DNA of 64,000 bases from Octopus vulgaris (taxonomy: Eukaryota), in the NCBI GenBank assembly GCA_951406725.2, contig OX597815.1:113956001-114020000 (forward strand), read 5' to 3'. Below are positions 1 through 64,000 of the stretch, in pieces (the first letter of the stretch is position 1; each line of letters begins with the position of its first letter). A program made the translations under genes and the position numbers. Below the pieces are notes generated by a model. It saw only the letters and a program-made list of their open reading frames with translations. It did not search any database and was not told the origin of the DNA.

Positions 1-233
1 AGATAACTTTTTTTACAGTCGTAACCAAAAGTTTGTAGAGTATTTACTGAAATAATACAACTAATAATAAATCATGCGGACAGAGCTGTCGTTATTTGGA
101 AAGGAAAAATTACCAAGTTTGAGTTGAAGTTTTTATCAAAACAAAAATAAGATACATATCTCGAAGTACACCACATTGACCGCGACTTCACTCGCCGTTC
201 ACTCTATGGAAGTAACTTAATTGAATACTCTTC

Positions 234-283
<50 letters not shown>

Positions 284-719
284 GTAAAATGTTGACGAAC
301 ATTTATCACCACGGTACGTACGGTTTGTTTTTAAAACTCGCCACCCATCTACTTATCAACTTCAATTTCGCACCCGTTCTATCAACAAGTGATTATTGTT
401 TGTTATTGTTGGTGTTGTAGTGGTCTTCATATTGAAAGTTTCATATTTCTGAAATACGTTATTTGAATTGAAATGACAGTATTTATATCGTTTTTTTTTC
501 TTAATCTCTCTTGAATTTTCCAGGAGAAAAAAAAGTTATATAGTAGTTGGGAAATGAGGAAAGCTGTGTTCAAGTCTCTTCATACTTTTTCTTTCGGGTC
601 GTAATGAAAGTCATAATAGTAATGTTGACCAATATTATTAAACGACTTTTTTTTGTTGCTTTTTGTGACAAGTATTATCGGCACACCTACACAAATGTAC
701 CCCTCCCACACACACACAC

Positions 720-955
720 CGATTTTGTTTCCTCATAACTTTCAGAAAAATTAATATTTTTTTCATGATATTTTCTCCAAATACCCTTCAGGTAGTGTAG
801 ATTGCGATCATATCGAAGTTTGTTGTGGAGAGTTTCGGATCATGCACACTAGTCGATTTTGTTTCCCCCTTAACTATTGGAAAAATTGGTATTTTTCAAG
901 GAAATTGTCTACAGATAGTTTTCAGATGGTGTAAATTACGATTATATTGGAATTT
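720..955. repeat. Imperfect tandem repeat, about 135-bp period
   Basis: CGATTTTGTTTCC..TAACT..GAAAAATT..TATTTTT..TTCAG.T.GTGTA.ATT.CGAT.ATAT recurs at 720 and 855. Confidence 0.65.
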
Positions 956-2688
956 AATGTGGGGGGAGAAAAAGTGGTTGGCACACACGCAATGAAATTT
1001 GGAATTTTAAAAAGATTATATGATGATTGACTTTGTCTTTCATCTTTTGGGGTCGATAGAATAAGTACTATTTGAACAGCGAGATCGATGTAATCGATAC
1101 TCTTGACCCCCCCAAAATTTCTGGTTTTGTGTCTATAGTCATTATGAGGGAGGAGAGGACACTGAATCGTTGAAATAGTCGATCTTTCTAATTGTTTATG
1201 TGTGTTATTTAAGAACACGTAAATTTAGGCATGTAATGTATATCTATTTAAAAGTAATCAAAAACTCGAGGTGCTTTGAATGACTTCTCAAATTCTTTTG
1301 AACCACGTGAGAGGAATGAGTTGGAATGTTTCCTTTTTCACGTGTTTGTGTTTGTGTCCGCATTTCTTTTTGCGTCCGTCAGTGACACAGAAGAGAGAAC
1401 CTAGTAGGAAAGGATTGACAGACATGTTGCTATTCTTGTACCTATCAGCTTTATTTTCCAGATAACCCTCTTTTAACACCACTGACCTCATCTCACCCCG
1501 CCTCTCTCTAAACTACTGTACCCTTATTGACACTGTCCCTAACACTATCCGACTTCATTATCATAAGAACGTTCATTTTTAGACGGGCCCTATTATAATA
1601 ACGAAAACTGATTCTCTTGATATATATATATATAAATTAGAGATAAAACCACTATTGGTCAAATCATACAGTGAAAAACATAAACCAAAACATAAAAATA
1701 TAATTAATATAATATACAAATAATATAAAATTAAAAAATTTAAATTATTTAAATTTAAAATTTCTTATATATTGCCCATTATCGTTGAGGTATTGAAGAT
1801 TGAGTCTGGGTATTTGCTGGATTCTTTTCATCTTTTCTATAAATGCATTTTTTTACCCATAACTTTACTTTATTGTAAGTTTTTGTTTTTATTGCTAGAA
1901 AGATAACTGGTTCATTTGTCTCATTTGACAGTCGTTATTATTTTTTACTGTGTAGGTTTGTTTGAAATATCGGCAATGTTTCGTTATGGGTAAGAGAAAC
2001 GTCATGTTGAAACACACATACACACACGTGTGTTTGGGTGGGGGCCTATAATGTACATCATTATCAGGAATATGACACTACTACTGATGGTGATGATGAC
2101 TTCTGTAGGTGGTGGAACGTACAGTCATAGCATACTTATTTCAAGTCGACTCCTGGGGAGGAGAAGAGGCACTGTTAAGCCAGGTGGGATTTGAACACGA
2201 GAGATCGAGATCAAAGGCTGAACTAGGTATACCGCAAGGTAATTTAGTTTGGCACTTGGCTGTTACTTTCATTACATCCCTCCAGCCCATTTTAGTAATG
2301 CTCATGGTGATAACGATAAACATTTTTGACTCAACACTTGATAAATAAAGGAGTAAAACTATTTGCAGAATTTCTTTATTCATTATTACGACAGTTTAGT
2401 GAATGTTTTAAGTAACTTTGTGTGTATGTAGAGACAACTAGAATGACAGGCACACAGCTAGGTGTGTGTGTGTGTATATATATATTAAAATCTTAGGGTA
2501 GCAAGAATATTCATCGAAAAATTCTTAGTTACCAGTGGCAGGGTCTATGATTAAGGTAAAAGTTTTTATTTTCCAATCACTTTCGGAATTACAACAATTA
2601 GTGGCTTGGAGTTTTAACTGCTCTTTCTAGCGAGTCAGATATCCTATTCTTCGGGTGTCTCTTTTGTATTTGAACGTACACTGTATTT

Positions 2689-2813
2689 ATTATTTATCGA
2701 GCAGTGATCCATGTAAAAAGGTGAAAGGTGCACTATGAAGCGAATGTGTGCATCACATTCGCTTCATAGTGCACCTTTCACCTTTTTACATGGATCACTG
2801 CTCGATAAATAAT
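2689..2813. repeat. Perfect inverted repeat: 60-bp arms with a 5-nt loop (TGCAT)
   Basis: 2689-2748 is the exact reverse complement of 2754-2813. Confidence 0.95.
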
Positions 2814-2899
2814 TAATATAAATTAAAGCTCTCGCAGTAATGTCTGTTTGAAGGAAATAGATTGAACGCAGATTTTTTTATATATATCGTCCAAAACAA

Positions 2900-3850
2900 A
2901 TATGTACAAAGATAGCTGCGTCTCTTTTTTTTCCGAACACGCACTCCCCACTCCCCCCTTCGCATGACATTCTTACATTTCTGTTATTTACCTAGTGATG
3001 TGCTTGCTGACTGACCTACAGTAGTGGTGTCATGCGTAACAAACAGTGTTTTGTTTTATCGTGCGAGCTTGTATGTACATACATACCGCTCATTGTTGCA
3101 CACATACACACACACACTGTTGCACACGTTGTGTCTTCAGCATACCAAGTTGACAATATCACTCATTGTATACACTTACTGCAATGTCGTTTAGTGTTTC
3201 AAACATAACACATTTTGTTAACTAAGTTTTTTTAAATTTTTTTTTTATTGCTTAGTGCTGTTATTGTAAACCATTTCAGTTATTTGTGAATTTGGACATG
3301 GTTTTGTTTTATTTATCGTTCTGCTTTTTAATGTCAGTTGCTGTTGTTTGTTTGGCTTTGCGGGCGAAAGTAAAGAATACGCACACCCGGTGTTTAGGGT
3401 TAGGAGCAAGACTTAAGAGTTTTTGTTACGCCGAAAACGGGTGGTGTAAGTATTCTTTACCTCCGCCTCTTGGTGTTACCTCTTATTGTGCTGACCTCTT
3501 AGAATCAGATGCATTTTAACCATGACCATCATACTGTATACCAAAGTTGATTTTTTTTGTTTGTTTTCTTTTACGCTTCTCGTAATAAATGGGCTTTCGG
3601 AACAACTATCCTTCGAAGTCCCATACTTCACGGAAAAGGAAAAGAGTACGGAAGTGTAGCGTAAAATGTAAAAACTGAAATAAACGAAACATTGCCTTTT
3701 TGGCAATCCTTTGATGATACACGACGTCATACACACCCACACAGCCCTTCATCATGACAGATGAAAAGGCTAGGCTGAAATAGAAAGTGAATGACGTCGT
3801 CTCATACCGATTTCGATCAATATTGAAGGAATGCTAATTTCTTTTTTTCT
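2900..3850 (+). promoter_or_regulatory. CpG-retaining putative promoter / first-exon region of the gene
   Basis: CpGs are visibly frequent up to about 4.8 kb and scarce downstream except in young TEs. GTAAGT donor at 3446; CRE-like ACGACGTCAT (3721) and ATGACGTCGT (3792). Confidence 0.4.
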
Positions 3851-4489
3851 TTCTCTCTCCTTTTTTTCCGTTATCCGAGGAATATTAAAAATTAATGAGG
3901 TGGGGAGAGGTGGCTTTTATTTTTTCCTCTTCCCCGCGAACTATATAGAACTAAGAGTGGCTGCTATCCCAAAAACTCCGTCAACAAAAGCATTAAAATT
4001 AAATCAGCTACATTTTATAATCAATACCTATAGTATCGACTGTTGACAAGCTTTATCGATTATTATTATTATTATTTGTCAACCTTTCAATTTACATCTG
4101 TGCAATTTGTTTTAGTTTGTTCAGAGAGTATAGTGTGACTAAGTAAGATTTGGCTGGTATTTCCAGTAGACTCTGCGACCACGTAATGATTCTCACGTTG
4201 GTTTATTTTGATGCCAGGTAATGTGGTGGTGGGTGCTGGAAATATTCGCTAACTCAATATATTGTAATACCCCGAAACAGCCTCATATAACGCTACACAC
4301 ATTCACTCACTCCACTCACTTGTAAAGCATTTTTGAACTACATTGGAATAAATACACTTTCTTACAGAATGTGAACGTCCTGTCAGGATGAATGTGGCTT
4401 GTGTTAAAGTTTGGAAATTATCTTTTAATTATTTATTTTCGTTGTGTGTTGTTAGAGGAGAAATGTTATTGGCCATGTGTGTGTGTGAA

Positions 4490-4765
4490 GGCGCGTGGCT
4501 TAGTGATTAGGGTATTCGACTCACAATTATAAGGTCGTAAGTTCAATTCCCAGCGATGCGTTGTGTCCTTGAGCAAGACACTTTATTTCACGTTGCTCCA
4601 GTCCACTCAACTGGCAAAAATGAGTTGTACCTGTATTTCAAAGGGCCACTCTGTGTCACGTTGAATCTCCCTGAGAACTACGTTAGGAGTACACATGCCT
4701 GTGGATTGCTCAGCCACTTGCACGTTAATTTCACGAGCAAGTTCCGTTGATCGTATCAGCTGCAC
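4490..4765 (+). mobile_element. tRNA-derived SINE, family A
   Basis: A box TGGCTTAGTGATT, B box AGTTCAATTCC, core TGTGTCCTTGAGCAAGACACTT; a related reverse copy is at 61764-61971. Confidence 0.8.
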
Positions 4766-5548
4766 CCCTTTATATATATGTATAAGGTGGTCCTCATAGA
4801 TAATAGGATAAAGATAGTTAATGGCTAATTTGAAACAATGAGAAAGAAGGACCAGTATTTTGTAGGGCGTGGATAGGATTTGTTGACTTATTACAGCTGG
4901 TGGGAGTTTATTTTAGGTGTGTGTTTATGTGGATGAGAGATATGTCAACAAGTTTAGAAGAGTTCAGACAATGGGTGTTCATGTTGCTTTACCCCAGATA
5001 AGCCATATTTGAGTAGCCTATGCAATTGAAGGCATTTCAATTGTGGCCATCCTGTCTTTTTATTTAAAAGTTTTTTCTTTTGTCTGAAAATATATATCTC
5101 TTAACTATCTCCTTTTATGATAAAAGGATGTGGTTTGATGAAGATTTTGCTCCTATTTCTAGCAGATTGAGTGTTGGCATAGAAGCCTCTTTGGTTCACA
5201 GGGACTGTTGTAAAAAGAGACAGAATGAACTTCATGATGCAAGATAGATAACTTTTTTTTTTTATGCATGTATCATTTTAGGTGTGATTGTTTGATAATT
5301 AGTGAGTGGAGTTTTAAATATGTAAGATAGAATGTTGGTTTAGTGTCCTTTCTTTGTAAGTGAAAGGACATACGCATTATTTAAAAGGTGACGTGAAAAG
5401 GAGAGACCTGTTTCAGTGTGCAGATTAGAGAAAGTAGCTATTTTGATGCTAAAAGCACTTAAAACTTAAAAGTTTAAGTAAGAAACTGTAAGAAAAACTG
5501 TTTATTCTCCATATAGTAATTATGATGTGTGTGTGTGTCATTACCTTA

Positions 5549-5855
5549 GACACATGTATGGCTGTGTGGTAAGAAGTTTGCTTTCCAACTGTGTGATACT
5601 TTGAGCAAGTGTCTTCTACTATAGCCCTGGGCTGATCAAAACCTTGTGAGTAGTTTTGATAGAGGAGAACTGAAAGAAGCCTATCAGATATATCTGTGTC
5701 TCCCGCTACTACATGACCATGGTTGTTGGTTTGTTTACGTCTCCATTACTTAGCAGTTTGGCAAAAGAAGACCGATAGAATAAGTAGTGGAGTTAATTTA
5801 TTTGACTAAATCCTTTGGCATAGCCGTAGTCCAATGACTGAAGCAAATAAAAAAT
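5549..5855 (+). mobile_element. tRNA-derived SINE, family B
   Basis: TGGCTGTGTGGTAAGAAG head, CAAGTGTCTTCTACTATAGCC core, ATAGAATAAGTA and ATGACTGAA tail, shared with other copies. Confidence 0.8.
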
Positions 5856-7781
5856 AAGTTAAAATGTCCCTGATATTGTGGATTAAAGATAATGAAACTT
5901 AATTCCGACTTGCTTTGGTTAAAGCTAGCAGGTGAATGTGACTAGCATAGGAGCAAAATGTGGTACAATTTTAAGCCATCTGTTTTATTCACACACACAC
6001 ACACAAATTCTGCAAAACCTGAAAAAGAAAAAAATGTTTTTGATAAATTCATTATAGTTCTATTTAAAGCTCTTCTAAATAGTGGGTTTTTTTTTTTAAT
6101 TGCTTAATGCAAGCACTTCACTGAGGTTTGTAATATTTTAAATGTTATAGTACATCAACTTGTTGACACTGCACTACTTGTCTTGGATCTTCCGTACCTG
6201 ACTGAATCATAAGAGCACTGCCGTAACACAGTGTGTATTGGACATTTTAAAACCTGGCAACAACCCTTACTTTCTCTAAATTTCTTTCAGGAAACAAGAA
6301 CTAATTCTGCAAGGCAATCTATCCAACACTCAACAAATTTACCAAATTGTTACTTAGAAGAATCAAATTAATGATTCAGGGTTTTTTTTCCTCTCTGTAC
6401 CCTACCAATTTGTAAAGTCAGAAAACACTGTACTATTGTCATCATTATTCAATGTCCATTTTCAATGTTGGCATGGGTTGGATGGCTTGATAGGAGCTGG
6501 CAAAGCCAGGGTCTGCACCAGGTTTCATAGTCTGCTTTGGCCTTGTTTCTATAGCTGGATGCTGATCCTAATGCTAACTACTTTATAGTGTGTACCGAGT
6601 GCTTTTTATTTGGAACTATCACCAGTATTTTTTATGTAGCACCATTTACACTTTTCTTATTTTGACTATGCCTTAAAAATGTTCATAATCTTGAAAGTAG
6701 AAATCTACTTGGTTACTGTGCCTATTTACTTCAGCCTACAGTCTCATAATTTGCTCAAATTATCATGTCAATTTTCCAAATTAACACATTAACGATGTTA
6801 CTGTAAGTTGATTTGCTCATAGTAACTGCCAAATACTCTGCAACAAATTTAAAATTAGAAGCACAAATTTTACGTTATAATTTTAGTAAATAAAAAGGTG
6901 AAGTTAGAGCTCTGATGTTGACCAGATGCTGAATTTTACCCCAAACTCATATATAGACAAACTGTGTATCTAGTATCTTAGATCTGTGACATTTTCTTAC
7001 TCATTTCATTGACTACATTCATACCATAAGACTGCTGAGTGGTGATACTTAAAAACAACACCAATCATAATAATATATTTGTGTTGCCTTCAAAGGAGAC
7101 TTATTTATTTAAATCAGAACAGCAGGATACACACTTCATGCTATTTTCATATTTGTAAACACTGGTTGTGTTCAGTTATTTTTACTGTTAACTAAAAGAA
7201 TTGCAACTAGCTGAATCAACAGGATTCTGTAGTCTGTTAGCTGTTGGCTAATAGACTGAAGAATCTTATTATTCATGCAAACACCCTTAACACTTGAGTG
7301 TGACTATGTCAAAGATGCTTAGTTCAACTGCCTGGCTCACCTAGATGTAACTTAGGTGTTCTAGATAATTACAGTTACCTCCTGTAAGCAATGAGAGAAA
7401 TGCATATTTTAGGACTGCTATACTGGCTTGCACTGTTGCATTTGAGTCCTCCCAAAGGGCAGAAGAAAGCCATTGAAATGAATCTTTTCCTTTGCATCTT
7501 TTGCATTGTCCCAGCATCACACTTCTTTACAAAAGCATTATCTATACTTTAAAATCAAGCATATTATGTTGCTCTCTGTTTTTTAGTTTTGTTGGTTTAT
7601 GCTACTATGGTCAGTTTTTACTCTTTATCCAACTAGAGTTTCTAACATAAGTATCCCGTATGTATTAAGGTGAATGAAGTGGGGGTCAGTCAACTGACTC
7701 TATCCAATTCCTTAATGTTTAATTTTTTACTCTACTAGAAATAGTACCGAAGTCTCGACCAAACATCATTCCACTCTTTAA

Positions 7782-8000
7782 CCCTTTAGTGTTCTGCTTA
7801 TTCTATCAAACATAATGCTAATTGATTCACATTGATTTCAATTAATCATGCATTATCTCATATCTTCAAGATCTTGATGGTGTAATTACCTAATGTAGAA
7901 TAACATTGTAGGGTAGGCGTGAGAGCCTGGATCTGGTCAGTTTGAACATAAAACAGATTAACTATTTTGGCCGGATATGGCCGGTTTAAATACTAAAGGG
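7782..8000. mobile_element. TTAA-flanked MITE (piggyBac-type ends), copy 1
   Basis: TTAA|CCCTTTAGT ... ACTAAAGGG|TTAA; the same body occurs at 17947 and 19727. Confidence 0.85.
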
Positions 8001-9932
8001 TTAAAGAAGGACATATTGGGCAATGTGGTCCTAGATGCCCTGTCTGAGTTTGGTATACTGGATTAGCCACAACTGTGAGGCCTTTTTCTGGCTTACTTAG
8101 AGGAAGAAGAGACCTTTGCAGAGCCTCTGAGCTTGGTGGGTAAGGAAGAGAAATCGCAGTCTGAGTTGCAGTTATAGAAAGCAGCCAACCAAGATATTTA
8201 GCTCTCTCAGATTTGATTCAAGTGTTTTTCAGCAGAATGGGTTCTACTGAAAGCATCCAAGAACCAGGTTGTAGTTTTTATGCTAAATGACTGATTAAAA
8301 TCATAGGTCTCCTAGATTAGGGATGATCTGGGCTAAGCAACAACAGCAGCATCAATGTTGGCTTCAGTTAAATTTTAATAATTAAAGATAATCTCTAGAA
8401 TTTAAGAAAACCAATAATCAACTTTATCACCAAGAGTGAACTCTGTAAAAAGCAAAAAATGTGTGCCTTGTATGAAAAACATATCTAATGTTTCAGGTAA
8501 AGCCTTCTGGTAAATGAATGCAAGGAGGAGTGGCAGAATGTTGAAGTTACTGTGACAATGTTTACTGTAATGATGAAGATGGTTCTCATTAGCAATGTAA
8601 ACTCCTCTTCATTTAACCTAGATCTCTTTAATATACATCACATGACTGTGTACTATTAACCTAGGTCATCCTATCTAATATATACTTGCTAAATTACTGA
8701 CTTGGGTTATTATGACAATACCACTGGATTCATGTAGTTGTCTATCTTTTGTGGTCTCCTACTGATAAATACCAGTCCCTCCCACACATACACCAGGATA
8801 GTAAGGAAATTTTTTGACTCATTTATTTCTTTATTAATGAGAAACCATAATTGTTTGTATCCATATAAGATTTAACATGGAATTGGAAAAATTATAAAAG
8901 TTTAAAAACATTGTAACTTTGTTAAACATATTAAACATAGCGATTTATCTACTTCTTTGAATTCTCACAGGCACCTCCCCTGAGAAACATTGACCTAGTT
9001 CATTAGTTCAACTTTTACAGGTGGGGAATTGGCAGAAATGGTGAATGGATATCAGAGAATACTAGTTGGTAATTATGGTTAATTATGTCGGAGTTCAAAT
9101 CCCTACACAAGGTTGATTATTTTTGCCTATCATCCTTCTTGGCTCATTGAAATAAAGTACTAGTTAAATACTGAAGAATTCCTATAATGTATCCTTGATG
9201 TAAAAAGAATTACCACCATCATCATTTGAAGTCTGCTCTCCATTCTGGCATGGGTTGGACAGTTTGATGTGGAGCTGGCTAGCTGAGCTGTCCAGACTCC
9301 AACTGTCTGTTGTGACACAATTTCTACAGCTGGATGCCCTTCCTAACATCAACCACTTAGCAGAGTATGCTGGGTGTCTTTCATGTGCCACCAGTAATGA
9401 ATTCAGTGATCATGAGATTATTAAGCACTTAATAAGTTTACTTTTGTCATTCTGTTGAAGTAAGATATCTTATGCTTATAACTGACCAGTTCCACCTTTA
9501 CTTCTCAGTTTAAGTCATTAGTAATAGAAAAGGCAACAGACCGTAATAAATAATTGCACTAATAAATAAACCATGTCACTAATGCAAGCATGGGAAAATG
9601 AATGCAAAACTTGACTCGACCAAAGGGAGTTGTGAGTAGTCAGTAGTCGTAACTTTAAAAAGTGGTATAACATACCACATTGATAGTCGTGATTCTACCC
9701 CAGTGACATGACAAGGCAACACAGGAGCCTGTATGTGGGCATACCTCAAACAGTAGCCAAATCTCACTTAAATTTTTGTCTTTAAACAGTAAGGGTACAT
9801 TGCATAATGTGAGTCTTAGATACAATACCTGGAGCAAATGACTGGTTGTTCACAACTGGAATACCTTTCAGTATGACAGTTTATCATAACTGATATGGGG
9901 TTTCAAAAATTTACAGCATTAAGTTGTGATGT

Positions 9933-10098
9933 TGACTCTATAACAAGTGACTCACTGCATCAGTAAATCTGATTCTGCAGTAGTCATGACTTGCTATACC
10001 AATAACTCTGAGTCTACTATAATGTTATGACTCACTACATTCACAGCTCTGACTCTACAATAGTCACGACGCACTACATCAACAACTTCGACTCTTAC
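9933..10098. repeat. Degenerate minisatellite, about 39-bp period, just over 4 copies
   Basis: Units start at 9933, 9970, 10009, 10050 and 10089; consensus about TGACTCTACAATAGTCATGACTCACTACATCAACAACTC. Confidence 0.7.
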
Positions 10099-11424
10099 CA
10101 TAATGCCATAATTTGCTACATCCAAAGCCCCTACTGTATAACTGTGAATGTTATTGTACTGTATAACATTACAATAACATTTACATTGCAATCAGCAGCT
10201 ATACACCACAACACACACACACACTCTCTCTCTCTCTCTCTCTCAAATATGTACATACATACACTGAAGTCTTATATCAATGTGTGCTGATAGCTTCAAC
10301 TCCATATTGTTGCTCTTCAACATCCCTACCAGAGTAATTTCAAGTATACATCACTGTTTCATCCCTTTTTCATTCTCTTCGACATCTCACTGTACTAAAA
10401 CTCATTGAAGAATTCCTTCTGAATTATATGTTTCTGTAATTATGCCTGGCATTTGACAGACTTCATACTGTTTTCTTCATCTGCTCACCTGATCTAATTA
10501 AGTCTCATCACCATGGCAGCCATTGTTAGTCTAGGTATTTTTTTTTTTATTTTGTTTCAAATAACTGTCTGTCTGTCTATATATATATATATATATATAT
10601 AGTGAATGTATAGAGATAAAGTAATCCAGGCAGGTACTGTGGTAGCTCTCAGGTATACTTCAGGTTATGGCTAACTGCATCACATAGTAATAGGTGTCAA
10701 TGCTTGCTTGGTATTAGTAATTAAGCTGTAATTTTTCTGACAGGTAACTCCAGGTTTGCTTCCCTGGATTATGAATTTTATCAGGACTGTAGATTTCATA
10801 ATTATACTTGTTTGGAATTGTGTGTGTGTGTGTGGATATCTGTATTGTTATATTAGCCAACCATCAATCATCCAGAACAGCTGAATAGAGAAGGCTTGAT
10901 TACATCATATAATTTGTAATATGCACCTTTTTTTTTATATACATACATTCCTTGCACCTGTTGTTTTTTTTATCTGTCTCTCTACTTAAATATGTGTGTG
11001 TGAATTAATATTGCCCTCATCTACACGTGTTCCCTTAACTGATTATAAACAATTGCTTTTACTAAGTGTCGTTTGCTTCTAGTCTACTCTGAAATCGTAT
11101 CCAGGCCTCCTCACCTGTTTTGATGTGTTGCACAAACTTTGTAAACAAAAGGCTCAACGATACAGTATTTCTTTGCCATCAGTTCTCCATGTAAAAATAC
11201 TGTTTGTTGTTCAATAGAGTGGGAGATTATTAGCCCCCCCACACACACACACTTCAACAACTTTAAAACAAATGGGTGTTAGCGACAAGGTCATCTGGTT
11301 ATAGAATATTCTGTGACAACAAACTCTGATCTGACCCAAGCCAGCATGGAAAGGTAGACATTGAAATGGTGATGATATGTATTTATTTGAATGAATGAAA
11401 TATATACATATATACACACACATA

Positions 11425-12297
11425 CAGGGGGCAATGGATAAATTGTCGCCATTTTATATTTTTAATTTCATGCAAGTGCATTGTTTGTTTTTGATTTTGT
11501 TGACTATGCAGTATAGTAGGGTCAATTGGGCACCGTCTGTGAGAAAAATGGCACATTGGCGCAATTCACTCTGCCAGAAATTTGGTAATGACATGCTGTA
11601 TTGCTTGGCATTCGCGCCGGAAGCTCCAATATGAACATTTCAGAGTGTTTGGGTGTCAGTCTGAGGACATATATGGGGAGTGATAAAGATCAAACATCCA
11701 GTCAATATCATGGTGTTTGGAGTGATCCCTAGTGATGGCAACGTTATGCCTCCATTCATCTTCCCACATGGCCTCAGACTCAACATGGGGGGCCTACATC
11801 AAGTGCCTGGAGGAGGTAGTGCTGCCATGGATGAAGAGAGTGGCTGCTTGAAGACCCTATGTCTGGCAACTGGACTCTGCATCATACCACACAAGCAGGA
11901 GAACCCAGTCATGACTGTCAGACAATTTCTGCGACCACACTACCCTTAACATCTGGTCACCTAACTCCCCAGACTGCAACTCCCTTAATTATTATGTGTG
12001 GGGTGTAGTTGAGGGAGAGACCAACAAAACTCTTTGTAACACCAAAGATAAACTGAATACAAGGATTATGGCAGCATTCACCAACTTAAACAAGGAGACT
12101 GTCCAGAAGAGTTGCAGGAGATTATGAAGTTGTCTTGAGGCTGTGGTTGAAGCTAACGGGGATGATATTGAATAAATTTACTCTTTAGTATTTCAAGGTA
12201 TTTTATGTAATTTTTGTAAATATACCTGTTGAAATGAGATGTCAGTGTTATTTTCATTTTTGCATAATTTAGATGACTTTTTATTCACTGCACCCTA
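11425..12297 (+). mobile_element. Internally deleted Tc1/mariner-superfamily DNA transposon relic (DD37D maT/Bmmar1-like)
   Basis: TA|CAGGGGGCAATGGATAAATTGTC and GACTTTTTATTCACTGCACCCTA|TA are imperfect TIRs. Broken transposase motifs: KHPVNIMVFGVI, YVWQLDSASYH, WSPNSPDCNSLNYYVWG, LEAVVEANGDDIE*. Confidence 0.85.
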
Positions 12298-12354
12298 TAT
12301 ATATATATATGTGTATATTTATGTTGTGTGTACATCTACTTATATGTATACGCA

Positions 12355-12401
<47 letters not shown>

Positions 12402-12420
12402 ATGTATATTCTTACATAAC

Positions 12421-12755
12421 CACAGGTGTGGCTGTGTGGTAAGAGGCTTGCTTCCCAACTAAATGGTTCTGGGTTCAGTCCGACTGCATGACACTTTGGA
12501 CAAATCTTCTATAGCCTTGGGCTGACTAAAACCTTGTGAGCGAATTTGGTCGATGGAAACTGAAAGCCCATTGTGTGTGTCTGTGTTTGTGTCTGTCTCC
12601 CACCTCCACTTGACAACCAGTGTTAGTGTGTTTGTCCCCATAACTTAACGGTTCAAAAAAGAGACCAATAGAATAAGTACCAGGGTTGATTCATTCAACC
12701 AAAAAAGACTTCAAGGTGGTACCCCAGCATGATTGGAACAAGTAAAAGATAAAAG
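12421..12755 (+). mobile_element. tRNA-derived SINE, family B
   Basis: Same head, GGTTCAGTCC B box, body, and (AAAGAT)n tail. Confidence 0.85.
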
Positions 12756-14658
12756 ATGAATGTAAACGTTTGTGTTTATATGTGTGTATGTAAATATTTG
12801 TGTGCCTTCAAAAGCCAAGGAGTGTTTGATTTAATTTGTATTTCCCCCTTGTCTTCACTTGTGTTGGCTGATTTTAAACTAAAATGTAGATATCATTGTT
12901 TGTTAGCAGTCCTCCATGAAAATCAAGTAAAGGCTTCTTTACATATCTGAACATGTTGCACAATCTTTGTAATCAAAAGGCTCATTTAAATGTTTGTTTT
13001 CAGTTTTCCCCATAACCATTGTTTGATAGACTGGAGGATTATTATCTTGCTTCGAAACGAGTGAGGGTTGATGTCAAGAAGGGCATCTAGTCTTAAAATA
13101 CTCTGCCCTGCTGTAGTCTCATTTAATCCTTGCTAGCATAGAAAAGTAGACATTAAAACAGGGATGAGGGAAACCCCAGCTCGTGTGTGCAATTGCACCT
13201 GCGACCCATTTTATTGGACCCACAGGCTGGTATATTCGTTTGTACAAAATATATCAAATTTTTCAATTATAAAATTTGTACAATTTCCGATGCCTATTTT
13301 TGATATAGGTCGCATTTCTACCATGACTTAAAACGGACTCGAACAGAAAATTGTCCGGTAATTGCCATTTGAATAGAAATTTTGGTTTCAACTATAAAAC
13401 ACTTATTAGGTTTGTACCACCCCCTTGAGACTCAACTACATTAGCTGAAAAATATAGATTACCTCATGGCAAGTAATATAAACGTCCTAAATTCGGTGGT
13501 GGTGTTAATGAAGATGTTAGGCGTTAATTTAATGTGTTAAGTTTATCTTTATTAATGTATGTCAATACAAGATTTACACAGATGTAAGAGGTAGAACTTG
13601 TGATCTGCCTGAGGACCTTTTTCTTTGGAAATTGTTTTCCCGCTGCATGAAAAAGTTTCCCTACCCTGCATTAAAACAACGGTTATATATATATGTATAA
13701 TTGTGTGTGTGACTACATTCATACGTATATATTACATATACTTTCTCTTGTTCTTACTCTTTATCTCTCTCTGTCTTGATTTTTCTCTGTCCTTTTCCCC
13801 AACTTCATTCTTTTACCAAGAGAGAGATCAATAGTCTTTCTAATGTTATTCTCTTTAAACTTTTACTAAATTCATTCAACATTAACATCGATATACCTCT
13901 ATATATCATCTATAATTAGTTCATGTACACATACACACACACACACACACTCACTATCTCTCTCTTTCATACACATGCACACCCCACTCCAATATATCTT
14001 CGAATCTTTTGCAAAATTAATAATCTAATATTACATTGTTCTCATCTGTTTTGTTTTCTTCTTTCTGTTTTCTTTTCTTTCACTATCAGTTCCTTTCTGT
14101 TTTATTTCATTCCATGTATCCATATTTTTCTCTATATTTTTCTATATCGTTTTATTTTGCAACTTGCATTTTAAAGTATTCATATATTTCATTGAACCAT
14201 CTTCATTGAAAGGTTATCTGTCTAAAAACACTAATATTTTAAAGGCAGACTCCAGTGAACCAAATATAGGACATAGGCATGCTACCTCTGATTTTAAGCT
14301 CACATCAGTTAATTACTTCCATATAAATTGCACAAAAACTGAGTTATGGCAAATTTTCATTTCATGAATATGATTTCTATCTGTATCAAAGTAAGTTTTT
14401 TTTTTAATCTTCATCTTTTTCAAGCAATTTGGGAAATACTTCTGATGTCTCAAGTTTTAGTTTGGATCATGCATTCCTTTTTCTTTTTTCTTTTTTTTTA
14501 ATTTATACTGAGTTACTTGTGCTCAGTACTTCAACAGTTGTCATCTTCACATGATTGATTATAAGACATTGTGCTCTCAGTAGTAGAATATTCTTCATAA
14601 ATTTAAGCTGTGTATCCATTATTTCCTGCCCACTATTTCCTGGAAGGTCATGGAGGCA

Positions 14659-14719
14659 GTCCTCAGATGCCTCTTCTACAGGGTCCTGTCCTCAGATGCC
14701 TCTTCTACAGGGTCCTGTC
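14659..14719. repeat. Exact 29-bp tandem duplication
   Basis: GTCCTCAGATGCCTCTTCTACAGGGTCCT occurs twice. Confidence 0.95.
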
Positions 14720-15206
14720 ATATGTAACTGACATACTTTCTGGCTGGGCTCCCAAATATGACCAGCTGAGACTAGATATACATGTCCATAGTTCTGGAGC
14801 TGTGATATCTCAATGCAGAGAAGTAACAGCTTAATCTTGATTAAAACTGTGCATAGTATTTTTAAATATTTCTGTATCTGTTTCATTATGTAAGACAGGT
14901 CTTAATTTTTGGATGTTGTGTAAATTGTTAAAGCATGTAATTTACTCCTAAGTTGTTACATGCTTTACAACAAGTATTATTATTGTGTAATGTAGGTGCA
15001 GGTTTGGCTAGGCACAGAAATGGCTCTGTGGTTAAGAGTTTTGCTTCACTGCCATTTGGTTTTAGGTTCAGTCCCACTCAGTGGTACCTTGGCACATGCC
15101 TTGTGAGTGAATCTTGTGAGATAGAAACTAGTAAGCCTACCATGTGTGTGTATTATACTTTTACAAGAAGACTTTGAAGTTATGACCTGCTAACCTTCAT
15201 ATGTAG

Positions 15207-15590
15207 GGCACATGCCTATGTGTGTGATTAAGAAGCTTGCTTCCCAACCACAAGCTTTCAGATTCAGTTCCACTGTGTGACACCTTGAGCATATGTTTTC
15301 TGCTATAGCCTTGAGCCAATCAAAGCCTTGTGCGTGGATATAGTAAACAGAAACTGAAAGACGCCCATCATATGTGTGTGTGTTTATGCATCCTTGTTTT
15401 GACATCATGCAATAAGTAAATGAGTTTTACTGTCATCTAAGCTGTCCCATTTATTTCATCTATGAAAACATGTCTAACTATGGAGAAATGTTCACCTTAT
15501 TTGGAAACAGGCGAGGATTAGTGACAGTAAAAGCATCTGACCATAGAAATCCTCCTTCAATGACCTCTGCAGCATGGAAAAGTGTGTGTG
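15207..15590 (+). mobile_element. SINE with family B head and an alternative 3' part
   Basis: AAGAAGCTTGCTTCCCAACC head and AAAGCCTTGTG..GAAACTGAAAG body, then GGAAACAGG...AGCATGGAAAAGTG tail. Confidence 0.7.
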
Positions 15591-17946
15591 CACATGTAAA
15601 TGTTGATACTTCTCTTTTCAACATTTGAACAAAATGATGGTGATGTTTATATTCTATGTTACTATGTTGACATTGTGTATGACTGGTTAATCCGCATATT
15701 CAAAAATCTGTGGAATATAAGAATCCCCTTCTTGAAAATTGGGTATGGATTAGCAACAGGAAGGCAACTGGCTGTAAAATCCTACCTCAAAATCATTTCT
15801 TGACCAAGCTATGCTAGCATGGAAACATGGCCATCAAACAAATGGAAAGGTTGTCCGTTTGAAGCATGTACAAAGATATGTTATGTAGAAGCTGAAACCT
15901 CATTTATTATACTGCTGTTAGTTTGTTTTGCTAGGTATTTTGTTAAAGTATTCAGCCAATTATTGTTTAAGAACAGGATATTTGAGAATAAATTACTCAG
16001 TTAAATTAGTCAGAGAAGCTATCTGCATAGAAAAAAAAAAACAAACGATGTTAGTGTTAATATATCTAATGCAGCAACTGTCAAAAATCTAATGAGAAAT
16101 AATTACGCAGTGTAGTATTAGTCATCAATGACTTGATTTTTTAAAAATTATTCTGGCAAGTACAGAACTTTGGATATGTTTTAGTTTTATTAAAACTTCT
16201 GTTTGAAAGTTTTCTCTGCTGGAATTCTTTTTCCTTTTTAAACAAAACCAAAAAAAAAAAAAAATTAAAATTCTATTGAATCTAGGCTCTATATTCCAGA
16301 CATTTGTTGCTTTCATTTTATATAGAAAAATTCAAAACATGAATTTCTGTATAGTTTTCAATTGGAACTTATCTGAAAAGAGCTACTTTCAACATGGTGT
16401 TTAAAGTGATATTGAGAGTTCTTTCATTGTTTTTATTGTTGTTGTTTTTTTTGTCCTTTTTCATGATTGTAATAAGTATATGGGTATGCTACAGAACAGT
16501 TTTAATCTGGTTTTTTACCTTGCCAAAATGAGATGCTATCTCCTGCTTAAGGTAACATACACTTAGTTTAAGCTCATGTCAAAATCTTGTATATTATTAA
16601 ATTACAGACTATTTTGTATGGTAAAGTATCACACTTCAGAGTAAAAGCAAGTAGATTCAATAATAATTGGTAACACAGCTTTTTGTTTCTTTCCTTCTCT
16701 CCCCACCCTCCAGTGTTACAAGTGCAGTTAAATTGCCATCAAAACATCATACTAAGTCAGTAAATGAAAATTTCCACAAGCCAACATTAGAGCCTCTATG
16801 TGTTAATGTTACAAAAAGGGTTGTACATAAAATTATGATAGGGTATTACTTTAAATATGAGCTTCAGGAAAGAAAAAGCCATTTTGTATCAGAGAATGAG
16901 TAGCAGTCAGAAGCATGTTCGTATCAAGGGGTTAAACATGGATGATAATTTCTAAACTATTAGTGTCCTATGGTTGAAGATTTACATCATCATCTATTTG
17001 TCTGTCTGTATTACATTAAGTAAATTACAGTGTTGCTGGTACAGGCTTTTGATAACATTTCCCTGTTACTGTTGACTCTAACTACTTAATACCAGACCTA
17101 ACTGTAGCATTGATTGAGTTATCTTGGCAACACAGCTTGTCTGTATCTTCTAGATTTCTAGACAACCCTGATAACATGAATGGTGACTAATTCTTTTGAT
17201 ATGACTGTTTCTAGATAATCTATATTCTTTATGGTAATTCCTGAGGAATCTATATTCTTTAAAGCAATTCCTGCAAAACAGATTGAAGTGTTATCTGTAT
17301 GGTTTTGGCCAGAAGGAATTCTAAGTGATGACTAATCTTGAGAATGAAAAATGAAACCATATGAAAGTTTGGGGATTTTTTTTCAAAATTCTTAAACTTT
17401 ACATCACATTTGATATTCTTCCTCATTATTAATAAAATATCTAGAATTTACTGAATTCTTATATTTTCCAAAAATGACTCTACATTCTCACAATGTTTGA
17501 TATTCCACATATGTACACACTAGGATATAGTATTCTTTCAAAGCTGAGGAATCTTTACTCTATTACCACTGAAATGTATGTTTCACATATGTGTAATTTG
17601 TTCAGGTGATGATGTGCAACCAAATATACATGTGTGTATGAGAGAGAGAGAGACAGAGAGAAAGAGATTCTATATTTAGTCATTATCTGAGTTCTATCTG
17701 TAATCACTGATCTATTTTGTTTACCTATGTACTGTGATATTTTCTCATTAGTATCTATTTTGTAGATTCATGGGTTTCTGTAATGTTTAAAGTTCATCCC
17801 ATGATTAGGTTTTGCAATGCCCAATATCATTGCTGCTTGACAATGTAGGAAATTGGTACTCCAAAGAAGCTGATTTCTCTTTTGATTCCTAGGAAAGACA
17901 GTTTTAGAAGTTGCAATGAAGGAAATTCATCTAGGCAAGCAGCAAA

Positions 17947-18167
17947 CCTTTTAGTGTTCAGATTACTCTGTTAAATGTAATATTTTTTTTACTCAAATTA
18001 TTTTGAATTAATCATGCATTATCTTATAGCTTTGAAGTTTCAATGATGTGATTGTTTATTTTTAGAATGTCAATGTAGGTTAGGTGTGAGAAGCTAGATA
18101 TCGCCAGTTTGAATATAAAATATGTGGAATGTTTGGGCCAGATATGGCCGGTTTAAACACTAAAGGG
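17947..18167. mobile_element. TTAA MITE, copy 2
   Basis: CCTTTTAGTG ... CACTAAAGGG|TTAA; body homologous to copy 1. Confidence 0.85.
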
Positions 18168-19726
18168 TTAATATTGATATTTAGTGAAGATGCGCTTTGT
18201 GCTAAAATCTAATCATACAGCTCAGTGCATTCACTCGTAACTCTAACAAAATTAGCTAGGCTGATACCTGTTATGTGTATTGTCAGGTGTCATTCCACAA
18301 CAATGTTCCCTATTAGTTGTGTGCGAGTGGACCCATTTTACAACTAGCACTTAAAAAGATTTTTTTTTAAATGTATATACAGTTTCCAAGATGAAACTAT
18401 TTTTTTTAAATGGAGATGGTTACTTGCATGGATGCACACATATTCTCATAACATTTTAATCACATGTCCATAGTATCAGAGTTGTAACCTTTCAATGCAA
18501 AATAGTGGCTTGACCTAGAAAGGTTCCTTGATCTTCAGGTTACACACAATATCAAGTAATGTTAGTGAGCACCCCACCCCAGCAAAAGATTAGAGGGAAC
18601 ATTGCTCCACCACTGCCAACGACAGCACAGTAGAAGATAGATTTAGTAAGGTGAGAGGTACTTAAAAGATTCCACACCACAAAGAAACATGTACAAATTC
18701 CTCTGAATAAGCAAGAAATCTAGTATTGATGGTATAAATATATTCTTAATAGGGAAGCAGATAGCTGCAGGCAGTTATTGTTTAGCCTCAGGTGAGCCCT
18801 GGTTCAACAGACATGATCAAAAGAGTTGAAGTCATGATCATCATATACAGGTTTTTTTGTTTTTTTTATAGTGTATCAAGGACTACATTAACCTGATAAT
18901 GCACATCAGATTCAATTTAAGACAATAAGAAACTACCAATTAGCAAAATTCTTGCATCTGTAATTTTTGACTATCTTCCATAAGTAGAACTAATTGATAA
19001 GCAAAACGGAGCAGTATTATGTGGAATTTGTAGAGGTTACCTCTATAATTAATAATGGATAATGTTACCATTGGAATTTTGTCATGCTGGGAAAACACCA
19101 AAACAGGTACACTAGTCTGATGGTGGCTATGACCATGGTACAAGAAAGGGAGAGAAATCAAATATTTTGGAATTCTGCTAATTGAATTATCAAATAGAAC
19201 AATCTAACATGGGTCTACCAGGGATTCTTGCTGAGATATTTAAGTAGGGCAAGGTTATGTGTATGCTAATTACTCCTTTAATTGGTCTGATAATGCAGGA
19301 ATGTTATTCTAAATTATCAACACAACAGTATTATGAGCATTAGCTGCAAGGGCAAAGGTAGTGTATTAAAGGAGGCCATAACTGATGGGCCAAGTCTCTC
19401 ATGCAAATTTCTTTTTAAATGTATTAGTGTTGTCAGCTCAGAATAGAGCTGGCTTTGTGGAACCTCTATTCATGATTTCTTGCTCGGGTAACAGTTCAAA
19501 TTGAACTCTAACTATATATGTTTCTTAGACTCAAGGCTACACATTCTAAAGATATGTGCAGTCAATTATATTGACCTCAGTTTATGACAGAATTATTTGT
19601 AAGGATCAAGAGAAAAGTCAACTTCATGTGATTTGAACTCAGAATCTAAAGTGACATTACTCAGTACTACAATTCAATTTGTCTGATGCTCTATCAATTC
19701 TGTTAATTCAATGGCCTCCTTATTAA

Positions 19727-19930
19727 CTCTTTAGCATTCAGATTACTCTGTCTTACTTATTCACATCGCTTAGAATTAATCATAGATTATCTCATAGCTT
19801 CAAGATTTCAAGGATGTGATAATATTTAGAATGACATTATTGAGTAGGTGTGATAGGTTGGACTTGGCCAGCCTGAACATAAAACAGGGAGAGTATTTGA
19901 TCAGATATGGCTAACTTAAATGCTAAAGGG
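19727..19930. mobile_element. TTAA MITE, copy 3
   Basis: TTAA|CTCTTTAGCA ... TGCTAAAGGG|TTAA. Confidence 0.85.
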
Positions 19931-21563
19931 TTAATAACATCAATAAAGTGTCCTTATTTTCTCACTTGAGAGGGCCTGGAATGGATGTGGTCACTATTTT
20001 CTTAGACTAATGGACTAAATTACCATTTTCAAAAGAAGTGACTTCCTAAACTGTTTGGTTTTATACTATGACAAAAATTTTTACAAGATCCTTTTTCTCT
20101 GCTTTGCCTGTTAACTCCTTCAGATAAACAGCAGCTAAGTTTTTGACCATTATATCTTTTTAAAATTTATCACGAACTTGATCCTGTTGATAAAAGAAAA
20201 ATACAAGTGCTCAACAATAAAGCATTTATTTTGGTATTTATCTAGTGTGTCTGGTGATGTAGCATATGTGAAAGTAGGAACTGGAAAGTAAGAGAAACAG
20301 GATATTTTATATTTTGAAGTGCACTATATAACTTTCATTTGTTTGCTATCTGAGAACTTTTCCTGGAAAACTTCTTTTACATCATTTTGACTAATTCCTC
20401 TTGTTATCATCTTTCCTATCAGTACAAGTGTTTCATTGCTTCCTGTTAGCAATATAGACATATTTAGTGGAAATGCCTTAATGTAAGTTAAAAGTCAGAG
20501 ATTTTTTTTCTGTTTTTCCCTTTTCTTTCTGTGCCTGTCTCTTTAAACTATAATTTGGTATTTATATTGGCAAAAACTAGGCCAAGCAATGAAAGAAGTA
20601 TTGTATGTTTTGGGGTTTTTTTTCCCACCAAGGTCAGTATTAGTTTTGAGGGTGGTGTCTTAACAGTTATAATTAGACCTTTACACATACTCACACATAA
20701 TTGCTACACTTAGGTTATATTGTAGTTTTTGTAATACTACTTTAATTAAATGTATTATTGATTTATTTTATTCCATATATAATGAAAACTGAACTTTTAA
20801 GATAATATCTTTTTCCACTTAAAGACAACTTCTAACACAAATAATGAAAAAAAAGTGATTTCTAACTTTGGCACAAGCCCACAAATTTATTCTCAATATA
20901 TCACTGGTATGTAATCATCCTTAGAGGATTAAAAGTTACAGTTGGCCTCAATGGAATTTGAACTCAACACATACAAAAACCATAACCATATGCTACAAGA
21001 CACAGTTGTTTGTGCCATATGTCAATACCACCACCACCACCTCCACCAGCAATAATAATTATTATCATTACTTCTAAATATGCTGCAAGGGTAACAAAAA
21101 TCATTTAATGTTCATTTTCCATACTGGCATGGGTTGGATGGTTTGACAGGGGCTGCACCAGGTTGCTTTGTCTGTTTTGACTTGGTTTCTACAGCTGGAT
21201 GCCCTTCCTAATGCCAACCACTTTACAGAGTGTACAGGATGCTTTTTATGTAGGACCAGCACCAGTTCTCATTATGTGGCACCATCACACACAAGTTATT
21301 ACTTGTGGATCCATAGATACGCATATGCTGTCTTGTACACATACATAAATGTTTAAAGATAAACATCATTTTTCATATATATATATATATATATATAATA
21401 GTTATCGCCATACTAATATGGCATTCTTATAAAAATAAGAATAAAGCTGTCCGCTTATTAGCTCCATGAGGCCATCGCCTTAAGTTAGCTATTTGATACA
21501 CAAACTGTATCCATATAACCTTCGAACAAGGGAGGTCAGTCGCTCCACACTACTTGACCGGCA

Positions 21564-21605
21564 GCTACAGACGCGTTTCGGGGTATTGCCCCTTTTCAAT
21601 GCATC
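21564..21605 (-). ncRNA. Second copy of the minimal type I hammerhead ribozyme, on the opposite strand
   Basis: Reverse complement reads GATGCA-TTGAAAA-GGGG-CAATA-CCCC-GAAAC-GC-GTC-TGTAGC; one stem I mismatch relative to the + copy. Confidence 0.75.
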
Positions 21606-22069
21606 GTAGCCAGACCAGTAGGTGTCGCTTCTGACAATCTCTGTTCGAAGGTTTTATTCACCTAGCTTCGGTGGAATACATCCACTTGTTTTCAATAATA
21701 GAAATATTAAAATTACTAAGTCTCTCTAAAAGAGAACAATGGCAGCGTTCCCGGAAAATAATAGTTATCGCCATACTAATATGGCATTCTTATAAAAATA
21801 AGAATAAAGCTGTCCGCTTATTAGCTCCATGAGGCCATCGCCTTAAGTTAAATATTTGATACACAAACTGTATCCATATAACCTTCGAACAAGTATTAGT
21901 ATGGCGATAACTATTATTTTCCAGGAACGCTGCCATTGTTCTCTTTTAGAGAGACTTAGTAATTTTAATATTTCTATTATTGAAAACAAGTGGATGTATT
22001 CCACCGAAGCTAGGTAAATAAAACCTTCGAACAGAGATTGTCAGAAGCGACACCTACTGGTCTGGCTAC

Positions 22070-22111
22070 GCTGCATTGAAAAGGGGCAATACCCCGAAAC
22101 GCGTCTGTAGC
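22070..22111 (+). ncRNA. Minimal type I hammerhead ribozyme (U3-A8 variant); predicted cleavage after GUC at 22105
   Basis: GCTGCA-TTGAAAA-GGGG-CAATA-CCCC-GAAAC-GC-GTC-TGTAGC: stem I GCUGCA/UGUAGC, core UUGAAAA, stem II GGGG/CCCC, GAAA, short palindromic stem III ACGCGU. Confidence 0.8.
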
Positions 22112-22337
22112 TGCCGGTCAAGTAGTGTGGAGCGACTGACCTCCCTTGTTCGAAGGTTATATGGATACAGTTTGTGTATCAAATAGCTAACTTAAGGCGA
22201 TGGCCTCATGGAGCTAATAAGCGGACAGCTTTATTCTTATTTTTATAAGAATGCCATATTAGTATGGCGATAACTATTATTTTCCGGGAACGCTGCCGTT
22301 GTTCTCTTTTAGAGAGACTTAGTAATTTTAATATTTC

Positions 22338-22384
<47 letters not shown>

Positions 22385-23639
22385 CATACAGTGGAACTTC
22401 AGTGTTTATGAATGTCTCTCATCATGAACAAATGAGATTATGAACAATTTTTCAAACATAAAAAACCTCTTGGATGATGAACAATTTTGAGTAACAAACA
22501 TGCAAGCCAACAGCAACAGTTAACAAACTAAGAGTATCAGTTGCTGTCTAGCTTTTGCTCAGTGCACACGACTACTCAAATTTGCTGTGACTTTTCCTGT
22601 GGGAAAAATAGTTTAGGTTTAGTAAATTCATAAAGCAAGGTTGCACTCTGTGTGTATGTGTGTGCGCGTATAACAAATGATAGAGATAGAAAATGGGATA
22701 TATGAGAAGCTTTATTGCTTACAATGATTGTTTTGATCCACCCTGCACCGATTCCTTGTAGGTGGGATACTTTACAACTGGTTGTGGTGCATGCCTTGGT
22801 GCAGAAGTGTCTTGTCAAGTGATTTCACAAAGGGTATTTCTTTAAATAAACCCTTTTCCGCTTGGTTTTGATACAGCATACTGTTAGTAACTATAGGCTT
22901 AAGCCCAACTACCCATTTATTATACATGTATTGTGTTTATCACAAAATAGGGTTATGATTAAATGGATATAAAATGAAACAATTATTTGGAACAAATATA
23001 CCATCATTCTCAATATAACCTTTTTGTGTGTAAACTTCAAACAAAGTGGTCTACTTACAAAGAACTAAAGTTTTAAAATCATTTAAAATTTGTATGGGAA
23101 CATTTTTCAGGAACTACTACACATTACAGCACTTATATAACAAAGAATTTCAAACAATGTCATTTCCCACTGATGGACTAACGTGGAAAACTTATGCTTG
23201 TGTTGGATATATTTTCTCACTTTGTCTTTTCACTGTGTGCATGCTCACACACACACACACATATTTATTATGCACATATGATATATATATGTGTGTGTAT
23301 GTATGTATGAGGTTCTAAAGATCTGCCCACATCAGCGAAACTGAGCACTAGAAGCATTGTATCCCACACCCACAAGTAACAGCAAACTTTCCACACACTC
23401 TACCTCAAGAAACTGAACTACATCCCCTCTTCTAAACTTCATCTTTCTCTTCCTCACATTTCCTCTTCATAAACTATGATTGTCTTCCAATCTCCTTCTT
23501 ACTGCCCTGCTCACTGTATTGCTGCTTTCCCTCACCCCATTTTTATACCCAGGTTTTTGCCCGTTGCTACAATCTCCACTCTCTACTTGCACCTTCTTAG
23601 CAACACCTAGGACACATGGGACAAGGTGGTGAAGCATGA

Positions 23640-24097
23640 TCTTCGAACTTCGAGCCTCACAGAGGCAAGGGTTTGTGACCGAGACCTTTGGTGATGTGCT
23701 ATGCTTGAGAAAACCTGTCAAGCCAAGTGAAATCATAGTCATGATAACTGGTACCTGTGCTGGTGGTATGTAAAGAACACCTTTTGAGTGTTGGGCCTTA
23801 CAAAGGTAAAGTGGCTGAGTTCCTTTCGAGTGTTAGGCCTTACGGAAGCAATGACAGACCTTTGGAATTATGTCATGCTTGAGAAGAAGACCCATCAATC
23901 CAAGCAAAATTGCAGTTGTGGTAGATACCAGTGTCATGCTAATGGCACGTAAAAGCACCCATTACACTCTCGGAGTGGTTGGCATAAGGACGATCATCCA
24001 GCCATAGAAAACCATGCCAAATCAGACTGGAATCTGGTGCAGCCTTCCAGCCTAGTCAAACCGTCCAGCATGAACAACAGATGTTAAATGACGATGA

Positions 24098-24098
<1 letters not shown>
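23640..24098 (+). mobile_element. SINE-like repeat family D ((GAT)n tail, RTE-like 3' end)
   Basis: GAGTGGTTGGCAT.AGGA...ATCCAGCC.TAGAAA...CCAGCATG...GTTAAATGACGATGAT. Copies at about 6440, 9218, 21100, 32315-32680, 33748-34165, 43455 and 63463 on both strands. Confidence 0.7.
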
Positions 24099-24128
<30 letters not shown>

Positions 24129-24214
24129 GTGTGTGTGTGTATGTATGTATATGTGTGTGTGTATGTATATATATATATATATATACGTATGTATGTGTGT
24201 GTATATATGTGTGT

Positions 24215-24500
24215 GTGTGTCTGTGCATCACTAAAACTCGAGAACTACCCAACCGATTTCATTAAAATTTTATAAATGCCTTACTTAGGGTCCATGCAGT
24301 GTCATGGACCAAAAGAATTTTCAACTCCTTTCCTAATGCGAGCTCAGAGCAATCTCTTATCTCTTACACTATTTCAAAATTACTTGTCAAAAGTAGGACA
24401 ATAACATCGCTATTATGATGTGAGATAATACTTTCAGCTTTAATGGGTTTCACTATTAATACGTTCACTTTGTATATGTATATTACTTTCATTTCTATTA
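24215..24500 (+). mobile_element. Helitron/DINE-like non-autonomous fragment
   Basis: GT/CTGT microsatellite followed by AAAACTCGAGAACTACCCAACCGATTTCATTAAAATTT, which resembles the core of such elements; ends unclear. Confidence 0.45.
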
Positions 24501-24874
24501 ATTTCAATATTATTTGTAGCAGGTCTAGACAGTCCTATCTGCCCTATGTCAGTACTTATTCATAGTTATTATCCTAGACAAGTAACCTACAATGCAGTTT
24601 GCAAGGTTCTCATCTCATATACGTATATAAACTTACATGCATGTGTACATAAACACATACATGCAAGCACACACATTTATTTTAATGTTTCTAGATTCAT
24701 TTCTAACCCAAATTTGATATTCTATATATAAAATTGAGTAGTTTCAAATACTGTTCTTCCCCACGAAAGTATATTTTGGTATATTTTGAGAAATATCTAT
24801 TTATATGTCATATAGTAATTTGTTTCATTCATTTATCTTTCTTTTTCTACTGTCTAGTAGAATATCTTTTTATC

Positions 24875-25268
24875 TTTTACTTGCTTCAGTCATTACACTG
24901 CAGCCATTCTGGGGCACCACCTTAAAGAATTTTTAGTCAAATGTATTGACTGCAGTACTTTTTTTTTTCTTTTTCTTTAAAGCCTGGCAATTATTATTTC
25001 AGTTTGTTTTGCCAAACTGCTAAGTTACAAGCATATAAACACACCAGCACCAGTTTTCAAGCAGTGGGTGTGGGACAAACACACACACACAGATATTTAC
25101 ATATATATGACGTGCTTCTTTCAGTGTCTATCTACCAAATCCACTAACAAGGCTTTGGTCAGCTTGAGGCTACAGTAGAAGACTCCTGCCCAAGGTGCCA
25201 CGCAAGGGGACTGAACCCAGAGCAATGTGGTTGGGAAGCAAGCTTCTATCAATACTGCCACAGCTGTT
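24875..25268 (-). mobile_element. tRNA-derived SINE, family B (reverse)
   Basis: Reverse complement of the family B consensus (GGGACTGAACCC, GGTTGGGAAGCAAGCTTCT). Confidence 0.85.
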
Positions 25269-25319
25269 CCCATAACTTTTTGTTTTGTCTTTGTTCAGCA
25301 GAAGTAATTATTAAATGTA

Positions 25320-25935
25320 AAGCACAGACTGAGAAGAGAGGGGGTTAGTTAATTAAATGAACCTCAGTACTTAACAGGTACTTTATTTTATTGGCCCAGG
25401 AGGGATAAATTGTAAAGTTGGCATCAGTAGGATTTGAACTTAGAACTTAGTGTTGAAACAAATACCACAAAGCATTTATTCCTACACTGCCAAGTCTGCC
25501 AGCTCACCACCTTGGTATAGATTTAGGTACAAGGTTAACAATTTTGATGAGAGGGGATTAATTGAAACAATTGACTCCAATACTTAACTGGTACTCTGTT
25601 GACTTGGTGATTTTTCAGTTCATAATGTAAAGAACAACTGTTTCAAGTCATTTTGTCCAACACTTTAATGATTCCTCCAGTCTACTGCCATTAATAATAA
25701 TAATAATAATGATTATGATGATTTCAAATTTTGGCACAAGACCCACGTGTTCAAGGGAAGGGGCTAGTTGATTACATTAACCCCCATGGTCAACTTGGTG
25801 CTTATTTTATCAAACCTAAAAAGATGAAAGGCAAAGCTGATCTGGGCAGAATTTGAACTCAGAATGTAGTAACTGGTGAAATACCACTAAGCATTTTGCC
25901 CAGCTTGCTAATGATTCTATCAGCTTGCTGCCTAA
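25320..25935 (-). mobile_element. Three tandem copies of a short tRNA-derived SINE (family C)
   Basis: Recurrent CAGTACTTAAC.GGTACT...GATTTGAACT.AGAA...CAGCT..C.CC units. Other copies at about 9020, 19530, 20858, 28930, 32800-33320, 33500 and 62800. Confidence 0.7.
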
Positions 25936-27445
25936 TTTCTTCAGTTGGAACTATTTTACTAATTCTTAGACAGACAGTCTTCTCCTAGCTCTTCATATTT
26001 CAAGTTCAGTTTCCACTAAAGCCATTATCATTGATCATCATTGCTAATATTAAGAATAATAGTTGCGATGATGATGATCATTTTAAGTTATGATAGGTGT
26101 GCCAGTTGATTGTACAGTCTATTTTTAACTGCTACTCGTTTCAACTGTCTCTCTTATGTCAGTGTAAAATCATTCTAATTCATATACATCAATGATCTGC
26201 ATCATATCCGGAGGGAAACAATTTCAAGTGACTTTTTCAACTAATCAGTCAAGTTTGTAAGTAATCCAGGATTGTTACAACAGCCTAACCTGCCAGTTAC
26301 TTGTTACCTCCTTAAGAATGTACTTCATAACACTAATTTTGACAAAAAATTTCAGGAAATGTTCCATTTATGTCCTGAGTAAAGAGTTAAAATCTCCAAA
26401 GCATACTCAATTTAGTTGGTAACATATCCGCTTATTTCAGTTGTCTCTAAGTTGAAAACCATAAACCCTTGTGTTTTTATGAGTTACATTACCAATAGTT
26501 TTCCGCTTGCTTGCTCTGCTACTGTCAGCAGTTGTAATAGTTGAAATCTGATCTGAAAGGGACAAGAATTATTTTGTCTAGCTACAAATAACATAATGAA
26601 AATGATGTACAGTGATTAGCTGATCTGAACCCATGAGTGTAAGGTTTGTCTTTGTTTTTGTTTTTTTTTTCTTTCTTTTTTTTTTTTACTTATGACTTGT
26701 ATTTGTTTTACCTTTTTTTTCTTTTATCTTGTTACCTTTTTAACATGTCTATATAAACAGACATTAAGTAAATGAAACATTAATAGTAAACAAAATAGAA
26801 CTATTCCTAATACCAAAATAATCTACAGACATCATTAAAAACCTTTTCTTCAAGAATTGTAATGGACAGTCAAAGAGACACCAACATAAACTTTATGTAT
26901 GCTTAAAAAAGAAAAAAACCTAACAGCTTTTGCAGGTAAACAGTTTTGTTCTGGAGGGCCTTGTCTTTTCTAACAGTGAAATTCTTGTGTAAAGATTTGT
27001 TACTCTGTGCAGTACTAATCTGTTTTATATTTTGGTGGAATGCAATGATATTGACATTTGATATAATATTAATTTTGTCATTCAATATAAGATGGTTATA
27101 ATTATTTTCTCATTTCATTAGAGATTTCTATTAGTCACATGTCGTGTAACAAAATGTAAGTTTTTGTGTGTGTGTGTGTGTGTGTGTGTATTTCTATGAA
27201 CTTTTGTTACCATTCAGCAAAAGTTGATTTTTAAGTCTACATCTGTTAACTACGCTTGTAGTTTGGCAGTTTCAACTTGTGAAGACCAGTGGAAAATAAA
27301 TACCCTACTTGAAAAATAGATATGGGTTGGTGATATGAAGGGTGTCTGTCCGAGAGATACTCCTTCAGTTAGTCACATCCAACTTATGTCATGATGATAT
27401 ATTATTTTTATTATTGAATGGATTTTTTTTCTTATATATTTCCAG

Positions 27446-27570
27446 TTAATATTGATCCTGTAAAGGTGAAGAAGGAAATGTACCAAGCCTTAAAGGATCG
27501 ACGAGATGCTCTCATTGAAACACTCAAAAAGAAAAATGAAGAGTTTAAGCAGCTATGTATACAAGAGGGG
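27446..27570 (+). CDS. Coding exon A: xNIDPVKVKKEMYQALKDRRDALIETLKKKNEEFKQLCIQEG (start of coiled coil)
   Basis: Pyrimidine tract plus TTTCCAG acceptor and GGG|GTAATT donor; 125 nt. Needs a phase-1 upstream exon or the in-frame ATG at 27478. Confidence 0.88.
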
Positions 27571-30500
27571 GTAATTTAATATTTTTCATCTTCAATATCT
27601 CTTTCATGATGTTACCATTTCTTCTTGGACAAAAATTGGCATCACTTAAAGAATTGTATTATTTTAATATTGTTATACATTCTCCAAAATGCTAATTTGA
27701 AGAATTGTTTTATTAGCTGCCACATTTCACAGAAACAACATATCGAAGTCTTCCTTTCTAAATTATTTTTTTCTTCTGTTTGGATTAAGGAATGAAAGTC
27801 ACAAAGTAATTTTTCATTTCAAACAAGTTGTGGATTTTATGGCAGAAGAAAATTTGTATTTATGCTTTTGTGTAGTTGATTCTATTAATACTTTACTTCC
27901 CACATAATCATGTTAACCCATACAAAAAATATTTGTCATAAAAGTAATCCAATTTCTGCAGTTTCATATATTTATTTCGTGATTTCAATGATGATGTAAA
28001 TGAATTTCAGAAATATTTATAAAATGTTTGTTATAATTGTAGGAACTTATTGGTCATCTTCCAAAAGACACACCGATGGCACCTGGTGAACAGCCTCCTA
28101 CGATCCGGCGGCGAGTTCGGACAGCTTTTAGTCTCTCCTCAAAGCTTGTACCAAAAGATGGTGATAATGTAAGTTATGTGTCTATTATTCTTTAATGAAG
28201 GGTAACTAAAATTGACATGAGTTTGATGGATAACTAAAATTGACATGAGTTTGATGGATAACATATAGCTAAGCACTTAATCAGAGGAGTGATATGAATT
28301 TTAAAATAGGGAAAAACCATTAGATAAAAATGCATAAAGCATAAGTTTTTCGCAAGGAAAAAAAAGAAAAAACCGTCATCTGTGTTGTCACTGAAATTTT
28401 TGTTATTCTGTGTCTGACTAGTCTATATTTTGTCTTAGAGAATATTAACTATTTTCTACTTCGCTTAAAATTTAGTCATGTTGTGTGATGCAGGTTAAGA
28501 CATTCACTTCATAATCACATGGCTCCAGCTCAACCGTAGCCATGTGAGTGGAATTGGATGGGAACTGTATGGAGATATGTTGGAGTCATTCACTGGATCA
28601 TGTTAATTTTGCCTGAGCACTAATTCTGAGAATACTCAACCACATACTGTAAATGATTAGGTAGTTCCTATTATACTAATGAAGGATTAATTTATTTACT
28701 GTAATAATCTGTGTATTGCTTACACTGCTGGATTATTCTTCAGTTGAAGATCATAGTGATTTTGGTAACTTCTAATACTATTTTCTTTTCCCAGTGCCTA
28801 GTGGCATTGATGTTATAAGGGTGTGTGGATATTTAGTTCCACATCAAAACATTTTATTTTCCTAATTTTTCTGCTCTCTCTCTCTCCCTGCTTCTAATTT
28901 TCAAAGACTATTGATCAAACCAGGATGCAGTTTTACTCCCATCTTTATTGCTTAAGCCCTTTATACTTTTAGCCCAATTCCCACTATGGTCAACTTTACC
29001 TTTTGATCCTTTTTATGTTGATGAAATAAAGGCCAGCTAAGTACTGGGATCAACAGACCACGATAAGTAACAACCTAATGTACTGGAAATTATTATTAAA
29101 TTCCGCCAAGGTCAACTTTGCCTTTCATCCTTTTGGGGTCAATGAAATCAACTATCCCCTTCCTCCAAATTTCAGGCCTTGTGCCTATAGTAGAAAGGAT
29201 TATTATAAATAGTAATACCAAACTATATGTAAATGTTTAAAATATCATTTTGTAGTAGAATAAAACTGTTGCAAGTATAGCCAAGTTCTCAGCAGCTGTG
29301 GGACAGATTTTTAGATATGTGTTTGTTTTAATCTGTTGTTTTCTTTTACATACAAAGTCAACATGAAAATAGTGGGAATCCAACCCATGTCTCCATTGCA
29401 GATACCTTGACCTGACTACTGCCATATCATAAAAAAACTTCTAGCAGATTTCATAGACATAAAATGTAGATATTTATGAAAGAATTAACACGAGATCTAT
29501 TTTTTAAATAGTCTATGACTAATCAGTAATAATAACAGTGAGTAATTAGTTTTTAACAAATGAGCTGTGGATTTGACTCTGTTTCAAATTCTTATTACTG
29601 TCACATTGGCTTTGTATATCTGACCTCCACAACATTCTATTCAACAGAGCCAAACATGAAATTATCATTAAATCTCAGTTTACCTGTTACTTGAAGGAAA
29701 TTTAACATAAATTTAATTGTTCATACTATGAGTCATCAGGATATTACATTTGGATTCCTTTAAAGTGATCCAAGTGAACTAGTCAGTTGTTGTGGTTAAA
29801 AGGTCCATTTCACAATCATATCTTTCCAAGTTCAATTCTATTGCATCGCACCTTGGGAGAGTTACTGCTGTAGCCTTGGGTTGAACCAAGCCTTGTCAGT
29901 GAAATTGGACAGATGTAAACTGTACAGAAGCTTGTCAGACATTCTTAGATAAGAGTTTTGAAATCTTAATCTTCTGTCTGTCATTTGGGCACTGCTCTTT
30001 CTCTTCTGAGTGAGACATTAAAGAATTTTTTTTAATGTACATGCGTAATGTTTGCAATAATTATAGGTGTGTAGATGTGCACAAGTAGCTACAATCAAAG
30101 GGTTTATAGCAAAGTAGTAATTACACTGAGATATAAGCAAAGACAATATAGGTTCAAACCCCACAAAGTTCTTATTAGTTTTGTATAGCAACACAAAAGC
30201 ACTGTTTAAAAGATGTATGTGTAATGAAAGAAGTGAAGGCTTATAATCCTGTTACCTGGGCCTTGAATATGCTAAATTGAAGCTGATTAAATACAGCTTT
30301 GTAGTGTGTACCATGCAAAAGGCATCTTAGAAATCATACTGTTTACCTGCATTGAGAATATTTTATGCTAGCAATCGTATTTGGCTGTGCTCTTGAATAG
30401 TTGGTATTAAACCAAATTAAACTAGATCCATGATTGCATACATATGTCTGTCTGTGTGAATATGTAGATGGACATAGAGATGGTACCAAGTGTGATTTGT

Positions 30501-31467
30501 GAATATCTCATTAAGAGATTGCAGTGCTCTATATATGGTTGATAGCTCTTGTTTGATGAGGTGCAACATCTGCAAAAGATTGAAACTTCTTTTGATCAAA
30601 GAAGTGTAACCTCTCTTCAGATACAATTTATTATTTTTTATCAAAGCACACTTATACTATGTCGCTCACATTCTGCTTTTTATATGTTAGATGTACACAT
30701 ACTTACATACCTATGTCGCTCACATTCTGCTTTTTATATGTTAGATGTACACATACTTACATACATGCACCCATGCATGTGCACAAGGCAGTCAGAACAT
30801 TTGAATCCATAGGAAATTTGATGTATATATATTCTTCTAGTCCAACAGTTATGGTTTGGACAGGGATATTTAGTGAAAGATTAATGTCTATATTTGCTTA
30901 TGGTACTGTAATAGGAAGAGCATAAATCTGTACTTTCATCATCATCATTGTTCGACCGTGGTCGAGATAATGGAATTTACTATGATTACGCCAGACTTTA
31001 CGGTCCATCATAGCATTACGGAGGTCCTGTTGCTGGATGCCTGTATCCCTGGAGATTACTTTACAATCCTGTGTTGTTCACAAAGACAATATTTCTTTGT
31101 CAGAGCAACATAAAATATAACTGAAACAAACTAGCACACCACCAGATTTTTACTATTAATGGGGCAAATTATTTAGGTGAAGGTTTTACCATCAGGCATA
31201 TCTGGAGACAATGTCCAGTTGAACAGTCCTCTTAAACATCTGAAGTCAGTAGTTGACATGAATTTACCCAGAACTAGCAATACATTAAAGGAGGTATATA
31301 CATTTGTGCTAACGTTAGTACAGATAAATTTAGAAAATTCAAAGTTCATGTATTTAATGGAACAAAGGACCTCATTTAAGTTCTTTTTTTGTGGATCCAA
31401 ACTGTTGGGCTACTCTGTCTGTATGTATCTGTGTATGTATATATATGTGTGTGTGTGTATATATATA

Positions 31468-31526
<59 letters not shown>

Positions 31527-34500
31527 TAGCAGTATCACCCGGCGATGCTCGGGTTTGTAAGGGAAATAACTATATAAGCATTTTTAGAGAGTTACTTCTC
31601 TTATAAATTCGGGCTTTCTTAGCCATTTTTGTTTTGGTGTCTTCAAGCCATGAAGTCGTTGTTCTAAAAGAACGCTGGTCTCCTTCACGACGCATTATGA
31701 CGTTGATTTCTTTACACTCCCTTCCCCACAGCTTCAGAGGGAGGGAAGGGGGAGAAGCAAACAGGTGCAGCTGTGAGCGTGGACGCCAACTCAGCCGCCA
31801 TCGACACACGATGCATTTTATGCATTAAAATGGAATTAAAAAAATGTTAAATTATTTTTAAAATCGTAGACTCATCGTTGACGCGCGCTAATATTCAGAC
31901 GGGCTCGATATGAATCACGACTATAAGATACCCGAATTTGGTTAAACTGCACCGCAAAATGTGGGAGGAGTTAGGAATCTAAATCGAAGGGGACAGACAC
32001 TCACACAACTAGAGTTTTATATATATAGATATATAAGAAATACATATATAGTGAAAGATTAAAAGAAATTGAGTAAGCACTCTGATCCTCAATGATTCTT
32101 GTTTTTACTTGCAGATGGAGAATGAGTTGTCATGTCTTGAACTCGAATATGAGCTGCAAAGTAAGATCACCAGTGCAGCTAATAAGCTGGCACACGATCC
32201 ATCAGTCAGCAAACAGGTGCGAAAGCAAAGAAAACAATCCTACCAGAAGGCTGAAACTAAGGTGAGTTAAAAGATACCAGTTTATTTGTGTGTTTGTATG
32301 TGTGTGCATTAACATCATCGTCATTTAATGCTTACCTTTCTTTCTGGCATGAGTTGAGTGGTTCAACAGGATCCTTTGGGTCAGGACTGCATCGTGCTCA
32401 GATGTCTGCTTCGGAATGGTTTCTATTCTTAATGGCAAGCACTTTTCAGTGTGTCATCCATGCCAGTGCCATGTAAAATGTACCCATGCCAGTACCACAT
32501 ATAAAGCTCTGGTGCTGGTGCCATGTAAAAAGCGCCCAGTACACTGTGTAAAGTGGTTAGCATTAGGTACAGCATCCATGCTAGAACAGACAATAGAGCC
32601 TGGTGTAGCTCTCTGGCTGGGCAGCACCTGTCAAATTCGTCTAACCTATGACAGCATGGAAAATGGGCATTAAATGATGAATAAGAGCATAGTAGAGAGG
32701 AAGGTGACCTTATTCTAGGTGTTGAGAGGTCAAAGTATGAAAAAAGGACTGGAGTAAGTGTCTAGCTGTAGAAGAGTTACATGGCTACCTTGCACTGTAT
32801 AAGGTATTTAATGGCATTTCTTCCAGTTTTATGTTCTGGGTTCAAATGTCACTAAGGTTTACTTTGTCTTTCATCTTTCTGGGGTCAATAAGTAAGTACT
32901 GTTTGAGTACTATGGTCAATTTAACTTATACCCCCCATGCTAAAATAGCTGGCTTTCTACCAATATTTGAAACCATTATTATAAATGCGGATGAAACCAT
33001 TGCTATCATTAGGTATGAATTGGTAGAATTGTTAGAGTATTGGAGAAAATGCCTCTTGGTGTTTTTCAGCTCCTTTCATTCTGAGGTCAGTTTTGCTGTT
33101 CTTTTCTTTTTTTTGAGGAGTGGGGTGGTTGATAGAATAGTGTCAACCAAGTACTGGGGTCGATAGTATTGTCTTACTCCCTCCCTTCAGATTTTGTCAA
33201 GGACAACTTTGCTTTCTTTTTTTTTGTGTCAGATCAATAAAATAAAGTGTCACTGAAGTACTGAAGTTAATATTAATATAATTGACTGTTTACCTCTTCC
33301 AAAATTTCTGGCCTCAGTCTTTTGTTGCATATGCATAGTGAAAAACTTTGAAAGAAGTAGTACCAGTGGCCATACAGTGAAAGAGTTTAGTTCCTCAATT
33401 TGTAAACAATTTGGCAACAGAAGCAGTATTAATATTAAAAAATAACATTTATCCTCACTTAAAAATGGGTGTTGTGTTAAATCATTACGAAATAATTTCT
33501 GAAGTAGGTGTAAGGCCAGATAATCTGGAGGAAGGAATAGTTAAGCATTTGACTGGTACATTTTTATTGAACTCAGAAGGATGAAGGGCAGAATTAACCT
33601 TGACAAGATTTTACCTCAGAATGTGAGGAACTGGAATAAATACCAAGATGCAGATGTTCGATACTGTAACTTTTCTGCCCTACAAAATAATACTGAATAA
33701 TATATTTAGCCATCAAAGTCCTATATAACTATTTGCTTTGACTACATTCATCATCATTGTCATCTAATGTCTGTTTTCTATTTTGCCATCAGTTGGACAG
33801 TTTGCCTGAAAACTGGTAAGCAGGGGAGCTGCACCAGGTTCCAATCTGATTTGGCATGGTTTCTATGGCTGGATGCCCTTCCTAACGCCAACCACTCCAA
33901 ACGTGTTGTGGGTACTTTTTTTTTTATATGCTACCAGCATGGGTGCCATTTACATAACATCAGAATCAATTACGACTACGATCTCACTTGTTTTGACAGG
34001 TCTTCTCAAGCACAGTATATTGCCTAAGTTCTCAGTCACTTGTCACTCCCTTCATGAAGCCCAATGTTTGAAGGGTGCTTTTTATGTGCCACTGGCACAG
34101 GTTCCAGTTACACGACACTGGCATCAGCCACGACTGTGATTTCACTTGGCTTGACAGGTCTCTCTCACACTATCTCAAATTAAGTCAGTTGCTAAACATA
34201 TGAAACTGAAGAGTAATGTATTTCTATGTTTTTATTTTTAATTATTTGTTTTATAATCATTAAAAAAAATTTTCTTCTAGTTAAAAGAAATGGAGAAGAA
34301 GCTGAATGAAATGAGAAAGAAAGCTGGTCATTCCACTTTAAAAGTTAGTCCTGTATACCAAGGTAAGTGTCGAGTGTAACAGAAGTTAACTGTTGACACA
34401 GACAGTGGTCAAATGTTTGCTAACTGTTGTGTTTCATTCATAATTTAATCATAGTTTAATTATTATTTATCATGTAAAATGATTTTTTAAAAATATTTTT

Positions 34501-37500
34501 AATATTACAAAGTATGAAAGGAGTTGAAACCTAACAATATCATTTTTGTTCGATCAATTTCTGTTGAATATAAAGATTTAATATAACTGATATTATTACA
34601 GCAACATGGAAACTTAAAACCATTCAACATCATTAGACATCCATTCTTTGATGTAGGCATGGTTTTTGATGGGCCTATTTCCAGCATTGTAGCTCACTGT
34701 GTATCACAGTTTTAAGAAATCTGATAACACACATAACAGAGAAACTTGCCAATCTTTGTTATGTCACATCTTCGCAGGGTTTTAACATTTAAATATCCTG
34801 CCTATTTCCAGTGGCCAGATGTGTGTTTCACAAAAGATTGGGCCCATTTGCAAACATCAGGTGATGTCATGACAAAAGTACACATACACACACACACACA
34901 CATCTACAACCCCTATATGTAAATTTTTATATATCTTCATTAAATAAATCATGAAGCTGTCTTTAAAATGTTTGGTAGTGATAAATTTGTCAGATATCAC
35001 AAAGGTTTGAGAAATTTCTTTTTAACCAAGATCTTCTTTCACCAAAATCCTTGTGATTCACTGTAAAAAAATCATTTTTCCTGTGAGGTCTTTTTACTAC
35101 CTGCAGATGTTAGTATTTCAAATATAATGTGCATGTAGAATAATTACACACAAAATACTTTTGCCTACACTACTGTTTCTTGTAGAATCATAAGGCTTTG
35201 GAAAACCACAGTTGGGAAACATTGTTTTACACTGGATGCATTTTATCGTAGTACCATTTAGAGTGGTTGTCTGTCCAAACTAAAAACCCTTCTCTGCTCT
35301 GGATCAACTTCAGATTTAGTGACCTCTGAGATTGGTTCTTTTCACTGTAGCTTACATTGGGAACATTGCCTTCATTTCTTCCTTGTGATAATGTAACACA
35401 GCTGTGATATATCAATTTCATTAGTAATGAAATATGAGTCAACTCAAGGAATCAAAAACACCGGCTGGCATCTGGAAGTGCCACATGTTAGGAAGTACCA
35501 GAACTGAGTTTCTGTGTACCCCCACCTTGCTCTATGTCTAATTTTAAAACTTTGTTTATTTAATTTTTGACATATTTTAATTCTTATGTCTAAATAGAGC
35601 TAACAGTTCACATTAACTGTGTTGATCTGATTGTTAGCTCCTCTTAGACTTGTGCAAAATTATAATTTTTAGACTGCCAAACCTCAGCTTTTACAGGAAA
35701 AACACTAACCATAGTATCAGAACTGAACATCAACACAAATAGGTTTTTTTTTAAAAGCAATATTGCACTTCTTACAAACTGAGCCTAACACATCTGTTTG
35801 ATGCTAAAAACAATTTGATCTCTTCATTATTGAATTCATTTTTCTTATTTCTATAATATTAAGTTTTTCTTTTACATCTTTTGGATACATCAAATCCTAG
35901 TGCACCCATTACATTATACTGTGCTTTTAGAGAAAATATACACCTCTGCTTACATTTATCACTCCCCTTAAATAGTTATCTCAATTCCTGAAAATTATTC
36001 AGGTTAGAATAGAGGAAAAGTATGAAATGCCAGCCATAAACTTGCAGATAAAGATGTAAAGACTGGTACTATTGAATTTCACATCTTTAAAGTATTAAGT
36101 CATGTGGTTTTAATGATTCAGTTAAAGTAGCTAAGAAAAACTTTTTATCACATAGTTTGTATTGTCAATGGTTTTTCCCCATACTCTTCATATCTTTTGG
36201 TTCTTCATTACTCTGCTGGTATTTGGTTAAACAGGGAAATCTTTATTTCCTTACCAATATCTTGTTCTTAAACCTGTTTAAACAATGTTGATAATTTGTA
36301 TGGTTTTATAAACTGAAAATCTTTTTTTATAAGTAAATATTATTAATGATTATTGTTTTATTCTTATCAATGCATCCCTAGACCCAAGTGAGGACAGTCT
36401 TGGACCTACTACTGATAGTGGTCAGTACTTTATTTGCAAGTTCCAGACTATGCAAATGCTATCTTTTCCTCTTCTATTTTTATTTCTTTAAAATCTGAAT
36501 GTCTGCATATATCTCTATTGTCTGCTTTGAATAATTCTCAGTCTTTTTTGTTTTAATTTAAAAAGTCTATATCAGTGCTCTTCTCAAAATAAATACTTCT
36601 TAGATATCAAAATACCTGCAGCATTAGAAAGTCATCGTGCCTTTGTATGTGTATATGCATTGTATATAATTTCACAAAGTCAATGCTTGGTCAAAAGGAT
36701 AAAGGCTTCTAAAGCTTCAGTTCTAAGCTTTGATTAATAATTTTCAAAATCTAAACATTACACATCTCTTGAAATAACTTCCTTCTCACTTCAAAGTTAA
36801 TATCCTCACAATTATTATCTATGCTAGATATAATTATTTCTAGTGGTCTCATCATTAACTTAAAATGATTAGGTATGCTATATACATGGAGCATTTTTTT
36901 TTTATGGAGTAGTTTATATGCTCTAGTTAGGGAGATATCAGATTGCACTGAAAAAAAAATCCATCCACCATTACAAATTAATTCCATCTTCTATAACTCC
37001 CTGTTTATGCTTTGCCTTGTCTACCATGATTACAAGAGCAGTGGCTCTTCTGAATTTTCTCACTATATAGCATATGTTTATTTAGACATATCTTACTCTT
37101 GTCTCTTCCTCACTCTTTCCATTTAACTTGTGCATTTTACTTCTTTATCTCTTCAATTCTTCTGCCTATGCATTAACTCACTTTTTAAGCAAAGTTTTAA
37201 GTTTGTTGATCCAGACTAATTGTGGCATGTTTCCAGACCAAGTGAACCTCTCAATATTCTGAGCTCTGCTTTCCTTCTCCAAATCAAAAGACCCAAAAAT
37301 AATTACAATTTTGTTAAGGCTTATTCAATTAGAGGAAAGGAAATTGATTGTAAGAACATCTGCTTAGATTTTGTCTGATTTTCAGAACTATTTTTTAAAT
37401 CTTGTCAGTATAGAATCACCACAGCTGCCTTAATGAGCTATTGTGTGAAGGTTATGTGGTTTTTATTCCATCAGCAATACTCAACAAACTCTGTTCTTAA

Positions 37501-37734
37501 TCAACACATTTAGCTCTTACAGGTTCACTTGGCTTACTTTAAGTAACTGCCATTTACAAAGAAATACAGTTCATTGTAGAAAGGAGCAGATGGGTATTTT
37601 ATTAGTTATCCAAGCTCCTATGAGTTTGAATAAAGCAATGAGATATATTTCCATCATTTTCTTAAAAAATCCTGTTTTTGTTTCATCTAGGATCAACAGA
37701 AAATAACTTGGTTATCATTTTCCTTTGTTTAAAA

Positions 37735-37774
<40 letters not shown>

Positions 37775-40700
37775 CACTAGGACAAATATATCAAAGTATG
37801 AGTGATACATTTTCATTGAAAAAATACTAAAACATAGAAATTGCTTAATTGATACATTTTAGAATACTGTTATGACAGGTATATATGGATGGTTGACATA
37901 CTATCATTAAAATGCTATTAGAACAAGGACATCTCTGTATGATCTCTTGACTAGCTAAAAATAGCAGCCAAACATGGTAGTATGTGATCTGAATATTCAT
38001 TCAAAATTAATTAAACAATAGCATGTTACTACATGTAGAGTGGATGGTGTTCAAGATAGGAATTAGCCAGGATAGAAATAGTGCAAAGGTTTTGCTGAAA
38101 GCTGTATGTTATGAATACAGTAATAAGCATTAATGAAACTTGTGATACTATTCTGCAGAGCTCTTTCATAAAGCTTGTGTGAAAATATTAAAGTTTATTA
38201 CATAATTGTTTGTAATTTGAAGCCTTAACCTTTTATATGTGCCAGACTAAGAGTCAATGTTTCTGATATTTAAGGATTATGACATTAATTGTATGGTCAT
38301 TAATTCAGCTCTTACTACAATTTGTTTGTCATGCTTGTGGACAAAGAACATATCTGTGTTTGCTTTTAATTAACCTGACTGACCATAGTCTTACTTGAAT
38401 GCTTGGCAGTTTAGATTGGACATTCTGTTATTTTGAAAAACAACTTAAAAAATCTGGTCCATTTATACTAGTGTAGACTGGAAACAAAATTGAAACATAA
38501 GATAAGATTTACTCTCATGTCAGTATGATAGAGGTTGTTAAACCTTATCACAGCCACTGTACATTTTCTTATCTTAAATATATTTAGCACTATTGAGTGG
38601 ATGGTGTGTAATGTCTTCTACTTATTAAACAACCTCCCCAACAGCTCATATTCCAAATCTTTGAAACTATCCAAGATTCATTACCTAAAAAAACAAAAAA
38701 AAAAAGGGAAAGAAAATGTAAATATATCTGTATTTGTAAAACTTATGCCAGTGCTTACAAAGTTCCTCTTTCAATGAATATATCCCTTTCTACTGTATTT
38801 CTTTATCATTAAAATACAATAAAAATAATAGTGGCTTCTGATAATTTAGTTTCATCTTTATTTTCCTCAACCTTCTGTTGCATGTTATCTTTGATGTCTA
38901 GAAACTGCTTTTCTTATTGTCATTTTCAGTTTCTAAAATTATTGACATTTATTATTCTGTGTTGTCAGCTTTAAAATCTTAAAATTCCTGTCTGCATTTG
39001 AAATCAGAATGCTAATCTTGATCTCTGAAATCTTTAAAACTCTTCTTAATTTTCATTATTTTTGTTTCACATTCTCCATAATTTCATTCCTTTTCTCCAG
39101 TTTCTTGATACTATTCCTGTCTTGTGTTGCTAAAAATATTTAATTTCAGTAAAACTTTCCTTCAGAGATTGTTCAAGAAAACTTAAATATACTACCTAAT
39201 GAACTCACAAAATCTTGATTGAATATACGGTACTATTAAATATTATACTAGATCTTGTCTGTAATTATCATAGTCATATAGGGCATAGTACTACTGAGTT
39301 AAGATTGCAATAATACTTACCTAAATATTCAGACATTCTCCAGGCATACAGAAAAAACTGAACTCAAATTGTAGTTTGTCATCAGGCTAACAAGTTTTAA
39401 CCTTTATGGTTTTTCCTCAAAACTCTGAGTTGAATGAACTTGATATCATTTTCTACCAAATTTACATCTGTTATAGTCATCTCATTTTCTTCCAATTTTA
39501 TCTTTAAAAAATACAGATTATACTTTGCAATTATGTCCTATTAATATCAAAAATGTTATTTAGGAAGTCTATAGTCATGTTATTGAAGAAATGATATAAT
39601 TCCATATGTTAAAAAAATTTGGCATTGTAAGAATATTTTAGCCTTGTTTGATTAGATCTATAGTCAAAGGCATTCCAGCTATGACTATCTCTTTTTTTTT
39701 CTATGTACAAGGAGTTTGGCACCACATTAGCTAATGTTCTTTAAAAAACAAAATGTAGGGTGTAACTTGGCTGTTTAGCTCCTTGTTGGTTAAGAACTAA
39801 GTTTTACCATCATTGGTTTGTGTGTGTGTATAACAATTCATTGATTCAAAAATGCTTAAGTAATTGAATTTTTAGATGCTAAATATTTTTAGTGATAAAG
39901 TAGAATTAAATGATAAATATTTGCTTACATTTTTGTGAGCAATGTTCTGTGCAGATATACATAGCAAATGTAATACATCATGCTATCAACAAAAAATGTG
40001 AGTTCGATTCTCTCTGAGAAGTCATTTGATCTGTACAAAAGCACTGTTTAAAACATATTTACACACACACAATTCCAGTGACAGCTATCATTATATATGT
40101 ATTAAACTTTATAAATAATACATACATTCACATTAATTTTTATTTCAGAACCTGAGATGATATCACCAGTTCCATCTCCTGTTCCTCATTCTAAAAGAGA
40201 CTGTTCTCATGTGGCTTTCACAAATAATGTAAGTTACTATACTCTATTCTCTATATTTCTACTTACCTAACCACCTTTTTTAGGGATACTTGACAGATAA
40301 ATCCAAAACCTTACTTCCTTAAGCTGTTTCCCTTCACTACTTTAGTACTAAGTACCTTTATCTAATTGGTTTTTCAATTTAGAATAACTTAATTCTTAGT
40401 ATTATTCAGGTATTTCTTACGATAGTTGACTTTCAACAGTTAAACAGAACATTTACAGCATCAAGCTCACTGATCTCAGAGGGGCTGCAAAAGTTATAGG
40501 TAATGCTCCTTCTTCCAGACACAATAAGTAATAAAAAAAATTTTTTTATTTCATGATTATCATATGCCTGTTTTTCGATGCTAACCTGGGTTAATTAGGC
40601 TTTCTCCAGTACAATGTCTTGCAACTTTTTACAGTTCTTTGAAATCTCTTTTGTGAGATTAGCTTCTACCTCTTCTACCGAAATTGCTCTACTTGATCTT

Positions 40701-43700
40701 TCACTTCTGGCAATTCCTTCTTTACCAATTAGTGTCAAGTCATCTAAGTCCATATCAATGTACTCTTCTCCTTTATACTCTGCATCCAGTTCTTTTTGTA
40801 GCTCTTATACCCAACTTTTTCTTAGTTCATTGTTTCATACTAAGTCTTTCTTTTCTGTCAACCTGTCTGTTATCCCAGTGCACCTACTATGCATCCATAC
40901 TTACTCAATATAGAGTAAGCTATGTGGAATTTCTAGCTACTGATCTTCTGCATGTCAAACATGGCCATTTCCTCAAAGGCAATAGAATCCTGTCTTCTTT
41001 CCTACTAACTAACACTGAATTGCCTTAATAAATTTTGCTTCAAGTTTGGAATTCTTTAATTCATCAACAGCTTCAGCTATGAGAACTAGGACATCGGCTT
41101 ACAAATGGCAAGTCTTAAACTCCTCTGTTTTTATACAACTTTCATCTCTCATTTTTAATTTTAAAAGCAGTATTGCTTAGTGAAATATGTTTTTTTTTAA
41201 ATCCTTTCAATATACATAATCACATCAGTCTCTGTTCATAGTCTAGCTATTTTCAGTAGGAAAAGAATCCAACCAAAGACCATATTGAATACTCAGTCAA
41301 ATTAAGAAAATGGTCTTTAATAATGATTTATTAAAATGTTAAGGCAAAAATACTAGATAGCCTGATATGGTCATATCATATAAAGTTATTTCAAGCAAAG
41401 TTTGATACTGTCCATCTCTATAAAGAAGCTAATGATTATAAAGACCGCTCTCGACCTGTGCAACCAAGAAAAACAATGGCAAGAATGGATAGATACATTC
41501 GTAGACTGTCCTTAAAAAAAAAAGAAAAATTACTGCTGTTGACATTTTAAAAGAAATTTGGCAAAAATATGGATTTACCATTGGAGTGTCCACCATAAAA
41601 AAAATGCCTCAAAGAATTTGGACTTTAAAAAAATTGACGTACCCAAATAAAGTTCGCAAAAAAGCTTTTGAATTGGAGTCCAGCAGATTGGTCAAATGTG
41701 TTGTAGTTGGACAAGTCAAAGTTCAACTTGTTCAGCAGTGATGGCAGAAAGTATGTAAGAAGGCATACAGGTGAAGAATATCATCCAGAATGCAATCGAC
41801 CTCCAATTAAGCATGGTGGTTGAAGTGTGATGGTGTTGGGGTGCATGTCTGGAAAAGGTGTCGATCCTATAATCCAAATCAAGGGTGTTATGGGTAGTAA
41901 GTTCTGTCTAGAAATATTGGATACACCCGAAATATTCCATACACCCAAAAGCATTTGGGCCAGTCCTGAACTTTGCAACATGGCAACAACCCAAAACACA
42001 TCTCACACCTAGTCAGAGATTACATTATGTCTAAGTCAGTTCGGTTGATGCAGTAGCCAGCACAGTTGCCCGATCTAAATCCCATCGAAAATCTTTGGGA
42101 AAGGTTGGGTAGAGCTGTGCAAAGTAATAAGCCAAAGAATAAGGATGATTTTTTTTTTTTAACATTATTAGGCAAAATTGGGAAAAAATCTCAGGAACAG
42201 TGATAAATGATCTGAACAATTCTGTATTACACAGATGCAAAGCTGTATTAAGTAATTTTGGATACCCAACCAAACAGTGATTGTAGAAGCTTGTTTTTTT
42301 GTTGTTGTTTTTTTTTATCACAGAATAAACTTTTTAAAGCAAAAAAAAATGAAATTTTATAAAGCGTTCTTAAATTAAACTGCACTATAAATTACGATAA
42401 TTACCTCTGCCTTAGGAAAGGCAAGGGTATTGTTTTCAGCCGTGTTTGTGTGTCTGTGGACAAGATATCTTAAGAACTGCTGGATGGATTCAGATGAAAC
42501 TTTCAGGGATGTTTGCCCTGACTGGCATGAACTGATTAGATTTTGGGTTCAATCTGGTTCCGGAGAGGGATTCTGGGTTATTTTTCCGGGTATTTTTTTC
42601 CTTACTTAATTTTTGAGAGCAGTTGGGTTAATTTTTAGTGTTCTTGTTTGTGAGAGCAGTTGAATTTATTTCAGATATTCTTATTTTAAAATCATCTCCA
42701 GCTAATCGCTGAGAGGATGTTGGTGTTGCCTTGCCAGAGGTTTGCGCTCTCTGAGTGCTCTTGTTAAGATTTATTTTTAATTTAAAATTAGCATGTTGGT
42801 GTTATGCTGTAAAGTTGTATATCATATTAAAGCTCATGAAATTTTCTTTATTTTAATATACATCTTAATTTACAATTTACAAATTTACAACTTTAATATA
42901 TAAAAGATGCCATTTTAGCATTAGTAAACTAGCGTTCTTAAATTAAATGGCGCCACTACAAATAAGAATATTTGTTTGCTGGATTTTTTTTTTACAGAAA
43001 CCCCTCCTGATGTTAATCACCATCTATAAGGCAGGAGTGGATCATGTTTTTTTTTTGTTTTTGTCAATATGTCAGACTGCAACAAAAGTCATACACCTAG
43101 ACTGTTGTAAGATTTGAAATAAATGTAGTTCAGCATTTGAACCTTACAACACTTGTTTCCTCATGTTAAAGATAAAATTTCAATAGTAATTTCTTGAATG
43201 TTGATTGAATTATATTGAATTTTCTCTTGAGTACAAAGCCAGATCCAGGAATGAGATAGCATTACTTTTCAAATCTTTATCAAGGGTATTAGCAAAATAA
43301 GTAAAGTGAAATGGTTTCATAAAAATGGAAATTAGTTAATGCACTCAATTTGTTAGAGGCTCACCTTTTACTTTACTGTGAAAACCCAAACCATGTCAAT
43401 AGATTGATATTTAAATAGTATGAAACTAGTGTCATATTATTATATCACTATATAGGAAGGGCATCCAGCCGTAGAAACATTGCCAGATCAGACTGGGCCT
43501 GGTGCAGCCTCCTGGCTTCCCAGACCCCAGTTGCACCGTCCAACCCATGCCAGCATGGAAAGCGGACGCTAAACGATGATGATGATCATACATTGCCTGA
43601 TCCAGGAGACCTAAGATCCTAAGTATTCTGTGATGTTTTATATATCTGGGGCAACATTGTTCTATGTGTCCTTCCACTTTTTGATGGCAGTAGGATGTGA

Positions 43701-46700
43701 TTTCAGTGAGATTTGATTACTCTTTCTCACAGGTTGAAGAACTGTGAAGGGGCTCCTTCCATTTACTGTGAAAGAGAGTCTTTCCATTTGACCAAAGTTG
43801 TTTGCTAATAGTGTTAGTGATTGTAATATTTGTCTCAGCAGGTAGCTGTATTAAAATTTTATCAGCTGTTAAATTAAACTTGATAATATTTATATTGCTC
43901 TTTGAACTTAGTTCCAAATATTTTTTTCTACCTGCAAAAAATGCTTTGAGGATGCAGGACAAATAAATGAAAAAAAATTTTTTTTAATTTTCCCTCTGAC
44001 GTAATTTGTCTCGAGATAACTTATTTTCATTCTATTGTAGTCATTTTTATTTCACTTATTATTTTAGCTATTTTACACAACATATTTTCTAATGCTAACA
44101 GAGTGCAGTGGTTTTTCTTAAAGCTAATTACTCTTTTATGAAGTACAAGTAGGCTCCATTGCTAGTCATAAAAACTGATTTTAGCAGAATTTTGTGCCTT
44201 ATCCAGGAAACAACAGTCCTAGTTTGAAGTCTTGCTGTTGGAGTCAGTAGACCAACACCTTATTGTCACATTTCTTTTCACTCTAGGTGGACAATCCTGA
44301 AATAATTCCTGATGAAGAAGTGACCTCTTGTCTTCCTCCTGACTCACCATCATCTCATTTAAGTCCCTCACACAGCAGGTAAGTACACTACTGATTGTCT
44401 TTAAATTTAGCGTAAATAACATGTTGCTAGTATGCAGAAATAGTGTACAGTCCTATCAATTTTTATTTTCCTTCAATTTTTAAACTAACAACTTTTTTCC
44501 CCTCCTGAGAAGAAAATGATTTTGCTTAAAATTTTTTCCATTAGTTATAAAACACATCTAACTTTATATACAAAATAAAACTAAAATAGTTTTAATATAT
44601 TGTATGAAAAGTATAAAAATATAAAGTAAATTAGTTGTTAGTAGGATAGTTATCAGAATAAAATATAATTTGTTCAACTAACTGAAGAAATATTTTGATA
44701 GTGACTTGAGAACAACTTATCTTACTTGTGATGTTTATCACTGGCAACTTGGTATTTTAAACTTTCACTTCCAAATCACAGAAATGAAATTCATTCTTTC
44801 TAAAGCTTAGCTTGTTCTGAGTGAAATTCCAACAATATCTGAATTTACTATGTGTTACTTCTGTTTTCTTTCAATAATGTTGAGACATTGACAGCTTGTT
44901 TCAATAGACTAAAGCTCCATGCCAGCAAAGAGGCCTGTATTTGTTGCATCACCTGCTGGAAATATCCTTCAAATCACACCATACTGTCTTCATAGCAAAA
45001 GAATGCATTGAATAATGTAGACATACTATGTATAATCAAAAGGAAAGGTCATAGCTTGATAGCCTTTGCTCATAAATTTTACATGACCTGGGGATAAACA
45101 GCAATAGTCATCTCCATTTATTTATTTAGTGGACTGAACATGGGCAATCCAATCCATTTGTAGAATACTATAAAATTCTTGACTACACATACATATTCTC
45201 AGAATATCTTTTTCATTACCTTTATCAGTTTAATGACGTTTAAGCTACTAAGGCTATGACTTCACCATTTTGTATTATTTTTTAAGGATGATGAGGAAGT
45301 TGTTTATGACAGCCACATTGACAGGTGTAGCAACAATGAAAGGGCTCCCTTGTTAGCATTAATGTTAATCTAAAGAAAAAGTTTTAAATATGTCGCTAAG
45401 TTACAGGGTCTCTTATTTATTTAGATTAAAACTTTTGAAAGGGTTAGCCATTATGTTATCTCAGTACACTGCTCTCCCTCTTAGTTTTATGTCATATGGC
45501 CTGATAACATTATTCAAATATACTGCGAATTTTAGGAATAAGAAGACAGGGAAATTTCAATGAGCAATATTACTCACAATTTCATTTAAAATATAACTCT
45601 GGAGACAAAATCAAATCAAGAAACCATTACTAATCTCCTTTATAAGATTCCTTTTATCTGGCTTCTTCTTACTTTTACTTGCAGTGCTCTTCATTTTATT
45701 TTTAATGTTTTCCTGTAGATTTTTACCATTTTCTCCCCACTATTTCTGTGGTATGTGCTATGCCATTTTATATTGATATTTTAAATTATTTACTTGTGTT
45801 TGCATTTCATTTCATCCAGCTAGTCAAAAGCTGCATACATTTTTTTCTTTATGGCTTCTTAAGCATGATTAGCCATTTTTTTTATTTTGTATTTCAGTAG
45901 TCAGAACTTCTGCTGGTAGAAAGTTATATTGCTGTATGATGGCAAAAGGCTGCCTTCATAGGTGCAATATTTAGATTTGGGTCTTCTACTAATTTATCTT
46001 AAAGCAGTTAGATCAAAATTCATGTCTTTAAGATGTTACCCTTAAAATCAATGTCTTTATCATTCTTGTCTTCAACCACTTACAATCCTGAACATAAATT
46101 TGATTGCAAGTATTTTACATGCTGGCATGGCTGTGTGGTGAAGAAGCTCCCTTTACAACTACATGGTTTCAGGTTCAGCCTCACTATATGGCACCTTGGG
46201 CAAGTGTTTTCTACTAAAGCCCTGGGCCAACCAATGCCTTAGTAACAAATTTAGTAGACAGAAACTCTGTACATATTTGTTCCCACTTAACCACCACTTG
46301 ACAACTGGTGTTGGTTTGTTCTTGTTTCCTTAACAGATCTGTAAAAGAGATTGATAGAATAAGAACCAGACTTTTAAAAAAATTTAGGTATTAGGGGTGA
46401 TTTATTGAACTAAAACCATTCTAGGTGGTACTCCCTCATGACTGCAGTCCAGTGACTGAAACAAGTAAAAGACAAAAGGTAGAAAATGTTCTGAATTTGC
46501 TGGAAAATTAATTTACTCCTATTGAATATATAACTGCACTCCTACGAGAATGCTAAGATAATTCTGGCAATATTGAAAAAGACTATTTAGTATTTAAATT
46601 CATATTTTTAATTTAGCTAACACCTTATTTTAATTAAATTCTTCTTTATTTGTTTTTTTAAGTCCCACTGCATAGCACCTTTGGCAAGTGTCTTCTACTA

Positions 46701-49700
46701 TAGCCTCGGGCTGACCAAAGCCTTGTGAGTGGATTTGGTAGACGGAAACTGAAAGAAGCCCGTCATATATATATGTGTGTGTGTTTGTGTTTGTCCCCCA
46801 ACATCGCTTGACAACCGATGCTGGTGTGTTCACATCCCCGTAACTTAGCGGTTCGGTAAAAAGAAACCAATAGAATAAGTACTAGGCTTACAAAGAATAA
46901 GTCCTGGGATCGATTTGTTCGACTAAAAGCGGTGCTCCAGCATGGCTGCAGTCAAATGACTGAAACGAGTAAAAGAGAGTAGAAACTTTAGGGTTTTCAT
47001 GTAGTCTTGTCACTAACATGAATTAGGAGATCCTTTAAACCCTCTGGTTTCTTTCAGCTACACTTATTTACTTAACTTCAATCTTATATCTGATACTGAT
47101 TATCTGAGGATATCCAATCAGTTTAATCAGCTTGTGTTAATCCAATCAAAAACATAATTCAAATCCAAGTTTGATTTAGTTTTCTATTTGTCAACACGTA
47201 ACCTCTTGCATTTACACCCACCGTCCCAACCGTTTTTTATAAAGCATATTCAATTTAGTTGTATTTTCCAAAATGCTTTGTAAAGGTTTAGGTTATAACG
47301 TTTATTTTTTGCATTTACCTAAGTTAACCAGTTATCTGCTATTTGTATTAAATGTGAATTCTTAAAGTCTTATGTACTCCTAAAATGTCATTAAACTGTT
47401 AGTAGTACAAAAATAAAAGCCACACATTACTCAGTCCTTACTCCTTAAATTTGAAACATTCAGTCAAGTCAGTTCTGTTTGTCATAAAAAAAAAAAAAAA
47501 ACCAACTGTATTTCTTTCATCCTCCATAACCCAAAAATTAACTGGTAGTAAATAATTTCTCTAGTAATTCTTTATCTTTTAAATGCTTACTTTCACTGAC
47601 TATTAAAGAATAATATCATATTCTGTTACCCTGTTAGCTAACACATAACACTAAATCCTATCTACACTATTAGGCAATATACTCATTAGTGTATAGATAA
47701 GACATGTTAGTGTACATAACGATGCAACTATCAGTTTTTATTTTCTTATAGTTTTGACTCTGGTTATATTGGTCATATCTCTTTATACTCATTCCTAGTT
47801 AAGTTATTGTGTGATTGATACTGGAATTGGACAAAATAATGGAAATACCTGAGAATTTCAAACGAATTTACTTTAATATGGGGTAGGACCGCCTTTGGCA
47901 GTAATTACAGCTTGAATTCTATGAGGTATGGACTTGTACAAAGTTTCAATTGTTTCCAAAGGAATTTTTGTCCATTCTTCAGCTAAAACAGTCTCCAGTT
48001 CTTGTAGTGATAATGGTGGAGGATATCAACTCTTTACTTTTTTTTCTAAAATGCACCATAAATGTTCAATAAAATTGTGATCTGGGGACTAGAATGTTCT
48101 TCATGTCATTCAGAAACTTTAGCTGTGTGAATTGGTGCATTATAATCCTGAAAGATTGCGTTTCCCTCCGGAAGCAGTTCCACGATTATAGGATGAATTT
48201 GATCAGATAAAATGCTTAAATAGTCTTGACTATTAATTCTGCCATGAAGGGAAACCATTGAGCTGGTAGATTTCCAAGATATAGCCCCCAGATCATCACA
48301 GATCCTCCTCCATGTTTAACAGTTGGAAGAAGGTAGTCTGGGTCAAATGCTTCTTTTGGCTGTCTCCACATGTATACTCAGCCAGTGGTTGGAAATATGG
48401 TAAAGGATAACTCGTCTGAGAAAATAACATTTTCCCACTGCTCTAGGGACCAATTCTATAGGCTTTTACTCTACTCTAAATGCTTTGCAGCGTTTGTTTT
48501 TGAAAGTAGTGGTTTTCTGATTGCAGCTCTCCCATGAAATCCTGGTGAACAGTTTTTGTGGAAACTGGGTTCTCAAGGTGGTCATTAAGTTCTGCAGTAA
48601 TTTTGGGAGTCGTACTTTTGCGATCCTTTCTAACAATTCACGTAAGAGTCCGACTGTCCCCATCTGAAAGTTTTGGCTTTCTTCCAGAGTTTAGTTTCAA
48701 CAAAGAGATTTTTCCATCTTTCTCAAAGGCTGTCATTACTTTCAAGACAGTACTTTTTGATAAACCAAACATTTTGGCTGTTTTCTTTACACTAGCACCT
48801 GCCATATGAGCACCAACAATTTGATCTCTTTGAAAGTTCAATAGATCTGTCATTTTAATGAATTTTAATTACCTTTTTTTGGTGATATCTGAAAAGAAAC
48901 AGCCATTTTACCAAAACATATTAAGCAACACTAATAATAAATCAAAAAACATAAAAATAAAAAAGCTTTGGACGATTTTATAGATATTTCAAAATTATGA
49001 TGCTAAGTGTTTCCATTATTTTTGTCTAGCCACTGTATATTGTGTAAACTTTGCATATTCTTACATATATTATTTCAGTCTGATCTGAAATCAGTATTTA
49101 TTGTGAATGCTTATTTACCATTGCTTTTATATATGAGTGTGTAGTTATTTCTAATTATGAAATGATTTTTGTGTTAGTGAACTCTGAATTTAGTTCACTG
49201 GCAAAAATTATAGTTCATGTAAAGGCTAAATAGTTTCCAGAATTTGATTCAAAACTTTACTGATCTGAATTCAAATCACAACCAGTGCTACTTTATTCAT
49301 CTGTCATTCGTCTTGAATAGATAAGTGCGAGTGAGATATCTCTTTCCATGCCTTTTCTGCTTGGAGTTAACGTCTTTGACTAATGTTAAACCTGAATGGA
49401 TTTGAATGCAAATACTGTGAGAGGACACTTAACAATCTTTTGTAAATAGAGGACTTCAAATTATACATTCCAAATAGTAAATAACTGGAAATAATGTTAT
49501 ATGCAGTATATGAATTTATTAGAAAATTTGAAATTAACAAAAATAAGATATGGCAACCTAGAAGAGAAAATAAACACCACTAATACGTTAAGAAACTGAA
49601 ATAAGAAAATTAGACCATGAATATATATACTTTGAAACATTTAGGAATTAGCTAGACAGAATATATCACACACACACACAAAATATAATAACAGAGGGAA

Positions 49701-52700
49701 TGTAGATTTATTCGATTAATAATTAAAGCTGAACCAAATGTAAGATATAAGGTGGTAGACATCAAAACTCAAGTAGTTTCCAGTAATAAGTTATAGTTAC
49801 AATATTCTATCCTAAATACAAATTGAATTAACAAGACTAAATTGCATTTAGAATGCATCACCACAAATCTGACACAGGAAGATAGTATAAACCATAATAC
49901 AAGAGGTTAGAGCCTTCTGTAGGACTACAAAAATATTTAGTGCAGCATAATTTGGAAACTAATACAACTAGCTATAAACATGAACAAAAATACTACGTCT
50001 TCAAAGCAACAAACATATGGCAGAAGATGAGGTAATAGTAGTTGCAAGGAGAAGAAACAACAGCAGGACTTGTTGGAAAATTTAAAAATTGAGACTATTG
50101 AATGTCATATTAAGATGATAGCAAGAAAAGTCCTCTATATGACCACTAACTGAGAAAACTGAACAGGGGAAAAGTGGATAATGGTTGGACTGGAAGCTGA
50201 GACAGAAGAATTTTGTGATTGTGGGATGAGATCTAAAGCTTTATCAGGAAATACCAAAAGTATATATTGAACCAAAACATATGCACACACACACACACAA
50301 TATCTACAGACAATGCAAAAGGAGAAACAAAGTTGTTTCTGGCTGCCCATTGTTAACTAAAATTGAGAGAGAGAGAGTAGAGGCATGATAAAGTTGGAGC
50401 TTTCATATTCTAGGAATTAGGCCAGCCTTATGAAATACTGACAGAAAGAATAGCATAAACATACACTTAAAACAGTCTTGGAGAATGACAAAGTGACCAT
50501 ACTATGTAATATACCAATCCACATGGACAGGCAAACAGACTGGATGTTGTTAAAGTCTGTACAGAAAAGAGTTTCCTTGCTAATGCATTGTTCCTAACAT
50601 GATATTGTCTCTAAATATAAACTGTCCAAATATATTGATCTGGAAGTAGAGATAACTAGAATCTGATGATTGAAAATGGAGAGATTTTCTATGATACTAT
50701 GTGCCTTGTGGACGATTAAAATATATGCAGACATATATAACCAAAATCCCAGGATTTACATACAGCATATAGAAAATAGTGCTACGAGGCACAACATGTT
50801 TATTACATGTAATGTTTACAATGCAGTGTGAAAAAGGGAAAAACACTGCACATGTATAAGATGTAGAGCTGTATTCAGTTGTACAATGGAAACTTGTAAT
50901 AAAAAGTGACAACTGAAGTAAATATAGAATTCTTCAGTATCTATGTTTTAATCTCACTGAATAAGAACATTACATAAAATACTATTGTTGTTGAGTATTT
51001 CATAGCAGTTCTGAACAAGAAAATGTAATATATGGAGGCAACCAAACAAATGCATAAAACAACCTGCTAACAAGACATGTCAGGTGTAGTTTAGCTTTTG
51101 AGCATCTGTTTCAGTTAGAAACTAGTATGTATAGTAAGAGGAACAAAAGATTAAATCAAATTTTCATGATCCAAACTGAAAATTACTTGAACCCTCATCC
51201 TTATTTTCCTCATTTACCATCTTGCAATTGTTTTATCTATAATATATTGAGTGTCATCAATTCTTTTGTTAGATCACTGATTAAGTTTATCCCACATTGA
51301 TATTACACTTTTTATATTTTTTGAAATGTATAAAAACAGCAGTGATTTATTTGAAGGAATATTTTAATGTAACAACAGTTGTGATTCATACTGAAGTTTC
51401 ATTATTGATTGAGACTGTGTGTAATAATCCCTGTATTTCTTTCCTTTTGCTCTGTTTACTGATTTCTTAAAGTACAGGTCATTACTTGATGAGCTAAGAT
51501 TATCAAGTTAGATTTCAACATGTTAATTCTATATTTTTTCTAATATCTTTATACCATGAGAAGCTTAAAAAATTTCTCTCAAGTTTATAGTCTTGTGAAA
51601 ACTCTTCAGATGTTATTATCATTATCCTTTTTTGATATTTGTAAAATATGTAGTTTGGATAATAGTTTTGCCAAAAACAATCTGTGAAGTGTTACTTTCT
51701 AATCTGATCTAACTCCTTTGTCCCCAGTCTTTCTCGGCATGTTTCAGTTGTGTGCCTTCTAATAACATTTCAGACCACTCTTTCAATCAACATATCATCC
51801 ATTATCTTTTGTATAGGAATTTCTACCTCATTTTCACTATTTTATGTAATGGATAGTACCTTCTAACTCCTAAGTGTGCTCTCTGCTCCTTTTCTCTGCC
51901 TTTAAGTCCAGTAGGGAGCCACTTGGCCTACTAGAAATGTCAACCAAATCTCCTTTGATCTACAGCTTTGATAAAGACATTGTATAAAATAGTTTGGGGC
52001 TTATAGTTTCTTAATGTCCTTAATCATAGGTTTGCTCAATCAAATTTTACTTGGGCATAAGCAACACTACTTTAGCCTTAGTATTAAAATAAATCACTTA
52101 AAAATAGGAAAAGCAATTTCAGCTTTGGTTTCATCTTCTAACATTTTCCCATATTACAAGGATTAGACAGGTGTTCTCCAGTACAGGGTCTCACTATTTG
52201 TTGAGGTTACTTGCCATCTCCTTCATGAGTTTCAGCATCCCTGAGATCAGCTTTCATCACTTCTTCCTATGTTTTCCTCCTACTTTTTTGTTTTTTACCC
52301 AACTGTCATTTTCCATATGTATCACATCTGTACCATTGCAGTCTCTTCTTGCACACTGTATCTCATTTCTCTTACACTCTGCTTTTCTCTCAGCTCAATT
52401 ATTCTTTGTTGTTCATTGACACTAACATTATAAACCCAGTGGACTTATGCTTACTTCATTTCTTCCAGCTTTCGCTCATCCTCCACATTTAATGCCTATG
52501 TATTGCTACCTTGCAATATGACACACCTCCTACATATGCAGCATACATTCTTTCTTCCCTTCATTTGGAGAGATAGATCTTTGTTACTAGCAAATTTTTA
52601 TTAATGATACATTAATGATTTTACTCTAGTCTTACTGTTACTATTTTTAACTTTGTTCACCTCTCTGACTTACCAACTTTTATGCAGCACAAAATGTAAT

Positions 52701-55695
52701 TTTTAAATTGTAAATATCTGAAGATATTGGATTGCCTTTTCTGCTGCAGACATCATACAAAGCATTTGTCACTCTGTGACTTTTCTACCACCTCCTTTGG
52801 AATCAAGTACATATCTTTAAACATATCAGATTCTACAACTTTATAGACAACTCTTCTTTCCAGTCAGTCTTCTTGAATACTCCTAATGCTCTATGAATAT
52901 TATTCATATTCCCATCATTCTACACATTTTAACATACACTCTTCAAAAAATTGTTTTTCACTGTTAATATTTTTTGAAAACTGACTTACATAATTATTCC
53001 AAATAGATGAACGTTTGCAAGTTGTAGCACAATGTAACAAGTATTCAGAATGTCTAGTAGAGTGAATTTTGTTGTTAAAGTTGACTACTTTTCCATCCCT
53101 TATTGTTCCTCAGCAAAACGGTGTTTATTAGAGAGCATAAATCTTTGTTGATATGTCATCTTACAAATGTCTCTTTACTAATATATGTATGGCTGAATGT
53201 ATGTATGTACAACTTTTTAATTCTGTCAACTTTTGATACTTAGATCAATTTTAGTTTTTTGTTTTATATCAAGGAGCATATTGTTTAAATCTCCTTGTAA
53301 AGAATGAACTGGTAGATCCATTGTTTAATAATTTTAATACTTTGATGTTTTTATAAAGGAAACAAAATAACTCTGTTCAACATTTAATTAAATTCAATAA
53401 TAGAAAATTTTAAATTAGTATTTTTATTGTCATATAGTTTCTGAATGATTAGAACATAATATATTAATCTATTTGAACTTAACCCAAATAATCCCTTGGA
53501 GGAATTTCAGTTAAGAAACCTATATTAATCATTGTCAGTTTAGCCATATTTTTTTTATATTAGAGAAGCCATGTTTTTGGGGTCTTTTTTTTCTTTTCTT
53601 TTTCACTTTTTTAATCAGTATCGGTATAGATTGAGTGTATTGTTGGAACAGTTGATTCTTTCTTAAGATATTTTCCTCTTTTAATGCAAAACTTTGAAAT
53701 ATAACTGGGAAACTTTGTCTAAGACCACATTCTGTTAGATATGAGAATTTTAATGTGTAGCCCATCAGTTCATACATCTTTCTTGTGTGGTTTTTATTAA
53801 AAACAATATCTTATTGAATCCATAATTTACCTCTTAGACCCCTATTCAAAGGTTGATACTTTCCTTCATTTCACCAATTTTCATGACCAAGTTCATTATG
53901 AAGAAGTAGCGATTGTATTTGTCAAGCAACCCACCATCTCTATATGCCATATCTAACAATTTTCTTATCACTTGGCATATTTAAAAAAAAATTTTGTTAT
54001 GTCTGGTTGCATTTTAAAAAATATCTAGGCTTTAATTGAAATTAAATTTCTAAGCTAACAACAGTCAAATATATCTGAAACATTACCATCAAGTGACTCC
54101 TTCACCTTCTCAAGTTCTCTCAGTATAATTGAAGATCTGTTGATTACATCTTACACATGTGTCAGACATGATATGATAATAATAATAATAATGAAATTAT
54201 TGTATACAGTGCTCAGATGCACCACAACTTGTCAAAAGTGCGCATAAAGAATATGCAGTAATGTACAAATGTCTGGAAAATGAACACTCTATGGATCAGA
54301 TACATGCTTGCGTATGTATGGAGGGGAGAAAATCAGGCATAGTGTTGGCAAATCTCAGGAAGCATGGAAGTTTTGAAGGATGCTGTGCTCCGACAACTAA
54401 CAACTGATGCTGGCAGTTTGTTCCATGTTTCCGAAAATCATGGGAGCTGTGCTGTTTTCTGACTTTGTAAACATGTCCACGGGTGTTAGACAGATGGAGT
54501 TTGAAAAGGTGGTCAGAGTTATTATTTATAAGATGGTTAATAATTTTATGGGTGTCTACCAAGTCAGCTGCCAGATGTCGGAGTTTCAATGTATCCATGC
54601 CCAGAGAAGTAAGGCATTCAGAATATGGCAAATGTCTGATGATGGACACCTATCTCAGATTACATCTTTAGTCTCAGCATCAGGATCTTGACCATGGTTT
54701 GAAGAGAACTATCATGTTTATCCTCTCTTGACTTGGCTGGTTGGTTATTTTGGGTGACTCAGACAATGCCTGTCAAGCTAAAGCCATTTTGTGATAAGTA
54801 TATAAAGTGAGTTTAGGTCATCTTTCTAATTTTTTTTTTTTATAAAACTAGTTAGTACAAATAGTTGAATAATTTATAATCAGCATCATTGAATGATTAA
54901 AATATTGTACTTAAAATGTAAATGTTTCCTTTTATTTAACATTAATGGGGTTTTATTTATGTAAAAGATTAGTGAAATATTTTAAAACCTAAGAATCAAT
55001 AATTTCTTTTACGGTTAGAATATTTCATTTTAATTTGATTTTAACAAAGAAAAGTTTTTCTTGATCATTTGGAAATTCTCTGAAGAATATCATTTACTGT
55101 TATTCACATGCCAATTATATTAAATTCTGGTTAATAGTGTCTGTCTAAATTTGTTCTGCTTAAATCTCCAGTAGCTCAATTGTAGATATATTTGTTTCCA
55201 AACATAGTTAAATTTTTGGGGAACGAATCCTTTAGTTCTTTAGATGGTTTATTCCATTATTGGTATGGTCATCTCACAGCATCTACTTAAAAGTGAAAGT
55301 GTAAACCATGGATTTTTGTTGTTGTTAGGTAATATTGCTAATATTTCATTCTTTCATTCACATTGTTAGTGTCATTTGTGTTATATGCCCACTTATTCAA
55401 TGGCTTGAATGGTGCTTGTTTTAGATATATTGAAGTTAAATTTATGTTTAAAGGGGACTCATTAATCAGTTGATTAGCATCTCATTGTTCATGTTATGTA
55501 GGAATATTTTACTTTCAATATTGCTGCAGTAGCTAAGCTAACAAACAACTTATCTGAAACATTCGAATTTCTGATATATACAGTCTTGCATTTTTACATT
55601 CTGATATTCATGAATACAGCAAAGAAACATTAGTTACTGCAGTTTGCCTCTGTACAAACTGACAGAAAAAACGAAAGGAATAAGTAACACATACA

Positions 55696-55748
<53 letters not shown>

Positions 55749-57665
55749 ATTACTACCTGCGTTCACATACATACACACAATAGCATTCATATCAGCTAGC
55801 TTCAGTTGCATAAGTCTATAGAAGTTTGAGGAGCTAATACTATTATTGCAAATATGGTTACCCTATTGTGTTGTCTTTAATATTGTGTAAAATCATAACT
55901 AGACCCGTTTATTTGATCTTAGTAGTTATTCTTCTGTGACTTTAATATATATTTTTCCTTACCAAATTAAAATTTTGTTTCTACTATCTTAAGCTTTTTT
56001 TTTCTTTCCACTAGTCCATATTTAGTTTTCCAGTGTTTCATGCTTAGTTAACTAAACCATTTGAAATTACATAACATGTCTTCAGTTCTTTCTTAATCAT
56101 AACCTCCTAAATTATGTTCTCATATTAATCTAGATTTTTTTTTAATAAATAAAAAAAAAAAACACCTCCCTGGCTGATTATGTTACCCTTCTCCTGAAGC
56201 ATGTGTTTCTTGTTTTATCTTTTTCAGCCCTCAGCTCACAGGTGGCTATACACCTAGCTCAGTTTATTCCACTGGTACTCAATATCGTAATCAACGCTAT
56301 CCTACATTTAGCAATCGCCTTGGACAATCTGGCCGAGAAGATATAGTTGATTGTATTAAGTTCGATGGCAGTCATGACAGCGGTTTCAGTTCTGCTAACA
56401 ACATGACTCAGGTAACACCTGGGCAACGGCCTCCCCAGTGTGAAAATGGAGAAGTGAAAACCCCAACCAATATTCACCCTTATGAATATGTTCAAGCAGA
56501 ATTTCAGAGGCAAATGACTCTTACACCAAATATTGAAGAGAACTACTGCAGTCCTGACAATTCACTGATATCACAGAGACCAAGAGGACCAGTTTCTAAA
56601 CCAGGCAATATTTTGCCTCAGTTGTTTTCTTCAAAGTATGGTAGCAGAAGAGAATCAGATAGCGATTACATTGAGGAAGTTCCTGAAAGTTCTTTGGACA
56701 TTCACAATAATTCAGTGGCTTCTGAGCCAGTGTACAGTCACCTTGGTACACATGCTGAGCTTCGGTGGGAAGATACGCAAATGGCAGAGCCATCTCCAAT
56801 AATTCGCAGTCCACAAAAGTCATATGATGATCTTGATAATCGACCAAACACTCCAAGTACAGAACATTCCTATAGTCCCCGTGTATATGAATACCAATCT
56901 CCCCCAGCACAAGAAGTGCAGGTCATACATATCACTGGGAATACAGGACCTGTTGATAAACCTGAAGTGGACCCAGTTATCGTAACTCCTCCCCCAAACA
57001 GCCGACTGGTAACCACAATAACAAAAATTAAACCCCAGATTGAAGTTTCTAAACCTTTTGAAACTTCAGATTTCTTTAAGTACAGTGAGAAACTACGGCG
57101 GGCTCGTATGCTGGACAGCTACCAACGGCAATTGATGGGTGTTACTTACCAAACAGAGCCTTCTATTGAATCTTTCTATAACAGATCTTGCACACCCGAG
57201 CACTCGAATCCTCCGTCTCCGGCCTTTTTTCCACGCATGATGCAACCAGCACCTTCTTCACCCTTTGTTAGTCAACATCATTCCCTACAACAACAACAAC
57301 AACAATCTACTCCTTCACATTTTCCTAGTTATTGGAGAGACTTTGAACAGCATTCTGGCAACTCTTCTCCTGTGAGCATGTTTGCTAGCAAGAGAGGAGA
57401 TATAAATAGTTCACAGACATCATCTTTCCACCAACAGCAGAGCAACAGCAGCAGCAGCAGCAGTAGCAGCAGCACATATGTGCAATATTCTTCACAATCT
57501 GTCTCCAGAACTGTATTCCGGTCTCATCAAATCCAGACAACACGACACGCTCACTACAAACCTCCACAGCCGATGACCTGTGAGCCTGTGGTGGTGCCTG
57601 ACCTCCAGTCTCCGAGCTCACACACACCAGTTAACCAAACTAACATGACCAATGTCTCCAGGTGA
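27446..57665 (+). CDS. Multi-exon gene for a CUPID/DUF3338 coiled-coil cytohesin-adaptor protein (FRMD4A/B, CCDC120, INAVA, Drosophila Stepping stone family). join(27446..27570,28043..28168,32115..32261,34281..34362,36382..36420,40149..40228,44287..44378,56228..57665); 5' end incomplete
   Basis: Eight GT-AG-bounded exons join in one open frame (internal intron phases 0,0,0,1,1,0,2). The translation LKKKNEEFKQLCIQEG-ELIGHLPKDTPMAPGEQPPTIRRRVRTAF...LELEYELQSKITSAANKLAHDPSVSKQVRKQRKQSY...KLKEME matches, from memory, the family pattern LC.xE.ELTG.LP.EYPL.PGE.PP.VRRR.GTAF...Q..I..AA.RLA.DP..SK...KQRK.SY. Confidence 0.88.
28043..28168 (+). CDS. Coding exon B: ELIGHLPKDTPMAPGEQPPTIRRRVRTAFSLSSKLVPKDGDN (CUPID core)
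   Basis: TTGTAG acceptor, AAT|GTAAGT donor, 126 nt; contains the PGE.PP.IRRR..TAF signature. Confidence 0.92.
28203..28262. repeat. Exact 28-bp tandem duplication
   Basis: TAACTAAAATTGACATGAGTTTGATGGA occurs twice. Confidence 0.95.
30657..30764. repeat. Exact 54-bp tandem duplication
   Basis: CTATGTCGCTCACATTCTGC...CTTACATAC occurs twice. Confidence 0.95.
30937..31060 (-). mobile_element. Short 3' end of an RTE-type LINE
   Basis: Minus-strand VISRDTGIQQQDLRNAMMDRKVWRN followed by an (ATG)n tail. Confidence 0.65.
31526..32029 (-). mobile_element. Non-autonomous Helitron (504 bp), apparently young
   Basis: On the minus strand: 5'-TC start, 3'-CTAG end, GC-rich subterminal hairpin (31538-31553), inserted between A and T; CpG-rich. 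Confidence 0.85.
32115..32261 (+). CDS. Coding exon C: MENELSCLELEYELQSKITSAANKLAHDPSVSKQVRKQRKQSYQKAETK
   Basis: TTACTTGCAG acceptor, AAG|GTGAGT donor, 147 nt; second coiled coil of the family. Confidence 0.92.
33748..34165 (-). mobile_element. SINE-like repeat family D with internal tandem subrepeat
   Basis: CATCATCAT tail at left; GGCTGGATGCCCTTCCTAACGCCAACCAC; ACGACT..GAT.TCACTTG..TTGACAGGTCT is duplicated. Confidence 0.7.
34281..34362 (+). CDS. Coding exon D: LKEMEKKLNEMRKKAGHSTLKVSPVYQ
   Basis: TTTCTTCTAG acceptor, AAG|GTAAGT donor, 82 nt; continues the coiled coil. Confidence 0.88.
36382..36420 (+). CDS. Coding microexon E (39 nt): DPSEDSLGPTTDS
   Basis: CATCCCTAG acceptor and GTG|GTCAGT donor; symmetric phase 1-1; open frame. 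Confidence 0.6.
40149..40228 (+). CDS. Coding exon F: EPEMISPVPSPVPHSKRDCSHVAFTNN
   Basis: TTTTATTTCAG acceptor, AAT|GTAAGT donor, 80 nt, phase 1 to 0. Confidence 0.8.
41330..42958 (+). mobile_element. Tc1 (DD34E) transposon relic with an IR/DR-type right end; left end not resolved
   Basis: Disrupted motifs: RPVQPRKT, WSNVL*LDKSKFNLFSSDG, KHGG*SVMVLGCM, QHGNNPKH, PDLNPIENLW, GYPTK. AGCGTTCTTAAATTAAA is repeated at 42363 and 42931. Confidence 0.85.
42399..42765 (+). mobile_element. Non-autonomous Helentron (HINE/DINE-1-like) nested in the Tc1 right end
   Basis: Starts ATTACCTCTGCC, has a GT/CTGT microsatellite, and ends GCCAGAGGT (subterminal IR) followed by hairpin GCGCTCTCTGAGTGC and TTGTT. 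Confidence 0.7.
43455..43588 (+). mobile_element. Well-preserved 3' end of family D
   Basis: AGGAAGGGCATCCAGCCGTAGAAAC...CCATGCCAGCATGGAAAGCGGACGCTAAACGATGATGATGAT. Confidence 0.75.
44287..44378 (+). CDS. Coding exon G: VDNPEIIPDEEVTSCLPPDSPSSHLSPSHS
   Basis: TTTCTTTTCACTCTAG acceptor, CAG|GTAAGT donor, 92 nt, phase 0 to 2. Confidence 0.82.
46121..46478 (+). mobile_element. tRNA-derived SINE, family B
   Basis: TGGCTGTGTGGTGAAGAAG head through TGACTGAAACAAGTAAAAGA tail. Confidence 0.8.
46663..46978 (+). mobile_element. 5'-truncated, well-preserved SINE family B copy
   Basis: CpG-retaining body GCCTCGGGCTGACCAAAGCCTTGTGAGTGGATTTGGTAGACGGAAACTGAAAGAAGCCCGTC through TGACTGAAACGAGTAAAAGAG. Confidence 0.85.
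47821..49035 (-). mobile_element. Near full-length degenerate Tc1 transposon (about 1.2 kb) with TA target duplication
   Basis: TIRs GACAAAATAATGGAAA and TTTCCATTATTTTTGTC, flanked by TA. Transposase N-terminus MTDLLNFQRDQIVGAHMAGAS...SGRKPKL (48853) through AKGGPTPY* (about 47873), with stops and frameshifts. Confidence 0.92.
49900..50830 (+). mobile_element. Highly degenerate RLE-type non-LTR retrotransposon 3' portion (R4/Dong-like)
   Basis: Ordered remnant motifs across frames: VSGCP, RHDKVG, LENDKVTIL, LSKYIDLEVEITRI, ALWTI, KIVLRGTT. Confidence 0.55.
52170..52570 (-). mobile_element. Degenerate RTE-like LINE 3' fragment
   Basis: Purine-rich minus strand with remnants NVSVNEQ...ELREK and RRLQWY..V; many disruptions. 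Confidence 0.4.
54176..54645 (-). mobile_element. 5'-truncated CR1/L2-group LINE 3' end
   Basis: ORF2 C-terminal pattern LPYSECLTSLGMDTLKLRHLAADLVDTHKII...NTRGHVYK, then a UTR and an (ATT)n tail. Confidence 0.8.
55702..55746. repeat. (CA)n microsatellite; representative of many TA/CA/GA tracts (e.g. 237-280, 12360-12398, 22341-22380, 24098-24220, 31420-31525, 37735-37774)
   Basis: Read directly from the sequence. Confidence 0.95.
56228..57665 (+). CDS. Large terminal coding exon H: Ser/Pro/Gln-rich disordered tail; includes the 420-aa ORF 56403..57665
   Basis: TCTTTTTCAG acceptor; phase-2 join gives S-PQLTGGY... in frame with ORF 56403; ends at TGA 57663-57665; higher GC than flanks. Confidence 0.9.
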
Positions 57666-60600
57666 GCCAAGGCTCCAGTTGCTATGGCAAATGTGCTTGG
57701 TCCTGGTCAGCTTGGGTTAAATTTCCCTTCCCTTGCCAGTATAATGGACAAACTTAATTTACTGACAACTGTGTGTTTGCATTTCCCCTTATTCCACGTT
57801 GTTTTGTCTTTGTTCCATCATACAGCCATTTTTTTTTACTATTCTTTATTTCATTCTTTTTTAAATATTCTATTTTTATTGTTTTTTTATCTATTTTTGT
57901 TACTCTTTTCCCTTCCCCTTTCATTTCACCATTTTTTTTTATTCTTCACTGTTTTTGTTTTAATTTATTTTCTTTCTGACTTAAAACTTAACAATTTTTC
58001 AAAATAAAGGGGAAATATATCATTTGACTGACTGTGCAATAACGATGTTGAATGGTGGACATGCAAGCTTTTGGCTTCTAAGAAACACTTGTCTGTCTGG
58101 AGTTCAAAGAATGCTATTTTGGCTGATGCCAGAAGATGATGAACATGAAATATCCTTAATATTAAAATGTTGATAAAATTATACTCTTGTATTCAGAATG
58201 TTTATATTCATTGAATCTGATCCTAAACACACAAACATGAACACACACACATTTCATTATGCTTTCTTCTTTCACTTGTCTATCAGCTGTATTAATTTGC
58301 AACCAACACAGCTTCCTTCATGTTGCTTTAGCTGACCAGTACTTATAATCAGTGCTACTTAGTTATGCCTTTTCATTTCATTCTTTTTTTCTTTTTTTTT
58401 TCCGCTTTTCAGATAACAGTAAATTTTTACTTACCTGCTTAGATGTAAGACTTCTCTGCTGATATGACAACATATTACGGACAGTGTCTATCTGCTTAAG
58501 CCAACTTAGCTCTAACTTTGTACATATTAAACAATATATAGAGTTTTATAACATTAGTTTTCATTTAATATCTGAATTTCATCAATCTATTTTCTAAAAT
58601 AATTCAAATTAATCTATTTTCCATTAAAAAGAAATAACTACAGTAATATAAATATTAACATTTCATTTCTCACCTGAATATAGCCATCAAATTAATTTAC
58701 ATTTGTTTCACAAAAAAGAGTTGTAAATTTTTTCATCTAACTTTGTAACACATCTTCTGGAGGCAGCCATACTAATGACAAAGCATGAAGCATATCGCTC
58801 AATAGTCTAAGTGTAGCATGTTGTAGTTGATATAGTTTGTTTTCAAATCATCCTCAGTATGTTTAGTTCATGTTTATATAATAGCTTAGAAAAAAATATT
58901 CACGTAAAAAAAAAAAACAAGCTATTTTGTTAATGATGGTCTTATAAATCTCTTGACCAATATTTCATCATGGAGTAAAATATTGCACCAAATTACCATC
59001 TCTTGGTTATTTGTGTTGCCAAAAACTAAAGATGTTCAGAGTGGTGGTCTCTGTTGGTGAAGTATTATGGTTAGAAACTGCAAAGCAACTGCTTTAATGT
59101 GCATTGTCTATCACCCCTCACCACTTGGCCCTTTGGGAACTTTTACTGGAGTCCATTCTGTTGCAAGCATTTAAACCAGGTCTCCTGTTGTAGAACTTCC
59201 AACTGGTATTGGAAATTTTGAAAAGGGTTACAAACACTGCCCTTTTTCACTTGACTATGACATTAAAAAACAAAAATAAATCACAGATTAATTAGTAATA
59301 GTATTCATATGCAAGATAGGATTATGAACTGTTAGAAATGTTGATTGATAGAATATATGCTTTAGAGTTTTAGTTTATACTGCTACATTCTGAATACAAA
59401 TACTGCTGGAGTTTTCAACTATTTTTTCAGCCTTATGAAAATTGATTTATATCTAGTCATAAGAAATGCACATAATGGTTAACTTAGTATATACAAGAAG
59501 TAAATTCTAAGTGAAATTAATTCAAATTCTTGTTTTGCAACCTAGTTTTAGTCACCTTATTTATGTTAATGTTGCCCTCATGACTGCTATAAACATACTG
59601 CATTATTTCATTTACCCTCTGTGTCTAGTCCTATATATATTAATGAAAACTCTGTCTGTAAAAAGCAGATTGTGAAGCAAGGAAACCGAATTGAGTTCTA
59701 ATTCATTTTTAGATCTTATAGATTTAAATAATGTTGTTACTGAGCAGTTATACTCATTATTTTCACTTTATTTTATGCAACTATTTATTATTTCTTTAAG
59801 AAAATTATGTGAGATCTCAGCTAAGCACTTTACTCAAACTTGGCATCTTGCACACAAAAGCTCCAATTGATTGTTCATGATATCTCATAATTTGAATTCA
59901 TGAAATGTAGGAAAAGATTTTTTTTAAATACAATCAGAGTAATGCTGACATATACCAATTAATCAATTAATTGGTAAAGGAACAGTTGGAATGTTAATTA
60001 AAATTTCTGTTCCTGTTAGTGAGCCTTATGAAAAGTCTCAACTCTTGGTACATTACTGTGATATGAAACCAAATTCTCTGGATTTGATACTTTTGATTTA
60101 AATATTACAATCAGGCATACAAATGGGAATATTTGAAATGAACTAAGGTAGGGAAAATGATACAATAAAATTACAAAACCTGCACTATCTTCAGTCCTTT
60201 GGTTGCCAGTTGGACTGCTCTGTTATAACACTAGCATGAACTCATCAGGTTATTTCATCCCACCCACACACATATGTCTCTCCCACCCTCTCTCTTTCTC
60301 TTTTATTTTCATTTTATGCATTTCATTCTGTTTCATATAAACAATTTATCATTTTATTTTTGTTTTGTCATTTTTTCTTTTTTTTTTTTTTTTTTTTGGT
60401 TAATGCGTGTTGCATTAGTTGCCAATGGCTGTGATAATCTTGCATGTTGCACTAGTTGATACTGACTGGTATTGTTGCATGTATGCATGTATGTTGAAAC
60501 ATAACCCCCCATTCCGTTAATCTTCTTTACTGCCATAGCTAAATAGACCTTGTGGTTTTAAGTATCAGGACCAATGACATTTGTTGTTGCATGGGACCTT

Positions 60601-61763
60601 TTTTCTGAAATTTTCTTTATAATTGTTATATTACATATGTGTTAATTTTTCTATTACTAATGTCTCTATTGCTGATGCATGCCGTCTCTTAATTTTTTAT
60701 GCAAATATTCAGTGAAATCCATACATTCCAGTTTTATTGAATCTTTCTCGATTCTTCTTGCTGTCTAAATATTTCAGCTTGTATTCCCCCTTTATTTCAT
60801 TTATCCTGTTACAGTAATGTTTTTCTAAAATTTTGGTAGAACTAATGTTACATTTCTTTTTGCAGAAAATGGCTTTGTATTTTAATTCCCTCTTAGATAA
60901 CCCACTTATTTCCTCGTTTTCACTTTAAGATAATTCTTAAAAATTACTAACACCATCTAGTCTGAATTTAGTTTACTAAGTCTATATAACTGTAGTAATG
61001 TCAGTTGACATTTTATTTTTGAAAAGTAAATATATTACAGTACTCTGGCTGTGAAATTTAAGTGCTAAACTACTAACTACATGATCTTAAGCTCAAATCT
61101 TAAATCTACAACTATCCAGTGTGTTGTCATCTTAGCAAGAAATATAATTTTGCTTACCTCAGTTTACCATGCCAACAAGCAAGTAATCCTTTTTATTTCG
61201 CAATTGAAGGATTAGCTGTGGAAAGGTCATCTGATTTTTGAAAAAATAAATGTTCCAACAATTATGCAAATGTATAAAGTTATGAAGAACTATCAATCCC
61301 TATCATAATGTACAAAAGAAAAGATATGTTTAAAAGCAAATATTGCATTGTTTTTTTTTTTTAAATTTCAGATGGAATAGTTACTTTTGACTGTTATTAT
61401 TGTTGTGTGTAAAACAACTGCAGCAATGGTTTGACTGTTATAAAGGCAAAAAAAAGGAGCTGTTACAACCTGTAAATAGATGGTAAATAAGAGGGACCTT
61501 TGTGGTCCCTAAACTTGCTAGGAGTGGCCAACAAATTTCCCTCATCATACCATTCCACCATAAAAAAAGAATGACACATTGGATAATGTAGTCATCTAGC
61601 ATGCACAATAATTGGAGAAAAGGCCAGAATGTCATGGCTGGAATGAACTTCAGCATTTCATGGTTGCTTGTATATACATTTTATTAATGAATTGAATTCA
61701 TAATGTAAACTTTAGGTTTAGAAGTTAATCCTTTTGTAGATAGATAAAGTTCCTTCCTGAGTA

Positions 61764-61971
61764 GGGGCTGGTTTCCGTGGTGCATATATTCCCCACTGAA
61801 TGGGATACCAGTCTGTTGCAGGATTACACATTTTTACTAGCTGAGTGGACTGGAGCATTGTAAAATGAAGATTTTTTGCTCAAGAACACAATACCTCACC
61901 TGGTTCAGAAATCAAAACCACAATCTTAGGATTGTGAGTCCAACACCCGAACCACTAAACCATGTACCTCC
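61764..61971 (-). mobile_element. tRNA-derived SINE related to family A
   Basis: Contains the reverse complement of the 4490 head and core (GAGTGGACTGGAGCA, TTGCTCAAGAACACAA, AACCACTAAACCA). Confidence 0.7.
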
Positions 61972-62799
61972 TCGTCGTTTTGTAGACCAGTGATCTGATG
62001 CTTAGCTTCATGTAAAAAAAGTAAAACAAATCTTCCTTTATATGGAATCTATCTGTGGTATGTTAAAACTCAACACTGTAGCTCAAACCTTTCTGTGAGA
62101 AACTCTCCTAGCCTATGACACTATTTGGATCTTTGGAGAGCTAAATGTCTTGGCCATATACAACACAATGCCATTGACAGTATATGAACAACCAACTCCT
62201 TAACTGATTGTCCAGTACCCTATAAATTTATCAGGTTGGCAGACTGTGGCAAATAGTGGTAGACACTATGCTTAGGGACAAAACCCAAATGGTTAAAATG
62301 AACTTTGAATTCTTGACTTTGGAATTAGTGGTCTAGTATTTTAACTTCACAGCTCTTGTGTTTTATAGATTTGGAGCCTTATTTTTTTACATAATCACTA
62401 TTATAAATAATACATAGGAAATAAAGTTTAAAGAAAACAAACAAAAAGCTGTAAAATGACTATTAAAATGTGAGCTATGTTAGTGTGCCATGAAGAAGGT
62501 AATTTAATATTTTAGATAATAAACCTCAGTGTTAGTCTTTTACTGAGCTGACATGCCAACAATAGCACATCTGTAATCTCCTTGAATTTCTAGTAATGAT
62601 GATAAAATGCAGAGCCTTCATTTTGATAACACAATTCAGTATTTAGCTGAAGGAACGGAAAAAGTGAAGTCTACTTCAGCTTAACAGCCATGTAAGAATA
62701 ATTGTTTTCTATTAAGAAATAAAACTACCTTTAAAACAGAGGATGTGTACGCACAGGTGTACACCTTTAATATGCAATTTATGAATAATAATAATCATC

Positions 62800-63020
62800 G
62801 TTTCCATTATAGGCACACAAGGCCTAAAATTTTAAAGGAGCAGGTGGTATAGTCAATTAAATCAACCCCAGTGCTCTACTGGTACTTATTTCACTGATCC
62901 CCAAAAGAAGAAAGACTAAGTTGACCTTGGCTGAATTTGAACTCAGAATGTAAACACAAACAAAATGTTGCTAAAGCATTTTGTCTCTGTTCTAATGAAT
63001 CTGCTAGCTTGTTGCCTTAA
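62800..63020 (-). mobile_element. SINE family C
   Basis: AACCCCAGTGCTCTACTGGTACTTATTT...GAATTTGAACTCAGAATG...CTGCTAGCTTGTTGCCTT, with an (AAT)n tail to the left. Confidence 0.75.
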
Positions 63021-64000
63021 TTATAATAGTAATAGTAAATGCAAAGCTATTTAAACATTAAGCAAAAGAGAAGCTAATCAAACTTACCTGTTGAGGAGGC
63101 TGTCTGGAGAAGAAATGAAGATGTTTATAGAAATTAAGAAATTATAATATCTTTACTTATTGGATCTGTCTGTCTATGGTTTTACAAATTTACATATTGA
63201 AAAAAAAAAAATTAAAAGAAAAGCTTCAGCAAAGAACATCTCTGGAATTTCTGGATTTACTTTTTTAAAAAATAAACCGTTACTTTCACCACACAAGAAA
63301 ACCCTGCCAAAAAACAATTGTATGCCAACATTCTTATTGCAAAAAGATACCATATTCAACTACTATAAATGAAATGAAAATAAAATGGGTTTCATTAAAA
63401 TATCATTTGCAGCATTGAATGTATTCCAAAAGTGAAATATAGAAGATATTTTTGGATCTGTAGAGTGCTTGGCATTAGGAAGGGCACCCAGCAGTAGAAA
63501 CCATGCCAAAGCAGACAGTAGAGCTTGATGCAGTCTTCTGACTTGTCAGCTTCTGTTAAATTGTCCAACCCATGCCAGCATGGAAAATGGATGTTAAATG
63601 ATAATATGGATAAATGGTAAAACAATAGCAAACTATAAAGGTCTAAGAAGAAGCAGTTGCTTTTTGATAGTTCTTTTGTCTTGGATATAGAAAAGACAAG
63701 ACTGACTGTTACCAAACTGGCTTGTTTGTTGTCTTCAGAATTGAACATGGAGAGCTGAATAGTATAGCAACCAGATGACAAGTGTGACCATTGATGCATA
63801 AACTAGAACAATGCAGTTAAGTCTGATCTATTTCCTTCCTGGTTAAGGATATCAGTGTCAACAAATATTTGAAAGGAGAACACAAATTTCCCAATATCAC
63901 TGATAACTCGTTAATTTCTTCAGTTTTGAGGAAATCAAGCTCTGTGGTATTTTCAGCAGATTTTGTTGAGAAAGGAAGAAAATCCAATAGATAAAATGAA

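What the first reader, a model, noticed from the sequence alone, without database searches (positions are those of the whole stretch)
21396..22343. 363-bp non-coding unit inserted as greater-than-unit-length, differently permuted, head-to-head arms in (TA)n: candidate retrozyme or Penelope pLTR system
Seen: the left arm 21396-21893 (about 1.37 units) and the inverted right arm 21894-22343 (about 1.24 units) differ by only a few substitutions and start and end at different points of the unit. There is no long ORF. In ribozyme sense both 3' ends point outward and merge into the TA tracts through TATTA(T) microhomology, and each arm reads through an intact cleavage site. Established: Penelope-like elements give tandem and inverted pLTRs and some target microsatellites; retrozymes are non-autonomous ribozyme repeats of a few hundred nt that spread via circular RNA. 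Inference: a circular or multimeric RNA was reverse transcribed from both ends of a break in (TA)n, suggesting a recently active and possibly uncharacterised family.
Basis: partly seen in the sequence, partly recalled or inferred. Interest (0 to 1): 0.85.

Follow-up and report, generated by a model that had tools for sequence, protein, structure and literature searches.

The report
Young retrozyme carrying Penelope insertion signature
This is one copy of a young, high-copy 363-base non-coding repeat with a predicted self-cutting ribozyme; its copies sit in TA microsatellites with the paired ends typical of Penelope-like retrotransposons, so it is likely a known kind of hitch-hiking element (a retrozyme), and its copies make the insertion mechanism testable.

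Summary
The structure is real: a 499-nt and a 450-nt arm of a 363-nt unit, head to head in (TA)n. It is one copy of a young dispersed family (768 exact ribozyme copies in G000). The unit carries a minimal type I hammerhead with the U3-A8 core variant, supported by covariation across three older sister families. The "differently permuted" ends are not scattered. 3' ends fall at two fixed sites 63 nt apart (102 of 106 arms), and all 56 inverted loci with both ends classifiable have one of each: the Penelope "tail". 5' ends are truncations. Target duplications are 12-13 nt where visible, and both arms share one haplotype. An autonomous Neptune-type Penelope-like family in the same genome shows the same end rule, TA target and core variant, but no pLTR homologous to the unit was found. 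Best reading: a non-autonomous Penelope-like element (non-LTR retrozyme), likely copied from both ends of a staggered break by a borrowed RT/GIY-YIG protein. Expression, cleavage, circles and the partner are not shown. It is a new member of a known kind with unusually clean mechanistic statistics.

The parts
21375..21396 (.). left (TA)n target tract; overlaps the arm end by microhomology
21395..21893 (-). left arm, 499 nt, unit 252->24; ends at the fixed 3' site A (no tail)
21564..21605 (-). hammerhead motif of the left arm; predicted cut between 21570 and 21569; C178A at 21604 breaks one stem I pair
21893..21894 (.). head-to-head junction of the two 5'-truncated arms (no overlap here; 2-6 nt overlap at 47 of 61 inverted loci)
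21894..22343 (+). right arm, 450 nt, unit 1->87; ends at the fixed 3' site B (with tail)
21894..22256 (+). one 363-nt unit, non-coding, 41% GC, predicted highly self-paired (circular fold z about -6)
22015..22165 (+). long predicted rod that carries the hammerhead at its tip (-66.3 kcal/mol, z -7.5); its base (unit 249-262) is the main 5'-truncation hotspot
22070..22111 (+). minimal type I hammerhead: stem I 22070-22075 with 22106-22111, U3-A8 core 22076-22082, stem II 22083-22095, palindromic stem III 22099-22104, predicted cut after 22105
22281..22343 (+). 63-nt tail (unit 25-87), the stretch between the two fixed 3' ends
22341..22380 (.). right (TA)n target tract

Best explanation
It is one insertion of a young non-coding 363-nt repeat family that is likely a non-autonomous Penelope-like element (non-LTR retrozyme), likely copied into (TA)n by a borrowed RT/GIY-YIG protein that primes both ends of a staggered break on RNA from one source. 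Shown: the family, the two fixed 3' ends 63 nt apart, one of each per inverted insertion, variable 5' ends joined by short microhomology, 12-13-nt duplications and a shared haplotype. Inferred steps: (1) tandem copies are transcribed into multimers that the dimer-type hammerhead partly cuts to unit length, with some perhaps circularised; (2) the protein cuts TA-rich DNA with about a 12-nt stagger; (3) one DNA end primes at site A and the other at site B; (4) each cDNA runs a variable distance, often beyond one unit; (5) the two cDNA ends are joined head to head and repaired. A Neptune-clade protein is the likeliest helper, but the partner family is not identified.
For: 768 exact copies of the 35-nt ribozyme core, 0 for the reversed control. 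In 61 of 63 core-bearing loci on C1+C2, 3' ends were A 52, B 50, other 4, and 40 of 40 classifiable inverted loci were A+B; with top-hit loci 56 of 56 (0.5^40 = 9e-13). Frangieh 2024 (PMC11167929) showed in vitro that the two tail ends are RT start sites and that both DNA strands are cut and extended. A-only (10) and B-only (13) loci exist, and second arms range from about 40 to over 1200 nt, as expected if each end is its own priming event. Arms agree at subfamily sites 23/23, 32/33 and 22/23, against about 50% expected for the first two. Informative duplications of 12-13 nt occur at 7 of 56 loci against a shuffled mean of 0.13, maximum 2. Hammerhead covariation: 7 of 14 pairs change on both sides, including C3-G8 versus U3-A8 and the stem III palindrome; core plus stem III intact in 112 of 121 copies. 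8 of 147 5' ends fall at unit 211-216, at the predicted cut (2.4 expected, P 0.004). The autonomous 781-aa RT+GIY-YIG family N1 has the same U3-A8 core, a palindromic stem III, TA targets and A+B ends in 7 of 7 two-arm loci.
Against: No autonomous element with a pLTR homologous to the unit was found among the loci tested. N1's tail is about 40 nt, not 63, and is unrelated in sequence. Expression, self-cleavage and circularity are untested. Minimal Penelope-type hammerheads cleave poorly in vitro (PMC4209133), and hammerhead cleavage was not needed for insertion in vitro. Frangieh saw no difference of start site between strands, so the strict A+B pairing is not yet reproduced biochemically. The 211-216 window was widened by two bases after seeing the data, and 15 of 363 windows reach the count seen at 213-216 (of the 14 top windows printed, 13 lie at the 249-262 hotspot). 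Alleles matched by unit rank in both arms are few (L148, L114; L001 at a recurrent CpG), and L024 and L145 carry alleles that do not fit.
Confidence: 0.7

Rival explanations
1. Same element class, but the second arm arises by fold-back: one cDNA is made from RNA, folds on itself and is copied back, and the palindrome centre is later deleted asymmetrically.
For: Arkhipova 2013 (PMC3846280, passages) read palindromes at inverted junctions as self-priming. Four loci (L123, L152, L018, L021) have both arms ending at the TTCGAA palindrome, unit 256-257. It explains the shared haplotypes and rank-matched alleles equally well.
Against: Without later deletion one arm must fit inside the other; 20 of 56 loci, including this one, fit neither way. 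A-only and B-only insertions show that each site can abut the target by itself. Both DNA strands are extended on RNA in vitro.
Confidence: 0.15
2. The obligatory template is a 363-nt monomer circle, read rolling-circle fashion from sites A and B (first reader's circular model; compatible with the insertion chemistry of the best explanation, differing only in the template).
For: 60 of 106 arms exceed one unit, up to 2744 nt. 26 rare alleles are present in every copy within a locus, 8 of them across 5-6 units of L092; two more run through all 8 units of the long L122 arm. The unit folds strongly as a circle. Related animal retrozymes accumulate as circles (PMC7229834).
Against: The excess of 5' ends at the cut site implies linear cleaved RNA in some events. 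Alleles confined to one unit rank in both arms (L148, L114) fit a linear multimer. Homogeneous arrays can also come from a homogeneous source array, template jumping or unequal crossover. Fixed outer ends carry no information on circularity.
Confidence: 0.3
3. The arms are ordinary 5'-truncated pLTR remnants of an autonomous Penelope-like element.
For: The architecture matches published PLE copies. Two loci join the unit directly to PLE coding sequence in the same orientation (L101, L140).
Against: The unit closes on itself with a 363-nt period, up to 7.5 units, with no ORF between repeats. No unit-ORF-unit layout was seen in 84 loci, nor an adjoining ORF in loci of the sister families. L101 and L140 join in mid-unit or mid-ORF, as deletions or template switches would.
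Confidence: 0.04
4. Assembly fold-back artefact.
For: Inverted near-identical arms between simple repeats are prone to it; the focal junction was not checked in reads.
Against: The arms differ at private sites and end at two different fixed positions. The pattern recurs at 56 loci with locus-specific junctions and target duplications, and opposite-strand joints appear in contigs of a public run.
Confidence: 0.01

Closest known systems
Animal non-LTR retrozymes (Cervera and de la Pena 2020, PMC7229834; Li et al. 2026, bioRxiv 10.64898/2026.07.22.740005)
   Same: Non-coding tandem unit of a few hundred nt, GC below 45-50%, one type I hammerhead per unit with palindromic stem III, TSD longer than 4 bp, co-occurrence with PLEs; mussel units are 350-390 bp.
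   Different: The young families have the U3-A8 core, described from PLE pLTRs rather than the canonical retrozyme core (the oldest sister family keeps C3-G8). Most copies are inverted two-arm insertions with fixed ends, which the parts of those papers I read do not describe. No homologous pLTR found. circRNA not tested.
Endonuclease-positive Penelope-like elements, Neptune and Penelope/Poseidon clades (PMC8557442, PMC3846280, PMC11167929, PMC4209133)
   Same: 5' truncation, partial tandems, inverted 5'-truncated copy, tail on one arm, short TSD, AT-rich or microsatellite targets, minimal dimer-type hammerhead including the U3-A8 variant.
   Different: No ORF. The tail is 63 nt versus 30-40 nt and the TSD 12-13 nt versus 8-10 nt in the rotifer examples. 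The tail is described there as optional or often on one end; here it is on exactly one arm in 56 of 56 loci.
Non-autonomous Chlamys elements such as MRC1 (PMC8557442, passage)
   Same: Non-autonomous PLE with pLTR-like partial tandems and multicopy head-to-tail insertions.
   Different: Green algal, resemble their partner's 3' end, and the clade lacks canonical hammerheads.

Membership tests
non-LTR retrozyme | short non-coding unit (about 150-400 nt, low GC) in tandem copies, no LTR layout | tested here: met
   363 nt, 41% GC, stops in all frames, arrays to 7.5 units
non-LTR retrozyme | type I hammerhead motif in each unit | tested here: met
   fold and covariation; core plus stem III intact in 112 of 121 copies. 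Rfam gave no hammerhead hit.
non-LTR retrozyme | self-cleavage of the transcript | tested here: inconclusive
   only indirect: 8 of 147 5' ends at the predicted cut
non-LTR retrozyme | accumulates as circular RNA | not testable with these tools
   only contigs available, no RNA holder on record
non-LTR retrozyme | dispersed mobile family with TSD longer than 4 bp | tested here: met
   768 core copies; 12-13-nt duplications at 7 of 56 loci, the rest mostly hidden in pure TA
non-autonomous Penelope-like element | two fixed 3' ends defining a tail; variable 5' truncation | tested here: met
   102 of 106 arms end at A or B; 5' ends spread over the unit
non-autonomous Penelope-like element | partial tandems and inverted 5'-truncated copy, tail on one arm | tested here: met
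   61 inverted loci of 84; 56 of 56 classifiable are A+B
non-autonomous Penelope-like element | sequence homology to the pLTR of an autonomous partner | tested here: inconclusive
   none in the PLE loci fetched; the searches scored only 150 of 6136 GIY-YIG candidates
autonomous Penelope-like element (pLTR remnant) | repeat flanks an RT + GIY-YIG ORF | tested here: not met
   0 of 84 loci (1.5-3 kb flanks) show unit-ORF-unit; PLE coding hits near 7 loci are neighbours or mid-ORF joins
plant-type LTR retrozyme | direct LTRs with type III hammerhead, PBS/PPT, 4-bp TSD | tested here: not met
   type I topology, tandem or inverted layout, 12-13-nt TSD

The most novel reading that the evidence does not exclude
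Penelope-like elements insert by obligate twin priming: a protein dimer cuts with a 12-nt stagger and starts one cDNA at each end of the tail, one per DNA end, on one RNA. This family is a retrozyme lineage that has ridden that machinery through four waves without any pLTR ancestry left, switching its hammerhead core from C3-G8 to U3-A8, cleaving in vivo and multiplying its unit on a circle. It would be a direct genomic demonstration of how retrozymes move and a 363-nt minimal template for PLE insertion.
Probability: 0.35. Interest if true: 0.7.

Novelty: new member of a known kind. Interest (0 to 1): 0.45.

Why it matters
That animal retrozymes are moved by Penelope-like elements has been proposed from shared ribozymes, co-occurrence and pLTR phylogeny, with the mechanism left open. 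This family carries the PLE insertion signature at hundreds of young loci. Its strict one-A-one-B rule, 12-13-nt duplication and single haplotype per insertion give a concrete model of how PLE inverted repeats and tails form, which a short RNA and a purified protein could test. As an element class it is ordinary.

Tried and rejected
Rfam: only microRNA-like noise on TA runs, no hammerhead hit. My first reading of the core as CUGCAUUGA was dropped once the alignment showed stem I GCUGCA/UGUAGC and a UUGANAA core.

Partner search: GIY-YIG family scan (150 of 6136 candidates scored), 30 larger regions, two loose ends from public contigs, and the sister families. These found PLE families and older non-coding relatives, but no homologous pLTR. 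L064 first looked like a co-insertion with N1, but the unit is joined to an older unrelated repeat (89-94% to its kin), so it was rejected as evidence. L101 and L140 join the unit to other PLE coding sequence; deletion explains them as well as template switching.

Sequencing runs: no RNA holder listed and contigs only, so no evidence on expression. Holders carry six organism labels in ten studies. No tRNA in the window and no PLE coding hit in it. Earlier scan findings: none.

Literature: searches found no description of this family or of an obligate A+B rule (Penelope + twin priming + inverted + retrotransposon + both ends: 0 papers). Searches used a guessed, untested host-group word. Dfam and Repbase were unavailable and the papers' supplements were not seen, so the family may already be catalogued.

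Full report
OBSERVATION. The window holds a left arm at 21395-21893 on the minus strand (499 nt) and a right arm at 21894-22343 on the plus strand (450 nt) of a 363-nt unit, head to head between two (TA)n tracts. I number the unit from 21894. The left arm runs 252->24 and the right arm 1->87. They differ from the unit at 5 and 2 positions, and all frames are closed.

FAMILY. A DNA search of G000 (2.8 Gb) gave 1360 candidates, of which 40 were scored, at about 96-100% identity for full units. The 35-nt ribozyme core occurs exactly 768 times (reversed control 0). I fetched 61 of the 63 core-bearing loci on C1 and C2, a sample chosen by position and including this locus, and added 23 other top-hit loci. 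Arms are a median 98% identical to the column-majority yardstick and fall into a few subfamilies. Three older non-coding relatives exist: F2 (83%, about 360 nt), F3 (about 75%) and F4 (about 67% over the ribozyme region, period about 325-360 nt).

ENDS. In the positional sample, 52 arms end at unit 17-29 (site A), 50 at 80-91 (site B) and 4 elsewhere. Of 44 inverted loci, 40 have both ends classifiable and all are A+B; with the top-hit loci it is 56 of 56, and 5 inverted loci have one odd end. 89 of 102 3' ends run into (TA)4 within 20 nt. 5' ends are spread over the unit with a hotspot at 249-262, and 47 of 61 junctions overlap by 2-6 nt. Where TA is interrupted, a duplication appears: 12-13 nt at 7 of 56 loci and 8 nt at one, against a shuffled mean of 0.13 for 11-14 nt. 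This is the Penelope-like architecture described in PMC8557442 and PMC3846280 (passages): 5' truncation, inverted copy, tail on one arm, short TSD. PMC11167929 (main text, parts 1-2 of 4) showed that the tail ends are two internal RT start sites and that both DNA strands are cut and extended. So the arms look permuted because of two fixed starts plus truncation, which says nothing about circles.

ONE TEMPLATE PER INSERTION. The two arms agree at common polymorphic sites (site 68: 23/23; site 340: 32/33; site 43: 22/23), against about 50% expected at sites 68 and 340. Among rare alleles at sites covered more than once in a locus, 190 are in one copy, 26 in all copies and 12 in some. L092 and the long arm of L122 carry rare alleles through 5-8 units, which fits repeated copying of one monomer. 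L148 and L114 carry alleles in the same unit rank of both arms only, which fits a linear multimer; L024 and L145 include alleles that fit neither. Template topology is therefore open.

RIBOZYME. Rfam missed it. The fold (z -7.5) and the alignment of 7 relatives give stem I 22070-22075/22106-22111, core UUGAAAA, a 4-bp stem II, a palindromic stem III and a cut after 22105. 7 of 14 pairs change on both sides and 94.8% of cells pair, while slid controls pair at 26-55% (few sequences, structure chosen from them). The core pair is U3-A8 in F1-F3 and C3-G8 in F4, and the palindrome stays a palindrome in all. The U3-A8 variant and dimer-type folding are described for PLE hammerheads in PMC4209133 (parts 1-2 of 4), with low activity in vitro. 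8 of 147 5' ends lie at unit 211-216, next to the predicted cut (P about 0.004, window adjusted after viewing), a modest hint of cleavage in vivo. The left arm's C178A weakens stem I.

HELPER. The genome has many PLE families. N1 encodes a 781-aa RT + GIY-YIG protein with the CX4CXXC linker that marks Neptune/Nematis. It is young, inserts in TA, has the same UUGAUAA core as F2 with the same palindrome, and shows A+B ends in 7 of 7 two-arm loci among 30 fetched (the query selected tail-bearing copies). Its tail is about 40 nt and it shares no detectable sequence with the unit. No locus of 84 has the unit flanking an ORF. The partner is unidentified.

MECHANISM. Most likely a borrowed PLE protein cuts TA-rich DNA with a stagger of about 12 nt and primes both ends on RNA from one source, one at site A and one at site B; the truncated cDNAs are joined head to head (confidence 0.7). 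Fold-back with later central deletion is the main rival (0.15): 20 of 56 loci, including this one, cannot be made by fold-back alone, and A-only (10) and B-only (13) loci exist.

KNOWN VERSUS NEW. It works like, and meets the sequence-testable criteria of, a non-LTR retrozyme (PMC7229834, passages and Discussion), a class argued to be non-autonomous PLE derivatives in bioRxiv 10.64898/2026.07.22.740005 (parts 1-3 of 5). Cleavage and circles are untested. I found no description of this family or of a strict A+B rule in nine library searches; supplements, Dfam and Repbase were not seen. Verdict: new member of a known kind; interest 0.45, for the clean mechanistic signal.

Noticed in passing
L066:744-5960 (G000:C6), also L061-L063, L067: Young Neptune-type PLE family N1 with an extra upstream ORF (up to 479 aa, no convincing Pfam hit) overlapping the 781-aa RT+GIY-YIG frame; many apparently intact copies. 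Two ORFs are unusual for canonical PLEs (recalled; an intron was not excluded).
   Followed up: partly
L090:3937-4490, L187:1469-1908, L251-L269: Three older sister families (F2, F3, F4) with similar end structures; the hammerhead core switches from C3-G8 (oldest) to U3-A8 (younger).
   Followed up: partly
L101:1-1324 and L140:2820-4600: Direct same-strand joins between the unit and the coding region of GC-rich Neptune-like PLEs; template switch or deletion.
   Followed up: partly
L064:2941-3098, L198-L216: Another TA-associated repeat of 1329 candidates, 88-94% alike, with inverted copies of its end in several loci; class not determined.
   Followed up: partly
L117:444-500, L153:2618-2680: A further repeat with a U3-A8 minimal hammerhead and palindromic stem III, ending in TA about 60 nt downstream; present in inverted pair in L117.
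   Followed up: no
window:56178-57662 (+): A 495-codon open frame, probably a large host exon; no Pfam hit at E 0.01.
   Followed up: partly
window:21175-21222 and 23974-24021: Two diverged inverted pieces of a common dispersed repeat flank the insertion at a distance; unrelated to the unit.
   Followed up: no
L090:1914-3150: Tandem repeat with a period of about 594 nt next to the F2 copy.
   Followed up: no
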